From the IMG/VR virus record IMGVR_UViG_3300030098_005649: a stretch of DNA of 64,000 nt. One strand, written 5' to 3'. How positions within the stretch are numbered: the first letter of the stretch is position 1; each line of letters begins with the position of its first letter. The translations under genes and the position numbers were made by a program. Under the pieces are notes generated by a model. The model was not told the origin of the DNA. It worked only from the letters and a program-made list of their open reading frames with translations, and did not search any database. Shown here one piece after another: positions 1 through 64,000 of this stretch. This DNA comes from a virus. Taxonomy: Duplodnaviria > Caudoviricetes.

Positions 1-1
1 T

Positions 2-151
2 GCTCCGTATGTACCATTGATTATGACACCTCTCGTATACGACCCAACCAACTTTACTCCGCGTAAAGGTGTGATGACTCGTTATGCGAAGAAAGTCGTA
101 AGACCTGAGTTCTACGGAAAAGTCATCGTTGCTGATGTTGATTTGGTGTAA
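2..151 (+). CDS. Major capsid protein, C-terminal fragment (T4 gp23-like), truncated by the window edge
   Basis: Frame 2 reads APYVPLIMTPLVYDPTNFTPRKGVMTRYAKKVVRPEFYGKVIVADVDLV*. This matches the PYVPL...F.P..G..TRY C-terminal pattern of T4-like capsid proteins and is followed by a strong terminator. Confidence 0.85.
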   Translation, partial: APYVPLIMTPLVYDPTNFTPRKGVMTRYAKKVVRPEFYGKVIVADVDLV

Positions 152-202
152 ACCAAATAGGTTAGTGTAAGGCTGGTTTTAGACTTATATTGACCAAACT
201 TA

Positions 203-234
203 AAAGAGGGGAGTAAAAACTCCCCTCTTTTTTT
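203..234 (+). terminator. Intrinsic terminator after the capsid gene
   Basis: AAAGAGGGGAG-taaaaa-CTCCCCTCTTT, an 11-bp stem followed by a T run. Confidence 0.9.
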
Positions 235-241
235 GCCTGTT

Positions 242-254
242 ATATTTATTACTG
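242..254 (+). promoter_or_regulatory. Putative phage late promoter (ATATTTAT motif)
   Basis: ATATTTATTACTG here is identical to 23689-23701. The ATATTTAT core recurs in gaps before structural genes (4869, 17844, 25294) and before thyX (36866). Confidence 0.6.
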
Positions 255-287
255 TAATATTACATACATTCTAATTAGGAGAAATAA

Positions 288-1445
288 ATGCCACAAGCAT
301 CAATATGGGATGGTAGTTCTACCTTTACAACAGGTTCTACACCATTTGGATTCTATGATACAGATTCAGATTTCCAAACTGAGGCTGATAACTTTGCGAA
401 GTGGTGTGCAAAAAGATTAGGTTATCCAATTATGGATGTGGAATTGAACTCAGGTTCATTCTACGCAATACTTGAAGAATCTATAACTGAATATTCTGCA
501 CAAGTAAATCAGTACAATATAAAAGACAATCTACTTTCTTTACAAGGACAATCTACAGGTTCTAATTTGACACATAGAAATGTCACCCAAACATTTGGTA
601 GAACCATACAGATATCAGAACAATATGGTACAGAAGCTTTAGTGGGTGGTACTACTGATTTGAAACACGGTTCAATACAAATAAACTCAGGTTCACAAGA
701 GTATGATTTGAATACATTGTGGGCTGATGTATCTGAAAGTGGAGAGGCAATTGAAGTTAGACGAGTATTTCACGAAGCCGCACCATCTATTCAAAGATAC
801 TTTGACCCATATGCAGGAACTGGTCAAGGTACTATAAATATGTTGGATGGATTTGGATTTGGAAATTATTCACCTGCAGTAACTTTTCTTATGATGCCAA
901 TATATGCAGATTTGTTGAGAGTTCAAGCAATTGAATTCAATGATATGATTAGAAAATCTGCTTATTCATTTGAATTGGTAAATAATAAACTTAAAATCTT
1001 TCCAAACCCAACAGGAGATGACACAATACATTTTCAATATATGGTAAAGAGTGAAAAGGACTCATCATTGAAAGCTCCACACGGTGGTTCTACACTTGGT
1101 GTGGTTAGTGATGTTTCCAATGCACCATATGAGAATATGGTTTATACACAGATAAACGATGTTGGTAAACAATGGATTCGTAAGTATGGATTAGCTTTAG
1201 CAAAAGAATTATTGGGTATGATTCGTAGTAAATATTCATCAGTTCCTATACCAAATGCCGAAGTAAATCTTGATGGTGAGACATTGAGGAGTGAGGCAAA
1301 TGCTGAAAAGGAACAATTGATAACCCAACTTCGTGAATACTTAGACCAATCATCTCGTAGGTCATTGATGGAAGCCGAAAGAGATGAGAGTGAATATCTA
1401 CAAGATAAGTTAGGTAGAATACCAATAAACATATATGTAGGATAA
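288..1445 (+). CDS. Neck / head-tail adaptor protein (T4 gp13-like)
   Basis: 385-aa ORF with SD AGGAG, directly after the capsid gene. LGYPIMDVEL and WIRKYGLALAKELLGMIRSKY segments are typical of gp13-like neck proteins. Confidence 0.7.
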   Translation: MPQASIWDGSSTFTTGSTPFGFYDTDSDFQTEADNFAKWCAKRLGYPIMDVELNSGSFYAILEESITEYSAQVNQYNIKDNLLSLQGQSTGSNLTHRNVTQTFGRTIQISEQYGTEALVGGTTDLKHGSIQINSGSQEYDLNTLWADVSESGEAIEVRRVFHEAAPSIQRYFDPYAGTGQGTINMLDGFGFGNYSPAVTFLMMPIYADLLRVQAIEFNDMIRKSAYSFELVNNKLKIFPNPTGDDTIHFQYMVKSEKDSSLKAPHGGSTLGVVSDVSNAPYENMVYTQINDVGKQWIRKYGLALAKELLGMIRSKYSSVPIPNAEVNLDGETLRSEANAEKEQLITQLREYLDQSSRRSLMEAERDESEYLQDKLGRIPINIYVG

Positions 1446-1449
1446 TCTG

Positions 1450-1938
1450 ATGGCTAGTCGGTTTTTATCTTCAAGAGACATAGAACAATTTACTCGTTTC
1501 AACAGAGAATTAGTTGGTGATTTAAAACGAGATAAAGATGGTATAATAAATCAACTTGTAAAGATATTTCAAATATCTGCATCTGATACTAAAACAAACT
1601 TATATGGTGAGGCAGTAGGTGGAGTAAAAACATTTTCACCTGGTGTTGAGTTACCTTGTACTATACAGGCAGATGATTTCGATTTCAATACGGATGAGTT
1701 TGGTCCTGATTTACGACAAACTGTGGTGTATAGTTTTATGAGAGATACTTTGATAGAGGCTGATTTCAGACCAGAAATTGGTGATATTATTGATTGGAAT
1801 CACGCTCATTGGGAAATAAATTCAATAAATGAAAATCAATTGATTGGTGGAAAATATGATGAGAACTTTTCAGTAGTATGTAATACTCATCTAATTAGAA
1901 AAAGTGCACTAAATATTGAGAGGATTAGAAGTATATAA
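1450..1938 (+). CDS. Neck / head-closure protein (T4 gp14-like)
   Basis: 162 aa, follows the gp13-like gene. Contains NLYGE and PEIGDIIDW...WEI motifs typical of head-closure proteins. Confidence 0.6.
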   Translation: MASRFLSSRDIEQFTRFNRELVGDLKRDKDGIINQLVKIFQISASDTKTNLYGEAVGGVKTFSPGVELPCTIQADDFDFNTDEFGPDLRQTVVYSFMRDTLIEADFRPEIGDIIDWNHAHWEINSINENQLIGGKYDENFSVVCNTHLIRKSALNIERIRSI

Positions 1939-3323
1939 TGGCAAGTAAATCTAAACCAGTTCCAAGAACTCAAAGAAACATCCAACGAGATGTACCGAGT
2001 AATAGGGGATATGAGTTACGAAGAGATAATGATACTGTAAAAAATGTACAAGTATCTCTTATTGACCACGATTCCGCCATTATGTTTTACTTCAATGAGG
2101 TGATAAAACCAACTGTGGTTGAGGGAGATGAACAGATAAAAGTTCCTGTATTGTATTCTAATCCTGAGAGATGGAAGTCAATAAATAAAGATGGATATAT
2201 ACGAGATTCAAAAAGAAGTATTATAACTCCATTGGTTGTATTTCGTAGAACGAGTATACAAAAAGATGATACTATTGCTGTAGATAAATTCGACCCAACC
2301 AAACCAAAATTATTTTATACATTTGAACAAAAGTATTCTCAAAAAAATAGATATGATAGATTTTCACAACAAATAGGATTATTACAACAAAAAGAATATT
2401 ATAATGTTGCAGTACCAGATTATATGACTATGAATTATGAGGCAATAATTTGGACTTCTTATGTTGCTCAAATGAATCAGTTGGTAGAGAAGATAAATTT
2501 TTCTGATGGTGCATATTGGGGAGAACCAAACAAATTCAAGTTCAAAGTAAATATAGATAGTTTTGAAGATAGTACAGAATTTGGAGATAATGAAAGAATT
2601 ATAAAAACTACATTCAATTTTAGTTTTAGAGGATATCTAATACCTGAGAGTTTCAATGAATTTATGAATACTCAAAAGTATTTTACACCAAGTAGAATCG
2701 ACATAGAAGATAACACAGGATTACAATTTACACCTAATTTTGGTATAGGTGGAAATAAATTAGAAGTCTTACATACACAGGCAAAAGGAAGTGGTATACC
2801 AAATCAACTTGGTGGTGCAACAGATTTTATGAGAGGTGCTACAAGAAGTGGTGGTGGTGAGGCACAAGACATACAATTTACAAATACATTTGGTGGTGAA
2901 ACTTTATATACTATGAGAAATGGTGGAGAACCAACGAGTTCTGCAGATACTACGGCAGTATTACAATTTGGATTCGCTGAATCTAATTATGAATTGAAGA
3001 GTTTTGTGATATCAGGAAGTTCAAGTTCATCCTTATATAATATTCCAGACCAATCACAACAGACTGCTTCAGTATATTCATTGACATCATCAATCGATAC
3101 TGGATTTCAGTTACGAAATGGTAGTTTGAATATATCTATAAATGGAGTTGATTTGAGTTCTGAACAAAATCAATTACAATCTGGTTCTGTTGATTTCTTT
3201 ATAAGTTCATCACAACAAGAATTTTTAGTTCGTAAACCAACAGTAGAAGACCCATTTCACGGACATAATATAGACCAAACAGAATTTCTAACCATTAGAT
3301 TTCAACAAGAAAAGGTATTCTAA
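1938..3323 (+). CDS. Tail completion / sheath terminator (T4 gp15-like) with C-terminal extension
   Basis: The N-terminal ~240 aa (IKVPVLYSNPERW, TPLVVFRRTSI, VAVPDYMTMNYE, QMNQLVEKI) resemble gp15-like proteins. It is coupled to the upstream gene by a TAATG overlap. Confidence 0.6.
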   Translation: MASKSKPVPRTQRNIQRDVPSNRGYELRRDNDTVKNVQVSLIDHDSAIMFYFNEVIKPTVVEGDEQIKVPVLYSNPERWKSINKDGYIRDSKRSIITPLVVFRRTSIQKDDTIAVDKFDPTKPKLFYTFEQKYSQKNRYDRFSQQIGLLQQKEYYNVAVPDYMTMNYEAIIWTSYVAQMNQLVEKINFSDGAYWGEPNKFKFKVNIDSFEDSTEFGDNERIIKTTFNFSFRGYLIPESFNEFMNTQKYFTPSRIDIEDNTGLQFTPNFGIGGNKLEVLHTQAKGSGIPNQLGGATDFMRGATRSGGGEAQDIQFTNTFGGETLYTMRNGGEPTSSADTTAVLQFGFAESNYELKSFVISGSSSSSLYNIPDQSQQTASVYSLTSSIDTGFQLRNGSLNISINGVDLSSEQNQLQSGSVDFFISSSQQEFLVRKPTVEDPFHGHNIDQTEFLTIRFQQEKVF

Positions 3324-3868
3324 TGGCACAAAATTATTTGAAAGGTGTAAAACACGAATTTATAAAACCAGTATCCGAATCTAAATTTAGTGGTGATGTA
3401 TTGGTATTTAGAGATTCTGATAAGAATCCAATAGAATACTCAATGAATATGAGGTCAGGAGGGCCAAAGACAAGAACAGATGTTGTAAATTTTGAAGGTG
3501 GTGATAATAATTTTACAAGAAGAGTTCAAAGATTTAAGTATCAGGATATTTATTTTCAGAATAGTGACTTCTATGATTTTGAACCAGATTTGACCGAAGG
3601 TTATGAATTAAAACCAGGCACAGTAAGATTGAAAATAAATGGAGTACAACAAAGAACAAATCATCTTGACCCACGAAAAAGTGAAGGTGTAGATTTTTCT
3701 TTAGATGCAACCTTATCAAAGATAAGATTGTATAAACCAAGACCAGGTGACCCATATACAGATGGTTCTGGTGCTACAAGATATTATAATTTTTATGGAT
3801 ATGAGATTAGATCTGGTAGTTATTTTTCAGATGAAATAGAAGTCAAATATTCACAGGAGAGTATGTAA
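3323..3868 (+). CDS. Hypothetical virion protein
   Basis: 181-aa ORF with TAATG coupling on both sides, inside the structural operon. Confidence 0.55.
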   Translation: MAQNYLKGVKHEFIKPVSESKFSGDVLVFRDSDKNPIEYSMNMRSGGPKTRTDVVNFEGGDNNFTRRVQRFKYQDIYFQNSDFYDFEPDLTEGYELKPGTVRLKINGVQQRTNHLDPRKSEGVDFSLDATLSKIRLYKPRPGDPYTDGSGATRYYNFYGYEIRSGSYFSDEIEVKYSQESM

Positions 3869-4845
3869 TGGCATTAATAGATTTAACAACACAGGCTTTA
3901 CCACCACAAGTACCATCTAAGGTATTGACCACTACTGCAGTAACAGAATCTGCTACAGGAACTTTTAGAATAAAGTGGGATGATATTTCAATTGACTTAT
4001 TATCAACTGGTTCTTTTGATTTGGGTATTGGTAATCATTTGATAGCAACTGCAATATTTGCTACTGGTTCTAATGGTCAAGAAGAAGCTATAAGAATTTT
4101 ACCATCCAATGGTCCTGATGGGCCTTTTTCTACTGGTTCTGTAATTGTACAAGGTGATTTGATTGTAAGAGGAAATACTACACAACAGAATGTAGAGTCT
4201 ATGGTTGTAAAAGACCCAATATTAGATTTGAATTATTCTGGTTCAGCGGAACAAGGATTGACCGATAGTGACTATGGTGGTTTGAGAATTGCTAGGTCAG
4301 GTAGTAATCCAGCAAAAATTGTATTTGAAGAAGCATCTGATAGGTGGAGAGTTGATGTTGGACTAAATGCATATAGTACTTTGGTTAGTGTAGATTCAAC
4401 TGATACATTGACAAATAAAACTATAACAGGATTAGCAAGTTCTACCTTGGCAACATCTGCTTCATTGACACTCGATGGTGGATTTATAAGAGGTGGTAGA
4501 TATGCACAACACGATAATGAATACACCACTAAAGCTTATGTAGATGCTGCACTTGGTTCAGGTGAATTTGGTGTATACTTTAGAAAGAATTTTGTTAAAA
4601 AGGCTGGTACTATTAATGCAACAACTGCAAGTTTTACTGCAGTAACCGCATCTGCACCAGGTTCATTGACGGCTACAAATGAACAAGACTTTTCATTCTT
4701 TATCAATGGTGCCTATATGGAACACGATGCATTAACAATACAACAAGATGGGGGACAATTTCTACTAAAAGTTGATTCTGATGAGATAGGATATACTTTA
4801 GAAAGTGACGATGAAATAATTGCACACGGAAAATTTAACTCATAA
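3868..4845 (+). CDS. Putative virion fibre / collar-associated protein
   Basis: 325 aa, Ser/Thr/Gly-rich. Contains fibre-type segments (VQGDLIVRGNTT, VKDPILDLN, TLTNKTI, YTTKAYVD). Confidence 0.5.
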   Translation: MALIDLTTQALPPQVPSKVLTTTAVTESATGTFRIKWDDISIDLLSTGSFDLGIGNHLIATAIFATGSNGQEEAIRILPSNGPDGPFSTGSVIVQGDLIVRGNTTQQNVESMVVKDPILDLNYSGSAEQGLTDSDYGGLRIARSGSNPAKIVFEEASDRWRVDVGLNAYSTLVSVDSTDTLTNKTITGLASSTLATSASLTLDGGFIRGGRYAQHDNEYTTKAYVDAALGSGEFGVYFRKNFVKKAGTINATTASFTAVTASAPGSLTATNEQDFSFFINGAYMEHDALTIQQDGGQFLLKVDSDEIGYTLESDDEIIAHGKFNS

Positions 4846-4918
4846 TTTTATTAGAATTTGAAAAACAAATATTTATAGATGATAAGCTTATACATCTAAA
4901 ATAACGGAATTACCATAT

Positions 4919-7900
4919 ATGGCAAAACTTGATAGTAAACAACTATTACCACTACTTACAGGATCATTCGAGTTATCAGGAAGTCTACAATTATCTTCCG
5001 ATAGTTCTATTACAGGTTCTATCTCTGGTTCATTCAAAGGTGAGGGAGATAACCTAACATTTGGCCCTGCTAAACAACCTTTTTCAGACATATCTGAATC
5101 TCTTGGTGATAGACTTGATACCATAGAAGGTGATAGTCCACAACAATTAGGTGAAAATAATTCACCAACATTTGCAGGCCTGAGTATAACCAATGGTCTA
5201 ACTGTTGGTGGTGACATAACTGCAGAATCCTTTATAGTTAGTTCCTCCGTAACCCATATGACACAATCATTCTCAAGTGGTTCTACTGTTTTTGGGGATA
5301 CTTTAGACGATACTCACGAATTTACAGGTTCATTAATATTCACTGGTTCTATGGTAATACCAGTTGTAGATACATTTCCTACAAGTTCTGCAGACAAACC
5401 GTTCAAATCAGGTTCTATATTTTATTTTGATGAGGGAACTGGAGGAACTCCATCAAGACCATCTAAACAAGTATATGTTTATAGTGGTGCATCATCAGAT
5501 GGTTTCAATGCAATATCCACAAGTGGTACAAGTGGTACGAGTGGAACTGCAGGTACATCAGGTACAAGTGGGTCAAGTGGTACGAGTGGTTCAAGTGGAA
5601 CAAGTGGTACAAACGGAACAAGTGGTTCTTCGGGCTCAAGTGGTACGAGTGGAACATCTGGTACAAGTGGTTCAAGTGGAACATCTGGCTCAAGTGGAAC
5701 ATCTGGCTCAAGTGGTTCAAGTGGAACAAGTGGGGATAGTGGTTCTTCGGGTACAAGTGGAACATCTGGCTCAAGTGGTACGAGTGGAACATCTGGCTCA
5801 AGTGGTAGTAGTGGTACGAGTGGTAGTAGTGGGACTTCGGGTACAAGTGGTTCAAGTGGTTCAAGTGGTACAAGTGGAATAGATGGCTCAAGTGGAACAA
5901 GTGGAACAAGTGGAAGTTCAGGTACGAGTGGTACGAGTGGAACAAGTGGTTCTTCAGGTTCAAGTGGAACAAGTGGTACAAGCGGAAGTTCTGGCTCAAG
6001 TGGAACAAGTGGAATAGATGGTTCGAGTGGTACAAGTGGTTCTTCAGGCACAAGTGGAACATCTGGCACAAGTGGTTCATCAGGCTCAAGTGGTACAAGT
6101 GGAAGTTCAGGTTCAAGTGGTACAAGTGGAAGTTCAGGTTCAAGTGGTACAAGTGGAACATCTGGCTCAAGTGGAACAAGTGGTGTAGACGGAACAAGTG
6201 GAACATCTGGCACAAGTGGTTCAAGTGGTTCAAGTGGAACGGCTGGTTCAAGTGGAAGTAGTGGAACAAGTGGTTCTTCAGGCTCAAGTGGTACGAGTGG
6301 GTCAAGTGGTTCATCTGGCACAAGTGGTATAGATGGTTCGAGTGGAACATCAGGTTCATCTGGCACAAGTGGAACATCTGGCTCAAGTGGAACAAGTGGT
6401 TCGAGCGGGACAAGTGGAACTTCTGGTTCTTCAGGTTCAAGTGGAACAAGCGGTTCGAGTGGAAGTAGTGGAACAAGTGGTTCAAGTGGTACAAGTGGAA
6501 TAGATGGTTCGAGTGGTACAAGTGGAACAAGTGGAAGTTCAGGTTCGAGTGGAACAAGTGGTTCATCAGGTTCTTCGGGTACAAGTGGAACAAGTGGAAC
6601 GAGTGGTTCATCAGGTACAAGTGGAACAAGTGGTTCGTCAGGCACAAGTGGGGAAGATGGTTCAAGTGGAACGAGTGGTTCTTCTGGTACTTCAGGTACA
6701 AATGGAACAAGTGGAACAAGTGGTTCGAGTGGGTCATCTGGCACAAGTGGTTCAAGTGGGTCAAGTGGTACAAGTGGAACATCTGGCACAAGTGGTTCGA
6801 GTGGTTCTTCAGGTACAAGTGGAATAGATGGGGGTGATGGTTCAAGTGGAACAAGTGGTTCAAGTGGTTCAAGTGGAACGGCTGGTTCAAGTGGAAGTAG
6901 TGGAACAAGTGGAAGTTCTGGCTCAAGTGGGACAAGTGGTACATCAGGAACAAGTGGTACAAGTGGAACATCTGGCACAAGTGGTTCGAGTGGTTCAAGT
7001 GGTACAAGTGGGTCAAGTGGAACAAGTGGTTCAAGTGGAACAAGTGGTTCTGATGGAAATTTCGGTGGTGCAGCATTTGAGTTTGATTTCAATACTGCTA
7101 CATCAGATTCAGATCCTGGTGCAGGAAAATTAGCACTAAACAATGCAACTCAAAATAATGCAACAGAAATGTACATTGATGATACTGATGTCAATGGTAC
7201 AGATATACAAACTTATTTACGAACTATAGATGATTCGACCTCTACGATAAAGGGGCATGTTAGAATAACAAATAAAACAGATAGTTCACAATTTATTTTA
7301 TTTACAATATCAGCATCTTCTGAAGAAACAGGTTACCATAAAGTTACTATAAGTGCTGTAGATTCATCAGCTGCAGCTCCATTTAGTAATACAGAAGATG
7401 TTATTGCGACATTCGCAAGAACTGGTGATAAAGGTGATAGTGGGTCAAGTGGTACGAGTGGTACTTCTGGAACAAGTGGTAGTAGTGGTTCAAGTGGAAC
7501 AAGTGGTTCAAGTGGAAGTAGTGGAACAAGTGGTGTAATTCAACTAGCTAGTGAGGGTGAGAATAGAATTATAACATCCGATGGTGATGGAACTGGAACT
7601 GCAGAAGCTAACCTTACTTTTGATGGGGCAAATTTACGACTAACTGGTTCATTGTTTATAACAGGTTCAAGTATGGGTGTAGATACTCACGGTTCTGTAA
7701 GTGGTTCTGCACAATCAACTGGTTCGTTTGGTAAAATAGAATTATATAATGATATACATTTGAATGTTGGAGAATTTGCTGTAAGTGGTTCATCAACCTC
7801 AACTGGTTCGTTTGGTAGAATACAGGCTTCAAATATTGCTGGTAATAGTGATATAAATATTTTAGATGATGTAAATTTCAATAATGTAACCCTAACAAAT

Positions 7901-10900
7901 TTAGATGCCGATAGTGGTAATATTGGTGGGTGGACAATCAATTCCGATAAACTTGCAAAAACAGGTCAATTTGAATTATCACCTGATGCTACATATGTGG
8001 TAAGTTCAAGTAACTTCAAAGTAGATGCAGAGGGTAATGTTACTGCATCAAGTATATTACTAACAGATGATATTACCGCAACACTTGGTTTCTTTGAAGA
8101 TAAATTATTAGTTGGTGGTACTATTGAAGAACCAAGTGTTTATGTAAGTTCAAGTGGTGAAATATCCGCATCTCATTTCAGAATTGATACAGAAGGAGCA
8201 GTAACTGCATCTCGTATCTTGATTGCACAAGATGTCAAGGCAGATTCAGTACACGCAAACTTTGGTTTCTTTGAAGATAGAATGTTAGTCGGTGGAAGTG
8301 TTGATGCTCCAAATGTTTATATAAGTTCAAGTGGTGAGATTTCAGCTTCATTCTTCAGAGTAGACCAATTTGGTGCGGTAACTGCATCTCGAATGTTGAT
8401 TGGTAATGATGTACAAGCGGACTCGGTACACGCAAATCTTGGTTTCTTTGGAGATAGATTATTAGTTGGTGGAACTGAGGCCGAACCAAATGTTTATATT
8501 TCATCAAGTGGTGAGATTTCAGCTTCTTTCTTCAGAGTAGACCAACACGGAGCAGTAACTGCATCTCGAATGTTGATTGGTAATGATGTACAGGCTGATT
8601 CAGTTCACGCAACACTTGGTTTCTTTGGAGACAGATTATTAGTTGGTGGTACAGAAGCAGAACCTAATGTGTATGTTAGTTCAAGTGGAGAAATATCTGC
8701 ATCATTCTTTAGGGTAGACCAACACGGAGCAGTAACTGCATCAAGGATGTTGATTGGTAATGATGTTCAGGCAGATTCTGTACACGCTACACTTGGTTTC
8801 TTTGGGGATAAATTATTAGTAGGAGGCACTGAAGCAGAACCTAATGTTTATATAAGTTCAAGTGGTGAAATATCCGCATCATTCTTTAGAGTAGACCAGC
8901 ACGGAGCAGTAACTGCCTCAAGAATGTTGATAGGTTCTGATGTACAGGCAGATTCGGTTCACGCAAACTTTGGATTTTTTGGAGATACACTAAAAGTAGG
9001 TGGTACAGAAGCAATACCTAATTTTATAATATCATCAAGTGGATTTGTATCTGCATCTAATTTCCAAGTATCACCTGCAGGAGAGATGACTGCATCAGCT
9101 GGTGATATTGCTGGTTGGAAAATAGAAGATGGTTCTATAAGTAAAGGAACTGTAGCATTAAATTCATCATTACCTGGTTTAGAAATAGACAATGAATTTG
9201 GAGATACAGTTGTAAAAGTTGCATCTGCATCTTTGAGTAATGAGGCAGCTGGTACGGATTTATTTATAAATGGTGGAATAGAAATAATTGACACAGGTGC
9301 AAATTCAAATGCTGGAACACCACCATTTGGTGGACAGAACATTGGAACTATATCTGCACCGAATAGTCTTGTTTCTTGGTCTATTGAACTTGGTGCAAGA
9401 GTTAGTTCTTCGATAACAAGAAGAAATCAATATGGTAGTGTTGGTCAAAGTGCAAACGAAGGTAATAATACACTTGATATTTTTGTACCAAGTGGTTCTT
9501 ATGTATTGGGTGAGACTCATAACTACATAATATCTTCAAGTATTACTGGTTCATTCTCAGAAGGTAAAACAATTTATACTTCATTCAACACAAGAATGAG
9601 TCATAGTTTACAAGGTGCTGGGACAAACAGAACTGTACCAGACCAATTTGTTTCATTGTGGTATGAATCAGCATCAGCTTATTATATGTTCGGCCCATCT
9701 GGTAGTGTGGATGGAAGTAGTCCTGTAGGAAAGAGTTTCTTACCTGGTAAGAATTTCTCACAGATAAATCTAAATGCTGAACTACCAAAAGACACTACAA
9801 ATATTTTAGTAAAAGTTAGTGGTTCGTTGAACCCAACTTCGGATTTAGGAAATGATGGAACACCATACACAGAACTTCAGTTTGATTCATTCGTACTAAA
9901 ACAAGTCGAGGCAAAAATTGAATTGATGCCTGATGGGTTATTGATATTTGCATCACCAAGTAGTTTCATAAAACTAACTCGTGATGGTTTAGAAATAAAT
10001 GGTGCATCAATAACTGCTGAATCATTGACTGCAAATACTGTTACTGCAACTGGTGGTTTGGTTTCAGATGGTGCTACATCAACTGCATCAGATCCTGATG
10101 CTGGAACAAGTGGAACAAGTGGAACATCTGGTTCAAGTGGTACGAGTGGAACAAGTGGTACGAGTGGAACATCTGGTTCAAGTGGTTCAAGTGGAACAAG
10201 TGGAAGTTCAGGTTCAAGTGGAACATCTGGTTCAAGTGGAACATCTGGAACAAGTGGAAGTAGTGGTTCTTCAGGTACAAGTGGTTCAAGTGGAAGTAGT
10301 GGAACAAGTGGAACAAGTGGAACATCTGGTTCAAGTGGTACATCAGGTTCAAGTGGTACGAGTGGAAGTAGTGGTTCGAGTGGAACAAGTGGAACATCTG
10401 GTACAAGTGGTTCAAGTGGAACATCTGGAACAAGTGGAACAAGTGGTTCTTCAGGTTCAAGTGGAACAAGTGGTTCAAGTGGTTCATCAGGTACGAGTGG
10501 AACAAGTGGAACATCTGGAACATCTGGTACAAGCGGAAGTAGTGGAACAAGTGGAGATAGTGGTTCTTCGGGTACAAGTGGTTCAAGTGGAACAAGTGGT
10601 TCAAGCGGGTCAAGTGGAACAAGTGGTAGTAGTGGTTCAAGTGGAGTAAGTGGTTCGAGTGGAACAAGTGGGACATCAGGTACAAGTGGAACATCTGGCT
10701 CAAGTGGTTCAAGTGGAACATCTGGTTCCTCTGGCTCAAGTGGAACAAGTGGTTCGAGTGGAACAAGTGGGTCATCAGGTACAAGTGGTACTAGCGGTTC
10801 AAGTGGTTCAAGTGGAGTCTCTGGCTCAAGTGGAACAAGTGGGTCAAGTGGAACATCTGGCTCAAGCGGTTCAAGTGGAACAAGTGGTTCGAGTGGAACA

Positions 10901-11668
10901 TCTGGTACAAGTGGTACGAGTGGTACGAGTGGAACAAGTGGTAGTAGTGGTTCAAGCGGAGTAAGTGGTTCTTCAGGTACGAGTGGTACAAGTGGAACAT
11001 CTGGCACAAGTGGTTCAAGTGGTTCGAGTGGAACATCTGGTACAAGTGGAACAAGTGGGTCAAGTGGAACATCTGGTTCAAGTGGGTCAAGTGGAACAAG
11101 TGGTGTAATATCAATTGCATCAGATGGTGAGAATAGAGTATTGACATCGGATGGAGATGGTACTGCAACTGCAGAAGCTTCATTGACATTTGATGGTAGT
11201 ATTTTAGACTTGAATGGTGTGTTTATACCAAGAACTGATGATTCTTCTATGACACTTGGTACGGCTGAAAAGAGATGGGGTGATGTATTTGCTACACAAA
11301 CTACTACTGGTGGTATTTTTGAAACTAACTTACGAACAGAAGGAATTGGTAAATTACCAACAGGAACTATATTGGTATGGGATGGTAAAAAATTAATTCC
11401 TTGTGAAAAGAATTTTGATACTCTTGTAATGGGAGTTAGTAAACAAGGTAAAGATGAACCAATTATACTTGGTGCTGAACCTATATTGGTTACTGGAAAA
11501 GTAAATGTTGGTGATTGGATTGTCACATCAGATGTAATTGGGCATGGTAAATCTGTAGAAAATCAATATTTATCTAATGTACAGATGTTTGGTTCTGTAA
11601 TCGCTCAATCACTTGAGAGTGGTGAGGGTGAAAGTTTTTCAATACTAGCAATGATTAGGAAAGTGTAG
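4919..11668 (+). CDS. Giant fibre protein 1 (Gly-X-Ser repeats, 59-aa repeats, C-terminal intramolecular-chaperone-like domain)
   Basis: 2249-aa ORF with two long (GTS/GSS)n tracts and about five 59-aa repeats. The C-terminus ILVTGKVNVGDWIVTSDVIGHG...VIAQSLE resembles the Peptidase_G2-type chaperone domain of trimeric phage fibres. Confidence 0.75.
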   Translation: MAKLDSKQLLPLLTGSFELSGSLQLSSDSSITGSISGSFKGEGDNLTFGPAKQPFSDISESLGDRLDTIEGDSPQQLGENNSPTFAGLSITNGLTVGGDITAESFIVSSSVTHMTQSFSSGSTVFGDTLDDTHEFTGSLIFTGSMVIPVVDTFPTSSADKPFKSGSIFYFDEGTGGTPSRPSKQVYVYSGASSDGFNAISTSGTSGTSGTAGTSGTSGSSGTSGSSGTSGTNGTSGSSGSSGTSGTSGTSGSSGTSGSSGTSGSSGSSGTSGDSGSSGTSGTSGSSGTSGTSGSSGSSGTSGSSGTSGTSGSSGSSGTSGIDGSSGTSGTSGSSGTSGTSGTSGSSGSSGTSGTSGSSGSSGTSGIDGSSGTSGSSGTSGTSGTSGSSGSSGTSGSSGSSGTSGSSGSSGTSGTSGSSGTSGVDGTSGTSGTSGSSGSSGTAGSSGSSGTSGSSGSSGTSGSSGSSGTSGIDGSSGTSGSSGTSGTSGSSGTSGSSGTSGTSGSSGSSGTSGSSGSSGTSGSSGTSGIDGSSGTSGTSGSSGSSGTSGSSGSSGTSGTSGTSGSSGTSGTSGSSGTSGEDGSSGTSGSSGTSGTNGTSGTSGSSGSSGTSGSSGSSGTSGTSGTSGSSGSSGTSGIDGGDGSSGTSGSSGSSGTAGSSGSSGTSGSSGSSGTSGTSGTSGTSGTSGTSGSSGSSGTSGSSGTSGSSGTSGSDGNFGGAAFEFDFNTATSDSDPGAGKLALNNATQNNATEMYIDDTDVNGTDIQTYLRTIDDSTSTIKGHVRITNKTDSSQFILFTISASSEETGYHKVTISAVDSSAAAPFSNTEDVIATFARTGDKGDSGSSGTSGTSGTSGSSGSSGTSGSSGSSGTSGVIQLASEGENRIITSDGDGTGTAEANLTFDGANLRLTGSLFITGSSMGVDTHGSVSGSAQSTGSFGKIELYNDIHLNVGEFAVSGSSTSTGSFGRIQASNIAGNSDINILDDVNFNNVTLTNLDADSGNIGGWTINSDKLAKTGQFELSPDATYVVSSSNFKVDAEGNVTASSILLTDDITATLGFFEDKLLVGGTIEEPSVYVSSSGEISASHFRIDTEGAVTASRILIAQDVKADSVHANFGFFEDRMLVGGSVDAPNVYISSSGEISASFFRVDQFGAVTASRMLIGNDVQADSVHANLGFFGDRLLVGGTEAEPNVYISSSGEISASFFRVDQHGAVTASRMLIGNDVQADSVHATLGFFGDRLLVGGTEAEPNVYVSSSGEISASFFRVDQHGAVTASRMLIGNDVQADSVHATLGFFGDKLLVGGTEAEPNVYISSSGEISASFFRVDQHGAVTASRMLIGSDVQADSVHANFGFFGDTLKVGGTEAIPNFIISSSGFVSASNFQVSPAGEMTASAGDIAGWKIEDGSISKGTVALNSSLPGLEIDNEFGDTVVKVASASLSNEAAGTDLFINGGIEIIDTGANSNAGTPPFGGQNIGTISAPNSLVSWSIELGARVSSSITRRNQYGSVGQSANEGNNTLDIFVPSGSYVLGETHNYIISSSITGSFSEGKTIYTSFNTRMSHSLQGAGTNRTVPDQFVSLWYESASAYYMFGPSGSVDGSSPVGKSFLPGKNFSQINLNAELPKDTTNILVKVSGSLNPTSDLGNDGTPYTELQFDSFVLKQVEAKIELMPDGLLIFASPSSFIKLTRDGLEINGASITAESLTANTVTATGGLVSDGATSTASDPDAGTSGTSGTSGSSGTSGTSGTSGTSGSSGSSGTSGSSGSSGTSGSSGTSGTSGSSGSSGTSGSSGSSGTSGTSGTSGSSGTSGSSGTSGSSGSSGTSGTSGTSGSSGTSGTSGTSGSSGSSGTSGSSGSSGTSGTSGTSGTSGTSGSSGTSGDSGSSGTSGSSGTSGSSGSSGTSGSSGSSGVSGSSGTSGTSGTSGTSGSSGSSGTSGSSGSSGTSGSSGTSGSSGTSGTSGSSGSSGVSGSSGTSGSSGTSGSSGSSGTSGSSGTSGTSGTSGTSGTSGSSGSSGVSGSSGTSGTSGTSGTSGSSGSSGTSGTSGTSGSSGTSGSSGSSGTSGVISIASDGENRVLTSDGDGTATAEASLTFDGSILDLNGVFIPRTDDSSMTLGTAEKRWGDVFATQTTTGGIFETNLRTEGIGKLPTGTILVWDGKKLIPCEKNFDTLVMGVSKQGKDEPIILGAEPILVTGKVNVGDWIVTSDVIGHGKSVENQYLSNVQMFGSVIAQSLESGEGESFSILAMIRKV
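5515..7050 (+). repeat. Coding 9-nt-period repeat tract encoding (Gly-Thr/Ser-Ser)n, about 500 aa
   Basis: Tandem degenerate ggWacaagt / ggttcaagt units, with Gly at every third residue. Confidence 0.95.
8086..8990 (+). repeat. About five tandem 177-nt (59-aa) coding repeats
   Basis: GFF(E/G)D(K/R)[49 protein letters not shown] repeats. The ttggtttcttt anchor recurs at about 8086, 8262, 8440, 8616, 8792 and 8970. Confidence 0.9.
10100..11105 (+). repeat. Second (Gly-X-Ser)n coding tract of fibre 1
   Basis: Continuous GTS/GSS/GVS triplets. Confidence 0.95.
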
Positions 11669-14600
11669 ATGGGTAAAATTCATATAGAAGATGGGATTAT
11701 ATCATCATCAGCGGCTATTGTAGTCCAAGTAGAGGGACAAAATGTAGCGACATTCAACAAAGATGGAGACTATCTAAATTTACTTGGTAGTTTACGAGTA
11801 AGTGGGGATGTTATTGCTGAAAATCAAATTGTATCCTCATCTACATCATATTTTACACAGAGTTTTTCAGAGGGTTCAAATATATTTGGAGATACTCTAA
11901 CTGATACTCATAGATTTTCAGGTTCATTGGATGTAACTGGTAGTTTTGTTATACCGATTGTTGCAAATGCAACAACCATTACACCAAAACCTGGTCAAAT
12001 AGCTTTTAGTACACACGACAATAATATATACAGAGGAACACCCACAGGATTTGAGGTTGCTGCAGGTTCAAGTGGAACAAGTGGAACAAGTGGAACGAGT
12101 GGAACTTCTGGTTCTTCAGGCACAAGTGGTTCATCAGGAACAAGTGGTACAAACGGAACAAGTGGTTCTTCAGGTTCAAGTGGAACAAGTGGTAGTAGTG
12201 GTTCAAGTGGAGTAAGTGGTTCTTCAGGTACGAGTGGAACAAGTGGTTCAAGTGGGTCAAGTGGAACAAGTGGAGATAGTGGTTCTTCAGGCACAAGTGG
12301 AAGTTCTGGTACAAGTGGAACATCTGGTTCAAGTGGAACAAGTGGAACATCGGGTTCGAGTGGTTCAAGTGGTACAAGTGGTTCGAGTGGGTCAAGTGGA
12401 ACAAGTGGAGATAGCGGTTCAAGTGGTACGAGTGGTTCTTCTGGTACTTCGGGTACTTCAGGTACAAACGGAACAAGTGGTACAAGTGGAACATCGGGTT
12501 CAAGTGGTTCTTCAGGTACATCTGGCTCAAGTGGTTCAAGTGGTACAAGCGGAGATAGTGGGTCAAGTGGTACGAGTGGAACTTCTGGTTCTTCAGGCAC
12601 AAGTGGTACATCTGGAACAAGTGGTACGAGTGGTTCAAGTGGTAGTAGTGGAACGAGTGGTTCATCAGGTTCTTCGGGTACTGCAGGTACATCTGGTACA
12701 AGTGGTACAAGTGGTTCGAGTGGAACAAGTGGAGTAAGTGGAAGTTCAGGTACAAGTGGTTCAAGTGGCTCAAGTGGAACATCTGGCTCAAGTGGAACAT
12801 CAGGTTCAAGTGGTACTAGCGGAACAAGTGGAACAAGTGGTTCGAGTGGGTCAAGTGGAGTAAGTGGAAGTAGTGGAACATCTGGCTCAAGTGGAACAAG
12901 TGGTACGAGTGGAACGAGTGGTACAAGTGGTTCAAGTGGCTCATCAGGTACGAGTGGAACATCTGGCTCAAGTGGTTCGAGTGGAACAAGTGGAGATAGT
13001 GGTTCTTCAGGCACAAGTGGAAGTTCAGGCACAAGTGGTACTAGCGGTTCAAGTGGTACGAGTGGTAGTAGTGGAACAAGTGGTGCTGATGGTAATTTTG
13101 GTGGAGCAGCTTTCTTCTATACTTTCGAGACAAATACCAATAATGCAAATCCAGGTTCTGGTGATATAAGATTAGACAATGCTACACAGAATGCGGCTAC
13201 AGGTATTTATATTTGTGATACTGATGAGGATGGTAATGACATACAAGCTTTTATGCGTACCATTGATGACTCAACAAGTACGATAAAAGGGCATGTAAAA
13301 ATTTCAAACAAACAAGATAGTTCTCAATTCTTATTATTTACTATCTCAAGTTTATCAGAACTTAGTGGTTATTTTGATATAACTGTAAGTCCTATAGATT
13401 CTTCAGCAGCCGCTCCATTTAGTGCTGGTGAGGAAATCATAATTACATTTGCAAGAACTGGTGATAAAGGTGATAGTGGTTCTTCAGGTACAAGTGGTAC
13501 GAATGGAACAAGTGGAACATCTGGCACAAGTGGTACGAGTGGTAGTAGTGGAACAAGTGGTAGTAGTGGTTCTTCAGGTACATCTGGCTCAAGTGGTACA
13601 AGTGGTACGAGTGGAACATCTGGTACAAGTGGTTCGAGTGGAAGTTCAGGTACGAGTGGTTCAAGTGGAACATCAGGTACAAGTGGAACAAGTGGTACGA
13701 GTGGAACAAGTGGTTCTTCAGGTACTTCTGGTTCAAGTGGGTCAAGTGGAACAAGTGGTTCTTCTGGTTCAAGTGGGACAAGTGGTACATCTGGCTCAAG
13801 TGGTACGAGTGGTACGAGTGGTTCAAGTGGAACAAGTGGTACATCTGGCTCAAGTGGGTCAAGTGGAACAAGTGGAACATCTGGCTCAAGTGGTACAAGT
13901 GGAGTAAGTGGGTCAAGTGGAACATCTGGCTCAAGTGGAACGAGTGGGACAAGTGGAACATCTGGTTCAAGCGGAAGTAGTGGAACAAGTGGACAAACAG
14001 GACCTCAAGGACCTCCAGGTAATAATGGTTCGAGTGGAACATCTGGCTCAAGTGGAACAAGTGGAACAAGTGGTTCATCAGGCTCAAGTGGAACAAGTGG
14101 AACGAGTGGGACAAGTGGAACATCAGGCTCAAGTGGTACAAGTGGAGTAAGTGGTTCAAGTGGGACAAGTGGTTCATCAGGTACGAGTGGTTCAAGTGGA
14201 AGTAGTGGCACAAGTGGAACAAGTGGTACAAGTGGTTCTTCAGGCACGAGTGGTTCAAGTGGTACGAGTGGAGTAAGTGGAAGTTCAGGTACAAGTGGTT
14301 CGAGTGGAACAAGTGGAGTAAGTGGAAGTTCAGGTACAAGTGGAACATCTGGTTCAAGTGGTACGAGTGGGTCAAGTGGAACAAGTGGAGTAAGTGGTTC
14401 AAGTGGAACATCTGGTACAAGTGGAAGTAGTGGTACAAGTGGTACGAGTGGTTCAAGTGGTACAAGTGGTTCAAGTGGTAACTTTGGTGGTGCTTCTTTT
14501 CAATATACTTTCTCTACCACAACAACAAATAGTGATCCAGGTAATGGTACTTTACGATTAGATAATGGTACACAAAGTTCTGCAACAGGAATTTACATTG

Positions 14601-17600
14601 ATGATAATGATGCAAATAGTCTTGATATACAGGCATTCTTGAGAACAATTGATGATTCCACAAGTACAATAAAAGGGCATGTAAAGATTTCAAAAAGGTT
14701 TGATTCTTCAAAATTTTTATTATTCACAATAAGTTCATTATCAGAAAATAGTGGTTACTTTGATATTACCGTATCGAACATAGGTTCATCTGCTGCAAAT
14801 CCATTTAGTAATTCAAATTCTGTGGTTGTCACATTCGCAAGAACTGGTGATATTGGTGCACAAGGCCCAAGTGGTTCAAGTGGTACAAGTGGGTCAAGTG
14901 GTACGAGTGGAGTAAGTGGTAGTAGTGGTACAAGTGGAGTAAGTGGTAGTAGTGGTACAAGTGGAGTAAGTGGTTCGAGTGGAACAAGTGGAATCTCAGT
15001 ACAAGGACCTCCAGGTGCAAATGGCTCAAGTGGAACAAGTGGTTCAAGTGGGTCATCTGGCTCAAGTGGAACAAGCGGAGTAAGTGGTTCGAGTGGAACA
15101 AGTGGTAATAGTGGTTCAAGTGGAACAAGTGGTTCGAGTGGAACAAGTGGTAATAGCGGTTCATCTGGTACGAGTGGTAATAGTGGTTCAAGTGGAACAA
15201 GTGGTTCAAGTGGTACGAGTGGTAATAGTGGTTCATCTGGTACGAGTGGTAATAGTGGTTCAAGTGGAACAAGTGGTTCGAGTGGAACAAGTGGAGTTAT
15301 TAATATATCAAACTCAGGAAATAACAGAGTATTAACTGATATAAATGGTTCTTCTGCTAACGCTGAGTCTAACTTCACATTCGATGGTAGTACTGTAGCA
15401 GTTACAGGTGACTTGACTGTTAGTGGACAGATTGGTGGAAACTTTACTCCAGCAGAAACTGGTGAGGGATTGATTATATCTTCAAGTAATTTCAAAGTAT
15501 CTGCAACTGGTACTGTTACTGCATCAAATATGGACTTGAGTGGTGGATTGACTGCAGATGGTGTTAGTGCAAACTTTGGATTTTTCAACGACCAATTATC
15601 AGTTGGTGGTACAAGTGATAGACCTAATTTATATATAAGTTCGAGTGGTGAGATAAGTACTTCTTTCTTTAGAGTATCTCCTGCTGGTGATGTAACCGCC
15701 TCAAATATTTTATTGACTGCAGGAGTTGATGCAGAAACAGTTACGGCTAATATGGGATTCTTTGGAGAATCATTAGAGGTTGGTGGATATAAAAATAATC
15801 CACGAATAAAGATTGGTAAGATTGGTTCAGCTGGTACTACTGGTTCGTGGGGTATAGTTGGGTATGATGCATCATTACAAGATGGTGGAACAGAAGTTTT
15901 CAAAATAGGTGAAGATGGAAATACAATTTCTGGTTGGCAAATAAAGGAAGATAGATTACATAGATTCACCAGTACTCTAGCTGGTCAATCAGTAGATTAT
16001 TATGATGGTGTTTCAAGTGCCTTAAAAACTATATCAAGGATGAAATTGGATGCTGGTTATCAAGATAAGAGTGGAATACTAATTTCAGATGTTGATGCAG
16101 TTGGAACTGCAGTATCAGTTGCGGCTATATCGATGTCTACCTTTGCCGATCCTGGTGTATTGACAAATGCAGAAATGAATATGGTTAGTATGCCAGATGG
16201 TAAGTTAGACCCAACATCAATAGCTTTTAGAAAGATGTCAGCTCTATCTAATACACCTGGTAAAGGAATGCCAGCAACCGACACATTCTTTTTGAATGGT
16301 GCAAATAATGGTAATAAATTTTTAGCTGGAAGTAACTATCGACTACGAGATACGATGAGACTTGTATCACAATCAATCACACAGGCCGAAATAAATACTG
16401 TGATTGATGATGCATCTGGTTCAATGTTCTCAATAGGTACTGGTTCATTTTCATCATTGGGTGGATTCAAAAGAGTATCACAATCTTATGCTGCAGGGTC
16501 ACCCACAAGAGGAGCTATGTGGCATCTAATACCAAATGATGGAACAGCAAATAGACCTGGTGCTATGAGATTTTTTATGGGTACAAGTTTAGGTTCGTCT
16601 TTCATATCAATGGAAGAACCTAATAGTATAGTCAGGTCAGTACTCGACTCTAACTTTCATATTATGGGTCTGAATACCTTACAATTACCACAATTCGCAC
16701 CAAAAGGGCCACAGGTAAGAAGTGGTGTGATATGGTTTGATGCATCAAATAATTCTTTAAAAGTATACGAGGGTACAACTGGTACTTTTCACGAATTCAC
16801 AACAGGTGGTGGACCACCAGGACCACAAGGACCTGGAGGACCTCCTGGACCACAAGGACCTCCTGGGCCTCAAGGGCCTGCAGGACCAACAGGACCTTCT
16901 GGACCAGACGGAGCAGATGGGCCTGCAGGACCTCAAGGGCCAGCGGGGCCAGCTGGTTCAATCTCAGTTAGTGGTGATGCAGACACGAGATTAATAACAA
17001 TGGATGGAGATGGTACGGCAACTGCACACTCAACTCTAACCTATGATGATTCAACAGAAATATTCAAATTCAACTCCATCAATCAAATAACTGCAAGTTT
17101 TGATGGTACAGGAAATCCTCACGGAATGATGATGACCACTACAAGTGGTGCTGGTGGAGGACCATATCTAACTCTACAGAGTGGTGGTGGTATTCCTAAA
17201 CTTCTACTAAAGGCTGATACTGATAGTAAGTATGCAATGATTGGGTTCTATGATTTAGATGATAGAGATACCGAACAGGCAACTCTCCAATTGGAAAGAA
17301 ATTCAAATAGATATACTGGAGCCACACAAAATGACTTTGTTATCAATACTGCAGCAAATAATAATTTATTATTTGCATATGATAGTGCTGTAGAGGCTGG
17401 ATTTTCAAAAGGTAAATTTGCAGCATTTCAATTATATCCTACATTTCATAATTACAATTATGGATATACTGCAGGTACAAAAGTTTTTGTACCTTGGAAT
17501 AGTTTGAGTGAAATAACTTCGATTAGTTATTATCACAAACAGGCACCAGGAGTTGCAGGACAATTACATAAGGCAGTGATAAGGTCAGAATCTTCACCAG

Positions 17601-17839
17601 GTAATACTGTGGTTGGATATCACGAGGCAGGTGATAATTTTGCAAATCCAAGTACAACTGCAACAGAAAGTGAAACTATACTTGGTATGACCGCTAATAA
17701 TAATGGGTTTGCAACATTTTCAACAACATCTACATTCACAAATACTGATACTATTGCTGTTAGTATAGACCCAACAAGTGACCAAAACGACACGATAGTA
17801 ACATTGTGGTGGTATTTAGATGCATATAGTTTACAATAA
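11669..17839 (+). CDS. Giant fibre protein 2 (Gly-X-Ser and collagen repeats)
   Basis: 2056 aa. The N-terminal domain is paralogous to fibre 1 (TQSFS.GS.IFGDTL.DTH.F.GSL). It has three GXS tracts, two copies of a 115-aa spacer domain and a GPP/GPQ collagen segment. Confidence 0.75.
12062..15295 (+). repeat. Three (Gly-X-Ser)n coding tracts of fibre 2, separated by two globular spacer domains
   Basis: Tracts at about 12062-13085, 13470-14480 and 14868-15295. Confidence 0.9.
16810..16955 (+). repeat. Canonical collagen Gly-Pro-X segment
   Basis: [49 protein letters not shown]. Confidence 0.9.
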
Positions 17840-17869
17840 AATGATATTTATTAGAAATTGGAAACATAA

Positions 17870-20644
17870 ATGGCAATAACAAGAAAAGCACGAAAACGGA
17901 TATTCAAATTAGCAGAAACTTCTGATCAAAAAACGAAGATATCTTCTGCGAGAAGTCGAGGTGATGTAGCTTCCGATAAAGGTGTAACTTATGACCAAAC
18001 AGATTTGGCCTTTTATGTTACCGAAAGTGTACATAATGCTGCATCCGAATCTGTTGCAAAAGGTCGTTGGTTGGAAGATGATGGTTTTTCAGATTTCGTA
18101 GGTCCTATAGCATTTCTGATTGATGAGATGCAACAAGATTTAGATGCAATAGACACATATGTACAAGGTACAAATTTTTCAAGTGGTACGAGTGGAACAA
18201 GTGGAACATCTGGTACGAGTGGTACGAGTGGAACATCTGGTTCAAGCGGAACAAGTGGAAGTAGTGGAACAAGTGGAACGAGTGGTTCGAGTGGCACAAG
18301 TGGTACAAGTGGACAAGATGGTAGAGGTGGAAATGCTGGTTCAAGTGGTACAAGTGGAAGTAGTGGAACAAGTGGAACGAGTGGTTCGAGTGGTACAAGT
18401 GGTAATAGCGGTTCAAGTGGTACGAGTGGAGTAAGTGGGTCAAGTGGTACAAGTGGTACAAGTGGAAGTAGTGGTACAAGTGGTACAAGTGGAACATCTG
18501 GTACAAGTGGACAAGATGGTAACTTTGGTGGAGCAACATTTAGATATAGATTTAGTACTTCTACAACTACAAGTGATCCTGGTTCTGGTATAATAAGACT
18601 AAATAATTCTACACAAAGTTCTGCAACTCGTATGATTATCGATGATGCGGATAGTAATTCAGAAGACATACAAACATATCTAAGAACAATAGATGACTCT
18701 ACATCAACCATAAAAGGACATTTTAGAATTTCAAATCTTACAGATTCATCACAATTTATTTTGATGACAATTACTCGTATTTCCGAAGAGAGTGGTTACT
18801 TTACAGTTGATGGTGGAGTAGTTGCTAATTCTGATAGTTCACCATTTAGTAATGGTGAGTTTGTTATAGTTACATTCGCAAGAACTGGTGATAAAGGTGA
18901 TAGTGGTTCGAGTGGAACAAGTGGAACTTCAGGCACAAGTGGAACATCTGGCTCAAGTGGAACAAGTGGGGTAAGTGGAAGTTCAGGCACAAGTGGAACA
19001 TCTGGCTCAAGTGGAACAAGTGGTTCGAGTGGTACGAGTGGAGTAAGTGGAAGTAGTGGTACGAGTGGTAGAGATGGTGGTACAGGACCACCAGGACCAC
19101 AAGGCCCTCAAGGACTTCAAGGTGACCAAGGACCTCAAGGTGCTGCTGGTGTTAATGGTTCGAGTGGAACAAGTGGAACTTCAGGTACAAGTGGTACAAG
19201 TGGTTCAAGTGGAAGTAGTGGAACAAGTGGAAGAACTGGACCTCAAGGTGATAGAGGAGCTACAGGACTTCAAGGTCCACAAGGTGGAACAGGTGCACAA
19301 GGCCCAAGTGGTTCAAGTGGAACAAGTGGAACATCTGGTACAAGTGGTACGAGTGGTTCAAGTGGAACAAGTGGCACAAGTGGTTCAAGTGGTTCTTCAG
19401 GAACAAGTGGTGTTGATGGTAGACAAGGTGATAGAGGAGCTACAGGTCCTCAAGGCCCTCAAGGTGCACAAGGTGGACAAGGCCCAAGTGGTTCAAGTGG
19501 TACAAGTGGTACGAGTGGGACTTCGGGTACAAGTGGTACGAGTGGTTCAAGTGGTTCAAGTGGTACAAGTGGAAGAACAGGACCACAAGGCCCACAAGGT
19601 GATAGAGGAGTTACAGGACTTCAAGGTGGAACAGGTGCACAAGGCCCAAGTGGTTCAAGTGGTACGAGTGGAACAAGTGGGACAAGTGGAAGTAGTGGAA
19701 CAAGTGGAGTTTCGGTACAAGGTCCTCCAGGCCCACAAGGCCCACAAGGTGGTAGAGGAGCTGATGGTTCAAGTGGAACAAGTGGAAGAAGTATTACAGG
19801 ACCTCAAGGAGCTCAAGGACCTCAAGGTGCACAAGGTGATGTAGGCCCACAAGGACCTCCAGGTGCAAATGGAAGTAGTGGAACGAGTGGAAGTAGTGGT
19901 ACAAGTGGTACAAGTGGTGCTGATGGTAGACACGGTTCTGATGGTAGAGATGGTAATAGTGGTTCAAGTGGTACGAGTGGAGTCTCGGTACAAGGCCCTC
20001 CAGGACCTCCAGGTGCAAGTGGTTCGAGTGGAACAAGTGGAGTTTCCGTACAAGGCCCTCCAGGCCCTCAAGGACCTCCAGGACCACAAGGTGCAAGTGG
20101 AAGTAGTGGAACAAGTGGAGTTTCGGTACAAGGCCCTCCAGGTGGAACAGGCCCACAAGGACCTGCAGGACCTCCAGGCCCACAAGGACCAACTGGTGCA
20201 AGTGGTTCGAGTGGTACGAGTGGAGTCTCAGTACAAGGCCCTCCAGGCCCTCAAGGACCTCCAGGACCTACTGGTGGAAGTGGTTCGAGTGGAACGAGTG
20301 GAAGAAGTATTACAGGACCTCCAGGACCTCCAGGACCTCAAGGTGGACAAGGTGCAACTGGTGCAAGTGGTTCGAGTGGAACAAGTGGAGTCTCAGTACA
20401 AGGGCCTCCAGGACCTCCAGGACCTGCAGGACCTCAAGGTGGACAAGGTGCACAAGGGGGAACAGGACCAACAGGACCTTCTGGACCAGACGGACCAGAC
20501 GGGCCTCCAGGACCACCAGGACCTCCAGGACCTCAAGGCCCAGCTGGTAGTGGTAGTTTGAGTACAAGTCAAAGATTTTTACAAGATAGTAGGACAACAA
20601 AAACTATGACAATATCTAATGGTATTATAACGAGAATTGCATAA
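17870..20644 (+). CDS. Collagen-like fibre protein 3 (interleaved Gly-X-Ser and Gly-Pro-X)
   Basis: 924 aa with one copy of the 115-aa spacer domain. A long Gly-X-Y region (about 18895-20545) mixes GTS/GSS blocks with GPQ/GPP blocks. Confidence 0.75.
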
Positions 20645-20702
20645 AAAATACTATTTACAGAAGTTTTAAAACTATTTATATAAGATAATTTAGGAGTTAT
20701 AA

Positions 20703-20999
20703 ATGAGTGATATAAAATTCACGGAAGAAGAAGTAAGTAAACTAAATCAATTAAAAACAGACTATGTAGAGTGTACAAATAGACTTGGTGAGATTGAAGT
20801 TCAGAAATTACTGAACTCTCAACGACAAGCTGCACTTAGTCAAGCTCATTCTGATATGATAAAGAAGTTTGAAGAAACTCAAAAAGAAGAAGTAGAATTG
20901 ACTAATAAGATAACCGAGAAATATGGACCAGGTACATTAGACCCAAACACAGGTGTTTTTACACCGAGTGAAAGTGATACTCAAGGAGAGAGTAAATAA
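20703..20999 (+). CDS. Small acidic coiled-coil hypothetical protein
   Basis: 98 aa with SD AGGAG and a heptad-like helical composition. Confidence 0.65.
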   Translation: MSDIKFTEEEVSKLNQLKTDYVECTNRLGEIEVQKLLNSQRQAALSQAHSDMIKKFEETQKEEVELTNKITEKYGPGTLDPNTGVFTPSESDTQGESK

Positions 21000-21088
21000 A
21001 TTTCGTACAGAAAGTGATTTTGGGAATTTTATTTGATATTTACTTATATAAAAATTTAACAACAACTATAACCAATTGGGAGAATTAA

Positions 21089-23569
21089 ATGGCTGAACGA
21101 ATAGTAAGTCCAGGCGTTTTTACTCGTGAAACCGACATATCATTCCTACCGCAAGGTATTGCGGAAATAGGAGCTGCTATTATCGGGCCAACAGTAAAAG
21201 GGCCGGCATTTGTTCCAACCCTTATTCGTAACTTCTCTGAGTTTGAAGAGATGTTTGGATCCACGGATAAGAGGTTTTATACTCCATATGCTGTAAGAGA
21301 ATATCTACGAAGTGCAGGTACTGTAACCGTAGTTAGAGTTTTACACATAGGTGGGTATGAAGTTGATTACATCAATCTTGAATATAAGAATGATGGTGAT
21401 TCCAACTTCCAATCCTCGTTCAATGGTAAAGTTGCTGCAACCTTAGCACCATCTGCTAAATCTAACTCAGGTATTTCCGACATAGGATTTACAGGAGTTG
21501 GTTTGAGTAGTGCAGCTTCAGCTTCGTCTGAATTTGTATTGACAGTATCTGGTTCTAATGTCGCTGCTGAAACTTATACTTTGTCATTCGACACATCAAG
21601 TGCAAATTACATTGAAAATGTTATCTCAAGAGACCCTTTGAATCAAGATTCATCGGTTTACTTGTTAGCAAGTTTCAAAAATTCGCATGTCGTACATAAG
21701 GATCAACTGGCTGCACAAACTGAAAGTGCATTACCAAGTCTTTCCTCATCATATATTGTAACTGGAAGTGGTACATTAGATTTCAAATCTGGTACACAAT
21801 CTTATGATACTTATGGAAGTGCAAATACTTGGACTGGAAACTCTTCTTATTCAAATGCAAGAACACCTTATATTTTATCACAAAGAATAGGTGGAACTGC
21901 TAAGAATCTATTTAGGGTTTACACAAGAAATCACGGTGCTGAAATGAATCAACAATTTAGAATTGAAATTAGTCAGGTAAAAGCTGCTGGTTCAATTCTT
22001 GGTTCTGATTATGGTTCTTTCGCATTACAAGTGAAGAAATATAATCCAGACCAATTTGACGATAATGTTACACTTGAGGAGTTTGATAACCTAAACTTTG
22101 ACCCAACATCACCACAATATTTCGCAAGAGTTATTGGTGACAGATATGTTGAGATTGATGCAAATGGTAAACTTACCTATTATGGTGACTATCCAAATAA
22201 ATCAAAGTATATCAGAGTTGGTGACTACACAGACCAAGGAAGTAACGGAAGTGCATTGAATTCATTAGCAAAATCTGTAGTACCTATGGGTTTTGGAAAA
22301 GTATTCAATCCTGTTCCTGGTACAACAAATGTACCGAGTGCTTCTTTTGTGACTACTCAGGTAAACTCAGTAACAGGTCAGTATCAGGCTGCAAAAGCTT
22401 ATGGATTTGACTTCTCTAACTTTGATAGTAGAGAGTATCTAAATCCGATTCCAAAAGATGCTGGTAATGGTAACAATGTTACTTTCTCATTGGAAGACCA
22501 ATTAGGAAGTGCAGAAGCAGCTGCAGCACTTGATGGAACATCATCTGATGCAACTGAAAATATTACTTTGACTGCTTCACATATCAGACAAAGAAAATTC
22601 CAAGTACCATTTCAGTTTGGATTCGATGGTAACAATCCTGCATTAGTACCTTATGTTGGTGCTGAAATCACTTCTGCAAATAGTTCTGGATTTGATTTAT
22701 CAAGTTCTACTGCAAGTGGTTCAGTTGCTTATAAGAGGGCACTAAATGCAATAAGTAATGCTGATGAGTTTGATATCAATATGTTGGTAACACCTGGTGT
22801 GATTTCAAGATTACACTCTAATGTAACTAATCATGCTATCACTAAAGTGGAAGAAAGAGCAGATACATTTTATGTAATGGATTCAGCAGCTTGGGGTGAT
22901 ACAATCAGTACAGTAACTGGTGAGGTAGAAAAATTCGACACTAATTATGCGGCAACTTATTATCCGTGGGTAAAGATTGTAGACTTAAATACAAATCTAC
23001 CTACTTGGGTTCCGCCTTCAGTAGTATTACCTGGTGTAATATCTTTTACTGATAAAGTGGCACACGAATGGTTTGCACCTGCTGGTTTGAATCGTGGTGG
23101 TTTGACTTCTGTAACAGAAGCTAAAACACGATTGACTCACGAAGAAAGAGATGACTTATACGAAGGTAGAGTCAATCCAATCGCAACATTTCCTGGTCAA
23201 GGTGTTTGTGTTTGGGGTCAAAAGACCTTACAAGCAAAACCATCTGCATTGGATAGGGTAAATGTAAGAAGATTGTTGATTAGACTTAAGAAGTTTATCT
23301 CAAGTTCTTCAAGGTTCTTGGTATTTGAACAGAACACAATCTCTACAAGAAATCGTTTCTTGAACATTGTGAATCCGTTCTTAGAATCAGTACAGGCTAA
23401 TAGTGGTCTGTCAGCGTTCAGAGTTGTAATGGACGATTCAAACAACACACCTGATGTCGTAGACAGAAATAGGTTAGTTGGTCAAATCTTCATTCAACCA
23501 ACAAGAACTGCAGAGTTCATTGTACTTGACTTTATCGTACAACCAACTGGAGCTTCTTTTCCAGAGTAA
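21089..23569 (+). CDS. Tail sheath protein (T4 gp18-like)
   Basis: SPGVFTRETD N-terminus. The C-terminus has WFAPAGLNRG, NPIATFPGQGVCVWGQKTL, LDRVNVRRLL and FIQPTRTAEFIVLDF. Confidence 0.95.
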   Translation: MAERIVSPGVFTRETDISFLPQGIAEIGAAIIGPTVKGPAFVPTLIRNFSEFEEMFGSTDKRFYTPYAVREYLRSAGTVTVVRVLHIGGYEVDYINLEYKNDGDSNFQSSFNGKVAATLAPSAKSNSGISDIGFTGVGLSSAASASSEFVLTVSGSNVAAETYTLSFDTSSANYIENVISRDPLNQDSSVYLLASFKNSHVVHKDQLAAQTESALPSLSSSYIVTGSGTLDFKSGTQSYDTYGSANTWTGNSSYSNARTPYILSQRIGGTAKNLFRVYTRNHGAEMNQQFRIEISQVKAAGSILGSDYGSFALQVKKYNPDQFDDNVTLEEFDNLNFDPTSPQYFARVIGDRYVEIDANGKLTYYGDYPNKSKYIRVGDYTDQGSNGSALNSLAKSVVPMGFGKVFNPVPGTTNVPSASFVTTQVNSVTGQYQAAKAYGFDFSNFDSREYLNPIPKDAGNGNNVTFSLEDQLGSAEAAAALDGTSSDATENITLTASHIRQRKFQVPFQFGFDGNNPALVPYVGAEITSANSSGFDLSSSTASGSVAYKRALNAISNADEFDINMLVTPGVISRLHSNVTNHAITKVEERADTFYVMDSAAWGDTISTVTGEVEKFDTNYAATYYPWVKIVDLNTNLPTWVPPSVVLPGVISFTDKVAHEWFAPAGLNRGGLTSVTEAKTRLTHEERDDLYEGRVNPIATFPGQGVCVWGQKTLQAKPSALDRVNVRRLLIRLKKFISSSSRFLVFEQNTISTRNRFLNIVNPFLESVQANSGLSAFRVVMDDSNNTPDVVDRNRLVGQIFIQPTRTAEFIVLDFIVQPTGASFPE

Positions 23570-23586
23570 TTAGTCAATTACATTTC

Positions 23587-23615
23587 AAAAAGCCCCACTA
23601 CTCGTGGGGTTTTTT
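23587..23615 (+). terminator. Intrinsic terminator after the sheath gene
   Basis: AAAAGCCCCAC-tactc-GTGGGGTTTTTT. Confidence 0.8.
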
Positions 23616-23732
23616 GTTTAAGAATAAAACTATGAAAAAACTATGAAAAATGATACCAAAACAAATCAGACGATTTTTTAGAATACTGATATTTATTACT
23701 GAAATAAGAAATTTTTTAATTGGAGAAATCAA

Positions 23733-24224
23733 ATGCCAGATTTATTAGATCCTTCTGAAATAATGTTCACACCGTTTGAACCGAAGACTAAAAACCGATA
23801 TGTAATGTACATTGAAGGAATTCCGTCTTACCTTATCAAAGCGGCAAATAGACCATCTATTCAGTTTGATACAATAGAATTAGATCACATAAATGTGAAA
23901 AGATATGTCAAGGGTAAAGGTGCTTGGCAAACTATAGACATAACACTTTACGACCCAGTTGTTCCATCGGCTGCACAGGCAGTAATGGAATGGGTTAGAT
24001 TATCACACGAGTCTGTTACGGGTCGTGATGGATATTCAGACTTTTACAAAAAAGATGTAACATTCAATCTACTCGGACCTGTTGGTGATGTTGTAGAAGA
24101 ATGGACATTGAAAGGGGCATACATACAGAATGCAGCTTTCAATGATTTGGATTGGGGTAATGGAACTGATCCAGTAGACATAACACTAACATTACAATAC
24201 GATTACGCAATATTACAATTCTAA
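23733..24224 (+). CDS. Tail tube protein (T4 gp19-like)
   Basis: 163 aa directly after the sheath gene. Motifs FEPKTKNRY, ITLYDP, YKKDVTFNLLGPVGDVVEEWTLKGAYI and TLQYDY. Confidence 0.9.
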   Translation: MPDLLDPSEIMFTPFEPKTKNRYVMYIEGIPSYLIKAANRPSIQFDTIELDHINVKRYVKGKGAWQTIDITLYDPVVPSAAQAVMEWVRLSHESVTGRDGYSDFYKKDVTFNLLGPVGDVVEEWTLKGAYIQNAAFNDLDWGNGTDPVDITLTLQYDYAILQF

Positions 24225-24308
24225 CAATACTTTTATATCTGGCATTTTTTCCAAAAGTATAGTTATATAAATGGTTTTAGTATAGTATAATAACATAGGA
24301 GTATAGCA

Positions 24309-25079
24309 ATGGCTGACTTTCAGTTTCCAACTGAAGTGGTAGATTTGCCGTCACAAGGTAAACTCTATCCAAAAGAATCACCATTAGCAAAAGGTACTAT
24401 TGAAATAAGATATCCTACCGCAAAAGACGAGGATATTCTAACATCAGTAAATCTTGTAAGAAAGGGTCAAGTTATTGACAAATTCATACAGAATCTTATT
24501 GTTGATAAGAAAATAAAATATAGTGAACTTTTGATTGGTGATAAAAACGCAATTATGATAGCTGCAAGAATACTTGCATATGGTAAGAAATATGAAGTTG
24601 AGTTTGAACATCCGACTAATGGTCAGAAAGTATCAGACACAATTGATTTGACTTCATTCAAAGATAAAATCATAGATGAAAGTTTATTACCAAAAAGTGG
24701 GGTTGATATACCATTTAAGCTACCTAATTCAAAAATAGATGTTACTTTCAAGTTACTTACTGCATTGGATGAAGATGAAGTAACAAGAGAACTTGAGGGT
24801 TTGAAAAAAATATCAAAAGTAGATGGAGTCGATAGGGGAGTAACTACTCGTCTAAAGAGACTCATTACATCTGTAAATGGAGATTCCGAAAAGGCAACTA
24901 TCACGGAGTTTGTCGATAATTATCTTCTTTCAAGGGATGCCGTAGCATTGCGTGAACATGCGAGAATGGTAACACCTGATATAGACTTAAGTTGGGACTA
25001 TATGGATGAAGACGGAGTAAATCACACCTTACAACTACCCATCACCACCAAGTTTTTTTGGCCCGAGTCCGCAATATAA
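24309..25079 (+). CDS. Tail / baseplate-hub assembly chaperone (T4 gp26-like)
   Basis: FPTEVVDLPSQGKLYP, TAKDEDILT, GDKNAIMIAARILAYG and FFWP end. Lies between the tube and tape-measure genes. Confidence 0.7.
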   Translation: MADFQFPTEVVDLPSQGKLYPKESPLAKGTIEIRYPTAKDEDILTSVNLVRKGQVIDKFIQNLIVDKKIKYSELLIGDKNAIMIAARILAYGKKYEVEFEHPTNGQKVSDTIDLTSFKDKIIDESLLPKSGVDIPFKLPNSKIDVTFKLLTALDEDEVTRELEGLKKISKVDGVDRGVTTRLKRLITSVNGDSEKATITEFVDNYLLSRDAVALREHARMVTPDIDLSWDYMDEDGVNHTLQLPITTKFFWPESAI

Positions 25080-25284
25080 GGCGGACTTGCATTCTGAGAT
25101 ATGGTATCTCCTCTACCTCGGACAGGGCCAATTTACATTTGACCAAGTGTATACCTTGCCCATCTATCTTCGTAGGTTTTACATAAAGAAATACGAAGAA
25201 CAAAACCAAAAAGAAAAAGAATATATGGACAAACAAACCAAAAAAACTCAAGGTATTTCTAAGCCTGGAATAACGAGAAAATAG
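25054..25284 (+). CDS. Probable frameshift extension of the tail assembly chaperone (+1 frame)
   Basis: The +1 frame is open from 25021 through the T7 tract and reads FFGPSPQYKADLHSEIWYLLYLGQGQFTFDQVYTLPIYLRRFYIKK. Its only early candidate start is TTG 25087. Confidence 0.6.
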   Translation, partial: FFGPSPQYKADLHSEIWYLLYLGQGQFTFDQVYTLPIYLRRFYIKKYEEQNQKEKEYMDKQTKKTQGISKPGITRK

Positions 25285-25320
25285 TATTTCACGATATTTA
25301 TAACTATATTGGAGAATCTT

Positions 25321-25560
25321 ATGAAAACTCGTGGAAAACTAACAGAAGGTATTCTTGACGGAATATTAAAATTGATATTGAAAGGTCGTTCTAACGCTCT
25401 AAATAAGGCATTTAATAATGACCCTACAATACAGAAAGCCACGAAAGAAACAGAAGAGGCTCTCGATACTTGGGAGCAAACCTTAGTGAAATTAGCAAAA
25501 CAAGGTAGTCCAAGTGCAAAGAAAGCTTTATCCGATTTGAGAAAATATCGTAATCTATAA
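25321..25560 (+). CDS. Small hypothetical protein with a possible prohead-protease-cleaved leader (MKTRGKLTE)
   Basis: ATG 25321 with GGAG SD, and its own ATATTTAT motif at 25294. Confidence 0.55.
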   Translation: MKTRGKLTEGILDGILKLILKGRSNALNKAFNNDPTIQKATKETEEALDTWEQTLVKLAKQGSPSAKKALSDLRKYRNL

Positions 25561-25612
25561 TAAGTTCTTCAGAAATCATAGTATTTCAAAATTCAACTAA
25601 AAGAAAAAAAAT

Positions 25613-27925
25613 ATGGCAACTAATCAAGAAGTTAGGAATCAGAACGAATTAACCAAAGGTGCAAAATTATATAAAGACGCCGTTGTCGGTTCTGTAAAAG
25701 CCTTTAAGGAAATGGGTCAAGACACCAAGAAAATGTTGTCTACTTTTGACTCCATTACTGATTCAATTTCTGAAATTGCAACAAGTTTTGATGATATTGG
25801 TGATTCTACATTTTTGATAATGGACAACACCAAGACTCTTCAAAAACAAATTGCAAAAGTAGCAAAAACAAATAAAGACCAAGCAACAGTACTAAATTCA
25901 CATTTGAAGGCGTATCAAGGTGCATTGTCTACTGCAAAAAAACTTGATGCACAAGCAAAATTATTACTTGGTCCGTTGGAGAGTGCAAAGAATTTTGTTG
26001 ATGGAATGTTTGGACAAACCCTATCTGATGCATTGGGATTGGGAAAAATATTTGATGACCTAAATGATACAATTAAAGATGCATTTCTAAATTTAGATTA
26101 TGTAGATAATTTACGAAAAGGAATTACTGATACTATTAATGGTGCTACTGCAGCTTTTCAAGAGTTGGGTGGTGTAAAAATGGATGGTATGGAAGAAGCA
26201 GCTGAGGCTGCAGAAGAAGTTTCAAAGAGTACTATGACGAGTTATGATGCTATAGGTAATGGAAATCGTGTAGCAAACGAACAGGCAAGAAAGCTCGCAG
26301 AAGGTGCAGATGGTGCAGGAGATATAGCTGATGCAGCAGCAGCAGGTAAATTACAAATGTTGGCTTTAGGTGCAGCTGCACTTGCAACTGTTGCATATTT
26401 TGCATCAATCGTAAAGGGTGCAATAGAGTTGAGAAAAGAGTTAGGTGTTTCTGTAATTGAGGCATCAAAACTAACCAAACAATCACAAATCTTATCATTT
26501 CAATTCGCACTATTGGGTGTTAGTGGAGATGAGATAAAAAGTGCACAAATTGCAATACGAGAAGAGTTGGGTGGAACTGTAGATGGTTCAAGGCAGTTTT
26601 TATCTAATCTTATCAATACATCTGCACAAATCGGAATGAGTGCTAGTGACTTGATTGTGATGAGAGAAAATATGAGAGCAATTGGTGGATTTTCACAAGA
26701 CCAAGCAGATGCATTGATTATGTCTACTCGTGAATTAGCAACTCAAAAGAATGTAATACCAAGTAAGGTATTTGCAGATGTCACGGAAGATGCAGAGTTT
26801 TTTGCAAACTATGCTAAAGATGGTGGAAAGAATTTATTAGATGCTGCGGTTGCAGCAAGACAACTTGGAAGTAACTTAGCAATAACTGCTAAAGTTGCAG
26901 ATTCACTTTTAGACTTTGAAAGTTCTGTGAATGCAGAAATGGAGGCAAGTGTTTTACTCGGAAGAGATTTGAATTTAGATATGGCAAGAAGAGCAGTTCT
27001 TAATAGTGATATGCTAACCGTACAAAAAGAAGTATTGAGAGTTGTGGGTAGTATGGCAGAGTTCGATAGACTCAATGTTATTGAAAAGCAAAAGCTCGCA
27101 GCTGCAGTTGGATTATCCACAAGTGAATTATTGACTCAAGTAAAGGCTGCAGAAAGAAAGAAAATTTTAGATGACGATAGTCTAACTACTCAACAAAAAT
27201 TGGAAAGTGGTTTAGTAGGTATATCTGATTTAATAGGAAAAGGTATAAATCAATTTATGGCCACATTTGGAGATTCGTTAGCTGGTATTGGTACTACTCT
27301 TATTAGTGTTATTATGCCTGCATTAGGTACAATATTTACAGTTATTGGTGCGATATTAATTCCTGTTGCTGGTATTGCAGAAGCTTTCAATATGGTGAAT
27401 GATTATCTTGGTGGTGCTTTAGGCTCAATTGTAGGTATAGGAGCTGCAATGTACGGATTAGTGACAGTATATAAAACCTTGAAAGGTATTGCTGCAGTAA
27501 CAGCTGTTTTTGATATTTTTAGAAATGCATTTACAAAAGGTGGTCATCCAGTTTTAGCTCTTAGTCTAGCAACTGCCTCTATTATTGGTATGATGAGTAT
27601 GGCAAAAAAAGTAATGAATGTTGGTGATATGCAGATGAGTGGTGGTGGTGCCACAATAATGACTTCAGGTACAAGTGGTGGTATTTTTAATACTCGAGCT
27701 GACGATGAAGTCAATGTAGGTCCAAAAGGATTTATGGCACAGGCAGTTACAAATGGAATGTTACAAGTTGCAAGTATGCAACAACAAGGAAGTAGTGAGG
27801 TTGCTCAAGCATTCAATAGATTTGAGAGTGGACAGAAACAAAGACACTTAGAGGCACAAACTTCTCGTGGTGTATTGACAGACCAAACAAAACGAAACAG
27901 ACCAGGTGAGGTGGTAATAACATAA
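25613..27925 (+). CDS. Tape measure protein
   Basis: 770 aa, Ala-rich and helical with a hydrophobic stretch near the C-terminus. Canonical position after tube and chaperone. Confidence 0.8.
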   Translation: MATNQEVRNQNELTKGAKLYKDAVVGSVKAFKEMGQDTKKMLSTFDSITDSISEIATSFDDIGDSTFLIMDNTKTLQKQIAKVAKTNKDQATVLNSHLKAYQGALSTAKKLDAQAKLLLGPLESAKNFVDGMFGQTLSDALGLGKIFDDLNDTIKDAFLNLDYVDNLRKGITDTINGATAAFQELGGVKMDGMEEAAEAAEEVSKSTMTSYDAIGNGNRVANEQARKLAEGADGAGDIADAAAAGKLQMLALGAAALATVAYFASIVKGAIELRKELGVSVIEASKLTKQSQILSFQFALLGVSGDEIKSAQIAIREELGGTVDGSRQFLSNLINTSAQIGMSASDLIVMRENMRAIGGFSQDQADALIMSTRELATQKNVIPSKVFADVTEDAEFFANYAKDGGKNLLDAAVAARQLGSNLAITAKVADSLLDFESSVNAEMEASVLLGRDLNLDMARRAVLNSDMLTVQKEVLRVVGSMAEFDRLNVIEKQKLAAAVGLSTSELLTQVKAAERKKILDDDSLTTQQKLESGLVGISDLIGKGINQFMATFGDSLAGIGTTLISVIMPALGTIFTVIGAILIPVAGIAEAFNMVNDYLGGALGSIVGIGAAMYGLVTVYKTLKGIAAVTAVFDIFRNAFTKGGHPVLALSLATASIIGMMSMAKKVMNVGDMQMSGGGATIMTSGTSGGIFNTRADDEVNVGPKGFMAQAVTNGMLQVASMQQQGSSEVAQAFNRFESGQKQRHLEAQTSRGVLTDQTKRNRPGEVVIT

Positions 27926-30900
27926 TGGCACTCAAGGACTTAAAATCAGATTTAGGAAGAATATCCACGGTAGATTTTATATCAAATACCGTAAATGATG
28001 GTTTTATCAAGAATGATAATTCACGAGACACGAGTCGTTTCAAAGGTGTTGCTGGTCAATCCTATGGATATCCAAACTATAGTGGATTGGGATTGGGACT
28101 AATTAGTTCAGTAGACTTTTTTCCAAATGTAGATGCAAATGGATTTAGTCAAAGATTTGTAGATAGAGATGCCAGTAAATTTCAAGGTATCAAAATAAAA
28201 GGAGAGGACTATACATATTCATATCCAAATAATTATGGTATGAATTTGGGATATACAGACGAGGTAACTACAGTAGATTTCTTATCGGGTCGTAGTGGAG
28301 AGTGGGGTTCAAACACATTACCAAACGGATTTACAAAAACTTTCAATAGTAAGTATAGTTCACAATTAGTAAATGATGGTAATACTTTTCCATATAATGT
28401 AATCTCACCTAAATCGTGGGATATAGATGAAACCACAAACTCATCTGCATTTACTTTCAAGACTCGTTCACAATTACAAGATAGTGGATTACTATATATT
28501 CCAGATTCAACTGGTGGGCCCTTACCCACTAATACAAATCCATATTTAGATATTTTGGGAGACTTACAATTTAGTAATTGGAAATCACAACATAATAAAC
28601 TTGGATATGGAAAAGATTTACCAAATGGGGAGTTTTCAGGTTTACCATTTATTGTTAGAAATATAGGTCAGAGGTGGGATGGTAATAGTTATCCAACCAT
28701 AGGATTTTCTGGAGATTTCTTCAGAGGTGGAGTGATGACACGAATTGGTAGACAAGATTCTGATTTTGTTAGATTGAGTGCGGTAACACAAAGGAGTAAT
28801 TTTATAGGTAATAATTCTATATTACAATCTCTAAATTTACGACAAGAAACTCGTGTTATGGCATTACCAAAAATTTTATTGTCCGCAACAACAGATGCGG
28901 CATACACTCGACACACCGATGTTAGTAAAGGTGTAGACTTTTTTAAGAAAGCTTTAGATGCATTTAGTGCTGCAGGTGGTGGAACTTCAGAACTACCAAC
29001 AACTGGTGCAGAGGCTAGTCTATTCAATCAAAATGTTAGTGACCTTGAAATTGCAAGAAATACACAAGTCACGAGTCATGCACAATCTGCACTAAATAAT
29101 AATAGACTACAACAGGCACAAAACAGAACTAAATTTGGTTCTTCTATGTCTTCATTTTTTGATAATACAAAAACTACTACTAATAGAACATTACCACCTT
29201 TATTCACACCATCAAGAGCAAGTATCAATGATTTCTTAATTAGTAACGATAATGACCCTAATCTACCAGAGTTTGCTAGATTGGGTGATGGTATAGGTGC
29301 ATTACCTAATCTTGGTCCTTCAAGAGTTATAGGACCAGGTGCTATGACAGATGGTGTGGGGTTGAATGTTATCTCCAATACACAACAAGAAGCTAATTTA
29401 AAATTTGGTCAAGTAAATACTGATAATTTTGGTGCAAGTTTGGCACCATATAGTGCACAAAATGGAGTTCTTGATTGGGGACTAAGTACGAGACATCAAT
29501 TCTCACCAGGTACTCCAAGTCGTATACTTCAAGGTCCTGATGGGGCATATGAAAATAATATTCCAGTTTCATATTTGGCAAAACATACTCACGAAGAGAA
29601 TTTTGCACTTGGTGTTTATACCACAGGAACAGATGATTATTTGAGTAATTGGATGGATAATCAAATGGCAAGTGTAGATGGATTGAATACTAAAAAAGAT
29701 AGACCACCAAATCCAAACGATAGATTGAGTAAGGCATTTTATTCTTTCTTTCACGGAGACCCAACAGAATTCTTGGCAGACAAGTATTATGGGACAAGTG
29801 CAATACAAACTTATAATATAGGTGGACAACGAATTCCAATATATAGTTTAGACCAACCAGAAAATGGTGCACCTACTTCTTTTCTTGGTAAACTTTCAAG
29901 TGGATTCAAGTCAATGGTGAATAGTATAATGAGTGCAACAATTGCTACACGATTTGAAAACACACGAAATGCTGGTACACTAATGAAATCCAATGTGTTG
30001 GGTCGTATGGAAAATTTATATTTTGGTAGTGGGAAGGCCTTTGAATTGGCTGATAATGACTTTTCAACAGTAGATGAGGCAAGAGCTTTTCAAACAAATG
30101 ATTTGATATTTGGTGGACAAAATGGTTCGTTTAGTAACTTTAGTATGTTTGTAAACGATGAGGGTAGAGTTGAAAACAAATATGGTACAGATACATTAGA
30201 CTCGGCTGTAGGACATTTTAGAAAGTATGCACCATATGCACAAAATGCTTCATCAATAGGTCCTACATCAGATTTACAAATGACTGCTGGTTGGGAGATG
30301 GAATCAACTATTGATGCAAGTTCTCTATCAAATGCTGAAAAAGATAAATACTTTGAAATGAATGGTGAAGAGATTGATTTATGGTCAGACTTTGGTATAC
30401 GATATAAACAATCTAAATTGGCAATACCAACAGATAGAGTAAAAACACTAAAAGGAAAATTAGATACTAAGGAGTTGGTCGAGAAACCAAACTCACCATT
30501 TTATCCAAAGGTTACAAATGCTGCTAAGAGTCAAGATTTTAGGGTAAGACCTCGTACTGAAACCTCAGATAAAGAACTTCCAGATGGAATTAAACCTCGT
30601 TCTTATGCAACATTACATTATGGTATGTTGGGTAGTCGTTATGATTCAGATTTTGAAGATAAGAGTTTTTCATATGAAAAAACAAAGATGAGTCCATCAG
30701 AACAGCTAGAGAATCCAGAGGTTATTACTAATCTCGTTGATGACACAACACCAGAAAAAGAAAATAAATTTTTCAATGAAGAACTTCGTAAGAGAACTGA
30801 TGGTCAAAATAAAGTAAAACTGATAGGTAATCAAGGTAGAACTGATTACAAAGCAGTACATAATGATGAACTTGGAAAGATATTTGTTGATCCATTTAGT

Positions 30901-31728
30901 GGTAATATAGTCAAAAATAATCCATATGTAGACCAAGTAAATGCCTCACCATATGGTGGTAAGTTTGGTGACTATACCATTTATGATAATAATGATGATT
31001 TTATACCTTTCAAAATTAGAGATGAGGTAAAAGGTAAGTGGTTGATATTTAGAGCAATATTGAGTGGGATAACTGATAATACCACACCTGAGTTTCAATC
31101 AGAACAATACATTGGTAGACCAGATAAAGTGCATGTTTATACAGGTGTACAAAGACAAATAGATTTTACATTTTTGATTTACCCAAAAACAAAACAAGAA
31201 TTACCAATATTGTGGGAAAAGATAAATTACTTGGTTGGACTTGGATATCCACATTATAATAATAATGATAATAGAATGATTGCACCATTTGTTAGTTTGA
31301 CAATTGGTGATATGTATGATAAGACACCAGGATATTTTTCTGGTATAAATGTAACTGTGGATGATGGTTCTACTTGGGAATTAGATGATGGATTGAGAGT
31401 TCCAAAGTATATATCTGTTGGTTGTAACTTTACACATATTGGTAGATATAAATTGAGAGCAGATGGTAAACATTTTGATTTACCACACATTCAAGGTATG
31501 AGACCTGGTAAGGATAATTTATATCCTGATAGAGGTGGTCAGTTTGAAAGTTTATTTGGAGAAATGGGTGGTAGTAAACAAGGTGAACCTTTACAGGCTA
31601 GTGAGGTTTCACAACAATCAAATGCACCTAATCTAGCAAACTTTTGGAACAATGACCCTAACAGACCAAAAAGATTTTATAATAATGATGGTAAATTAGT
31701 TCAAGTTGGTGATACCAAATTAATATAG
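27925..31728 (+). CDS. Baseplate / tail-tube initiator-like protein (C-terminal tube-fold domain, long N-terminal extension)
   Basis: The C-terminal ~170 aa (FRAILSGITDN...YIGRPDKVHVYTGVQRQIDFTF...APFVSLTIGD...WE) resemble gp48/gp54-type tube initiators. Sits between the TMP and LysM genes. Confidence 0.6.
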   Translation: MALKDLKSDLGRISTVDFISNTVNDGFIKNDNSRDTSRFKGVAGQSYGYPNYSGLGLGLISSVDFFPNVDANGFSQRFVDRDASKFQGIKIKGEDYTYSYPNNYGMNLGYTDEVTTVDFLSGRSGEWGSNTLPNGFTKTFNSKYSSQLVNDGNTFPYNVISPKSWDIDETTNSSAFTFKTRSQLQDSGLLYIPDSTGGPLPTNTNPYLDILGDLQFSNWKSQHNKLGYGKDLPNGEFSGLPFIVRNIGQRWDGNSYPTIGFSGDFFRGGVMTRIGRQDSDFVRLSAVTQRSNFIGNNSILQSLNLRQETRVMALPKILLSATTDAAYTRHTDVSKGVDFFKKALDAFSAAGGGTSELPTTGAEASLFNQNVSDLEIARNTQVTSHAQSALNNNRLQQAQNRTKFGSSMSSFFDNTKTTTNRTLPPLFTPSRASINDFLISNDNDPNLPEFARLGDGIGALPNLGPSRVIGPGAMTDGVGLNVISNTQQEANLKFGQVNTDNFGASLAPYSAQNGVLDWGLSTRHQFSPGTPSRILQGPDGAYENNIPVSYLAKHTHEENFALGVYTTGTDDYLSNWMDNQMASVDGLNTKKDRPPNPNDRLSKAFYSFFHGDPTEFLADKYYGTSAIQTYNIGGQRIPIYSLDQPENGAPTSFLGKLSSGFKSMVNSIMSATIATRFENTRNAGTLMKSNVLGRMENLYFGSGKAFELADNDFSTVDEARAFQTNDLIFGGQNGSFSNFSMFVNDEGRVENKYGTDTLDSAVGHFRKYAPYAQNASSIGPTSDLQMTAGWEMESTIDASSLSNAEKDKYFEMNGEEIDLWSDFGIRYKQSKLAIPTDRVKTLKGKLDTKELVEKPNSPFYPKVTNAAKSQDFRVRPRTETSDKELPDGIKPRSYATLHYGMLGSRYDSDFEDKSFSYEKTKMSPSEQLENPEVITNLVDDTTPEKENKFFNEELRKRTDGQNKVKLIGNQGRTDYKAVHNDELGKIFVDPFSGNIVKNNPYVDQVNASPYGGKFGDYTIYDNNDDFIPFKIRDEVKGKWLIFRAILSGITDNTTPEFQSEQYIGRPDKVHVYTGVQRQIDFTFLIYPKTKQELPILWEKINYLVGLGYPHYNNNDNRMIAPFVSLTIGDMYDKTPGYFSGINVTVDDGSTWELDDGLRVPKYISVGCNFTHIGRYKLRADGKHFDLPHIQGMRPGKDNLYPDRGGQFESLFGEMGGSKQGEPLQASEVSQQSNAPNLANFWNNDPNRPKRFYNNDGKLVQVGDTKLI

Positions 31729-31735
31729 GTAAGTA

Positions 31736-32065
31736 ATGAGATATAGTAAAACAAGAAAGAGAAGAGCAAAAGGTACAGGACAACTGGTTCAAAAACCCAC
31801 TTTCTATCCATTGATAGAACCGAGAGATGATGATGTCATTTATCGTCCAAAGTATGGAGAGAGGTTGGATAAACTTGCTGCAGAATATTATGGTAATCCA
31901 AGTTATTGGTGGATTATATATCAGGCAAATAAAGACTTAATATTCAAAGGAGAGAGAATACTACAACCATATAGTTTTGAAACAAACCCTAATTTTTCAC
32001 TAAGGATACCACAAAATCTACAACAGATATTGATAAAGTTTGATGATGTAAATCGAGGTTATTAG
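31736..32065 (+). CDS. LysM-like baseplate protein (P2 gpX / T4 gp53-like)
   Basis: GERLDKLAAEYYGNPSYWWIIYQAN...LRIP LysM-type signature. Confidence 0.8.
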   Translation: MRYSKTRKRRAKGTGQLVQKPTFYPLIEPRDDDVIYRPKYGERLDKLAAEYYGNPSYWWIIYQANKDLIFKGERILQPYSFETNPNFSLRIPQNLQQILIKFDDVNRGY

Positions 32066-32067
32066 AT

Positions 32068-35000
32068 ATGATAAATCTAAAGAGTATTGATAAACGAGTA
32101 CAAAATACTTTACTTGAAAAACAACGACAATTATCAGAACACAATCCAATTGGTGGTGGTAATATTTTTTCTCGTTCTGTTTGGTCAAGAGTATCTTGTT
32201 TGTTCAATGGTAAGTTGGTTAGTTTTTTTAGTGATAAAGACCCAACTAATATAAATGATTCAAAGTCAGATACGGTGTATGCATTTTATCGTCCTGATAA
32301 TTCAAATCAAATATATAAGAGAAAAGTACGAACACTAACTGATGCAGTAAGTGGTGAAACTACACCAAAGTATGAGGAGTCAAGTGCATATTATAGACCA
32401 ATACCAGGTGTGACAGCAATTTCAACTCAGTATGAAGGTGGGTTGAAATCTTTTCGTAAAACAGATTTGAGTTTTATTGTTTGGACATATGATGATATAG
32501 CTTTTATGCAAAATTCTTTTATGGCAATAGGAAATTATGTTCTATTAGAATATGGTTGGAATGGGGATATAAATGATACTGCAGGATTCTCTAAACCATT
32601 TTTACTTGAAAAACTATTGGGAGAAAATCCATCAATAACAAGTCCACTTAATTTGTTCAACGATGTATTACAAAACTATGCTAGTTATGCACTTGAAATG
32701 GAAGGGAATCAAGATGTAATTATGGGTAGAGTTAGTAATTTTGAATATACTACTCGAGCAGATGGTGGATTTGATTGTAGTGTTTCATTGACTTCTTCTG
32801 GTGCACAATTATTGAAAACTGAATTACCAGATATAGAAACGATAGAGTTTGTTAGTGGTGAAAATAAAGATGCAAATAAATTTGATTTAGAAGCTGCAAA
32901 ATCTGTTGTTACTAATGTAAAAACTTTGATGAACTCACTACCCGAACAATTTGACAAGTTTTATGTTGATGTTATTGCAAAATATTCAAACAAGAAGTTA
33001 TTAACAAATGCAGATGGAAGTCAAGGATTTCTTAGTCTTATAGGGGATTTGGTAAGTTTGAACATAGGAATGGATGATACTTCATTATCAACATTGATGA
33101 ATGACTTTACAGATAATATGTCGTGGCACACTTTATTTCACGATGAGAAATATACTAAAGACGGTGAAACAGAAGAAATAAAAAAGGTATGTGTACCACA
33201 AATATATGCACTACACCATACATATAATGTTAGACAGACAGGAAATAATTCTTACGGAGTTGGTTCTTTGAAATTATCAGAACAAGATGGTACAAGTGAT
33301 GGACTCGGTATGCACTATTATGTTACATTGGGGTGGTTTGAAGATAATGTCCTAAATGGTGCATTGGGTGCATTGAATAGTAAAGGAAATTCAATTTATA
33401 AATTTAGGTCTACTGAAAGGTTTAGTCCTGAGTTTATAAAAGAACTTGGACTAGCAGAAAATCCTGACGGATTATATCAAGATTATTTAAAAGTCACAAG
33501 TGGTAATCACAATATATCTGATGATTGGATGCCATCTGTTACGATATCAAATAATCCATTTCTAACCACAATGAGACCATTTGTTGGAAAGAATTTTACT
33601 TCTGATTCTTCAAAGTATTGTTTTATATTACCTGGTCAAAATTTTGTAAATAGTGGAGATATTAAGAGCGGAACTATGAGATATAATGGTACTGTAAGTC
33701 AAGTTAGAGCTATGGATGCACATTTGAAATATATAAATGAAGTTTTTCCATCATTTGCAGTTCAAACTGGATTAGAAAATAACACACCCACATATGATTA
33801 TTCACGAGGATATTATAGAAATATTTTAGTTCACATTGAATTGTTGAGAGATGCAGTTTCAAATTCTAAAACAGTTGAAGATGTGTATAAAAATATTTTT
33901 AAAAATTTGAATCACGACTATGGTGATTTTTGGGACTTGAGTGTTGTACAAGACCCAATTGAACAAGGTAAAATTACCGTTATGGATAGAAATGTAACAC
34001 ACTTGAAAATAAAACAAAGTCAAGATTCAGATACATATTATAGTGATTTATATTCCACTCCAAATAGATTATCGACAGATGATTCTCCAGAACCTGGTGA
34101 AGTTTATTTTTTCAACATATGGGAAGATAATAGTATAGTGAAAGATTATAAGGTTACTTCAAAGATTCCTGATGAGTTTAAAGTAGCTATGGCATATTCT
34201 GGTAGAGATCCAGACGCACATAATCTTGGTCAAGATAAATATTCTCTATTGGGTAGAATAATAAATCAACAAAGTCAAGATTATGTTGAAGAAAAGATTG
34301 GTGATATAAATAAAGAAGAGTTTGAAGGAATACTAACAGACTTGGAACAAGGTATGTATACATCAGAAGCTATAAATAAATTCAAATCAACTGGTAATAT
34401 TGGTATTTTAATTCCATCAGGTGAGAAAGAAATATTTTTGCCAGTATCATATAATCCAAATAGTAGTGAAAAAAATGGATTCAATGGTGGTAGAGGATTG
34501 ATGACAATAACAGAATTACTTGGTAAGAAAGCTCTAATAGATGGTTCTTCTACAACAGTAGTTCATAATGGTAAAAGAGGTCAGAGGAATGATGACTTTC
34601 AATCCTATATAGCTGCAGCTGCAATTTCACCAAAAATATTAGTGGATATAGCAATAGAAAAAATAAAAAAATACTATAAAGATAAATTTCAAGAAGTTGA
34701 TGATAAAGAGGATAAAGATGAACCTGTAGATGCTTCAAGACCAGTAATTGATATAGCTCTAATCAAAGATATTGGGAATCAAAATGGAGTATTGAAATTG
34801 AGTGATGATGACGATGCATTAGGTGAAGCACTAACAAGTGCTGGGTTTAGTGATACAGATATCCAAAGTTATACAGATAATACAGGTGATGAGGGAAGTA
34901 CTAATGAGATTCAAACTAAAATTTATAGTCATAATATTGGTGGGATGAATCCTATACTTAGAGGGTTATATAAAAGTTTATTGACTTCTACGAGTACGAG

Positions 35001-36069
35001 TAAGTTTCCTAACATACCCATAGAAGTAGAAATAACTATAGATGGGGTTTCAGGAATTGAACCAGGTGATTCTTTTCAAGTTGGTTATTTACAAGAAGAG
35101 TATCTAAAATATACTTTGTTTCAATCTATAGATGTTAGTCACGATGTAAGTAATACTGGTTGGTACACAACAATAAAAGGTATAATGAGAATCAATCGTC
35201 AAGCTATGGGATTATTCTTACCTGATACTGTAAAAGAAGTCAAACCACCCACTGCTTTTTCTGGAACAACAACTTCAACTCCATCGGAAACATATACGAT
35301 ACCAACAGGAATTCCACCAGTACCAAAGAGAAAGAAAACCAAAATTGGGGATGAACCTGAGATAAAACCACCTGCTCATTTACAAGAAATTGAAATAAAC
35401 ACAACTGCAATTGATGAAACTTCACAGGTCATCATACCTAAAAGAAGAAAAGAACCAGACTTTAAGTGGTTTGAAGATATTACTGGAGCAAAAGTATTAG
35501 AAGACCAAGAAGAAGATGATGACCAAATACCTCTTTTTGGTGGAGTTGGAAGTGGAGTTTATCCACTTGGTACTGTAAATGTATCTAATGGAATGAATTA
35601 TACATTGAAAAAGGATGGTAGTAAGATTCCACCACGAACACAACCAAAACTAAAAAAAATCATACCATTGAAAAATCAATTTTATAGTACTGGTACTCTT
35701 TCTGTTGATGCTGGAGATGAGTATACAAATAAAACTCCACCACCTGAAGCAATAGGAAACATTTTCTTGTTCGAGAAATTTCGTAGAGAATCAAATCCAT
35801 CAGGTCTTCAAAGTAGAGTATTTAGAATTCAAGATGAGTTGGCAAGTAACTATCCAAAGTATAAGAGTGAGTGGGTTGTTATGAAGAAAGTTCGTGGTAA
35901 AGTATTCCCATCAGGTTGGGGAGATTCAATCTCATCGGATATGTTGAGTTTGAACAAAATGTTTTATTTCAAGAACAGACAAGTTTTTCGTGATTATGCA
36001 AAACTACACGGATATAGATTGGAAGAAGGTTCTAAGATAAGTATGAATACAGAACAGGTGGTGAGATAA
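32068..36069 (+). CDS. Large baseplate hub-like protein
   Basis: 1333 aa after the LysM gene. RPIPGVTAI...VLLEYGW and EITIDGVSGIEPGDSF...SHDVSNTGWYTTIKG suggest a gp27/late-control-D-type hub fold. Confidence 0.5.
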   Translation: MINLKSIDKRVQNTLLEKQRQLSEHNPIGGGNIFSRSVWSRVSCLFNGKLVSFFSDKDPTNINDSKSDTVYAFYRPDNSNQIYKRKVRTLTDAVSGETTPKYEESSAYYRPIPGVTAISTQYEGGLKSFRKTDLSFIVWTYDDIAFMQNSFMAIGNYVLLEYGWNGDINDTAGFSKPFLLEKLLGENPSITSPLNLFNDVLQNYASYALEMEGNQDVIMGRVSNFEYTTRADGGFDCSVSLTSSGAQLLKTELPDIETIEFVSGENKDANKFDLEAAKSVVTNVKTLMNSLPEQFDKFYVDVIAKYSNKKLLTNADGSQGFLSLIGDLVSLNIGMDDTSLSTLMNDFTDNMSWHTLFHDEKYTKDGETEEIKKVCVPQIYALHHTYNVRQTGNNSYGVGSLKLSEQDGTSDGLGMHYYVTLGWFEDNVLNGALGALNSKGNSIYKFRSTERFSPEFIKELGLAENPDGLYQDYLKVTSGNHNISDDWMPSVTISNNPFLTTMRPFVGKNFTSDSSKYCFILPGQNFVNSGDIKSGTMRYNGTVSQVRAMDAHLKYINEVFPSFAVQTGLENNTPTYDYSRGYYRNILVHIELLRDAVSNSKTVEDVYKNIFKNLNHDYGDFWDLSVVQDPIEQGKITVMDRNVTHLKIKQSQDSDTYYSDLYSTPNRLSTDDSPEPGEVYFFNIWEDNSIVKDYKVTSKIPDEFKVAMAYSGRDPDAHNLGQDKYSLLGRIINQQSQDYVEEKIGDINKEEFEGILTDLEQGMYTSEAINKFKSTGNIGILIPSGEKEIFLPVSYNPNSSEKNGFNGGRGLMTITELLGKKALIDGSSTTVVHNGKRGQRNDDFQSYIAAAAISPKILVDIAIEKIKKYYKDKFQEVDDKEDKDEPVDASRPVIDIALIKDIGNQNGVLKLSDDDDALGEALTSAGFSDTDIQSYTDNTGDEGSTNEIQTKIYSHNIGGMNPILRGLYKSLLTSTSTSKFPNIPIEVEITIDGVSGIEPGDSFQVGYLQEEYLKYTLFQSIDVSHDVSNTGWYTTIKGIMRINRQAMGLFLPDTVKEVKPPTAFSGTTTSTPSETYTIPTGIPPVPKRKKTKIGDEPEIKPPAHLQEIEINTTAIDETSQVIIPKRRKEPDFKWFEDITGAKVLEDQEEDDDQIPLFGGVGSGVYPLGTVNVSNGMNYTLKKDGSKIPPRTQPKLKKIIPLKNQFYSTGTLSVDAGDEYTNKTPPPEAIGNIFLFEKFRRESNPSGLQSRVFRIQDELASNYPKYKSEWVVMKKVRGKVFPSGWGDSISSDMLSLNKMFYFKNRQVFRDYAKLHGYRLEEGSKISMNTEQVVR

Positions 36070-36070
36070 G

Positions 36071-36841
36071 ATGATGTATGTTGATAAAAAAGAATTTGAA
36101 GATAAACCTATTGATAAAATAGTAGGTCAAACTATGCAAGTAATAACTGGAAGAATTACTAAGAAATATGAATTTAAATATTTGACTGGTCATTATGTTC
36201 CAGAAAATATTGGATATCACATCCATATAACAAAAACAAGAGCCACTATCTATATGACTAATCACCAACATAGTGAGGACTCTAAAATAATAGTACCACA
36301 AAAAGAATCGATTGTTGCAATTGAAAAATATATGAAGTTGAATCCACAAAAAGTAGATACCTATCCTATTACGAATGAGGCAAATCCAAATCAAAATGAT
36401 TATGATGCTGGTTTTATAAAGAGAAAATTTGCATATGAGGCGGGTAAGAGAAATCCAGATGTTTTTGAAATATCACCAACAGATGATTTCACTACTTCAA
36501 AATACACCACTTATGAATATGAACATATCATTTCATCTAACTATTTCGACACACCTCTTACCTTGTTTGAATCAGAAAATAAGGCACAAGAACTAAATGG
36601 TGATAGGATACGAGAGATAGTTGATAAAGTTCCTAAAATTAGAAATATAGCTAGTACAGGTCAATTTTGGAGAGAAGTTTCACCAATGGAAAAAACATTA
36701 GAAAAACTTTTTGGGGGTGGAATAAGTGGACATAAAATATCTCAACAAGGTGGACAAACACCATCAGCTGGTGGTTCAACTGGTGGTTCAACTGGAGGTG
36801 GTGGTTCTACAGGCGGTGGTTCTGGTGGTGGTGGATATTAA
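36071..36841 (+). CDS. Hypothetical protein (last gene of the baseplate block), Gly-rich C-terminus
   Basis: 256-aa ORF 1 nt after the hub gene, ending GGSTGGSTGGGGSTGGGSGGGGY. Confidence 0.6.
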   Translation: MMYVDKKEFEDKPIDKIVGQTMQVITGRITKKYEFKYLTGHYVPENIGYHIHITKTRATIYMTNHQHSEDSKIIVPQKESIVAIEKYMKLNPQKVDTYPITNEANPNQNDYDAGFIKRKFAYEAGKRNPDVFEISPTDDFTTSKYTTYEYEHIISSNYFDTPLTLFESENKAQELNGDRIREIVDKVPKIRNIASTGQFWREVSPMEKTLEKLFGGGISGHKISQQGGQTPSAGGSTGGSTGGGGSTGGGSGGGGY

Positions 36842-36893
36842 TTTATTGTTTGGTATTTTAGGATAATATTTATAAATAAATTAGGGTTATAAT

Positions 36894-37589
36894 ATGATAC
36901 AAAATGTTTTAGATAAAGGTTTCATTGAAGTTGTGGATTCTCTTGGAGATGACCTAACAGTAGTAAATTCTGCTCGTGTATCATTCGGTAAAAGAAAAAA
37001 GAAGTGGGATAAATCGGATGAAAGGTTGGTTAGGTTTTTAGCAAAATATAAACACTATTCACCATTCAGACATTTACAAGTTCAATTTCACATCAAGGCA
37101 CCAGAGTTCGTTATGAGACAATGGTATAAGCATGTTGTGGGTATTGAGACATCTTCGAGTAGTTCTACGAAAGACCACGCTTGGAATGAGATTAGTGGTC
37201 GTTATGTTCCTGTTGAGGACTTTTACACGCCAGAAGTGTTTAGACAACAATCAGAAGACAACAAACAGGCAACAGAAGGAGCAGTAAAAGACCAAGATTC
37301 TGCAAAACATCATTGGGAACAGGCGATGTTTCACGCTAAAGAACAATATCAGAAGTTGTTGGATATGGGTGTTGGTAAAGAACAAGCAAGAGCTATCCTA
37401 CCATTGAACCAATACACCGAAGTATATTGGACAGCATCATTTCAGGCAGTAATGAACTTTATAGAACTAAGAAATGAGAAAACCTCACAATGGGAAATTC
37501 AAGAATATGCAAAAGTTCTGTTGGAGTTAATGCACGATACATTTCCTAAAATAACAGAAATATGGTCGGAGGCACATAACTGGAAATAA
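36894..37589 (+). CDS. thyX: FAD-dependent thymidylate synthase
   Basis: VVNSARVSF, HYSPFRH, APEFVMRQWYKH, NEISGRY, EQARAILP and FIELRN...QWEIQ motifs. Confidence 0.95.
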   Translation: MIQNVLDKGFIEVVDSLGDDLTVVNSARVSFGKRKKKWDKSDERLVRFLAKYKHYSPFRHLQVQFHIKAPEFVMRQWYKHVVGIETSSSSSTKDHAWNEISGRYVPVEDFYTPEVFRQQSEDNKQATEGAVKDQDSAKHHWEQAMFHAKEQYQKLLDMGVGKEQARAILPLNQYTEVYWTASFQAVMNFIELRNEKTSQWEIQEYAKVLLELMHDTFPKITEIWSEAHNWK

Positions 37590-37590
37590 T

Positions 37591-38151
37591 ATGTTGGATG
37601 TATTTGTATTTGAAGACTTTTATGAAAATCCTGATGAAGTACGAGATTATGCTCTAAATCAAACTTTTAATATTGAGGGTAATTATCCTGGTTGGAGAAC
37701 TAAACCAGCCGTACCCGAACAATCTGAAAAACTAAAAAATTTCATACAAGAAAAAATTATAGGAAAAGAAATAATACATTGGCCAGAAGAATACAATACT
37801 GCATATCAGTACACGGATAAGGATTGTGTTACTTGGGTTCATCACGATGCGACAGAGTGGGCAGGTGTTGTGTATCTAACTCCAAATGCACCTGTTGATT
37901 CAGGAACTTCAATTTACAGATTGAAGGAAACAGGTGTTTACCAATGGAATCCAGATGATGATTCTACGGACTATAACAATGGAGAAATTCCAAGAGACAT
38001 TACGAAATGGGAAGAAATTTTGAGTGTAGGAAACATTTATAATCGTTTGGTAATTTACAAAGGTACTTATTATCATAGAAGTAAAATTCCAGGTTTTGGT
38101 AATGGTAAAGAAGACGGAAGATTATTTCAAACATTTTTCTTTGATACATAA
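37591..38151 (+). CDS. 2OG-Fe(II) oxygenase-like protein (DUF6445-type)
   Basis: WVHHD (HxD), WAGVVYLTP, NRLVIY..YHRS and GRLFQTFFF. Confidence 0.75.
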   Translation: MLDVFVFEDFYENPDEVRDYALNQTFNIEGNYPGWRTKPAVPEQSEKLKNFIQEKIIGKEIIHWPEEYNTAYQYTDKDCVTWVHHDATEWAGVVYLTPNAPVDSGTSIYRLKETGVYQWNPDDDSTDYNNGEIPRDITKWEEILSVGNIYNRLVIYKGTYYHRSKIPGFGNGKEDGRLFQTFFFDT

Positions 38152-38154
38152 ATT

Positions 38155-38799
38155 ATGGATTATATTTTAACAGGTAAAATACCACAAGAGTGGTCACACG
38201 GAGCAAACATATCCGATAATTCTTGGTATTGTTGGAATGAATTATTTTCACCATCACAATGTGATGAGATAATAAGAATTGCAGAAGATGAGTTTCCTTT
38301 GATACGAGGAACTATTATGTCTGAAAATGAAGATTTAGGTAAACGAAGTGGATTCAATGCTCAAACAGATAAAGTGTTGCGTGACTCACAAGTTAGGTGG
38401 GTTCAACCTACAGATTCTACTACTTGGATTTATGAATGGATATGGAATTCAGTTGTTTCTACAAATCAAGGTAATTGGGATTTTGATATACGAGGGATGG
38501 GTGAGGCACTACAATATACTGTTTATGATAGTAATGTAGGAGATGCACATTATGGTTGGCACAGAGACATAGGTGGTAATCAAAATCATAGAAAAATAAG
38601 TTTGACTATTCAGTTATCAGATGATAGTGAATATGAAGGCGGACATTTTGAATTGGAAGATATTGGTAAATTTGAAACCTATCGAAATAAGGGAGATGCA
38701 ATAATGTTTCCCTCAATCTTTAGACATAAGATTCACCCAATAACATACGGAGTAAGAAAGTCATTAGTGGTTTGGATAACAGGCCCAAAAATAAAATAA
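38155..38799 (+). CDS. Prolyl-4-hydroxylase-like 2OG-Fe(II) oxygenase
   Basis: LQYTVY, WHRD (HxD), RKISLTIQLSD..EYEGG, FPS..RHKIHPITYGVRKSLVVW. Confidence 0.9.
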   Translation: MDYILTGKIPQEWSHGANISDNSWYCWNELFSPSQCDEIIRIAEDEFPLIRGTIMSENEDLGKRSGFNAQTDKVLRDSQVRWVQPTDSTTWIYEWIWNSVVSTNQGNWDFDIRGMGEALQYTVYDSNVGDAHYGWHRDIGGNQNHRKISLTIQLSDDSEYEGGHFELEDIGKFETYRNKGDAIMFPSIFRHKIHPITYGVRKSLVVWITGPKIK

Positions 38800-40071
38800 A
38801 TGGTTATAGAAAGTCAAGGACAACTTGACAAGGTTATTGAATTAGTAAAAACAAAAAACTTTTTCATACAAGTGTTATGTGACACTATAAAAAAACATCC
38901 AAGTGATGATAAAATTAGTGTCATTATGTTATACTTTGATGAATGGTATGTTGTACCATTTGACCATATAGATTGTATAAATCTGTCAGATGCACAACAA
39001 GAACAATTCCTTGTCGAATTAGTTTGTTCAAATACAAAAAAATATTGTGTAGATAAGAAGAGATTACTTCATTTGGTAAAGTGTGCAAATCTCATAGACC
39101 TAAAAATGTCACGATACCTTTCTGATAATGAAGTCTTGGATGATGAAGATTTTTATACTAATACACAACAAATATTTCACTATGAATGGCGTAATCTAAA
39201 AAAGATAAATAATTTATTACCGATAACTAAACTAATAGAATATACTACAAAGATTTATGATTCATACAAATCATATGATAATCATCAAGAATGTTCAGAT
39301 GTATATCATAATTTGATGTTAGAAAGTTATCAAACAATAGAGAGTAATGGAATACAAACTACAGATGGTATTGTATATTCAGAATATAATCCTTTCACAA
39401 GTACAGGTAGACCGAGTAATAGATTTGGTGGTATCAATTTTGCAGCTCTAAATAAAAAAGATGGTAGTAGAAAAAAGTTTATAAGTAGATTTGGACAAAA
39501 TGGTAAGTTAGTTGAAATGGATTATGATGCATATCACTTGAGGTTGATTGCAAAAATAATAGACTTCGACCTACCTAAAACTTCAGTACACGAATATATG
39601 ATGAAATTTTATGGTATAGATGATTATGAAGAAGCAAAAAGATTATCCTTTCAATACTTGTATGGTAACATTCCAGAGAACATTATTGATACCAATCCCT
39701 TTTTTAAATCCGTACAAGAGTATATAAATTCAAAATGGAGTGAGTATAAAGAACGACAATTTGTTTCTTCAGATATTTATAAACGAAGGCTTTTCGCCAA
39801 AAATCTACCAAATATGAACAAAAATAAATTGTTCAATTATTTGATACAATTGAGTGAAACAGAAAACAATCTACAAGTAATTCAAGAGTTGAATAAGTAT
39901 TTGGAAGACAAAGAATCCAAGTTGGTTTTATACTCATATGATTCTTTTCTAATAGATTTCAATATGAACGATGGTGTAGAGACTTTGAAAGATTGTAAAA
40001 GAATAGTTGATAGGGATGGTATTTTTCCTGTCACACTAAAGAGGGGTGATAATTATCACGATATGAAATGA
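38800..40071 (+). CDS. Minimal family-A DNA polymerase-like protein
   Basis: TSTGRPS, motif A LVEMDYDAYHLRLI, motif B AKRLSFQYLYG, NYLIQ and motif C YSYDSFLID, all in only 423 aa. Confidence 0.75.
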   Translation: MVIESQGQLDKVIELVKTKNFFIQVLCDTIKKHPSDDKISVIMLYFDEWYVVPFDHIDCINLSDAQQEQFLVELVCSNTKKYCVDKKRLLHLVKCANLIDLKMSRYLSDNEVLDDEDFYTNTQQIFHYEWRNLKKINNLLPITKLIEYTTKIYDSYKSYDNHQECSDVYHNLMLESYQTIESNGIQTTDGIVYSEYNPFTSTGRPSNRFGGINFAALNKKDGSRKKFISRFGQNGKLVEMDYDAYHLRLIAKIIDFDLPKTSVHEYMMKFYGIDDYEEAKRLSFQYLYGNIPENIIDTNPFFKSVQEYINSKWSEYKERQFVSSDIYKRRLFAKNLPNMNKNKLFNYLIQLSETENNLQVIQELNKYLEDKESKLVLYSYDSFLIDFNMNDGVETLKDCKRIVDRDGIFPVTLKRGDNYHDMK

Positions 40072-40937
40072 TAAAACTAAAACAATTACTAAAAGAAACT
40101 TTCATAGGAGATAAATGGTATCCAGCACATACTCAAGAATCATTGAAATGGGTATTGAGTCAAGAAAATGTACCAATCTATCCAAAGACGATAGAGAAAC
40201 TAATTGGTCAAGTACCAGTTACAGCTTTTCATATGACAGGACCAGAATATATTCCTAAAGTAGCTGGTGTGGTTGGTAAGAAAAAATCTCTTTCTACATT
40301 TGACCAAGTTGCTGCAGACTCTCCATTGGCTAAAGGAAAGGGAATACAGACAGGTTCAGGTGGAATTGTATTTCAAGTAGAGGGATTTTTACTGGCAAGA
40401 GCACAATCTGATTTGGCAAGTGTTCCAGACAAAACAGGTCGTAGATGGTTGGAGTCTCGTAAAGTATTTGGAGATAGTGAGTTCGTAAGAAGAGCAGCTA
40501 AAAAGAATAAAAAATTATATACTCGTAGTGAATGGTATGATATGGAACAAGATATTCAAGATGAGATAAAAGATAAAAATCCAGATGCACGGTATATGGA
40601 AGTTGTAGAATTGGCTAAGGTGGAAATGAATAAAAAAGCAAACGAACTTATACGAAATTATATTGATTTTACAAATGACTTATTGATGAAAAATAAAAAG
40701 AAATTTGTAAAAAATCTTACGAGTGATGAGAGTAAAGTAAATTGGAATTGGAATGAAATCATACTACATAGTGCAAAAATAAAAAGTGCATTTGTAATGA
40801 AAAGACTTGAAAAAGATTATTACTTTAAGGAAAATAAAAAACAACTCGAAAAACTAACAAGAGATATAACATATGGAACACCTGGTCAATACAGAAAATG
40901 GTATACCGCAAGAAAAGGACAAATAAATGTCAATTAA
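40068..40937 (+). CDS. Hypothetical protein with leader MIKLKQLLKE; possible ADP-ribosyltransferase-like fold
   Basis: AFHMT ... SLSTF ... WNEIIL spacing recalls the H-S-E motif order of ART folds (tentative). Confidence 0.4.
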   Translation: MIKLKQLLKETFIGDKWYPAHTQESLKWVLSQENVPIYPKTIEKLIGQVPVTAFHMTGPEYIPKVAGVVGKKKSLSTFDQVAADSPLAKGKGIQTGSGGIVFQVEGFLLARAQSDLASVPDKTGRRWLESRKVFGDSEFVRRAAKKNKKLYTRSEWYDMEQDIQDEIKDKNPDARYMEVVELAKVEMNKKANELIRNYIDFTNDLLMKNKKKFVKNLTSDESKVNWNWNEIILHSAKIKSAFVMKRLEKDYYFKENKKQLEKLTRDITYGTPGQYRKWYTARKGQINVN

Positions 40938-41550
40938 TATTTCATTATATGATTTGGTCAATATAGACGAACTCGTTTATACTAACGACATATCAGAGAA
41001 ACATCAAAAGAGAATTGATGAGGGAAAGGAATGGCTAAAAACTATCACTCTACCTTATAAAAATCCACCAAAAAATTCAAGTTATGTTACATTGAATGAA
41101 TTGGAATTTTTACGAGACTTGAGAACAGATGGTAGTGAACTAAAAGAATTTGATAATATCGAAGACAACTTTGGTGATTTATTGGAAGGTTTTGGATTTG
41201 ATAGAAATAAAGATTATATTGATGACTTGGTACATAAAAGTAGAGGTCCTATATATGTTCTAAAATATCATTATAATAGACCAAGACCATCTCAAGTTGC
41301 AGAAGTTAGAGGTATTGATATAAATCAATCTTCTGTGGATTCTGCAAAAACACCAAGTTATCCAAGTGGACATTCAACTCAGGCTTATTTATTGTCCATA
41401 AAATTAGCAACAAAATATCCGAGTATTGCTAGTGAATTATATGAGTTGGGAGAAAATATTTCATACTCAAGAGTCTTAGGTAAAGTTCATTATCCAAGTG
41501 ATTATCAGTATGGTAAAATTTTGGGTGACTCTTTAGCGAGGTCTTTATGA
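40927..41550 (+). CDS. PAP2-family phosphatase / haloperoxidase-like protein
   Basis: All three motifs are present: LKYHYNRPRP, SYPSGH and SRVLGKVHYPSD. Confidence 0.85.
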   Translation: MSINISLYDLVNIDELVYTNDISEKHQKRIDEGKEWLKTITLPYKNPPKNSSYVTLNELEFLRDLRTDGSELKEFDNIEDNFGDLLEGFGFDRNKDYIDDLVHKSRGPIYVLKYHYNRPRPSQVAEVRGIDINQSSVDSAKTPSYPSGHSTQAYLLSIKLATKYPSIASELYELGENISYSRVLGKVHYPSDYQYGKILGDSLARSL

Positions 41551-42071
41551 TTAGTTTGTATTCACTTATAAATGAAGTGACTTTGAAGAAGTGGAATCAT
41601 TTTAGACCTTTGAGTTACGATGAGATTAGAGATGAGTATGATGAATTCAAAGAGAATGATAAAACAAAATTTGTAATGCCACGATTGGCAAAAGATTGGG
41701 ATGATTTCAATGATTCCGTAAAGGTTGCACAAGAGGAAATATTTAGTGTTGAGGAGTTGAAAGAATTGTATAATTCAGATGTTGGAGAGGTTCTAACCAT
41801 TATAAAAGATGGTGGATTATCTGCGGGATTAGATGAGACAAAAAGATTATCTAATCATTATGGTAAGGATTGGAAAAGAATTTACAAGGCATTCAAATCA
41901 ACACCACCAATGAAATTACCATTACCACTTGTAGTGAGAGATAAAAATAGTGATAATTATTTATTGGCTGGAAATACTCGATTGATGGTATCTGTGTCTT
42001 TAGGATATAATATGGGTATCAATGTCATACCTTACAAGTACGAATTTAAGAGTGAGGGATTTTACTTATGA
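41547..42071 (+). CDS. ParB/Srx N-terminal-like domain protein with leader MISLYSLINE
   Basis: PLPLVVRD...YLLAGNTRL resembles the ParBc/sulfiredoxin core. Confidence 0.5.
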   Translation: MISLYSLINEVTLKKWNHFRPLSYDEIRDEYDEFKENDKTKFVMPRLAKDWDDFNDSVKVAQEEIFSVEELKELYNSDVGEVLTIIKDGGLSAGLDETKRLSNHYGKDWKRIYKAFKSTPPMKLPLPLVVRDKNSDNYLLAGNTRLMVSVSLGYNMGINVIPYKYEFKSEGFYL

Positions 42072-44260
42072 AAAAATTAATGGAACATATAGATTCTCTA
42101 ATACTAAATTGGGGAGTAGAAGACGGAAAACTATCAAGTCTTGAAGAACTATATGGAGTTTTGATAGACAAGGGATGGGATCATCCATCTGCAACTGCTT
42201 ACTTGAACAATATACATAAAGTATTTTTGGGTGAGGCACCAGAGGATGATACAAAACCACTAACTGATAAAGATAAAGAATTATTAAAACAAAAAGGACT
42301 TGCTTATATCAGAGGAACTAAACCTGCAGAATATGGTAAGAAAAATAATAAAGGTGAAGGAGAAAAACCAGCAGTATTTGTAAATGTTGATGGTAAACTT
42401 CAGAAACCAGATGAGGCTGAAAAAGATACTGATTCAAAATCAAAAGATAAAGAAGAGGACGAGACACAGAAGGCAACTCCTGATGATTTTGATGTTGATA
42501 AACACCTTGACAATCCACCAGAAAAGAAGAAAAATATTTCAAAAGAGAATCAAAAGAAAGTAAACTTTTTGAAAAAGAAAGTTGATGAGGCTCGTGATTT
42601 ATTAGATAAAGACAAACAAGACTTGGTGGACGAATGTATGGATAGGATTGAAACACTATATGATGATGATGCAACTGAAGAAGAAAAGAAAGAAGCCGCA
42701 GAATGGTTGATGAAAAATGGTAGATTCTCTACTAATGCGATGCCAAAATCTGGTCAAAGAAAAGCCTATTTGAATGGAATCGGTGGAATGAGAAAAATAT
42801 TATCTTCATCAGGAACTGTTGCATCAGAAGACTTGGTACAACAGATGGAAAAGTATGTTGATTTAGGTGAACCTTTCAATCCAAGAGCTTTGAAAGATGG
42901 ATTTAGTGCAGCAGCTAAACCAGACTTGGGTGATGAAAATATAGCAAAACCAGAGGACGATGAGAGTGTAAAGGAATTTCACGAAAGACATCCTATAATG
43001 AAAAAAATAAGGTCAGGTTTACACGGATTATATGTTGTAAAAGACAAAGATGGAAAGGCTAAAATGCCAAGTAGTCAATACTCAAAAGATTATTTGGAAC
43101 AAAGTATAAATAATCCAGCACTACAAAATACAATTGACTTTGCAAAAGAACAGGCAGAGGCTGGTAATGTTGATGAGGGAGTTCCAAAGGCGTTAGAAGC
43201 ACATCAAAAGAGATTACAAAAAATCTTGGAAGAGGTTCCTGTACCAAGTGAAGAGGCAAGAAAAGCAATTGCTGATAGTTACAATCAATTGATGGTTGAT
43301 TTACATAAGGCAGATTCGGATATTGCTAATTCAATATTGAAACAGATTGCTGAAAATAATTTATATGAACAAGAATTGGCAAATGGTGAAGAAGTATACT
43401 TACCATCTGCTGGTAACTTTCCTGCTGGAGATAAAATAAAAGTAAATGGTGGTGAGGTAGTTGCATTGATAAGTTGTAAATGGGGTAAACAAGGTAGAAC
43501 ATATGGATGTCCTGCAAACTCAAAAACTATCTGTGAATTACATCAAGATAAATCAAAACAAAATAATCAAGGACAATATCTTGGAGAAGAAGGTCATACA
43601 TTATTGATAAATGATGATTTGATAAAGGGTGAGAATAAAAAAGAAACCAAAGAAAAAACCAAAAATTGGATAAAGAAGACACTCCAAGAAGTAGACTTAG
43701 GTGACACTTTTACTGAAGAAGAAATAGAAAAAATTGCAGAAATTACTGCAGACTATATGGAAGAGATTGAACGAATTCAAGAACTCACAAAAGACCTAAA
43801 ACCTGCAGAGGTAAAGTGGGAAACTTTTCAACGAGAGATGAAAAAGATTGATGATAAGTTTAGGAAACTTATGGGTGGTGTTATCACAAAGGAACATGCG
43901 GCTGCACTTATTGGTGAAAATAATGCTGGTAATCTAATCGAAAGAGGTGGTAAGGTAAAACCAGAAGCTCTATTATCTGCAATTGAAATTGCAAATAACA
44001 TTAGAACAAATGAAACACTCACCGAGTTAGAACACAACAAACAATTCTATGATGAAAATAACGAACCAAAATTCGTAACATCAAAAGGTACAAATGACCC
44101 AAATGATTACTCAATAACATTCAGAACTCGTAGAACCAAAGGTCGTTCAGGTGGTGGATGTCAGTTATCATTTACTGGAGATGGTAAACCTGCAGATGTA
44201 GAATTGAAAGATGGTGGTGAGGTTTTAGATTCCGAGACAGGTGAAATAAAGGAAGTCTAA
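42068..44260 (+). CDS. Large charged hypothetical protein with a possible nuclease-like motif
   Basis: 730 aa, Lys/Glu/Asp-rich. NFPAGDKI...LISCKW is reminiscent of a PD-(D/E)xK variant. Confidence 0.4.
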   Translation: MKKLMEHIDSLILNWGVEDGKLSSLEELYGVLIDKGWDHPSATAYLNNIHKVFLGEAPEDDTKPLTDKDKELLKQKGLAYIRGTKPAEYGKKNNKGEGEKPAVFVNVDGKLQKPDEAEKDTDSKSKDKEEDETQKATPDDFDVDKHLDNPPEKKKNISKENQKKVNFLKKKVDEARDLLDKDKQDLVDECMDRIETLYDDDATEEEKKEAAEWLMKNGRFSTNAMPKSGQRKAYLNGIGGMRKILSSSGTVASEDLVQQMEKYVDLGEPFNPRALKDGFSAAAKPDLGDENIAKPEDDESVKEFHERHPIMKKIRSGLHGLYVVKDKDGKAKMPSSQYSKDYLEQSINNPALQNTIDFAKEQAEAGNVDEGVPKALEAHQKRLQKILEEVPVPSEEARKAIADSYNQLMVDLHKADSDIANSILKQIAENNLYEQELANGEEVYLPSAGNFPAGDKIKVNGGEVVALISCKWGKQGRTYGCPANSKTICELHQDKSKQNNQGQYLGEEGHTLLINDDLIKGENKKETKEKTKNWIKKTLQEVDLGDTFTEEEIEKIAEITADYMEEIERIQELTKDLKPAEVKWETFQREMKKIDDKFRKLMGGVITKEHAAALIGENNAGNLIERGGKVKPEALLSAIEIANNIRTNETLTELEHNKQFYDENNEPKFVTSKGTNDPNDYSITFRTRRTKGRSGGGCQLSFTGDGKPADVELKDGGEVLDSETGEIKEV

Positions 44261-44655
44261 TGAAAACTCAACTACTATGTACTTTTGCTGCACCTGATCA
44301 GTTAGACCATATTCTGTTTCTAATTTCGGAATGTAGTGATGTTTTGTTTGGTAAAATATTTGTATTGGAAAATGTAAACAATCCAAATCAGTTGATGTGT
44401 ACATATAACATAGAACAAACTGGTGATTACATTACTGATATGAGAGATACTATTTCATTACATAGAAAGAAACAGACCAATACATTGTACACAATCAATG
44501 CGATAAATTGTATAATCAAAGAATTAAACAATGGGGTACTTGATAAAAGATATGTTATTCCTTGGGATAATTATCAAAATTCTTTATTGCTAAATAAGGG
44601 ACAAGACTCTTATCAAATCATAAAAACAAAAATACACACCGTACATAATTTATAA
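44260..44655 (+). CDS. Hypothetical protein upstream of the SSB gene
   Basis: 131-aa ORF (QLLCTF, LHRKKQTNTLYTINA) coupled by a TAATG overlap. Confidence 0.65.
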   Translation: MKTQLLCTFAAPDQLDHILFLISECSDVLFGKIFVLENVNNPNQLMCTYNIEQTGDYITDMRDTISLHRKKQTNTLYTINAINCIIKELNNGVLDKRYVIPWDNYQNSLLLNKGQDSYQIIKTKIHTVHNL

Positions 44656-44823
44656 TCGTTTGAGATCTGACCGTCATATATATTAAGGATGGTCAAACAA
44701 AATAGGTTATACGAAAAGTTTTTTCGATTAATAATATTTTCCGTGATATATATTATTACAAATCAGGTTACTACTTGATTGGTAATTAACAATTAAACAA
44801 TAACACTAAATTAGGAGTAAATA

Positions 44824-45570
44824 ATGGACATTGATGCAGTTAGAAAAAGATTGAATCAACTTCAAACAACAAACACTCGGACTTCCAACCTTTGGAAACC
44901 AAGTCCTGGTAAACAGGTTATCCGAGTAATTCCTTACAAACACAATAAAGACATTCCTTTTATAGAATTGTTCTTTCACTATGATTTAGGTGGAAAGACT
45001 TATCTTTCTCCTATCACTTATGGTCGTCCTGACCCGATTGAAGAGTTTGCAAGTAAACTAAAACAATCAGGTAGTCGTGATGATTTTCGTCTTGGTCGTA
45101 AGTTAGAAGCTAAGATGAGAACATTTGCACCAGTAATTGTTCGTGGTGAAGAGAATGAGGGTGTTCGCTTTTGGGGATTCGGTAAAACAGTATATCAAGA
45201 ATTACTTTCAGTAATTGCCGATCCTGATTATGGTGATATTACAGATCCAGTAAATGGTCGTGATATTTCTGTAGAGTTCCTAACGGCTGAGGAAACAGGT
45301 GCTAGTTATCCAAAAACTAACATCAGAGTCAAACCAAATCAGACCGCCATCACAGAAGATGCTCAAAAACTTGAGAGTCTTTTGGAGAATCAATCAGACT
45401 TACGAGAGATTTATACAGAACTTTCGTATGATGAATTGACAGATGTATTGAACCAATGGTTACAAGGTACTGAAGAAGAAGAAGCTGAAGAGAAGAAGTC
45501 TCCAGCTTTAGACACTGCAACTTCTAATGTAAATGTAGAAGATGCATTTGATGACCTTTTCAATAAGTAA
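44824..45570 (+). CDS. Single-stranded DNA-binding protein (T4 gp32-like)
   Basis: LWKPSPGKQVIRVIPY, DPIEEF, FWGFGKTVYQEL, DITDPVNGRD and an acidic C-terminal tail ending EDAFDDLFNK. Confidence 0.85.
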   Translation: MDIDAVRKRLNQLQTTNTRTSNLWKPSPGKQVIRVIPYKHNKDIPFIELFFHYDLGGKTYLSPITYGRPDPIEEFASKLKQSGSRDDFRLGRKLEAKMRTFAPVIVRGEENEGVRFWGFGKTVYQELLSVIADPDYGDITDPVNGRDISVEFLTAEETGASYPKTNIRVKPNQTAITEDAQKLESLLENQSDLREIYTELSYDELTDVLNQWLQGTEEEEAEEKKSPALDTATSNVNVEDAFDDLFNK

Positions 45571-45582
45571 ATAACAATAATA

Positions 45583-45646
45583 TTTGGGTGGTATCCTACA
45601 GAACCAAGCGATGAGAGGGCTGTGTTTGTATGCCCAACCACCCAAA
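45583..45646 (+). other. Extended intergenic RNA hairpin between the SSB and recA genes
   Basis: Perfect 10-bp outer stem TTTGGGTGGT / ACCACCCAAA enclosing further pairing (TACAGA / TTTGTA and AGC / GCT). Confidence 0.6.
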
Positions 45647-45668
45647 GTTTTAACATTAGGAGTAATAT

Positions 45669-46766
45669 ATGCCTACAAAAGAAGATTTGGCTCAAGTTTT
45701 AGCTGAAAATCTAAACAAGAGTTTCAAAGATTACAAAGTTGCTTACTTTTTGGGAGAGGCTTCACAATCACCAACAGATGTAAAAGATTTCATTTCTACA
45801 GGTAGTAGTATGTTGGATTTGGCTATTTCAAATAGACAAAATGGTGGAATTGCAGTTGGTAGAATTACTGAAATCAACGGATTGGAATCAAGTGGTAAAT
45901 CATTACTTGGTGCTCATATATTATCCGAAACTCAGAAGAAAGGTGGAGTCGCAGTTTATATAGATACTGAGACTTCAGTTAGTCAGCAATTTCTTGGGGC
46001 TATAGGTGTTGATGTTTCAAAGATGTTGTATTTACATCTCGAAACTGTGGAAGACATCTTTCAGGCTATTGAAGAAATTGTAACTAAAGTTCGTGAGTCC
46101 GATAAGGATAGGTTGGTAACTATTCTTATTGATTCATTAGCTGCAGCTTCTACTAAGGTAGAGATGGATGCTGACTTTGATAAAGATGGTTGGGCAACTG
46201 CGAAGGCAATCATCATATCAAAGGCAATGAGAAAAATCACACAGATGATTGGTAGACAAAACATAGCCTTGGTATTTACAAACCAACTCAGACAGAAACT
46301 CGGAGTTATGTTTGGAGATCCTTGGACAACAAGTGGTGGGAAGGCCTTACCATTTCACGCATCAACTCGTATTCGACTAAAGAATATGGGACAAATCAAG
46401 GATAATAAGAAAAATATTCTTGGGATGAAGTGTAGGGCTCAAATAATCAAGAATAGACTTGGCCCACCATTACGACACGCAGACTATGATATGTATTTCG
46501 AGAGTGGAATTGACAATCTTGGTGGTTGGTTGACTGTGTTGAAAGACCACAAATTAGTAAAGTCCGCAGGTGCTTGGTATACATTAGTAGATGGAGAAGG
46601 TAAAGAACATAAATTTCAATCAAAAGATTGGGACGAACTTATGGAAGATGAAGAGTTGAAATCTTATGTCTATGACCTTATTTGTAATAAAGTAATATTA
46701 CAATATAAAACAGAAGATATGGGAATCGATGATATTGAATATACAGACGAGATAGTTGGGGACTAA
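45669..46766 (+). CDS. recA: RecA/UvsX-like recombinase
   Basis: ISTGSSMLDLAI, Walker A GLESSGKS, IDSLAA, FTNQLR, TTSGGKALPFHAS. Confidence 0.95.
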   Translation: MPTKEDLAQVLAENLNKSFKDYKVAYFLGEASQSPTDVKDFISTGSSMLDLAISNRQNGGIAVGRITEINGLESSGKSLLGAHILSETQKKGGVAVYIDTETSVSQQFLGAIGVDVSKMLYLHLETVEDIFQAIEEIVTKVRESDKDRLVTILIDSLAAASTKVEMDADFDKDGWATAKAIIISKAMRKITQMIGRQNIALVFTNQLRQKLGVMFGDPWTTSGGKALPFHASTRIRLKNMGQIKDNKKNILGMKCRAQIIKNRLGPPLRHADYDMYFESGIDNLGGWLTVLKDHKLVKSAGAWYTLVDGEGKEHKFQSKDWDELMEDEELKSYVYDLICNKVILQYKTEDMGIDDIEYTDEIVGD

Positions 46767-47803
46767 TGAAAAAAGAGTATCTATCTATCTTGGAAGAAAT
46801 CAAGAAGAATGGTGGAAAAGATAATCTTGGTGAATTGAACGATAAGGTTCTAATCATTGATGGGTTGAACACTTTTATAAGATGTTTTAGTGCGATACCA
46901 ACAACAAATGATGATGGAGAACACATCGGTGGTTTATCAGGATTTCTCAAATCAATAGGTTATGTCGTGAGTATGGTCAGACCCACACGAGCTATCGTGG
47001 TATTCGATGGTAAAGGTGGGTCTACCAGAAGAAGAAAACTCTATCCTGAATATAAACAAGGTAGGAAAATGTCAGAAAGACTAAATCGTGCCGATGGACT
47101 ATTCAATGAGAAGAATGATGAACGATTTTCTATGATGAAACAACTGAGAAGAGTTGTTGAGTATCTTGAGTATCTTCCTGTATTGACATATTCTGTTGAT
47201 GGAATTGAGGCTGATGATACCATTGGTTATCTAACTAAACAATGTCTCAAAGAATCTGAAGTCATTATAATGTCTACTGATAAAGACTTTCTTCAATTGG
47301 TTAGTGATAGGGTGAGTGTTTATTCACCAACAAAGAAAAAATTCTACAAACCACCACAAGTATTAGAAGAATATGGTGTTAGTTCAAAGAATCTTTTATA
47401 CTATAGAATTATAGAAGGAGATAAAAGTGACAACATAAAAGGTGTTCGTGGAATTGGTGGAAAGACAATACAGAAATGGGAAGTTTTATCAAAAGATAAA
47501 ATGATTTCAATGGATGAGTTGATTAGTTTAGATAAAAGACTTTCAGACTCTTCAAACACATTAGATATAAATTACAAATTGATGCAGTTACACGATGTAA
47601 ATATAAGTGGAACTACAAAAATAAACATATTGGATAGGTTAGATGAACCACCTACAGAACTGAAAAAGGTGAAGTTTCAGAAACTATTCTTAGAGGATAA
47701 ACTATATGGTGCAATTCCAAATATTGATAGTTGGTTGAATTCAACTTGGAGTATGATAAATCACATAGTAAAGAACACAAATGGGAAGAAAGAAAATTTA
47801 TAA
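46766..47803 (+). CDS. 5'-3' exonuclease / flap endonuclease (T4 RNase H-like)
   Basis: IIDGLN, VFDG, EADD, STDKD and GDKSDNIKGVRGIGGKT. Confidence 0.9.
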   Translation: MKKEYLSILEEIKKNGGKDNLGELNDKVLIIDGLNTFIRCFSAIPTTNDDGEHIGGLSGFLKSIGYVVSMVRPTRAIVVFDGKGGSTRRRKLYPEYKQGRKMSERLNRADGLFNEKNDERFSMMKQLRRVVEYLEYLPVLTYSVDGIEADDTIGYLTKQCLKESEVIIMSTDKDFLQLVSDRVSVYSPTKKKFYKPPQVLEEYGVSSKNLLYYRIIEGDKSDNIKGVRGIGGKTIQKWEVLSKDKMISMDELISLDKRLSDSSNTLDINYKLMQLHDVNISGTTKINILDRLDEPPTELKKVKFQKLFLEDKLYGAIPNIDSWLNSTWSMINHIVKNTNGKKENL

Positions 47804-47960
47804 CACGGAAGAAGAAAAGCGACAGGCTCAAAGAAAATGGCAAGCCGAATACTATCTTCGTAATAAAGAATCGATTAAGAAGAAAGCTCGTGATAGATAT
47901 AGATTGAAGAAGTCAAAGGAAATCCGTGAAAGAAGAAACAAAGAATTATATGGAGAGTAA
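47781..47960 (+). CDS. Small basic helical protein (59 aa, absent from the ORF track)
   Basis: MGRKKIYNTEEEKRQAQRKWQAEYYLRNKESIKKKARDRYRLKKSKEIRERRNKELYGE*. It fills the exonuclease-helicase gap and stops 3 nt before the helicase ATG. Confidence 0.7.
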   Translation: MGRKKIYNTEEEKRQAQRKWQAEYYLRNKESIKKKARDRYRLKKSKEIRERRNKELYGE

Positions 47961-47963
47961 AAT

Positions 47964-49310
47964 ATGGCAGATAGTCTAAACGATTATGGACCAACTTTTC
48001 AAACTAAAATACTATCGTCATTATTGACAGACAAGGTATTTATATCTACTATTATCGACATCATAGAAGTAGATTATTTTCAATCAGATGCAAACAAATG
48101 GATTGTGAAAACAATCGAAAAATATTTTATGGAGTATAAGACTCCACCATCACTTGATGCACTCAAAGTAGAATTGAAGAAACTAAAGAATGATGTTCTT
48201 CAAGTTGCTGTAGTTGAGGCTTTGAAATCGGCTTGGACTCATAGAGAGTCTGATGATTTAGATTATGTAAAGGATGAAATATTAGATTTTTGTAAAAATC
48301 AAAAACTAAAAAAGGCAATATTAGAATCAGTTGATTTGTTAGAAAATAAAGATTATGATGGTATAAAAATGGTAGTAGATACGGCAATGAGAGCTGGAAC
48401 TACAAGAGATTTAGGACACGATTATATAAGTGGTTTTGAGGAAAGACTTGAAACATCGGCTAGAAAGACCACACCAACACCTTGGCCAGTAATAAATGAT
48501 ATAATGGATGGTGGATTAGGTGGTGGTGAACTTGGTGTTATGGTTGCACCAGCTGGTATTGGTAAGACTTGGTTTTTACAAACTGTTGGTGCGGATGCAA
48601 TAAAGAAAGGTATGAAAGTTGTACACTATACACTTGAGTTGAATCAGGCTTATGTTGGTTTGAGATACGATACTATTATTTCAGGTATCAATACTCAACA
48701 ATTGAAGTATTATAAGGAAGATGTACAATCAAAGTTATTTGACATACAAGGTAATCTGATGATAAAGTATTACCCTACAAGAACTGCATCGGTTCAGACA
48801 ATATCATCTCATCTAAAACAATTAGAGTTGATAGAGTTCAAACCAGATGTTATTGTTGTTGATTATGCAGATATACTGAAACCCATATCAAATTATAGAG
48901 AGAAAAGATTGAATTTGGGTGAGACTTATGAACATCTTAGAGGTATGGCTGGTGAGTTTGATGTTCCTGTATGGACTGCATCTCAGGCAAATCGTAGTTC
49001 TTTAGAGGAAGAGGTAATTGGTGCGGATAAAGTTAGTGAAGACTATAGTAAGGTAATGACTGCAGATTTTGTTATGTCGATTAGTAGAAAAGTAGAAGAT
49101 AAAGTTGCTAATCTTGCAAGAGTTCATATTATAAAAAATAGATTTGGTGTGGATGGTGTCACATACCCAACTGATATGAATACTGATATTGGTAAAATTA
49201 TGGTAAATGATAGTAATACCAAACAAGGTCAGATTGCGAGTGAAAAGATGAATAACTCAGAAGAATATTTGAGGAAAATGGCAAAAAATCGATTCGACAA
49301 TCTCAGTTGA
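47964..49310 (+). CDS. Replicative DNA helicase (DnaB / T4 gp41-like)
   Basis: Walker A APAGIGKT, HYTLEL, IVVDYADIL, PVWTASQANR and IKNRFG. Confidence 0.93.
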   Translation: MADSLNDYGPTFQTKILSSLLTDKVFISTIIDIIEVDYFQSDANKWIVKTIEKYFMEYKTPPSLDALKVELKKLKNDVLQVAVVEALKSAWTHRESDDLDYVKDEILDFCKNQKLKKAILESVDLLENKDYDGIKMVVDTAMRAGTTRDLGHDYISGFEERLETSARKTTPTPWPVINDIMDGGLGGGELGVMVAPAGIGKTWFLQTVGADAIKKGMKVVHYTLELNQAYVGLRYDTIISGINTQQLKYYKEDVQSKLFDIQGNLMIKYYPTRTASVQTISSHLKQLELIEFKPDVIVVDYADILKPISNYREKRLNLGETYEHLRGMAGEFDVPVWTASQANRSSLEEEVIGADKVSEDYSKVMTADFVMSISRKVEDKVANLARVHIIKNRFGVDGVTYPTDMNTDIGKIMVNDSNTKQGQIASEKMNNSEEYLRKMAKNRFDNLS

Positions 49311-49360
49311 GTATAATTATAAATGTATGTTATGGACACGAAATATTGGGAGTTTTTTGA

Positions 49361-51370
49361 ATGAGTAAATTTCAGTTATCAGATAATTTTATAAATAAGT
49401 ACAAGAGGAAAAAAGCTCCTTTTGGTTTTAATGGATTAGGTGAGTTGGTTTATATGAGAACCTACTCAAGAATCAAGGACAATGGCAAAAACGAAAGATG
49501 GTGGGAAACAGTACAACGAGTTGTAGAGGGAACTTACAACATGCAAATGAATTGGATTGAATCACATCAATTAGGGTGGAATCCCTGGCAAGCACAGAGG
49601 TCAGCACAAGATATGTATGACCGTATTTTCAATATGAAGTTCTTACCGCCAGGTCGTGGTTTGTGGGCAATGGGAACACCAATCACAGAGGAAAAAGGAC
49701 TATATGCCGCCCTAAATAATTGTGCCTTTGTATCAACAAAAACAATAAAAGAAGACTATGCCAAACCTTTTTGTTTCCTTATGGATGCAAGTATGTTGGG
49801 TGTTGGTGTTGGGTTCGATACAAAAGGTGCTGGAGAGATAGTAGTCAAAGGTATAAACAAGGATAGAGATGTTCAGACATTTCAAATACCTGATACTCGT
49901 GAGGGTTGGGTTGAGTCACTAAAGTTACTATTAGAAAGTTACTTTCACGGACAGGCACCAATGGAGTTTGACTACTCAATAATAAGACCAGCTGGTGTAC
50001 CAATAAAAGGTTTTGGTGGAGTTAGTTCAGGACCAGAACCACTAAAAGAAGTACACGAAGATATAAGAAAAGTACTTGAAAAGAATAGTGGAGAACCAAT
50101 CTCAATCACTACAATTGTTGATATTATGAATCTTATCGGTAAATGTGTAGTGGCTGGTAATGTTAGAAGAACGGCTGAGATTGTATTTGGAGACCCACAT
50201 TCAGAAGAATATTTAGATTTGAAAAATTATAAAGTAAATCCACATAGAGAACAATATGGATGGACAAGTAATAACTCCATATTTGCAGAGTTGGGTATGG
50301 ATTATACAGAAGCTGCAAAAAGAATTGCAGACAATGGAGAACCAGGATTTGCTTGGTTAGAAAATATGAGACAATATTCTCGTATGAAAAATGGTGGAGA
50401 CAATAAAGACCATAGAGTAATGGGTGGTAATCCTTGTTTGGAACAATCATTAGAATCATACGAATTGTGTTGTTTGGTAGAAACATTTCCTGAAAATCAC
50501 GATGATTTTGAGGATTATGCGAGAACACTAAAATATGCATACTTGTATGCAAAAACAGTAACACTTGGTAGAACTCATTGGAGTGATACAAATCGAGTTA
50601 TGTTGAGAAATAGGAGAATCGGTTGTAGTGTAAGTGGTGTTGCTCAGTTTATAACAAATAGAGGTTTAGATGAACTGAAAGAATGGTTGAATGGTGGATT
50701 TGATGTTATCCAACAATGGGATAAACAATATTCAGATTGGATGGCAGTTCCACGATCTATCAAGACCACATCGGTCAAACCATCAGGAACAGTTTCATTA
50801 TTAGCAGGAGCGACTCCAGGATTACATTACCCTGAGAGTCGTTTTTACATTAGGAGAATAAGAGTTTCAAAACATTCGGAACTATTAGAACCTATGAAAA
50901 AAGCAGGTTACAAAGTAGAACCAGCATTTGGTTCAGAAGACACAACTATGGTTGTCGAAGTACCAGTAGATGTCGGTGAGGGGATTAGAACAGCGGCTGA
51001 ACTTTCGATTTGGGAACAATTCAGTTTAGCCGCTTTTCTTCAACGACATTGGGCAGACAACCAAGTAAGTTGTACGGTTACATTCAATCCAGAAACGGAG
51101 ACAGACCAAATTGCTCCGTGTTTGAATTATTATCAGTATCACCTAAAGGGTATTAGTTTATTACCAAGACACGATTATGGGGCTTATCCTCAAATGCCAT
51201 ATGAAGGTATTGATGAGAAAACCTATGAGAAAGAAGTAAAGAAATTAGGTAAACTATCCTTTGGTGTGATAAAGAATGAAGAGGCAGAAGTAGATAAATT
51301 TTGTAACAACGATAGTTGTGAAATCATTCCAACCACTGGTGATAATGATGACCAAGATTATGCAAATTAG
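49361..51370 (+). CDS. nrdJ: Class II (adenosylcobalamin-dependent) monomeric ribonucleotide reductase
   Basis: MRTYSR, FLPPGRGLW, ALNNC, GNVRRTAEI, catalytic GGNPCLEQ, ELCCLVE and TSVKPSGTVSLLAG. No nrdB-like gene is adjacent. Confidence 0.92.
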   Translation: MSKFQLSDNFINKYKRKKAPFGFNGLGELVYMRTYSRIKDNGKNERWWETVQRVVEGTYNMQMNWIESHQLGWNPWQAQRSAQDMYDRIFNMKFLPPGRGLWAMGTPITEEKGLYAALNNCAFVSTKTIKEDYAKPFCFLMDASMLGVGVGFDTKGAGEIVVKGINKDRDVQTFQIPDTREGWVESLKLLLESYFHGQAPMEFDYSIIRPAGVPIKGFGGVSSGPEPLKEVHEDIRKVLEKNSGEPISITTIVDIMNLIGKCVVAGNVRRTAEIVFGDPHSEEYLDLKNYKVNPHREQYGWTSNNSIFAELGMDYTEAAKRIADNGEPGFAWLENMRQYSRMKNGGDNKDHRVMGGNPCLEQSLESYELCCLVETFPENHDDFEDYARTLKYAYLYAKTVTLGRTHWSDTNRVMLRNRRIGCSVSGVAQFITNRGLDELKEWLNGGFDVIQQWDKQYSDWMAVPRSIKTTSVKPSGTVSLLAGATPGLHYPESRFYIRRIRVSKHSELLEPMKKAGYKVEPAFGSEDTTMVVEVPVDVGEGIRTAAELSIWEQFSLAAFLQRHWADNQVSCTVTFNPETETDQIAPCLNYYQYHLKGISLLPRHDYGAYPQMPYEGIDEKTYEKEVKKLGKLSFGVIKNEEAEVDKFCNNDSCEIIPTTGDNDDQDYAN

Positions 51371-51386
51371 ACTTACAAAACAGCGG

Positions 51387-51420
51387 ACAGGCAGACGACA
51401 CACCTGTAAAAAAATGTGTC
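51387..51420 (+). ncRNA. Predicted H-type pseudoknot in the leader of the TonB-dependent receptor gene
   Basis: S1 ACAGG(51387-91)/CCUGU(51403-07), S2 GACACA(51397-402)/UGUGUC(51415-20), L1 CAGAC, L2 0 nt, L3 A7. All 11 pairs are Watson-Crick. Confidence 0.6.
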
Positions 51421-51450
51421 AATTTCAAAACAACAATAGGAGTGATTACT

Positions 51451-54204
51451 ATGAACTATCGTAATCTAATCTCTATTCTTGCAATATCAGTAGGACTTGT
51501 TTATGGACAAGCCGTTACTGGTTTTGTTGGGGATGGAGAAAAACCACTTGTTGGAGCGAATGTAATCGTTGAGGGTACAGAACTCGGTGGAGTAACAGAC
51601 GAAAGTGGAAAATTCGTCATCGAAACTGGATCTGGTACTTTTGACATTACTGCTTCATACATCGGTTATGTTGCCAAAACTCAATCAGTTGAGATTGGTG
51701 ATATAGTTGGAAGTGTCAGTTTTGACTTAGAAACTGATGTGGTTGCTCTCACAGCACTTGAAGTTCTTGCTTCTCGTGCAGATGAGACTACACCTGTTGC
51801 TTATACTACGGTTAGTAAAGAAGAAATGGAAGTTCGTCTTGGTTCACAAGATATTCCAATGATTCTAAACACAACACCAAGTGTATATGCAACTCAACAA
51901 GGTGGAGGTGCGGGAGATGCCCGTATTAATGTTCGTGGATTCAACCAACGAAATGTCGCAGTAATGATAAACGGAGTTCCCCAAAACGATATGGAGAACG
52001 GATGGGTTTATTGGTCTAATTGGGATGGAGTAGGAGATGCTACTTCCTCAATTCAGATGCAACGAGGTCTATCAGCCGTGAATCTTGCTACACCATCAAT
52101 TGGTGGAACGATGAACATTATCACCGACCCAGCTGCTCACGAAAAAGGTGGGAAGTTCAAACAAGAAGTCGGTGAGGGTGGATTTCTAAAATCTACCTTG
52201 AATTATAACTCAGGTCTAATAAATGATAAGTTGGCAATTAGTGGTACAATTGTTCGTAAAACTGGTGACGGTTTGATTGACGGTACTTGGACAGATGCTT
52301 GGGCTTATTATTTAGGTACATCATATGCTGTATCAGATAAACAGAGATTCGAGTTATATGCAATCGGTGCTCCACAAAGACACGGACAGAACCTATACAA
52401 ACAGAACATAGCTACTTATTCTCAAGAGTTGGCTGGAAGTATCGATGGATACAATGATTCAGCTTATGTTGAGGGAGAGAAGTTTGAAACTGAAGCTGGT
52501 AGGTTCTTCAATCAGAATTGGGCACCTGTAGACCCATCATACAAAGGCCAACAATATTGGTATATGTATGGTGCGAGAACTACAGACAGGTACAATCCAA
52601 ATCTGTTGAATGAAAGAGAAAACTTCTTTCATAAACCACTTGTAAATCTAAACCATTTCTATGATATAAATGATGATATGAGATTATCTTCAGTATTATA
52701 TTGGAGTGGTGGTTCAGGTGGTGGTACTGGTACTTATGGAAGTGTCAGTAGAAAACCTGCAGTCGAAGGAGAACCTTGGTATGCAAGTTCACCTTGGATG
52801 TGGGATTGGAATGCTGAGATTGAACAGAACTCATCTAATGTAGATTCTGCTTGGTCTGATGTTGAAAATCGTTCAACAGGTATTCTTCGTAACTCAATCA
52901 ATCGTCAGAACACATATGGTTTGATTTCTAAATTGAACTATGATGTATCAGACGAACTTGAAGTTCAAGTTGGTATCGATTGGAGAACTGCTGGTATTGA
53001 ACACGCTCGTGAGGTTCGTGATTTATTAGGTGGAGACTACTATGTAAATTTCGCCGATGATAACGCACCTGATGGTAAAGTAGTTCGTTTAGGTGATATT
53101 ATCGCCTATCACAACGAAACAACTGTAAATTGGTTTGGTGCTTTCTTACAAGGTAGTTATACTGGTGAGAAACTAAACCTTTATGGTATGGGTGGTGTAT
53201 CCACTATTGGATATACTTACGAAGACCATTTTGCTCTAAATGTAGATGAAGATGGAAACAAAATTGATAATTTTGTTGAAGCTCCATCTATCACAACCTT
53301 TCAAGTAAAGGGTGGTGCTAGATATAATCTTGACGACAGATTATCAGCATTTGCTAATTTAGGGTATGTTCAAAAACCACCAATCTTAGATAATGTGATT
53401 GACTATGATGGAAATGTATCTACAAATCCAGATAATGAGAAATTCATATCTAATGAAATCGGTGGAGAATACAGAAGTGATAAAGTTGCTATCAAGGGTA
53501 GTTATTATAACACTCAATGGAAAGATAGAAACCTTACAAAATCTGTAACAACAGGACAAGGTGATTCAGGTGACACAGACATCATTTATCTAACTGGTGT
53601 AGACCAAAGTCATAGTGGTTTCGAGATAGAGTCTAAAGTTGCTCTACACGAAATGGTAGACTTAGATGTCGCTGTTAGTATCGGAGATTGGTACTTTGAC
53701 GGAGATGCTAAAGGTGACTATACTTCAATGGAATACAATGAAAATAATGAGATTATCGGACAAACATCTACTGAGTATGAATATGCTCTCGCTAATCTAA
53801 AAGTTGGTGATATGCCACAAACATCTTATGTTGGTGGACTTACAGTAAAACCAATTAAAGGTTTGAGTGTACAAGGTCTTTATAGATGGTACGACAATCA
53901 CTATGCTGATTGGAGTCCTGATTCTCGTGAGGTTGAAGGTGATGCAGATAGAGAACAAGTATGGAAAACTCCATCTTATGGTAAGTTAGACTTACATCTA
54001 TCTTATAAATTACCTGAAATTGCAGGTCTTGATATGACTATTCACGGTCATTTATTCAATGCACTTGATGAGGTATTTATTCAAGATGCAGTAGACAATA
54101 GTAAATACAATGGGTATGGTGATAAACTTCACTTAGCTCATAATGCCGAAGTATTTCTTGGAACACCAAGAAGTTTCAACTTAGGACTATCTGTCAATTT
54201 CTAA
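51451..54204 (+). CDS. TonB-dependent outer-membrane receptor with N-terminal carboxypeptidase-regulatory-like domain
   Basis: Signal peptide, PLVGANVIVEGT...TDESGKF...ASYIGY, plug domain (RINVRGF, VMINGVPQND), a long beta-barrel and a terminal Phe (LSVNF). ATG 51451 has SD AGGAG. Confidence 0.93.
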   Translation: MNYRNLISILAISVGLVYGQAVTGFVGDGEKPLVGANVIVEGTELGGVTDESGKFVIETGSGTFDITASYIGYVAKTQSVEIGDIVGSVSFDLETDVVALTALEVLASRADETTPVAYTTVSKEEMEVRLGSQDIPMILNTTPSVYATQQGGGAGDARINVRGFNQRNVAVMINGVPQNDMENGWVYWSNWDGVGDATSSIQMQRGLSAVNLATPSIGGTMNIITDPAAHEKGGKFKQEVGEGGFLKSTLNYNSGLINDKLAISGTIVRKTGDGLIDGTWTDAWAYYLGTSYAVSDKQRFELYAIGAPQRHGQNLYKQNIATYSQELAGSIDGYNDSAYVEGEKFETEAGRFFNQNWAPVDPSYKGQQYWYMYGARTTDRYNPNLLNERENFFHKPLVNLNHFYDINDDMRLSSVLYWSGGSGGGTGTYGSVSRKPAVEGEPWYASSPWMWDWNAEIEQNSSNVDSAWSDVENRSTGILRNSINRQNTYGLISKLNYDVSDELEVQVGIDWRTAGIEHAREVRDLLGGDYYVNFADDNAPDGKVVRLGDIIAYHNETTVNWFGAFLQGSYTGEKLNLYGMGGVSTIGYTYEDHFALNVDEDGNKIDNFVEAPSITTFQVKGGARYNLDDRLSAFANLGYVQKPPILDNVIDYDGNVSTNPDNEKFISNEIGGEYRSDKVAIKGSYYNTQWKDRNLTKSVTTGQGDSGDTDIIYLTGVDQSHSGFEIESKVALHEMVDLDVAVSIGDWYFDGDAKGDYTSMEYNENNEIIGQTSTEYEYALANLKVGDMPQTSYVGGLTVKPIKGLSVQGLYRWYDNHYADWSPDSREVEGDADREQVWKTPSYGKLDLHLSYKLPEIAGLDMTIHGHLFNALDEVFIQDAVDNSKYNGYGDKLHLAHNAEVFLGTPRSFNLGLSVNF

Positions 54205-54211
54205 AGTAATA

Positions 54212-54238
54212 AATTGGGGGGAATTTTTCCCCCCAATT
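54212..54238. terminator. Strong hairpin (probable terminator) after the TBDR gene
   Basis: AATTGGGGGGAA-ttt-TTCCCCCCAATT, a 12-bp stem. Confidence 0.75.
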
Positions 54239-54256
54239 ATTGTAAAGGTACAAACA

Positions 54257-54757
54257 TTGAAAAAGTTATTATTTTTGTTATTATTATTTTGTTGTGATGA
54301 TAGAGTAGAAGACCCGACTAAATCTAATATTATCGTGACGATGTTACGAGTAGATAGAATTGAAATACTTGATTGGTTATGGATAACACCTGCTCCAATT
54401 TGGGGTCACTTAGAATCAGAAGATAGTATACCTCTTGAAAGAATGGTTGTACATTGGTGGAGTAATCTGTATTGGGACGAGGATGATTCAAGTGGTCATT
54501 ATAGATTACTACCCAACAGAAGAAACAAAGCAATATGGTATGATAACTTTGGAAACAGAGATACTATGGATGTAGATGTAGACACACTAAGATGGACTAC
54601 AGACAGATACTCTGAAGTAGATAGTTTAGGATATTTTTTTAATACACTAAGACCTACAAGAGTAATGCAAAATAAGGGTAGTGGTAGTTGGATGAAATTG
54701 TATTGGAGTATTGAAAATACACTAATAGATTCACAAGAAATATTTCTAATGGATTGA
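54257..54757 (+). CDS. Hypothetical secreted or lipoprotein
   Basis: TTG start. MKKLLFLLLLFCCDD resembles a signal peptide ending in Cys. Confidence 0.5.
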   Translation: MKKLLFLLLLFCCDDRVEDPTKSNIIVTMLRVDRIEILDWLWITPAPIWGHLESEDSIPLERMVVHWWSNLYWDEDDSSGHYRLLPNRRNKAIWYDNFGNRDTMDVDVDTLRWTTDRYSEVDSLGYFFNTLRPTRVMQNKGSGSWMKLYWSIENTLIDSQEIFLMD

Positions 54758-54787
54758 AAAAAAAATAAAAAAAGTTGTAAAAAGTGC

Positions 54788-54816
54788 TTGTATTTGTCAT
54801 TTTTTCTTTGTAACTT
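54788..54816 (+). promoter_or_regulatory. Sigma70-like (early) promoter
   Basis: TTGTAT-N17-TAACTT in an intergenic gap. Confidence 0.5.
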
Positions 54817-54842
54817 ATGGTATGATAAATAAGGAAAAAACA

Positions 54843-55199
54843 ATGAATACAAGAAAACATCTAAAAGAAGGTACTTACACTTATTGGGTAAATAAAAGAA
54901 GTGGTACTATCCAGCATGTGGGAGTTGAATACAATAAGTATTTCAAGAACTTCAAATTGACTATGAGTACTGTAAATTTACCATACGAAAGAATGTATTT
55001 CACAAAAGGTAGTGATATGAATGGTGTGGATAGATTCTTGAAAAACTATGAGTTTATTTGTGAGAATCCAGACAATGATTTTTTTGTAAATGTCTTGGCT
55101 AACAAGAAACTAAAGAGTGAGTTTACTTGGGGTAGAAAAACCAATGGTAGACTTGGTATCACTAAAGATGAATATTTTTCAAAACTAAACATAAAATAA
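54843..55199 (+). CDS. Hypothetical protein
   Basis: The ORF track starts at 54822. ATG 54843 has AAGGA upstream. Confidence 0.6.
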   Translation: MNTRKHLKEGTYTYWVNKRSGTIQHVGVEYNKYFKNFKLTMSTVNLPYERMYFTKGSDMNGVDRFLKNYEFICENPDNDFFVNVLANKKLKSEFTWGRKTNGRLGITKDEYFSKLNIK

Positions 55200-55211
55200 A
55201 AGGAGTCTATT

Positions 55212-55331
55212 ATGTATAGAAGTGAATGTTGTGGTGGAATGGTCTATGATGACTATGACATCTGTTCAGATTGTTACGAACACTGCGAAGTGTGGTTTGA
55301 TGGTGATGAAGAAGACGAAGACGAATCGTAA
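55212..55331 (+). CDS. Tiny Cys-rich acidic protein (39 aa, absent from the ORF track)
   Basis: SD AGGAG at 55201. MYRSECCGGMVYDDYDICSDCYEHCEVWFDGDEEDEDES*. Confidence 0.65.
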   Translation: MYRSECCGGMVYDDYDICSDCYEHCEVWFDGDEEDEDES

Positions 55332-55425
55332 ATGTAAACAATGTAAAACAGAGTTAGATGGGATAATGATTTTTTATCCTGAACTCTGTTTATTTTGTGT
55401 TATAAAAAAAGAAAATAATGCTTGA
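55306..55425 (+). CDS. Possible tiny zinc-ribbon protein (39 aa)
   Basis: MKKTKTNRKCKQCKTELDGIMIFYPELCLFCVIKKENNA*, with two CxxC motifs. Confidence 0.4.
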   Translation: MKKTKTNRKCKQCKTELDGIMIFYPELCLFCVIKKENNA

Positions 55426-55451
55426 CACATATAGTAAAAGTTGTGTATATT
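55422..55451 (+). promoter_or_regulatory. Sigma70-like (early) promoter upstream of the nuclease-methyltransferase pair
   Basis: TTGACA-N18-TATATT with TG preceding the -10. Confidence 0.65.
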
Positions 55452-55483
55452 ATACTATGAATAATAAAGGAAAAACAAACAAA

Positions 55484-56080
55484 ATGAAGACAACAACTAA
55501 CAATCTAATAAACAATTTTTCTTATGAAGACTTGGCTCACGCTTTATATCTAAAAGGTGAGAGGGATGGTGTTCATAAAATTACAGACAAAACTCAATGG
55601 AGAGAGTTTGTTATCGCTGACAAATTAGGTCATAAGGCTTTTGATAAGATTTCTGCTGGTAAAGGTAGTGATAAATATGGTGCAGATGCTTATGAGGCTA
55701 ATGGACAAACTGCAGAATATAAGAGTAAGTCTATCAATGACAAAGAGGTTCGTAACCTTACTCGTCAAGTTAGAAACCATAATACAGGTTTGAGATTTTC
55801 AGCACTCAAAGTTCCTGGTGTTTACAATGGGGCATATACACAAGATGCAATTGATGCTTATTCTAAACATAATCACTATTTTGGTGTGTTTTGGAAAGAG
55901 AGATGTGTTTTGATTATCAAACCAACTACTGATTATGTTATCAGTACACTTACTGAAAACAACAACAATCGTAAAGATGGGGCGACAACAAACCTAAATA
56001 GTGTTGTTGTGAACTTAGACGATGTTTCTAATTATGAAATTGCTTACAAAGACAATGATTGGTTCGAGGAGAATGAATGA
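55484..56080 (+). CDS. Putative type II restriction endonuclease (PD-(D/E)xK, PvuII-like)
   Basis: GADAYEANGQTAEYKSKSIN parallels the PvuII catalytic segment GNDAVDNAGQEYELKSIN (recalled from memory). It overlaps the downstream methyltransferase start (ATGA). Confidence 0.55.
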   Translation: MKTTTNNLINNFSYEDLAHALYLKGERDGVHKITDKTQWREFVIADKLGHKAFDKISAGKGSDKYGADAYEANGQTAEYKSKSINDKEVRNLTRQVRNHNTGLRFSALKVPGVYNGAYTQDAIDAYSKHNHYFGVFWKERCVLIIKPTTDYVISTLTENNNNRKDGATTNLNSVVVNLDDVSNYEIAYKDNDWFEENE

Positions 56081-56841
56081 AAAGTTATGCTATAGTAAAT
56101 GAGGATTGTTTAGACTTACTAAGAGGTCTTGATGATAATTCTGTTGATTTGGTTCTAACAGACCCACCATACTATATTGGATATGATGGTGGTAAGGGTT
56201 GGGACTCGGCTTGGGACACAGAACAAGATTATTTAGATTGGTGTAAGTTATGGACAGCGGAATGTGTTAGGGTATTGAAACCAAATAGATGTATGTATGT
56301 TTGGGGTACTACCAAAACAGATACATTCTTGAGATATAAATTAGATGTTCTCAACTCTTTTGATGATATTTATTATCAGAGTTGGATAATATGGTCGTAT
56401 GATTGGGGTGGTAGAACAAAGAAAAACTTTGCCAGAAAACACGAGGATTTATTGATGTATTCTAAAGGTAAAGAATTTATGTTCAACAAAGATGATGTTA
56501 GAATACCATATATTTTGAAAAAGAGTGTTAGAAAAGGTAAAGAACTAAATCCACTTGGTAAAATACCAACGGATGTTTGGCCAAAGAATAATCATACCAC
56601 ATCAAAAGAATATGCTGGATGGCATCCAACTCAGAAACCACTTGAGTTATTAGAAAGAATTATCAAGGCTCACACAAATAAAGGTGATGTTGTTTTGGAT
56701 TGTTTTAGTGGTAGTGGTAGTACTGCAATTGCATCCATAAATACCAACAGAGAATTTATTGGTTGTGAGTTAGATGAGGAATATTTTACAAAATCAATGG
56801 AAAGAATAAACGAACTAACAGGTGTAAATAGGTTTATATAA
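56077..56841 (+). CDS. Beta-class amino (N6-A/N4-C) DNA methyltransferase
   Basis: Motif IV LTDPPY near the N-terminus. HPTQKPLELLERII and motif I VLDCFSGSGST near the C-terminus. Confidence 0.92.
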   Translation: MKSYAIVNEDCLDLLRGLDDNSVDLVLTDPPYYIGYDGGKGWDSAWDTEQDYLDWCKLWTAECVRVLKPNRCMYVWGTTKTDTFLRYKLDVLNSFDDIYYQSWIIWSYDWGGRTKKNFARKHEDLLMYSKGKEFMFNKDDVRIPYILKKSVRKGKELNPLGKIPTDVWPKNNHTTSKEYAGWHPTQKPLELLERIIKAHTNKGDVVLDCFSGSGSTAIASINTNREFIGCELDEEYFTKSMERINELTGVNRFI

Positions 56842-59364
56842 ATGTATCAGGCAATTCATTACGACCATTTCAAAAAGAAAATACATCTTTGGGATGATAA
56901 GGCTGGTTACCAAGTCATACCATTCAAAAAATATGCGTATACTAAATCACCTGGTGGTCAATATGTTTCACTATATGGTGATAGACTAAAGAAGATACAC
57001 GATTGGGATCCTAAAGAAAAAGGTCTGTTTGAGTCTGATGTACAACCCGTAGTTAGATTTTTAGTAGACCAATATACAGATAGTGATGAAGTATCTGATG
57101 GTCACAGAGTAATGATTATGGATATCGAGTGTGAAATCGTAGATGGATTTCCTGATGTTCAGAATCCAAAAGAACAGATAACTTCTATTGCGATTTATGA
57201 TTCTATTACCGACCACTATACTGCTTTTGTACTCGATCCTGAAAATAAATTTGAACTACCATCTGATGATGTAGGTAACAGAGTAAAAGAAGAAGATGGA
57301 CAAACGATTGAAACATTCAAAACAGAGTTTCAATTATTGACAAGATTTTACCTAAAATATATGGAAATCCAACCAACAATAATTACTGGCTGGAATATAG
57401 AGTTTTTCGATATTCCTTTTCTCTATAATCGGTCAGTTCAAGTGGTTGGTGCTGATGTGGCCAATTTACTATCACCAATTAGAGAAGTAAATTGGTCTAC
57501 ATTCAGAGAAAGATATACAATTGCAGGTGTGAACATTTTAGACTATCTCGCACTCTACAAGAACTTTAGATTTACGATGCAATCAAGTTACAGATTAGAC
57601 CATATTGGTGAGGTTGAGGTTGGTACGAATAAAATAGAATATGATGGTACATTGAACGATTTATATGAAAATGACTTAGAGAAATTTGTAGAATATAACA
57701 TACACGATGTTAGGATTGTGAAGAAACTCGATGATAAATTAGATTTTATTGATATTGCTCGTGGTGTGGCTCATCTTGGGCATGTACCTTATGAAGATGT
57801 ATTTATGAGTTCACGATATCTTGAGGGTGCGATTTTAGTCTATCTGAAAAAGGTTGGAATGGTTGCACCAGATAAACCACCAAGACCAAAACAATTGAGT
57901 GGTGATAAGTTCGCAGGTGCTTATGTACAAGAACCACAATCTGGTAAACATAGTTGGGTATATGATTTGGATATTACGAGTATGTATCCGAGTGTAATTC
58001 GTTCATTGAATATTTCACCTGAAACTAAACTTGGTAAGGTTATTGGTTGGGATCCTGAAGAGTATTTACAAAAAGATTTGAAAAAGACTTATACTATTGA
58101 GATGAAAGGTAAGGAACAAGGTAAAGTAACTAATGACCAACTCGAACAATACTTCAATGATAATCAAGTCAGTATATCTTCTTGTGGAGTATTGTATAGA
58201 ACTGATAAGAAAGGTTTGATTCCATCACTATTGACTAAGTGGTTCAATGAAAGGGTAGAGTTCAGAAAGTTGGCTAAGAAGTTTGCTGAAGAGGGTAACG
58301 ATGAACAACATCAGTATTTTGATAGAAGACAATACCTACAGAAGATTATTCTAAACTCATTATATGGTGTATTGGGTTTACCTGTATTTAGATTCTATGA
58401 CTTAGATAATGCAGAATCAACAACATTGACAGGTCAATCACTAATCAAATTCACTAAGAAAATGGGTAACTACTTTTACAACAGAGAGTTGGGTGATGAC
58501 AAAGACTATTGTATTTACATTGATACTGATTCAGTATTTTATTCTGCAGTTCCATTGGTAGAGAAGAGATTTCCGAATGAAAAATTATCTGATGTGATGA
58601 TGTCAAAAAAGATTCTTGATATTGCATCAGAGGTACAAACATTCTTGAACAATTCATATAATTATTTTGCCAAAAGATTCAATCGTATAGATGAACACCA
58701 TTACGAGATAAAACAAGAGGTTATTGCAAAGAGTGGATTATTCATTACCAAGAAAAGATATGGTATGAAAATTATCAATGATGCTGGAGTAAAGGTAAAC
58801 AAAGTGCATGTCAAGGGTTTGGATACCGTTAGAAGTTCGTTTGCAATAGCGATGAAAGAATTACTATCGAGTGTGTTGGAAGATATCTTGGCGGATGTAC
58901 CAAAAGAAAAGATAGATGAGAGAATTGTAAACTTTAGAAATTCAATGGAGTTGATGGACTTTGATAGAATCTCATCACCAGTTGGGGTAAAGAATATATC
59001 AAAATACATATCACCATCTGATGGTATGTTTACTGATTTCAAAAAAGGTGCACCAGTGCATGTCAAGGCTGCTATAAATCACAATGACTTACTGAAGTAT
59101 TACAAACAAGATAAGAAATATGAATTCATCAAGAATGGTAGTAAGATAAAGTGGGTGTATCTAAAAGAAAATAATTTAGGTATGGATGTGTTGGCCTACA
59201 AAGGTTATGAGGATCCACCTGAGATAATCAAATTCATAAAAGAGAATATACACCATAAGAAAATCTACGACCAGGCGTTATATAAAAAGATTATGATGTT
59301 TTATCAGGCTATGAATTGGGATGAACCAACACTAAAAAAAGATACCATTGAAAGATTTTTTTGA
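56842..59364 (+). CDS. Family-B DNA polymerase (T4 gp43-like)
   Basis: Exo I MDIECE, Exo II GWNIEFFDIPFL, motif A DLDITSMYPS, motif B QKIILNSLYG and motif C YIDTDS. Confidence 0.96.
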   Translation: MYQAIHYDHFKKKIHLWDDKAGYQVIPFKKYAYTKSPGGQYVSLYGDRLKKIHDWDPKEKGLFESDVQPVVRFLVDQYTDSDEVSDGHRVMIMDIECEIVDGFPDVQNPKEQITSIAIYDSITDHYTAFVLDPENKFELPSDDVGNRVKEEDGQTIETFKTEFQLLTRFYLKYMEIQPTIITGWNIEFFDIPFLYNRSVQVVGADVANLLSPIREVNWSTFRERYTIAGVNILDYLALYKNFRFTMQSSYRLDHIGEVEVGTNKIEYDGTLNDLYENDLEKFVEYNIHDVRIVKKLDDKLDFIDIARGVAHLGHVPYEDVFMSSRYLEGAILVYLKKVGMVAPDKPPRPKQLSGDKFAGAYVQEPQSGKHSWVYDLDITSMYPSVIRSLNISPETKLGKVIGWDPEEYLQKDLKKTYTIEMKGKEQGKVTNDQLEQYFNDNQVSISSCGVLYRTDKKGLIPSLLTKWFNERVEFRKLAKKFAEEGNDEQHQYFDRRQYLQKIILNSLYGVLGLPVFRFYDLDNAESTTLTGQSLIKFTKKMGNYFYNRELGDDKDYCIYIDTDSVFYSAVPLVEKRFPNEKLSDVMMSKKILDIASEVQTFLNNSYNYFAKRFNRIDEHHYEIKQEVIAKSGLFITKKRYGMKIINDAGVKVNKVHVKGLDTVRSSFAIAMKELLSSVLEDILADVPKEKIDERIVNFRNSMELMDFDRISSPVGVKNISKYISPSDGMFTDFKKGAPVHVKAAINHNDLLKYYKQDKKYEFIKNGSKIKWVYLKENNLGMDVLAYKGYEDPPEIIKFIKENIHHKKIYDQALYKKIMMFYQAMNWDEPTLKKDTIERFF

Positions 59365-59427
59365 TTGTTTGAGAATAATAAACAATATATATAAATATAC
59401 TAAAACTATAATAGGAGAAAAACGGTT

Positions 59428-60153
59428 ATGAATAAAGATGTATTGACTCGTTTCATTTCAAAATACCATTTGAGTGGTAACATAAATACTGCCATTTGGA
59501 GAAACAACGATAGTACTCTATCAACACGATTCATTTCAGGTGATAAATCATTACTTGGAAATGTTAGTTTGGATGAGTTTGATGTTGAAGATTTTGAAAT
59601 GGGAGTATATAATACAAACCAATTATCATCATTGCTTGGTGTAGTTGGTAATGATATCAATCTTGATATACTAAGGTCAGAAGATAAATGTATTTCACTA
59701 AAAGTGAAAGATGATACTTCTTCTGTAAACTATATGTTATCTGATTTGTCAGTAATAAACAGACCACCAGACTTGAAGAATGTTCCTGATTTTACATTGA
59801 CACTTGACATTGATTCTAATTTTATCAATAAATTTATCAATGGTAAATCTGCATTACCAGATACAGAAACATTCACTATATTGACAGATGAAAGTGATAG
59901 TGGTGCAAAAGTTGTTATTGGTTGGAGTGAAATAAACTCTAATAGAGTTGAACTACCAGTAAATGTAACTGAGTTTGACAAGTTAGACAATATCTCATTC
60001 AATGCAAATCTATTCAAAGATGTATTGGTTGCAAACAAAGAGTGTGGTAATGCAAGATTGAGAGTTTCAAAAGATGGACTTGCACATATCAAATTCCAAG
60101 TTGATAAGTATGTTTCTGAGTATTTTCTTGTTGCATCCGCAAATAAGAGATAA
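59428..60153 (+). CDS. Sliding clamp (T4 gp45-like)
   Basis: 241 aa after the polymerase, with SD AGGAG. Acidic beta-rich sequence (EMGVYNTNQL, ISFNANLFKDVL, SEYFLVA) upstream of the clamp loader. Confidence 0.7.
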   Translation: MNKDVLTRFISKYHLSGNINTAIWRNNDSTLSTRFISGDKSLLGNVSLDEFDVEDFEMGVYNTNQLSSLLGVVGNDINLDILRSEDKCISLKVKDDTSSVNYMLSDLSVINRPPDLKNVPDFTLTLDIDSNFINKFINGKSALPDTETFTILTDESDSGAKVVIGWSEINSNRVELPVNVTEFDKLDNISFNANLFKDVLVANKECGNARLRVSKDGLAHIKFQVDKYVSEYFLVASANKR

Positions 60154-61380
60154 ATGTATCTAAAATACTTTGACAAATTTTACGACCAAGATGGATACTT
60201 AGACATACCCGAAGAAGAGTGGACTTACATAAAAGAAACCTTTGAGAAGGATGATGTAAAAGAAAGTCTTGCCAAAGTTGCAATGACTTATCCGATACCT
60301 TATGCGGAAATATCTGAAGAGGTGTGTCTAAAAGACTATAAAAAGTTGAAAGGTATTTGGTGGAATGATTTGATTATAGAAGACGAGTGGTTTGCCAGAA
60401 GTGAAGATGGATATAGATGGGGAATTGATTATAAAGGTAAACAGATTTATTTCAAACGATATAATGTTGGTAATAAATCATCAAACTACTTTCAACAGAA
60501 AAATAGATGGTCTGTAGATGGTTCAGTATCACCTGGACCACAACGGACTTGGGAAACTGAAAAGTTTATGACGAGTCTAATGGGTGCGGCATACTCTTTG
60601 AAGTTACCTAAGATTGATAAAAAACATCTAAGGTTGATGATAGGACTCAGAAAATACATTTGTAGTCAATTCAAACCATCGGTCGCAAAGGCAATATATG
60701 ATTACTTTGAGGCTGATAGTATTTTAGATTTTTCTGCAGGTTGGGGTGATAGATTGGCTGGATTTTATGCCTCTAATTCAAGTAGGTATTATGGTATAGA
60801 CCCAAGAAAAGAAAATCATCCAATCTACAGAGAACAGGCTGAGTTTTATGAAAAACATAGAAGTACTTTTTTAGAACCAACTAAGGAAGTAGATTTCTTT
60901 GAATCACCTGCAGAAGATTTTGATTACTCTCAGATAAAACCTGTTGATTTGGTATTTACATCACCACCTTATTTCAATGTGGAACGATATAGTTACGATG
61001 ACACTCAAAGTTGGATAAGATACAAGGATATAAATTCTTGGAATGAATCATTCTTACATAGGGCACTCGAAAAGATGTGGACTCGTATAAGTAGTGGTGG
61101 ACATTTGTTGGTAAATATTTCTGATGTCTATTCTAATTCAAAATGGAGTACTGATAGAGGTTGGGATAAAATATGTGACCCAATGAATGATTTCATAAAT
61201 AATGAATTAGAGGGTTCAGAATATCAAGGTTGTATTGGAATGGAAATGGCAAAACGACCTAATAGTGGTGGTGCAGGAACTGCAAAATCAGAAGAGTATA
61301 GTGAAGAATCACTAAAACTTGCGGAAGAGACAAAGAACAAAACATTTTGTGAACCTATTTGGGTATGGAAAAAATTATAG
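60154..61380 (+). CDS. DNA methyltransferase-like protein A
   Basis: Motif I ILDFSAGWGDRL followed by motif IV LVFTSPPYF (alpha/gamma order). Confidence 0.8.
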   Translation: MYLKYFDKFYDQDGYLDIPEEEWTYIKETFEKDDVKESLAKVAMTYPIPYAEISEEVCLKDYKKLKGIWWNDLIIEDEWFARSEDGYRWGIDYKGKQIYFKRYNVGNKSSNYFQQKNRWSVDGSVSPGPQRTWETEKFMTSLMGAAYSLKLPKIDKKHLRLMIGLRKYICSQFKPSVAKAIYDYFEADSILDFSAGWGDRLAGFYASNSSRYYGIDPRKENHPIYREQAEFYEKHRSTFLEPTKEVDFFESPAEDFDYSQIKPVDLVFTSPPYFNVERYSYDDTQSWIRYKDINSWNESFLHRALEKMWTRISSGGHLLVNISDVYSNSKWSTDRGWDKICDPMNDFINNELEGSEYQGCIGMEMAKRPNSGGAGTAKSEEYSEESLKLAEETKNKTFCEPIWVWKKL

Positions 61381-62576
61381 ACTATTTTACTAAGTTTTAC
61401 GATATGAAACCGTATCTTTTCATAGATGAAAAGGAATGGAAATACATTATGGAGACTTATGAAAAAGATGAAGTAGTTGATGAATTGGCTAAATGTTTAC
61501 ATACATATCCGTGTCCAATACCACAAATTACTGAAGAAGAATCTTTGAGAAGTTTGAAAAGACTCAAGGGTGTGAAATGGCCAGATATATTGATGGAAGA
61601 TTTTTGGTTTCCAAGAAATGAACAAAAATCAAAATACATATTATCACCAAAATATTTCAAAAGAGATAATAAAGGTAATAATGCATCAAATCCATTTCAC
61701 ATAGAGACAAGATGGAAAGTTGATTGGACGAGAACACCAAGTGGATGGAAAACTTGGCAAACAATTGATGGGATAAAAACAATTGTTAGGGCATTTTGGA
61801 GTCTTGAAAAGGTATTGACCAAAGTAGATTTACAAAGTATTAGGATGGCCACCACATTACGAAAGTATGTGGCATCACAATTCAAACCAAGTATAGCGAA
61901 AGGATTTTATGACTACTTTAGAAGTGGTAATGTACTCGACTTTAGTGCTGGTTGGGGTGATAGGTTGGCTGGGTTTTATTGTGGAGAGACAACAAAATCA
62001 TATGTTGGGATTGACCCAAACACCCTCAATCATCCAAATTATCAAAGACAAGTTGAGTTCTATAAAGAAAACCAAACATTTTTTGAAGAACCAAAAGAGG
62101 TAGAGTTTATTTGTGAACCAGCGGAAGATGTGGATTATTCAAAATATGAAAATTATTTCGATACAATATTTACATCACCACCTTATTTCAATGTTGAGAA
62201 ATATTCCGATGAAGATACTCAAAGTTACATCAGATATAAAGACATTGATAGTTGGAATAAGAACTTCTTACATAAGACAATAGAAAAGATAATTCCAACA
62301 TTGAAAAAGGATGGGATACTGGCAATAAATATTGCAGATGTTTATGATGCAAAAAACAAAACATATTTTGACATCTGTAATCCAATGAATGATTTTATAA
62401 AATCACAAGGGTTGGAATACTATGGTTGTATAGGAATGGAGATGACTAAGAGATTCAATAGTGGTGGTGCTGGTAATGCAAAAAGTGAATACTTTAGTGA
62501 GGATTTGAAAGATAAAACAAAGGAAACCGAAAATATAGCATTCGGAGAACCAATATGGATATGGAAAAAAGCTTGA
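61365..62576 (+). CDS. DNA methyltransferase-like protein B (paralog of A)
   Basis: VLDFSAGWGDRL and IFTSPPYF. Collinear with A along its whole length, sharing SQFKPS.AK, ICDPMNDFI, GCIGMEM.KR.NSGGAG and EPIW.WKK. Confidence 0.8.
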   Translation: MEKIIDYFTKFYDMKPYLFIDEKEWKYIMETYEKDEVVDELAKCLHTYPCPIPQITEEESLRSLKRLKGVKWPDILMEDFWFPRNEQKSKYILSPKYFKRDNKGNNASNPFHIETRWKVDWTRTPSGWKTWQTIDGIKTIVRAFWSLEKVLTKVDLQSIRMATTLRKYVASQFKPSIAKGFYDYFRSGNVLDFSAGWGDRLAGFYCGETTKSYVGIDPNTLNHPNYQRQVEFYKENQTFFEEPKEVEFICEPAEDVDYSKYENYFDTIFTSPPYFNVEKYSDEDTQSYIRYKDIDSWNKNFLHKTIEKIIPTLKKDGILAINIADVYDAKNKTYFDICNPMNDFIKSQGLEYYGCIGMEMTKRFNSGGAGNAKSEYFSEDLKDKTKETENIAFGEPIWIWKKA

Positions 62577-62601
62577 CTTGTATTGCTTTTATTCGTATAT
62601 T
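62573..62601 (+). promoter_or_regulatory. Sigma70-like promoter upstream of the clamp loader
   Basis: TTGACT-N17-TATATT. Confidence 0.6.
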
Positions 62602-62626
62602 CATATATGATAAATTAGGAAAATAA

Positions 62627-63544
62627 ATGGAAAATGATACTCTTTTGTGGGTTGAGAAATATCGACCACAAACACTCGATACATATGTTGGTAACGAACA
62701 CCTTGTAAAGAAGGTTGGTTCATATATCAAAAATGATGACATACCACACCTTTTACTATATGGGAAGGCTGGTACAGGTAAGACTACTCTTGCAAAACTA
62801 ATCGTCAATCAGATTGATTGTGATTATTTATACATCAATGCATCCGATGAGAATAATGTTGATACTGTTAGGACAAAGATAAAGACATTTGCCTCAAGTA
62901 TTGGATTCAAGAAATGGAAAGTGGTTATATTAGACGAGTGTGATTACATAACACCAAATGCTCAGGCTGCTCTTCGTAATCTTATGGAAGTATTTTCTTC
63001 ACATTGTAGATTTATATTGACTTGTAATTATTTAGAGAGAATGTTACAACCTATCGTAAGTCGTTGTCAGACTTATAATATATCACCACCATCTAAAAAA
63101 GAAGTTGCTCTTCACTTGAATACCATTTTGAAACAAGAGGATGTCGATTTTGAAATAAAAGATATGGGTGACATAGTAAATGCAAACTATCCTGATATTC
63201 GTAGAATTATAAATACAATACAAAGACAAGTGGTGGATGGTAAACTCGTATTAGTATCTGAAGAATATAATGATAATTATAAAGTAAAGATTTTGGAATC
63301 ATTGAAAAATGACAATCCAAAAGATTGTTTCAATAACATACGAAAGATTCTTGCAAACTCAAAGATAAACGACTTTGTGGATTTGTTTAGATACTTATAT
63401 GACACGATAGATGATTTTGCAAAGGGTTCTGAAGCCGAGGTTATACTAACAATCGCCGAGTATGAGTTTCGTGATTCACAAGTTCCAGATAAAGAGATAA
63501 ATTGTATGGCGATGCTAACCAAGATTATAGGATATGTAAAATGA
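62627..63544 (+). CDS. Clamp loader large subunit (T4 gp44 / RFC-like AAA+)
   Basis: WVEKYRPQTL, GKAGTGKT, INASDE, ILDECD, AQAALRN and CRFILTCN. Confidence 0.93.
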   Translation: MENDTLLWVEKYRPQTLDTYVGNEHLVKKVGSYIKNDDIPHLLLYGKAGTGKTTLAKLIVNQIDCDYLYINASDENNVDTVRTKIKTFASSIGFKKWKVVILDECDYITPNAQAALRNLMEVFSSHCRFILTCNYLERMLQPIVSRCQTYNISPPSKKEVALHLNTILKQEDVDFEIKDMGDIVNANYPDIRRIINTIQRQVVDGKLVLVSEEYNDNYKVKILESLKNDNPKDCFNNIRKILANSKINDFVDLFRYLYDTIDDFAKGSEAEVILTIAEYEFRDSQVPDKEINCMAMLTKIIGYVK

Positions 63545-63783
63545 CAATGAGACCGATGAAACCAATGCCAGGACAACAACAACAAGTACAAGTTGATTTG
63601 AGTAAGGCTGAAAGTATCTCGTGTGAGAAATGTGGTAATTATAATTTTATTCAGACATACTTTCTGAAGAAATTATCACCACTTGTATCACCAACAGGAG
63701 AAGAAGCCATAGTACCAATCAATGTATTTTCTTGTGGTAATTGTGGTGAAGTACCAAAAGGATTCATTCCAAAAGATGAGTAA
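63541..63783 (+). CDS. Small zinc-ribbon protein
   Basis: CEKC...CGNC. ATG 63541 overlaps the clamp-loader stop. Confidence 0.7.
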   Translation: MTMRPMKPMPGQQQQVQVDLSKAESISCEKCGNYNFIQTYFLKKLSPLVSPTGEEAIVPINVFSCGNCGEVPKGFIPKDE

Positions 63784-64000
63784 TTACGAACAAAATTTAG
63801 TAAAATTATTTGGTAATGATTATGTGGATAATCTTGTTCCATCTGAAGAAGAGTTGGAACAAAAGTATAGTATTGAGGATACCAAACAAAAAGGTAAATC
63901 TTTATTTGACCACATAACTGCAATTTGTACACAACCAAACAACTATTTTGAAAATCTAACAGAGGTTGATAAAAAGTCGTGGTCAAATTATATGGTACAT
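63776..64000 (+). CDS. Clamp loader small subunit (T4 gp62-like), N-terminal fragment
   Basis: MSNYEQ...KSLFDHITAI...NYF..L...DKKSWSNYMVH runs off the window end. Position after the gp44-like gene fits. Confidence 0.65.
   Translation, partial: MSNYEQNLVKLFGNDYVDNLVPSEEELEQKYSIEDTKQKGKSLFDHITAICTQPNNYFENLTEVDKKSWSNYMVH

What the first reader, a model, noticed from the sequence alone, without database searches (positions are those of the whole stretch)
51371..51450. Perfect H-type pseudoknot in the nrdJ-TBDR spacer: candidate unknown riboswitch or operator
Seen: in an 80-nt spacer, ACAGG pairs with CCUGU and GACACA pairs with UGUGUC. All 11 pairs are Watson-Crick, with L1=CAGAC, L2=0 and L3=A7, and the segment is GC-richer than its surroundings. 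It ends 17 nt before the AGGAG SD. Established: a 5-bp S1 with an A-rich L3 is the architecture of preQ1-I riboswitches, and the T2/T4 gene 32 operator is also a compact H-type pseudoknot. The loop does not match the preQ1 consensus I know, and the SD is not inside S2. Inference: a cis-regulatory RNA controlling a phage-borne nutrient transporter, possibly ligand-sensing or nuclease-blocking.
Basis: partly seen in the sequence, partly recalled or inferred. Interest (0 to 1): 0.65.

Follow-up and report, generated by a model that had tools for sequence, protein, structure and literature searches.

The report
Pseudoknot leader of phage TonB receptor
A 34-base RNA pseudoknot just upstream of a nutrient-importer gene carried by abundant ocean phages is real, has been kept by selection in hundreds of phage genomes and matches no catalogued RNA family, so it is a new gene-control element whose mode of action is still open.

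Summary
In detail: ACAGG/CCUGU and GACACA/UGUGUC interleave at 51387-51420, 17 nt before the AGGAG. On this sequence alone it is not beyond chance (3 such knots on the strand, 3.6 in shuffles). Comparison makes it real. Every relative of the phage TonB-receptor gene with upstream DNA carries the motif (77/77 and 76/76 loci). There is one copy per phage genome. It never occurs in another context, and the nearest other TonB-receptor homologues, some on cellular contigs, lack it. Among 76 distinct cores 97% of cells pair and 6 of 11 pairs show compensatory changes, with at least 3-19 independent switches per pair on the protein tree. The invariant bases cluster at the helix junction. Rfam 15 has no match, preQ1-I included.

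The knot does not touch the SD. It is followed by a G-poor unstructured spacer, the SD, and a co-varying hairpin around the AUG. This layout parallels the T4 gene 32 leader. My best reading (about 40%) is a constitutively folded leader cap that stabilises and insulates the mRNA beside a ribosome standby platform. A new riboswitch (about 25%) or a protein operator (about 20%) remain open. An earlier report of this scan (e1-4702854) already mentioned this pseudoknot leader on another genome.

The parts
49361..51370 (+). Upstream gene: class II (B12-dependent) ribonucleotide reductase, NrdJ-like. It is not part of the element. In other phages the upstream gene differs while the leader stays with the receptor gene.
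   Evidence: Pfam RNR_Alpha, RNR-II_ins_dom and Ribonuc_red_lgC. Upstream flanks vary between loci.
51371..51386 (+). 16-nt linker after the nrdJ stop codon. It ends in GCGG (51383-51386), which is conserved in the majority clade. The window lineage lacks the UUCACAUAC box that 63% of leaders carry 0-22 nt before S1.
   Evidence: box in 133 of 212 distinct leaders. The linker leaves no room for a promoter, so the leader is read through from upstream, at least in this lineage (inference).
51387..51391 (+). S1 5' strand, ACAGG.
   Evidence: Pairs with 51403-51407. Pairs 2 and 3 show C-G to U-A (10 of 76 distinct cores) and A-U to U-A (8 of 76) with no unpaired cell. The two G-C pairs are invariant and the outermost pair is loose.
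51392..51396 (+). L1, CAGAC. The first two bases (CA) are invariant, the third is G in at least 90% of cores, and the last two vary.
   Evidence: Alignments A1 and A3.
51397..51402 (+). S2 5' strand, GACACA.
   Evidence: Pairs with 51415-51420. Pairs 1, 2 and 4 show compensatory changes (GC/AU; AU/GC/GU; AU 57 and GC 19). Pairs 3, 5 and 6 are invariant.
51403..51407 (+). S1 3' strand, CCUGU. It follows S2 5' directly (L2 = 0).
51408..51414 (+). L3, A7. The family consensus is two variable bases followed by AAAAA. The last A residues are invariant. Length is usually 7 nt, with a range of 4-9.
51415..51420 (+). S2 3' strand, UGUGUC. Together with the last A of L3 it spells an invariant AUG, which is not a conserved uORF start.
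   Evidence: uORF frame and length are not conserved.
51421..51437 (+). Unstructured, G-poor spacer (17 nt here; 13-28 nt from the end of S2 to GGAG in the family; composition A 56%, U 22%, C 16%, G 6%). It often starts with UUAAC. It is a candidate ribosome standby or protein-spreading platform.
51438..51442 (+). Shine-Dalgarno sequence AGGAG, conserved in essentially all leaders.
51444..51466 (+). Hairpin of the translation-initiation region. GAUUAC (51444-51449) pairs with GUAAUC (51461-51466), with the AUG (51451-51453) in the loop. In other lineages the arms differ (ACGUUU/AAACGU, ACUUUU/AAAAGU, AGAUUAUGA/UCGUAAUCU) but a helix spanning the AUG remains.
   Evidence: (97% of 133 distinct regions have at least 4 pairs spanning the AUG, against 46% of shuffles), and 96 (native partners -4.16 against swapped -3.13 +/- 0.12 kcal/mol).
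51451..54204 (+). The regulated gene: a 917-aa TonB-dependent receptor-like protein (CarboxypepD_reg domain, Plug and barrel).
   Evidence: Pfam, NCBIfam partial hits only, homologues.

Best explanation
Shown: 51387-51420 encodes a 34-nt H-type RNA pseudoknot in the sense-strand leader of the phage TonB-dependent receptor mRNA. It is under strong purifying and compensatory selection, present once per genome, and always attached to this gene. Inferred mechanism: it is a constitutively folded, junction-stabilised knot. The A-run of L3 probably lies in the minor groove of S1, and the invariant CA of L1 in the deep groove of S2. The knot forms the 5' border of a self-contained expression module. 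The module runs: knot, then a G-poor single-stranded spacer, then a strong SD, then an AUG inside a weak hairpin. As in the T4 gene 32 leader, the knot would cap the mRNA that remains after the polycistronic transcript is cut or decays from upstream. This would hinder 5'-end-dependent nuclease entry. It would also keep upstream coding RNA from pairing into the spacer, so the spacer stays free as a standby platform for 30S subunits entering the weakly structured start region. The result would be stable, high and context-independent expression of a gene cassette that sits behind different upstream genes in different phages.
For: The structure is real. 97.1% of 836 cells pair and 6 of 11 pairs show double changes. 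None of 500 shuffles reaches the covariation score, and slid controls reach 11-65% pairing. On a tree of 136 distinct receptor proteins the minimum number of switches per pair is 7, 3, 8, 19 and 13. Internal pairs show G.U but never A.C, which favours the + strand. Linkage: 77/77 and 76/76 homologous loci with upstream DNA carry it. There is one hit per genome in five 94-130 kb records and one in the window. Of 196 IMG/VR pattern hits, 178 have the receptor gene just downstream. Of the other 18, 12 end at a contig edge, 3 are deletion remnants of the receptor gene and 3 are chance hits. The metagenome scan shows the same pattern. The cassette sits behind different upstream genes. Module layout: the knot never overlaps the SD. 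The spacer is 6% G and unfolded. S1 starts 57-73 nt (median 63) before the AUG. In T4 gene 32 the pseudoknot lies 67 nt upstream, followed by an unstructured A+U-rich region over the RBS, with an RNase E cut at -71 and a very stable mRNA (PMC3014915, PMC535899). In the window lineage only 16 nt separate the nrdJ stop from S1, so the leader is internal to a longer transcript. The hairpin around the start co-varies. Invariant bases cluster at the S1/S2 junction, as expected for a tertiary core.
Against: No direct data exist on RNA ends, half-life or translation. The only RNA data available were assembled contigs. A mere stabiliser or insulator might be expected to tolerate more sequence change than seen here, where 13 of 34 positions are invariant. 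That degree of identity also fits specific recognition by a ligand or a protein. Only this one gene in a genome of roughly 180 kb has the element. The host's RNase set is unknown. The triplex contacts are inferred from architecture, not modelled.
Confidence: 0.4

Rival explanations
1. It is a new riboswitch class. The pseudoknot would be a minimal aptamer that binds a small molecule related to what the receptor imports, or to NrdJ chemistry. Ligand-dependent folding would change translation or decay of the receptor mRNA.
For: It is a single-copy cis element in front of a transporter gene, the classic riboswitch setting. Its size and architecture are those of the smallest pseudoknot aptamers. 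Extreme conservation is concentrated at the helix junction and in L1 and L3, where such aptamers hold ligands. It matches no known family, so it would be new.
Against: No expression platform was found. S2 ends 13-28 nt before the SD, with an unstructured spacer of variable length between them. There is no terminator and no conserved alternative pairing (with manual checks). L2 = 0 leaves no gap at the junction. The motif is absent upstream of the closest other homologues, some of them on cellular contigs.
Confidence: 0.25
2. It is a translational operator for a trans-acting RNA-binding protein. A phage protein (for example the gp32-type SSB encoded 6 kb upstream) or a host protein would nucleate on the knot and spread over the single-stranded spacer to cover the SD. 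This would time receptor synthesis with the replication module.
For: The layout is the same as the T4 and RB69 gene 32 operator: a 5' pseudoknot, then an unstructured A/U-rich region containing the RBS (PMC535899, PMC3014915). The phage is T4-like and encodes gp32 at 44824-45570. The receptor gene lies inside the replication gene cluster. The spacer often begins UUAAC, and the phage's own gene 32 leader holds UUAACAAUUAAACAAUAAC before its SD. The sequence invariance fits specific protein recognition.
Against: The gene 32 leaders of this phage group do not share this knot or any conserved knot. The spacer gives about 30 nt from S2 to the AUG, shorter than the more than 40 nt of T4. An exported outer-membrane protein cannot autoregulate, so a dedicated regulator would be needed for a single site. 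No candidate regulator was identified.
Confidence: 0.2
3. It is a signal for the upstream gene: a recoding stimulator (frameshift or readthrough), or a 3'-end protector of the nrdJ mRNA.
For: Compact knots with an A-rich L3 stimulate frameshifting in luteoviruses (recalled knowledge). The leader is retained next to nrdJ in three contigs that have lost the receptor gene.
Against: The upstream gene and the distance from its stop codon vary widely, while linkage to the receptor start is constant. There is no slippery site or extended frame. The uORF and frame analysis shows no conserved reading frame through the knot.
Confidence: 0.04
4. It is not a functional RNA: the conservation reflects a DNA-level site (promoter or protein-binding site) or recent spread, and the knot is a coincidence.
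For: On one sequence the knot is no rarer than in shuffles, and the nested fold is unremarkable.
Against: Interleaved compensatory changes in two helices cannot be explained by a DNA-binding site. Flanks are unalignable while the core is kept across receptor proteins down to about 61% identity. There are many independent double substitutions. Internal G.U pairs are tolerated but A.C pairs are not.
Confidence: 0.03

Closest known systems
Translational operator and leader of gene 32 mRNA in T4, T2 and RB69
   Same: Both are found in T4-type phages. Both have an H-type pseudoknot with coaxial stems about 60-70 nt upstream of the AUG. Both continue with an unstructured A/U-rich stretch containing UUAA-type words that runs into the SD and AUG. 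The T4 leader is also the stable 5' end left by RNase E processing of longer transcripts (PMC3014915, PMC535899).
   Different: The gene differs: an outer-membrane receptor, not the SSB. The sequence is unrelated. L1 is 5 nt here, against 1 nt in T2 as I recall. The spacer is shorter. The phage's own gene 32 leader lacks this knot. No binding or processing data exist.
preQ1-I riboswitch (Rfam RF00522)
   Same: It has a 5-bp first stem, an A-rich 3' loop, an H-type fold and a size of about 34 nt.
   Different: There is no covariance-model hit, even at E<=10 on a 51-nt slice. There is no L2 and hence no ligand-pairing C. L1 starts with CA. S2 is 6 bp. The SD lies outside S2. The gene context is a TonB receptor, not queuosine genes.
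Luteovirus-type frameshifting pseudoknots (for example BWYV), recalled from memory
   Same: Both are compact knots with a G-rich junction end of S1, an L1 beginning with CA, and an A-rich L3 expected to form a minor-groove triplex. Near-total sequence constraint around the junction is typical of both.
   Different: This knot is intergenic and not downstream of a slippery site. S2 is 6 bp rather than 3. It occurs in a bacteriophage leader. The function cannot be recoding (and the variable upstream context).
Automated catalogue of 8,495 candidate structured RNAs from IMG/VR (PMC10690425)
   Same: It draws on the same data source and the same kind of object (short covarying intergenic motifs in phages, including leaders of gp32). 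This motif may be among the unnamed DNAVirus_N entries.
   Different: The paper's text mentions neither TonB receptors nor this motif. Its supplements are not held, so membership could not be checked.

Membership tests
preQ1-I riboswitch (RF00522) | Scores against the Rfam covariance model | tested here: not met
   No hit at gathering threshold in the window. No hit at E<=10 on 311-nt and 51-nt slices of the window or on a divergent relative.
preQ1-I riboswitch (RF00522) | H-type fold with a 5-bp P1 and an A-rich 3' loop | tested here: met
   This is architecture only.
preQ1-I riboswitch (RF00522) | An L2 loop carrying the C that pairs with the ligand, and a short (3-4 bp) P2 whose 3' strand overlaps the SD (consensus recalled from memory) | tested here: not met
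   L2 = 0. S2 is 6 bp, with covariation at three pairs. The SD starts 17 nt after S2.
preQ1-I riboswitch (RF00522) | Association with queuosine or preQ1 biosynthesis or transport genes | tested here: not met
   It is always upstream of the TonB-receptor gene.
T4-type gene 32 translational operator | A 5' pseudoknot followed by an unstructured A/U-rich region that contains the RBS | tested here: met
   compared with PMC535899 and PMC3014915.
T4-type gene 32 translational operator | Lies in the leader of gene 32 (autogenous control) | tested here: not met
   gp32 is at 44824-45570. Its leader has no match to the model and no conserved knot.
T4-type gene 32 translational operator | Repeats of UUAAA or UAAA in the unstructured part | tested here: inconclusive
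   UUAAC opens 65 of 180 distinct spacers and UAAC or AAAC words are common, but there is no regular repeat.
T4-type gene 32 translational operator | gp32 binding and repression; RNase E cut just 5' of the knot | not testable with these tools
   Only assembled RNA contigs were available.
Any Rfam 15 family | Covariance-model hit | tested here: not met
-1 frameshift or readthrough stimulator | Fixed short distance downstream of a slippery site or stop codon, inside an extended reading frame | tested here: not met
   The upstream gene and the distance vary. No conserved frame runs through the knot.
Riboswitch (generic) | An expression platform: alternative pairing, a terminator, or SD/AUG sequestration coupled to the aptamer | tested here: not met
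   No terminator and no conserved alternative helix were found. SD and AUG pairing probability is not above the composition control.
Riboswitch (generic) | Specific ligand binding | not testable with these tools
   Needs in-line probing or ITC.

The most novel reading that the evidence does not exclude
The knot is a new, phage-only riboswitch class of minimal size. It would sense the cargo of the phage-borne TonB-dependent importer, or a metabolite tied to the neighbouring B12-dependent ribonucleotide reductase. It would act without sequestering the SD, for example by gating a ribosome standby site or nuclease access.
Probability: 0.22. Interest if true: 0.85.

Novelty: new member of a known kind. 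Interest (0 to 1): 0.6.

Why it matters
These phages are abundant in the ocean. The same leader turns up in hundreds of viral and metagenomic contigs and in metatranscriptome assemblies. They carry a host-type outer-membrane importer, so how the virus controls that gene bears on how infection rewires nutrient uptake. The element is a clean, small, richly sampled RNA fold with a conserved junction core. That makes it a good target for structure determination and ligand or protein screening. If it binds a metabolite, it would reveal what the importer carries and add a new minimal riboswitch class. If it is a gene-32-like operator or cap, it would be a second natural example of that design in T4-type phages, on an unrelated gene. 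According to the 2010 T4 review (PMC3014915), the gene 32 knot was then possibly the only viral pseudoknot used for autoregulation of translation.

Tried and rejected
(1) The genome-contig scan used a mistyped pattern, with six N where five were needed. So absence from bacterial genomes is NOT established. Only the leaders of eight of the closest non-phage-clade homologue loci were checked, and all were negative.
(2) Rfam at gathering and at E<=10 gave nothing relevant.
(3) The nested MFE and z-score of the spacer were uninformative.
(4) A uORF starting at the invariant AUG in S2 is rejected. Its frame relative to the receptor start is 0, 1 or 2 in 25, 34 and 45 cases. Its length runs from 2 codons to an in-frame fusion. 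The peptide is not conserved.
(5) Alternative pairing of the upstream UUCACAUAC box with the S2 3' strand is rejected. The box does not change when S2 switches to GCGUC, and it is absent from 37% of leaders.
(6) The box as a general phage promoter is not supported. It is not enriched in the window, and it abuts S1 directly in some loci.
(7) RNA evidence: only assembled contigs were on offer. Four metatranscriptome runs (two studies) hold the receptor gene and its leader from about 51350-51395 onward, and none of nrdJ 50800-51310. Contigs of relatives run 38-79 nt upstream of the knot. I did not use them as evidence.
(8) SD or AUG sequestration by the hairpin at the start: pairing probabilities are not above a shuffled-CDS control. 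Only the helix spanning the AUG is supported.
(9) A shared knot in the phage's own gene 32 leader was not found.
(10) Complementarity between the knot and the phage ncRNA noted earlier in this genome was not found.
(11) Supplements of the IMG/VR structured-RNA catalogue are not held.
(12) NCBIfam gives no substrate class for the receptor.
(13) blastn against deposited phage genomes gave no match.

Full report
WHAT IS THERE. The 80-nt spacer 51371-51450 lies between an NrdJ-like ribonucleotide reductase gene (49361-51370) and a 917-aa gene. That gene encodes a TonB-dependent-receptor-like protein (CarboxypepD_reg domain, Plug and barrel) starting at the ATG at 51451. S1 is ACAGG 51387-91 with CCUGU 51403-07. 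S2 is GACACA 51397-402 with UGUGUC 51415-20. L1 is CAGAC, L2 is 0 nt and L3 is A7. The AGGAG lies 17 nt after S2. The window is part of a large T4-like phage. It encodes gp32, a RecA/UvsX-like protein, a 5'-3' exonuclease, a DnaB-type helicase and a family B polymerase, all on the + strand.

IS IT MORE THAN CHANCE? Not on this sequence alone. Perfect knots of this size occur 3 times on the + strand and 5 times on the - strand, against 3.6 +/- 2.6 in dinucleotide shuffles. The nested fold of the spacer is unremarkable, with z = 0.18. The case rests on comparison.

COMPARATIVE EVIDENCE. A protein-guided search of IMG/VR found 328 relatives of the receptor gene, and 80 loci were fetched (75-99% identity). 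The motif is upstream in all 77 loci that have upstream DNA. A second search seeded with a divergent member (about 61% identity to the window's protein) gave 80 more loci. A covariance model built from the first alignment hit all 76 that have usable upstream DNA. Of 196 motif loci then held, 178 have the receptor gene directly downstream. Of the rest, 12 end at a contig edge, 3 are one lineage in which the receptor gene has been deleted, and 3 are chance hits without pairing. The deleted lineage keeps the leader and about 25 codons. A metagenome scan gave the same picture: 80 hits with the gene, 14 true motifs at contig ends and 26 chance hits. The model finds one copy in the window and one in each of five 94-130 kb phage records. 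The flanks of the 34-nt core cannot be aligned between lineages, and the upstream gene is not always nrdJ. The next-closest receptor homologues (41-54% identity, seven proteins on eight loci), several in clearly cellular contexts, have no such leader.

COVARIATION. Among 76 distinct cores, 97.1% of pair cells are standard pairs and 6 of 11 pairs show changes on both sides. In S1 these are pair 2 (C-G 66, U-A 10) and pair 3 (A-U 68, U-A 8), plus the loose terminal pair. In S2 they are pair 1 (G-C 69, A-U 3), pair 2 (A-U 60, G-C 10, G-U 6) and pair 4 (A-U 57, G-C 19). The four internal covarying pairs have no unpaired cell. No shuffle out of 500 reaches the observed covariation score or paired fraction, and sliding the partner strand gives 11-65% pairing (the first alignment agrees). 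On a maximum-likelihood tree of 136 distinct receptor N-terminal halves, parsimony needs at least 7, 3, 8, 19 and 13 state switches at these pairs. Recombination between leader and gene could inflate those numbers. Even so, either many double substitutions or many exchanges have all preserved pairing. Internal pairs tolerate G.U but never show A.C, which fits an RNA of the + (mRNA) strand. The pattern used for part of the collection did not require complementarity at the covarying positions. The first 80 and the last 80 loci were collected by protein similarity alone.

CONSERVATION PATTERN. The following are invariant or nearly so: the two junction-proximal G-C pairs of S1, the two junction-proximal pairs of S2 plus its third pair, the first bases of L1 (C, A, mostly G) and the last five A of L3. 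The distal pairs, the end of L1 and the start of L3 vary. In an H-type knot these conserved parts all meet at the S1/S2 junction. I infer a tertiary core, with L3 adenines in the S1 minor groove and L1 in the S2 deep groove, as in other compact knots. This is inference from architecture, not a model.

REST OF THE LEADER. S2 is followed by a spacer of 13-28 nt (to GGAG). Its composition is 56% A, 22% U, 16% C and only 6% G, it does not fold, and it often opens with UUAAC. A canonical SD follows, and then a hairpin whose arms lie between the SD and the AUG and in codons 4-7. The hairpin arms differ between lineages but stay complementary: GAUUAC/GUAAUC in the window, and elsewhere ACGUUU/AAACGU, ACUUUU/AAAAGU and AGAUUAUGA/UCGUAAUCU. 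In 97% of 133 distinct start regions at least 4 pairs span the AUG, against 46% after shuffling. Native spacer-codon partners fold better than swapped partners, at -4.16 against -3.13 +/- 0.12 kcal/mol. Sequestration of the SD or AUG itself is not above the composition control. S1 starts 57-73 nt (median 63) before the AUG. In 63% of distinct leaders a box UUCACAUAC lies 0-22 nt before S1. The window lineage lacks it, and there S1 starts only 16 nt after the nrdJ stop, so the leader must be read through from upstream.

WHAT IT IS NOT. No Rfam 15 family matches, at gathering or at E<=10 on short slices of the window and of a divergent relative. So it is not a member of preQ1-I or of any other catalogued pseudoknot riboswitch. 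The invariant AUG formed by L3 and S2 does not open a conserved uORF. The upstream box does not covary with S2. The variable upstream context excludes a recoding signal for the upstream gene. A DNA-level site cannot explain interleaved compensatory changes.

HOW IT MOST LIKELY WORKS. The knot is a self-contained domain that never touches the SD, and I found no conserved alternative structure. This argues against a classical riboswitch platform, although ligand binding cannot be excluded without experiments. The layout is the one described for the T4, T2 and RB69 gene 32 leader. There the pseudoknot lies 67 nt upstream of the AUG, followed by an unstructured A+U-rich region with UUAA(A) words over the RBS. 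All transcripts are cut by RNase E at -71, the upstream part is degraded, and the mRNA is the most stable of T4 (PMC3014915, PMC535899). I therefore favour, at about 40%, a constitutively folded cap and insulator. It would protect the receptor mRNA and keep the G-poor spacer free as a ribosome standby platform in front of a weakly structured start. That would suit a cassette that has moved behind different genes. A new riboswitch (about 25%) and a protein operator, gp32-like or other (about 20%), remain serious rivals. The very high sequence identity at the junction fits specific recognition as well as it fits a tight tertiary fold. The phage's own gene 32 leader has the A/U-rich UUAAC-type stretch but not this knot.

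RNA DATA. Only assembled contigs of metatranscriptomes were available. They contain the leader and the receptor gene, and in relatives they run 38-79 nt upstream of the knot. They cannot show ends or levels, so I draw no conclusion from them.

PRIOR NOTES AND LITERATURE. An earlier report of this scan on another genome (e1-4702854) already stated that the phage receptor gene has 'its own conserved RNA pseudoknot leader'. My tests agree with that and add the covariation statistics, the exclusivity, the junction-centred conservation and the rest of the leader anatomy. Other notes place the phage among T4-like ocean phages with Marinimicrobia as probable host; I did not test that. A published automated catalogue of 8,495 candidate structured RNAs from IMG/VR may contain this motif. 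Its text does not mention it and its supplements were not available. I found no paper describing it.

LIMITS. The covariance model encodes only S2. Function is inferred throughout.

VERDICT. It is a real, new, well-sampled cis-acting RNA pseudoknot family specific to a phage-borne TonB-dependent receptor gene. The mechanism is unresolved and testable. Interest is 0.6.

Noticed in passing
window 51444-51466 (and homologous loci): A hairpin spans the receptor start codon. Its 5' arm lies between the SD and the AUG, and its 3' arm lies in codons 4-7 (the CGUAAUCU words). The arms change together between lineages, in one case at the cost of an Arg-to-Ser change (ACUUUU/AAAAGU in L024).
   Followed up: partly
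L004, L035, L044, L073 and others, 0-22 nt upstream of S1; absent at window 51371-51386: A conserved box UUCACAUAC followed by an A-run is present in 133 of 212 distinct leaders. It travels with the receptor cassette whatever the upstream gene is. It is not enriched elsewhere in the window, does not covary with the knot, and has no known role.
   Followed up: partly
L250:5100-5320, also L260 and L274: One phage lineage has lost the receptor gene but keeps the leader, the SD and about 25 codons between nrdJ and the next genes. The closing pair of S2 is broken there (A.A).
   Followed up: partly
window 44656-44823: The leader of the phage's gp32 gene has a hairpin about 40-63 nt upstream of the AUG and a G-poor stretch, UUAACAAUUAAACAAUAAC, before its SD. 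This resembles the T4 gene 32 operator region, but no conserved pseudoknot appears across four relatives.
   Followed up: partly
L499 (G002:C1:47600-49000, reverse strand, about 540-830): The phage ncRNA reported earlier in this genome has a hairpin whose loop reads UACCUCCUUUA. That matches the 3' end of 16S rRNA (anti-SD-like) rather than a ribosome-binding site, so it could pair with SD sequences in general. It has no complementarity to the pseudoknot.
   Followed up: partly
window 54257-56080: Three ORFs after the receptor gene (166, 125 and 220 aa) have no Pfam or NCBIfam match. Whether they belong to the receptor cassette was not examined.
   Followed up: no
window 50800-52300 in RNA-library contigs: In four marine metatranscriptome assemblies, contigs cover the receptor gene and leader but none of the last 500 nt of nrdJ. 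Contigs cannot show transcript ends, so this is only a lead for raw-read mapping.
   Followed up: partly
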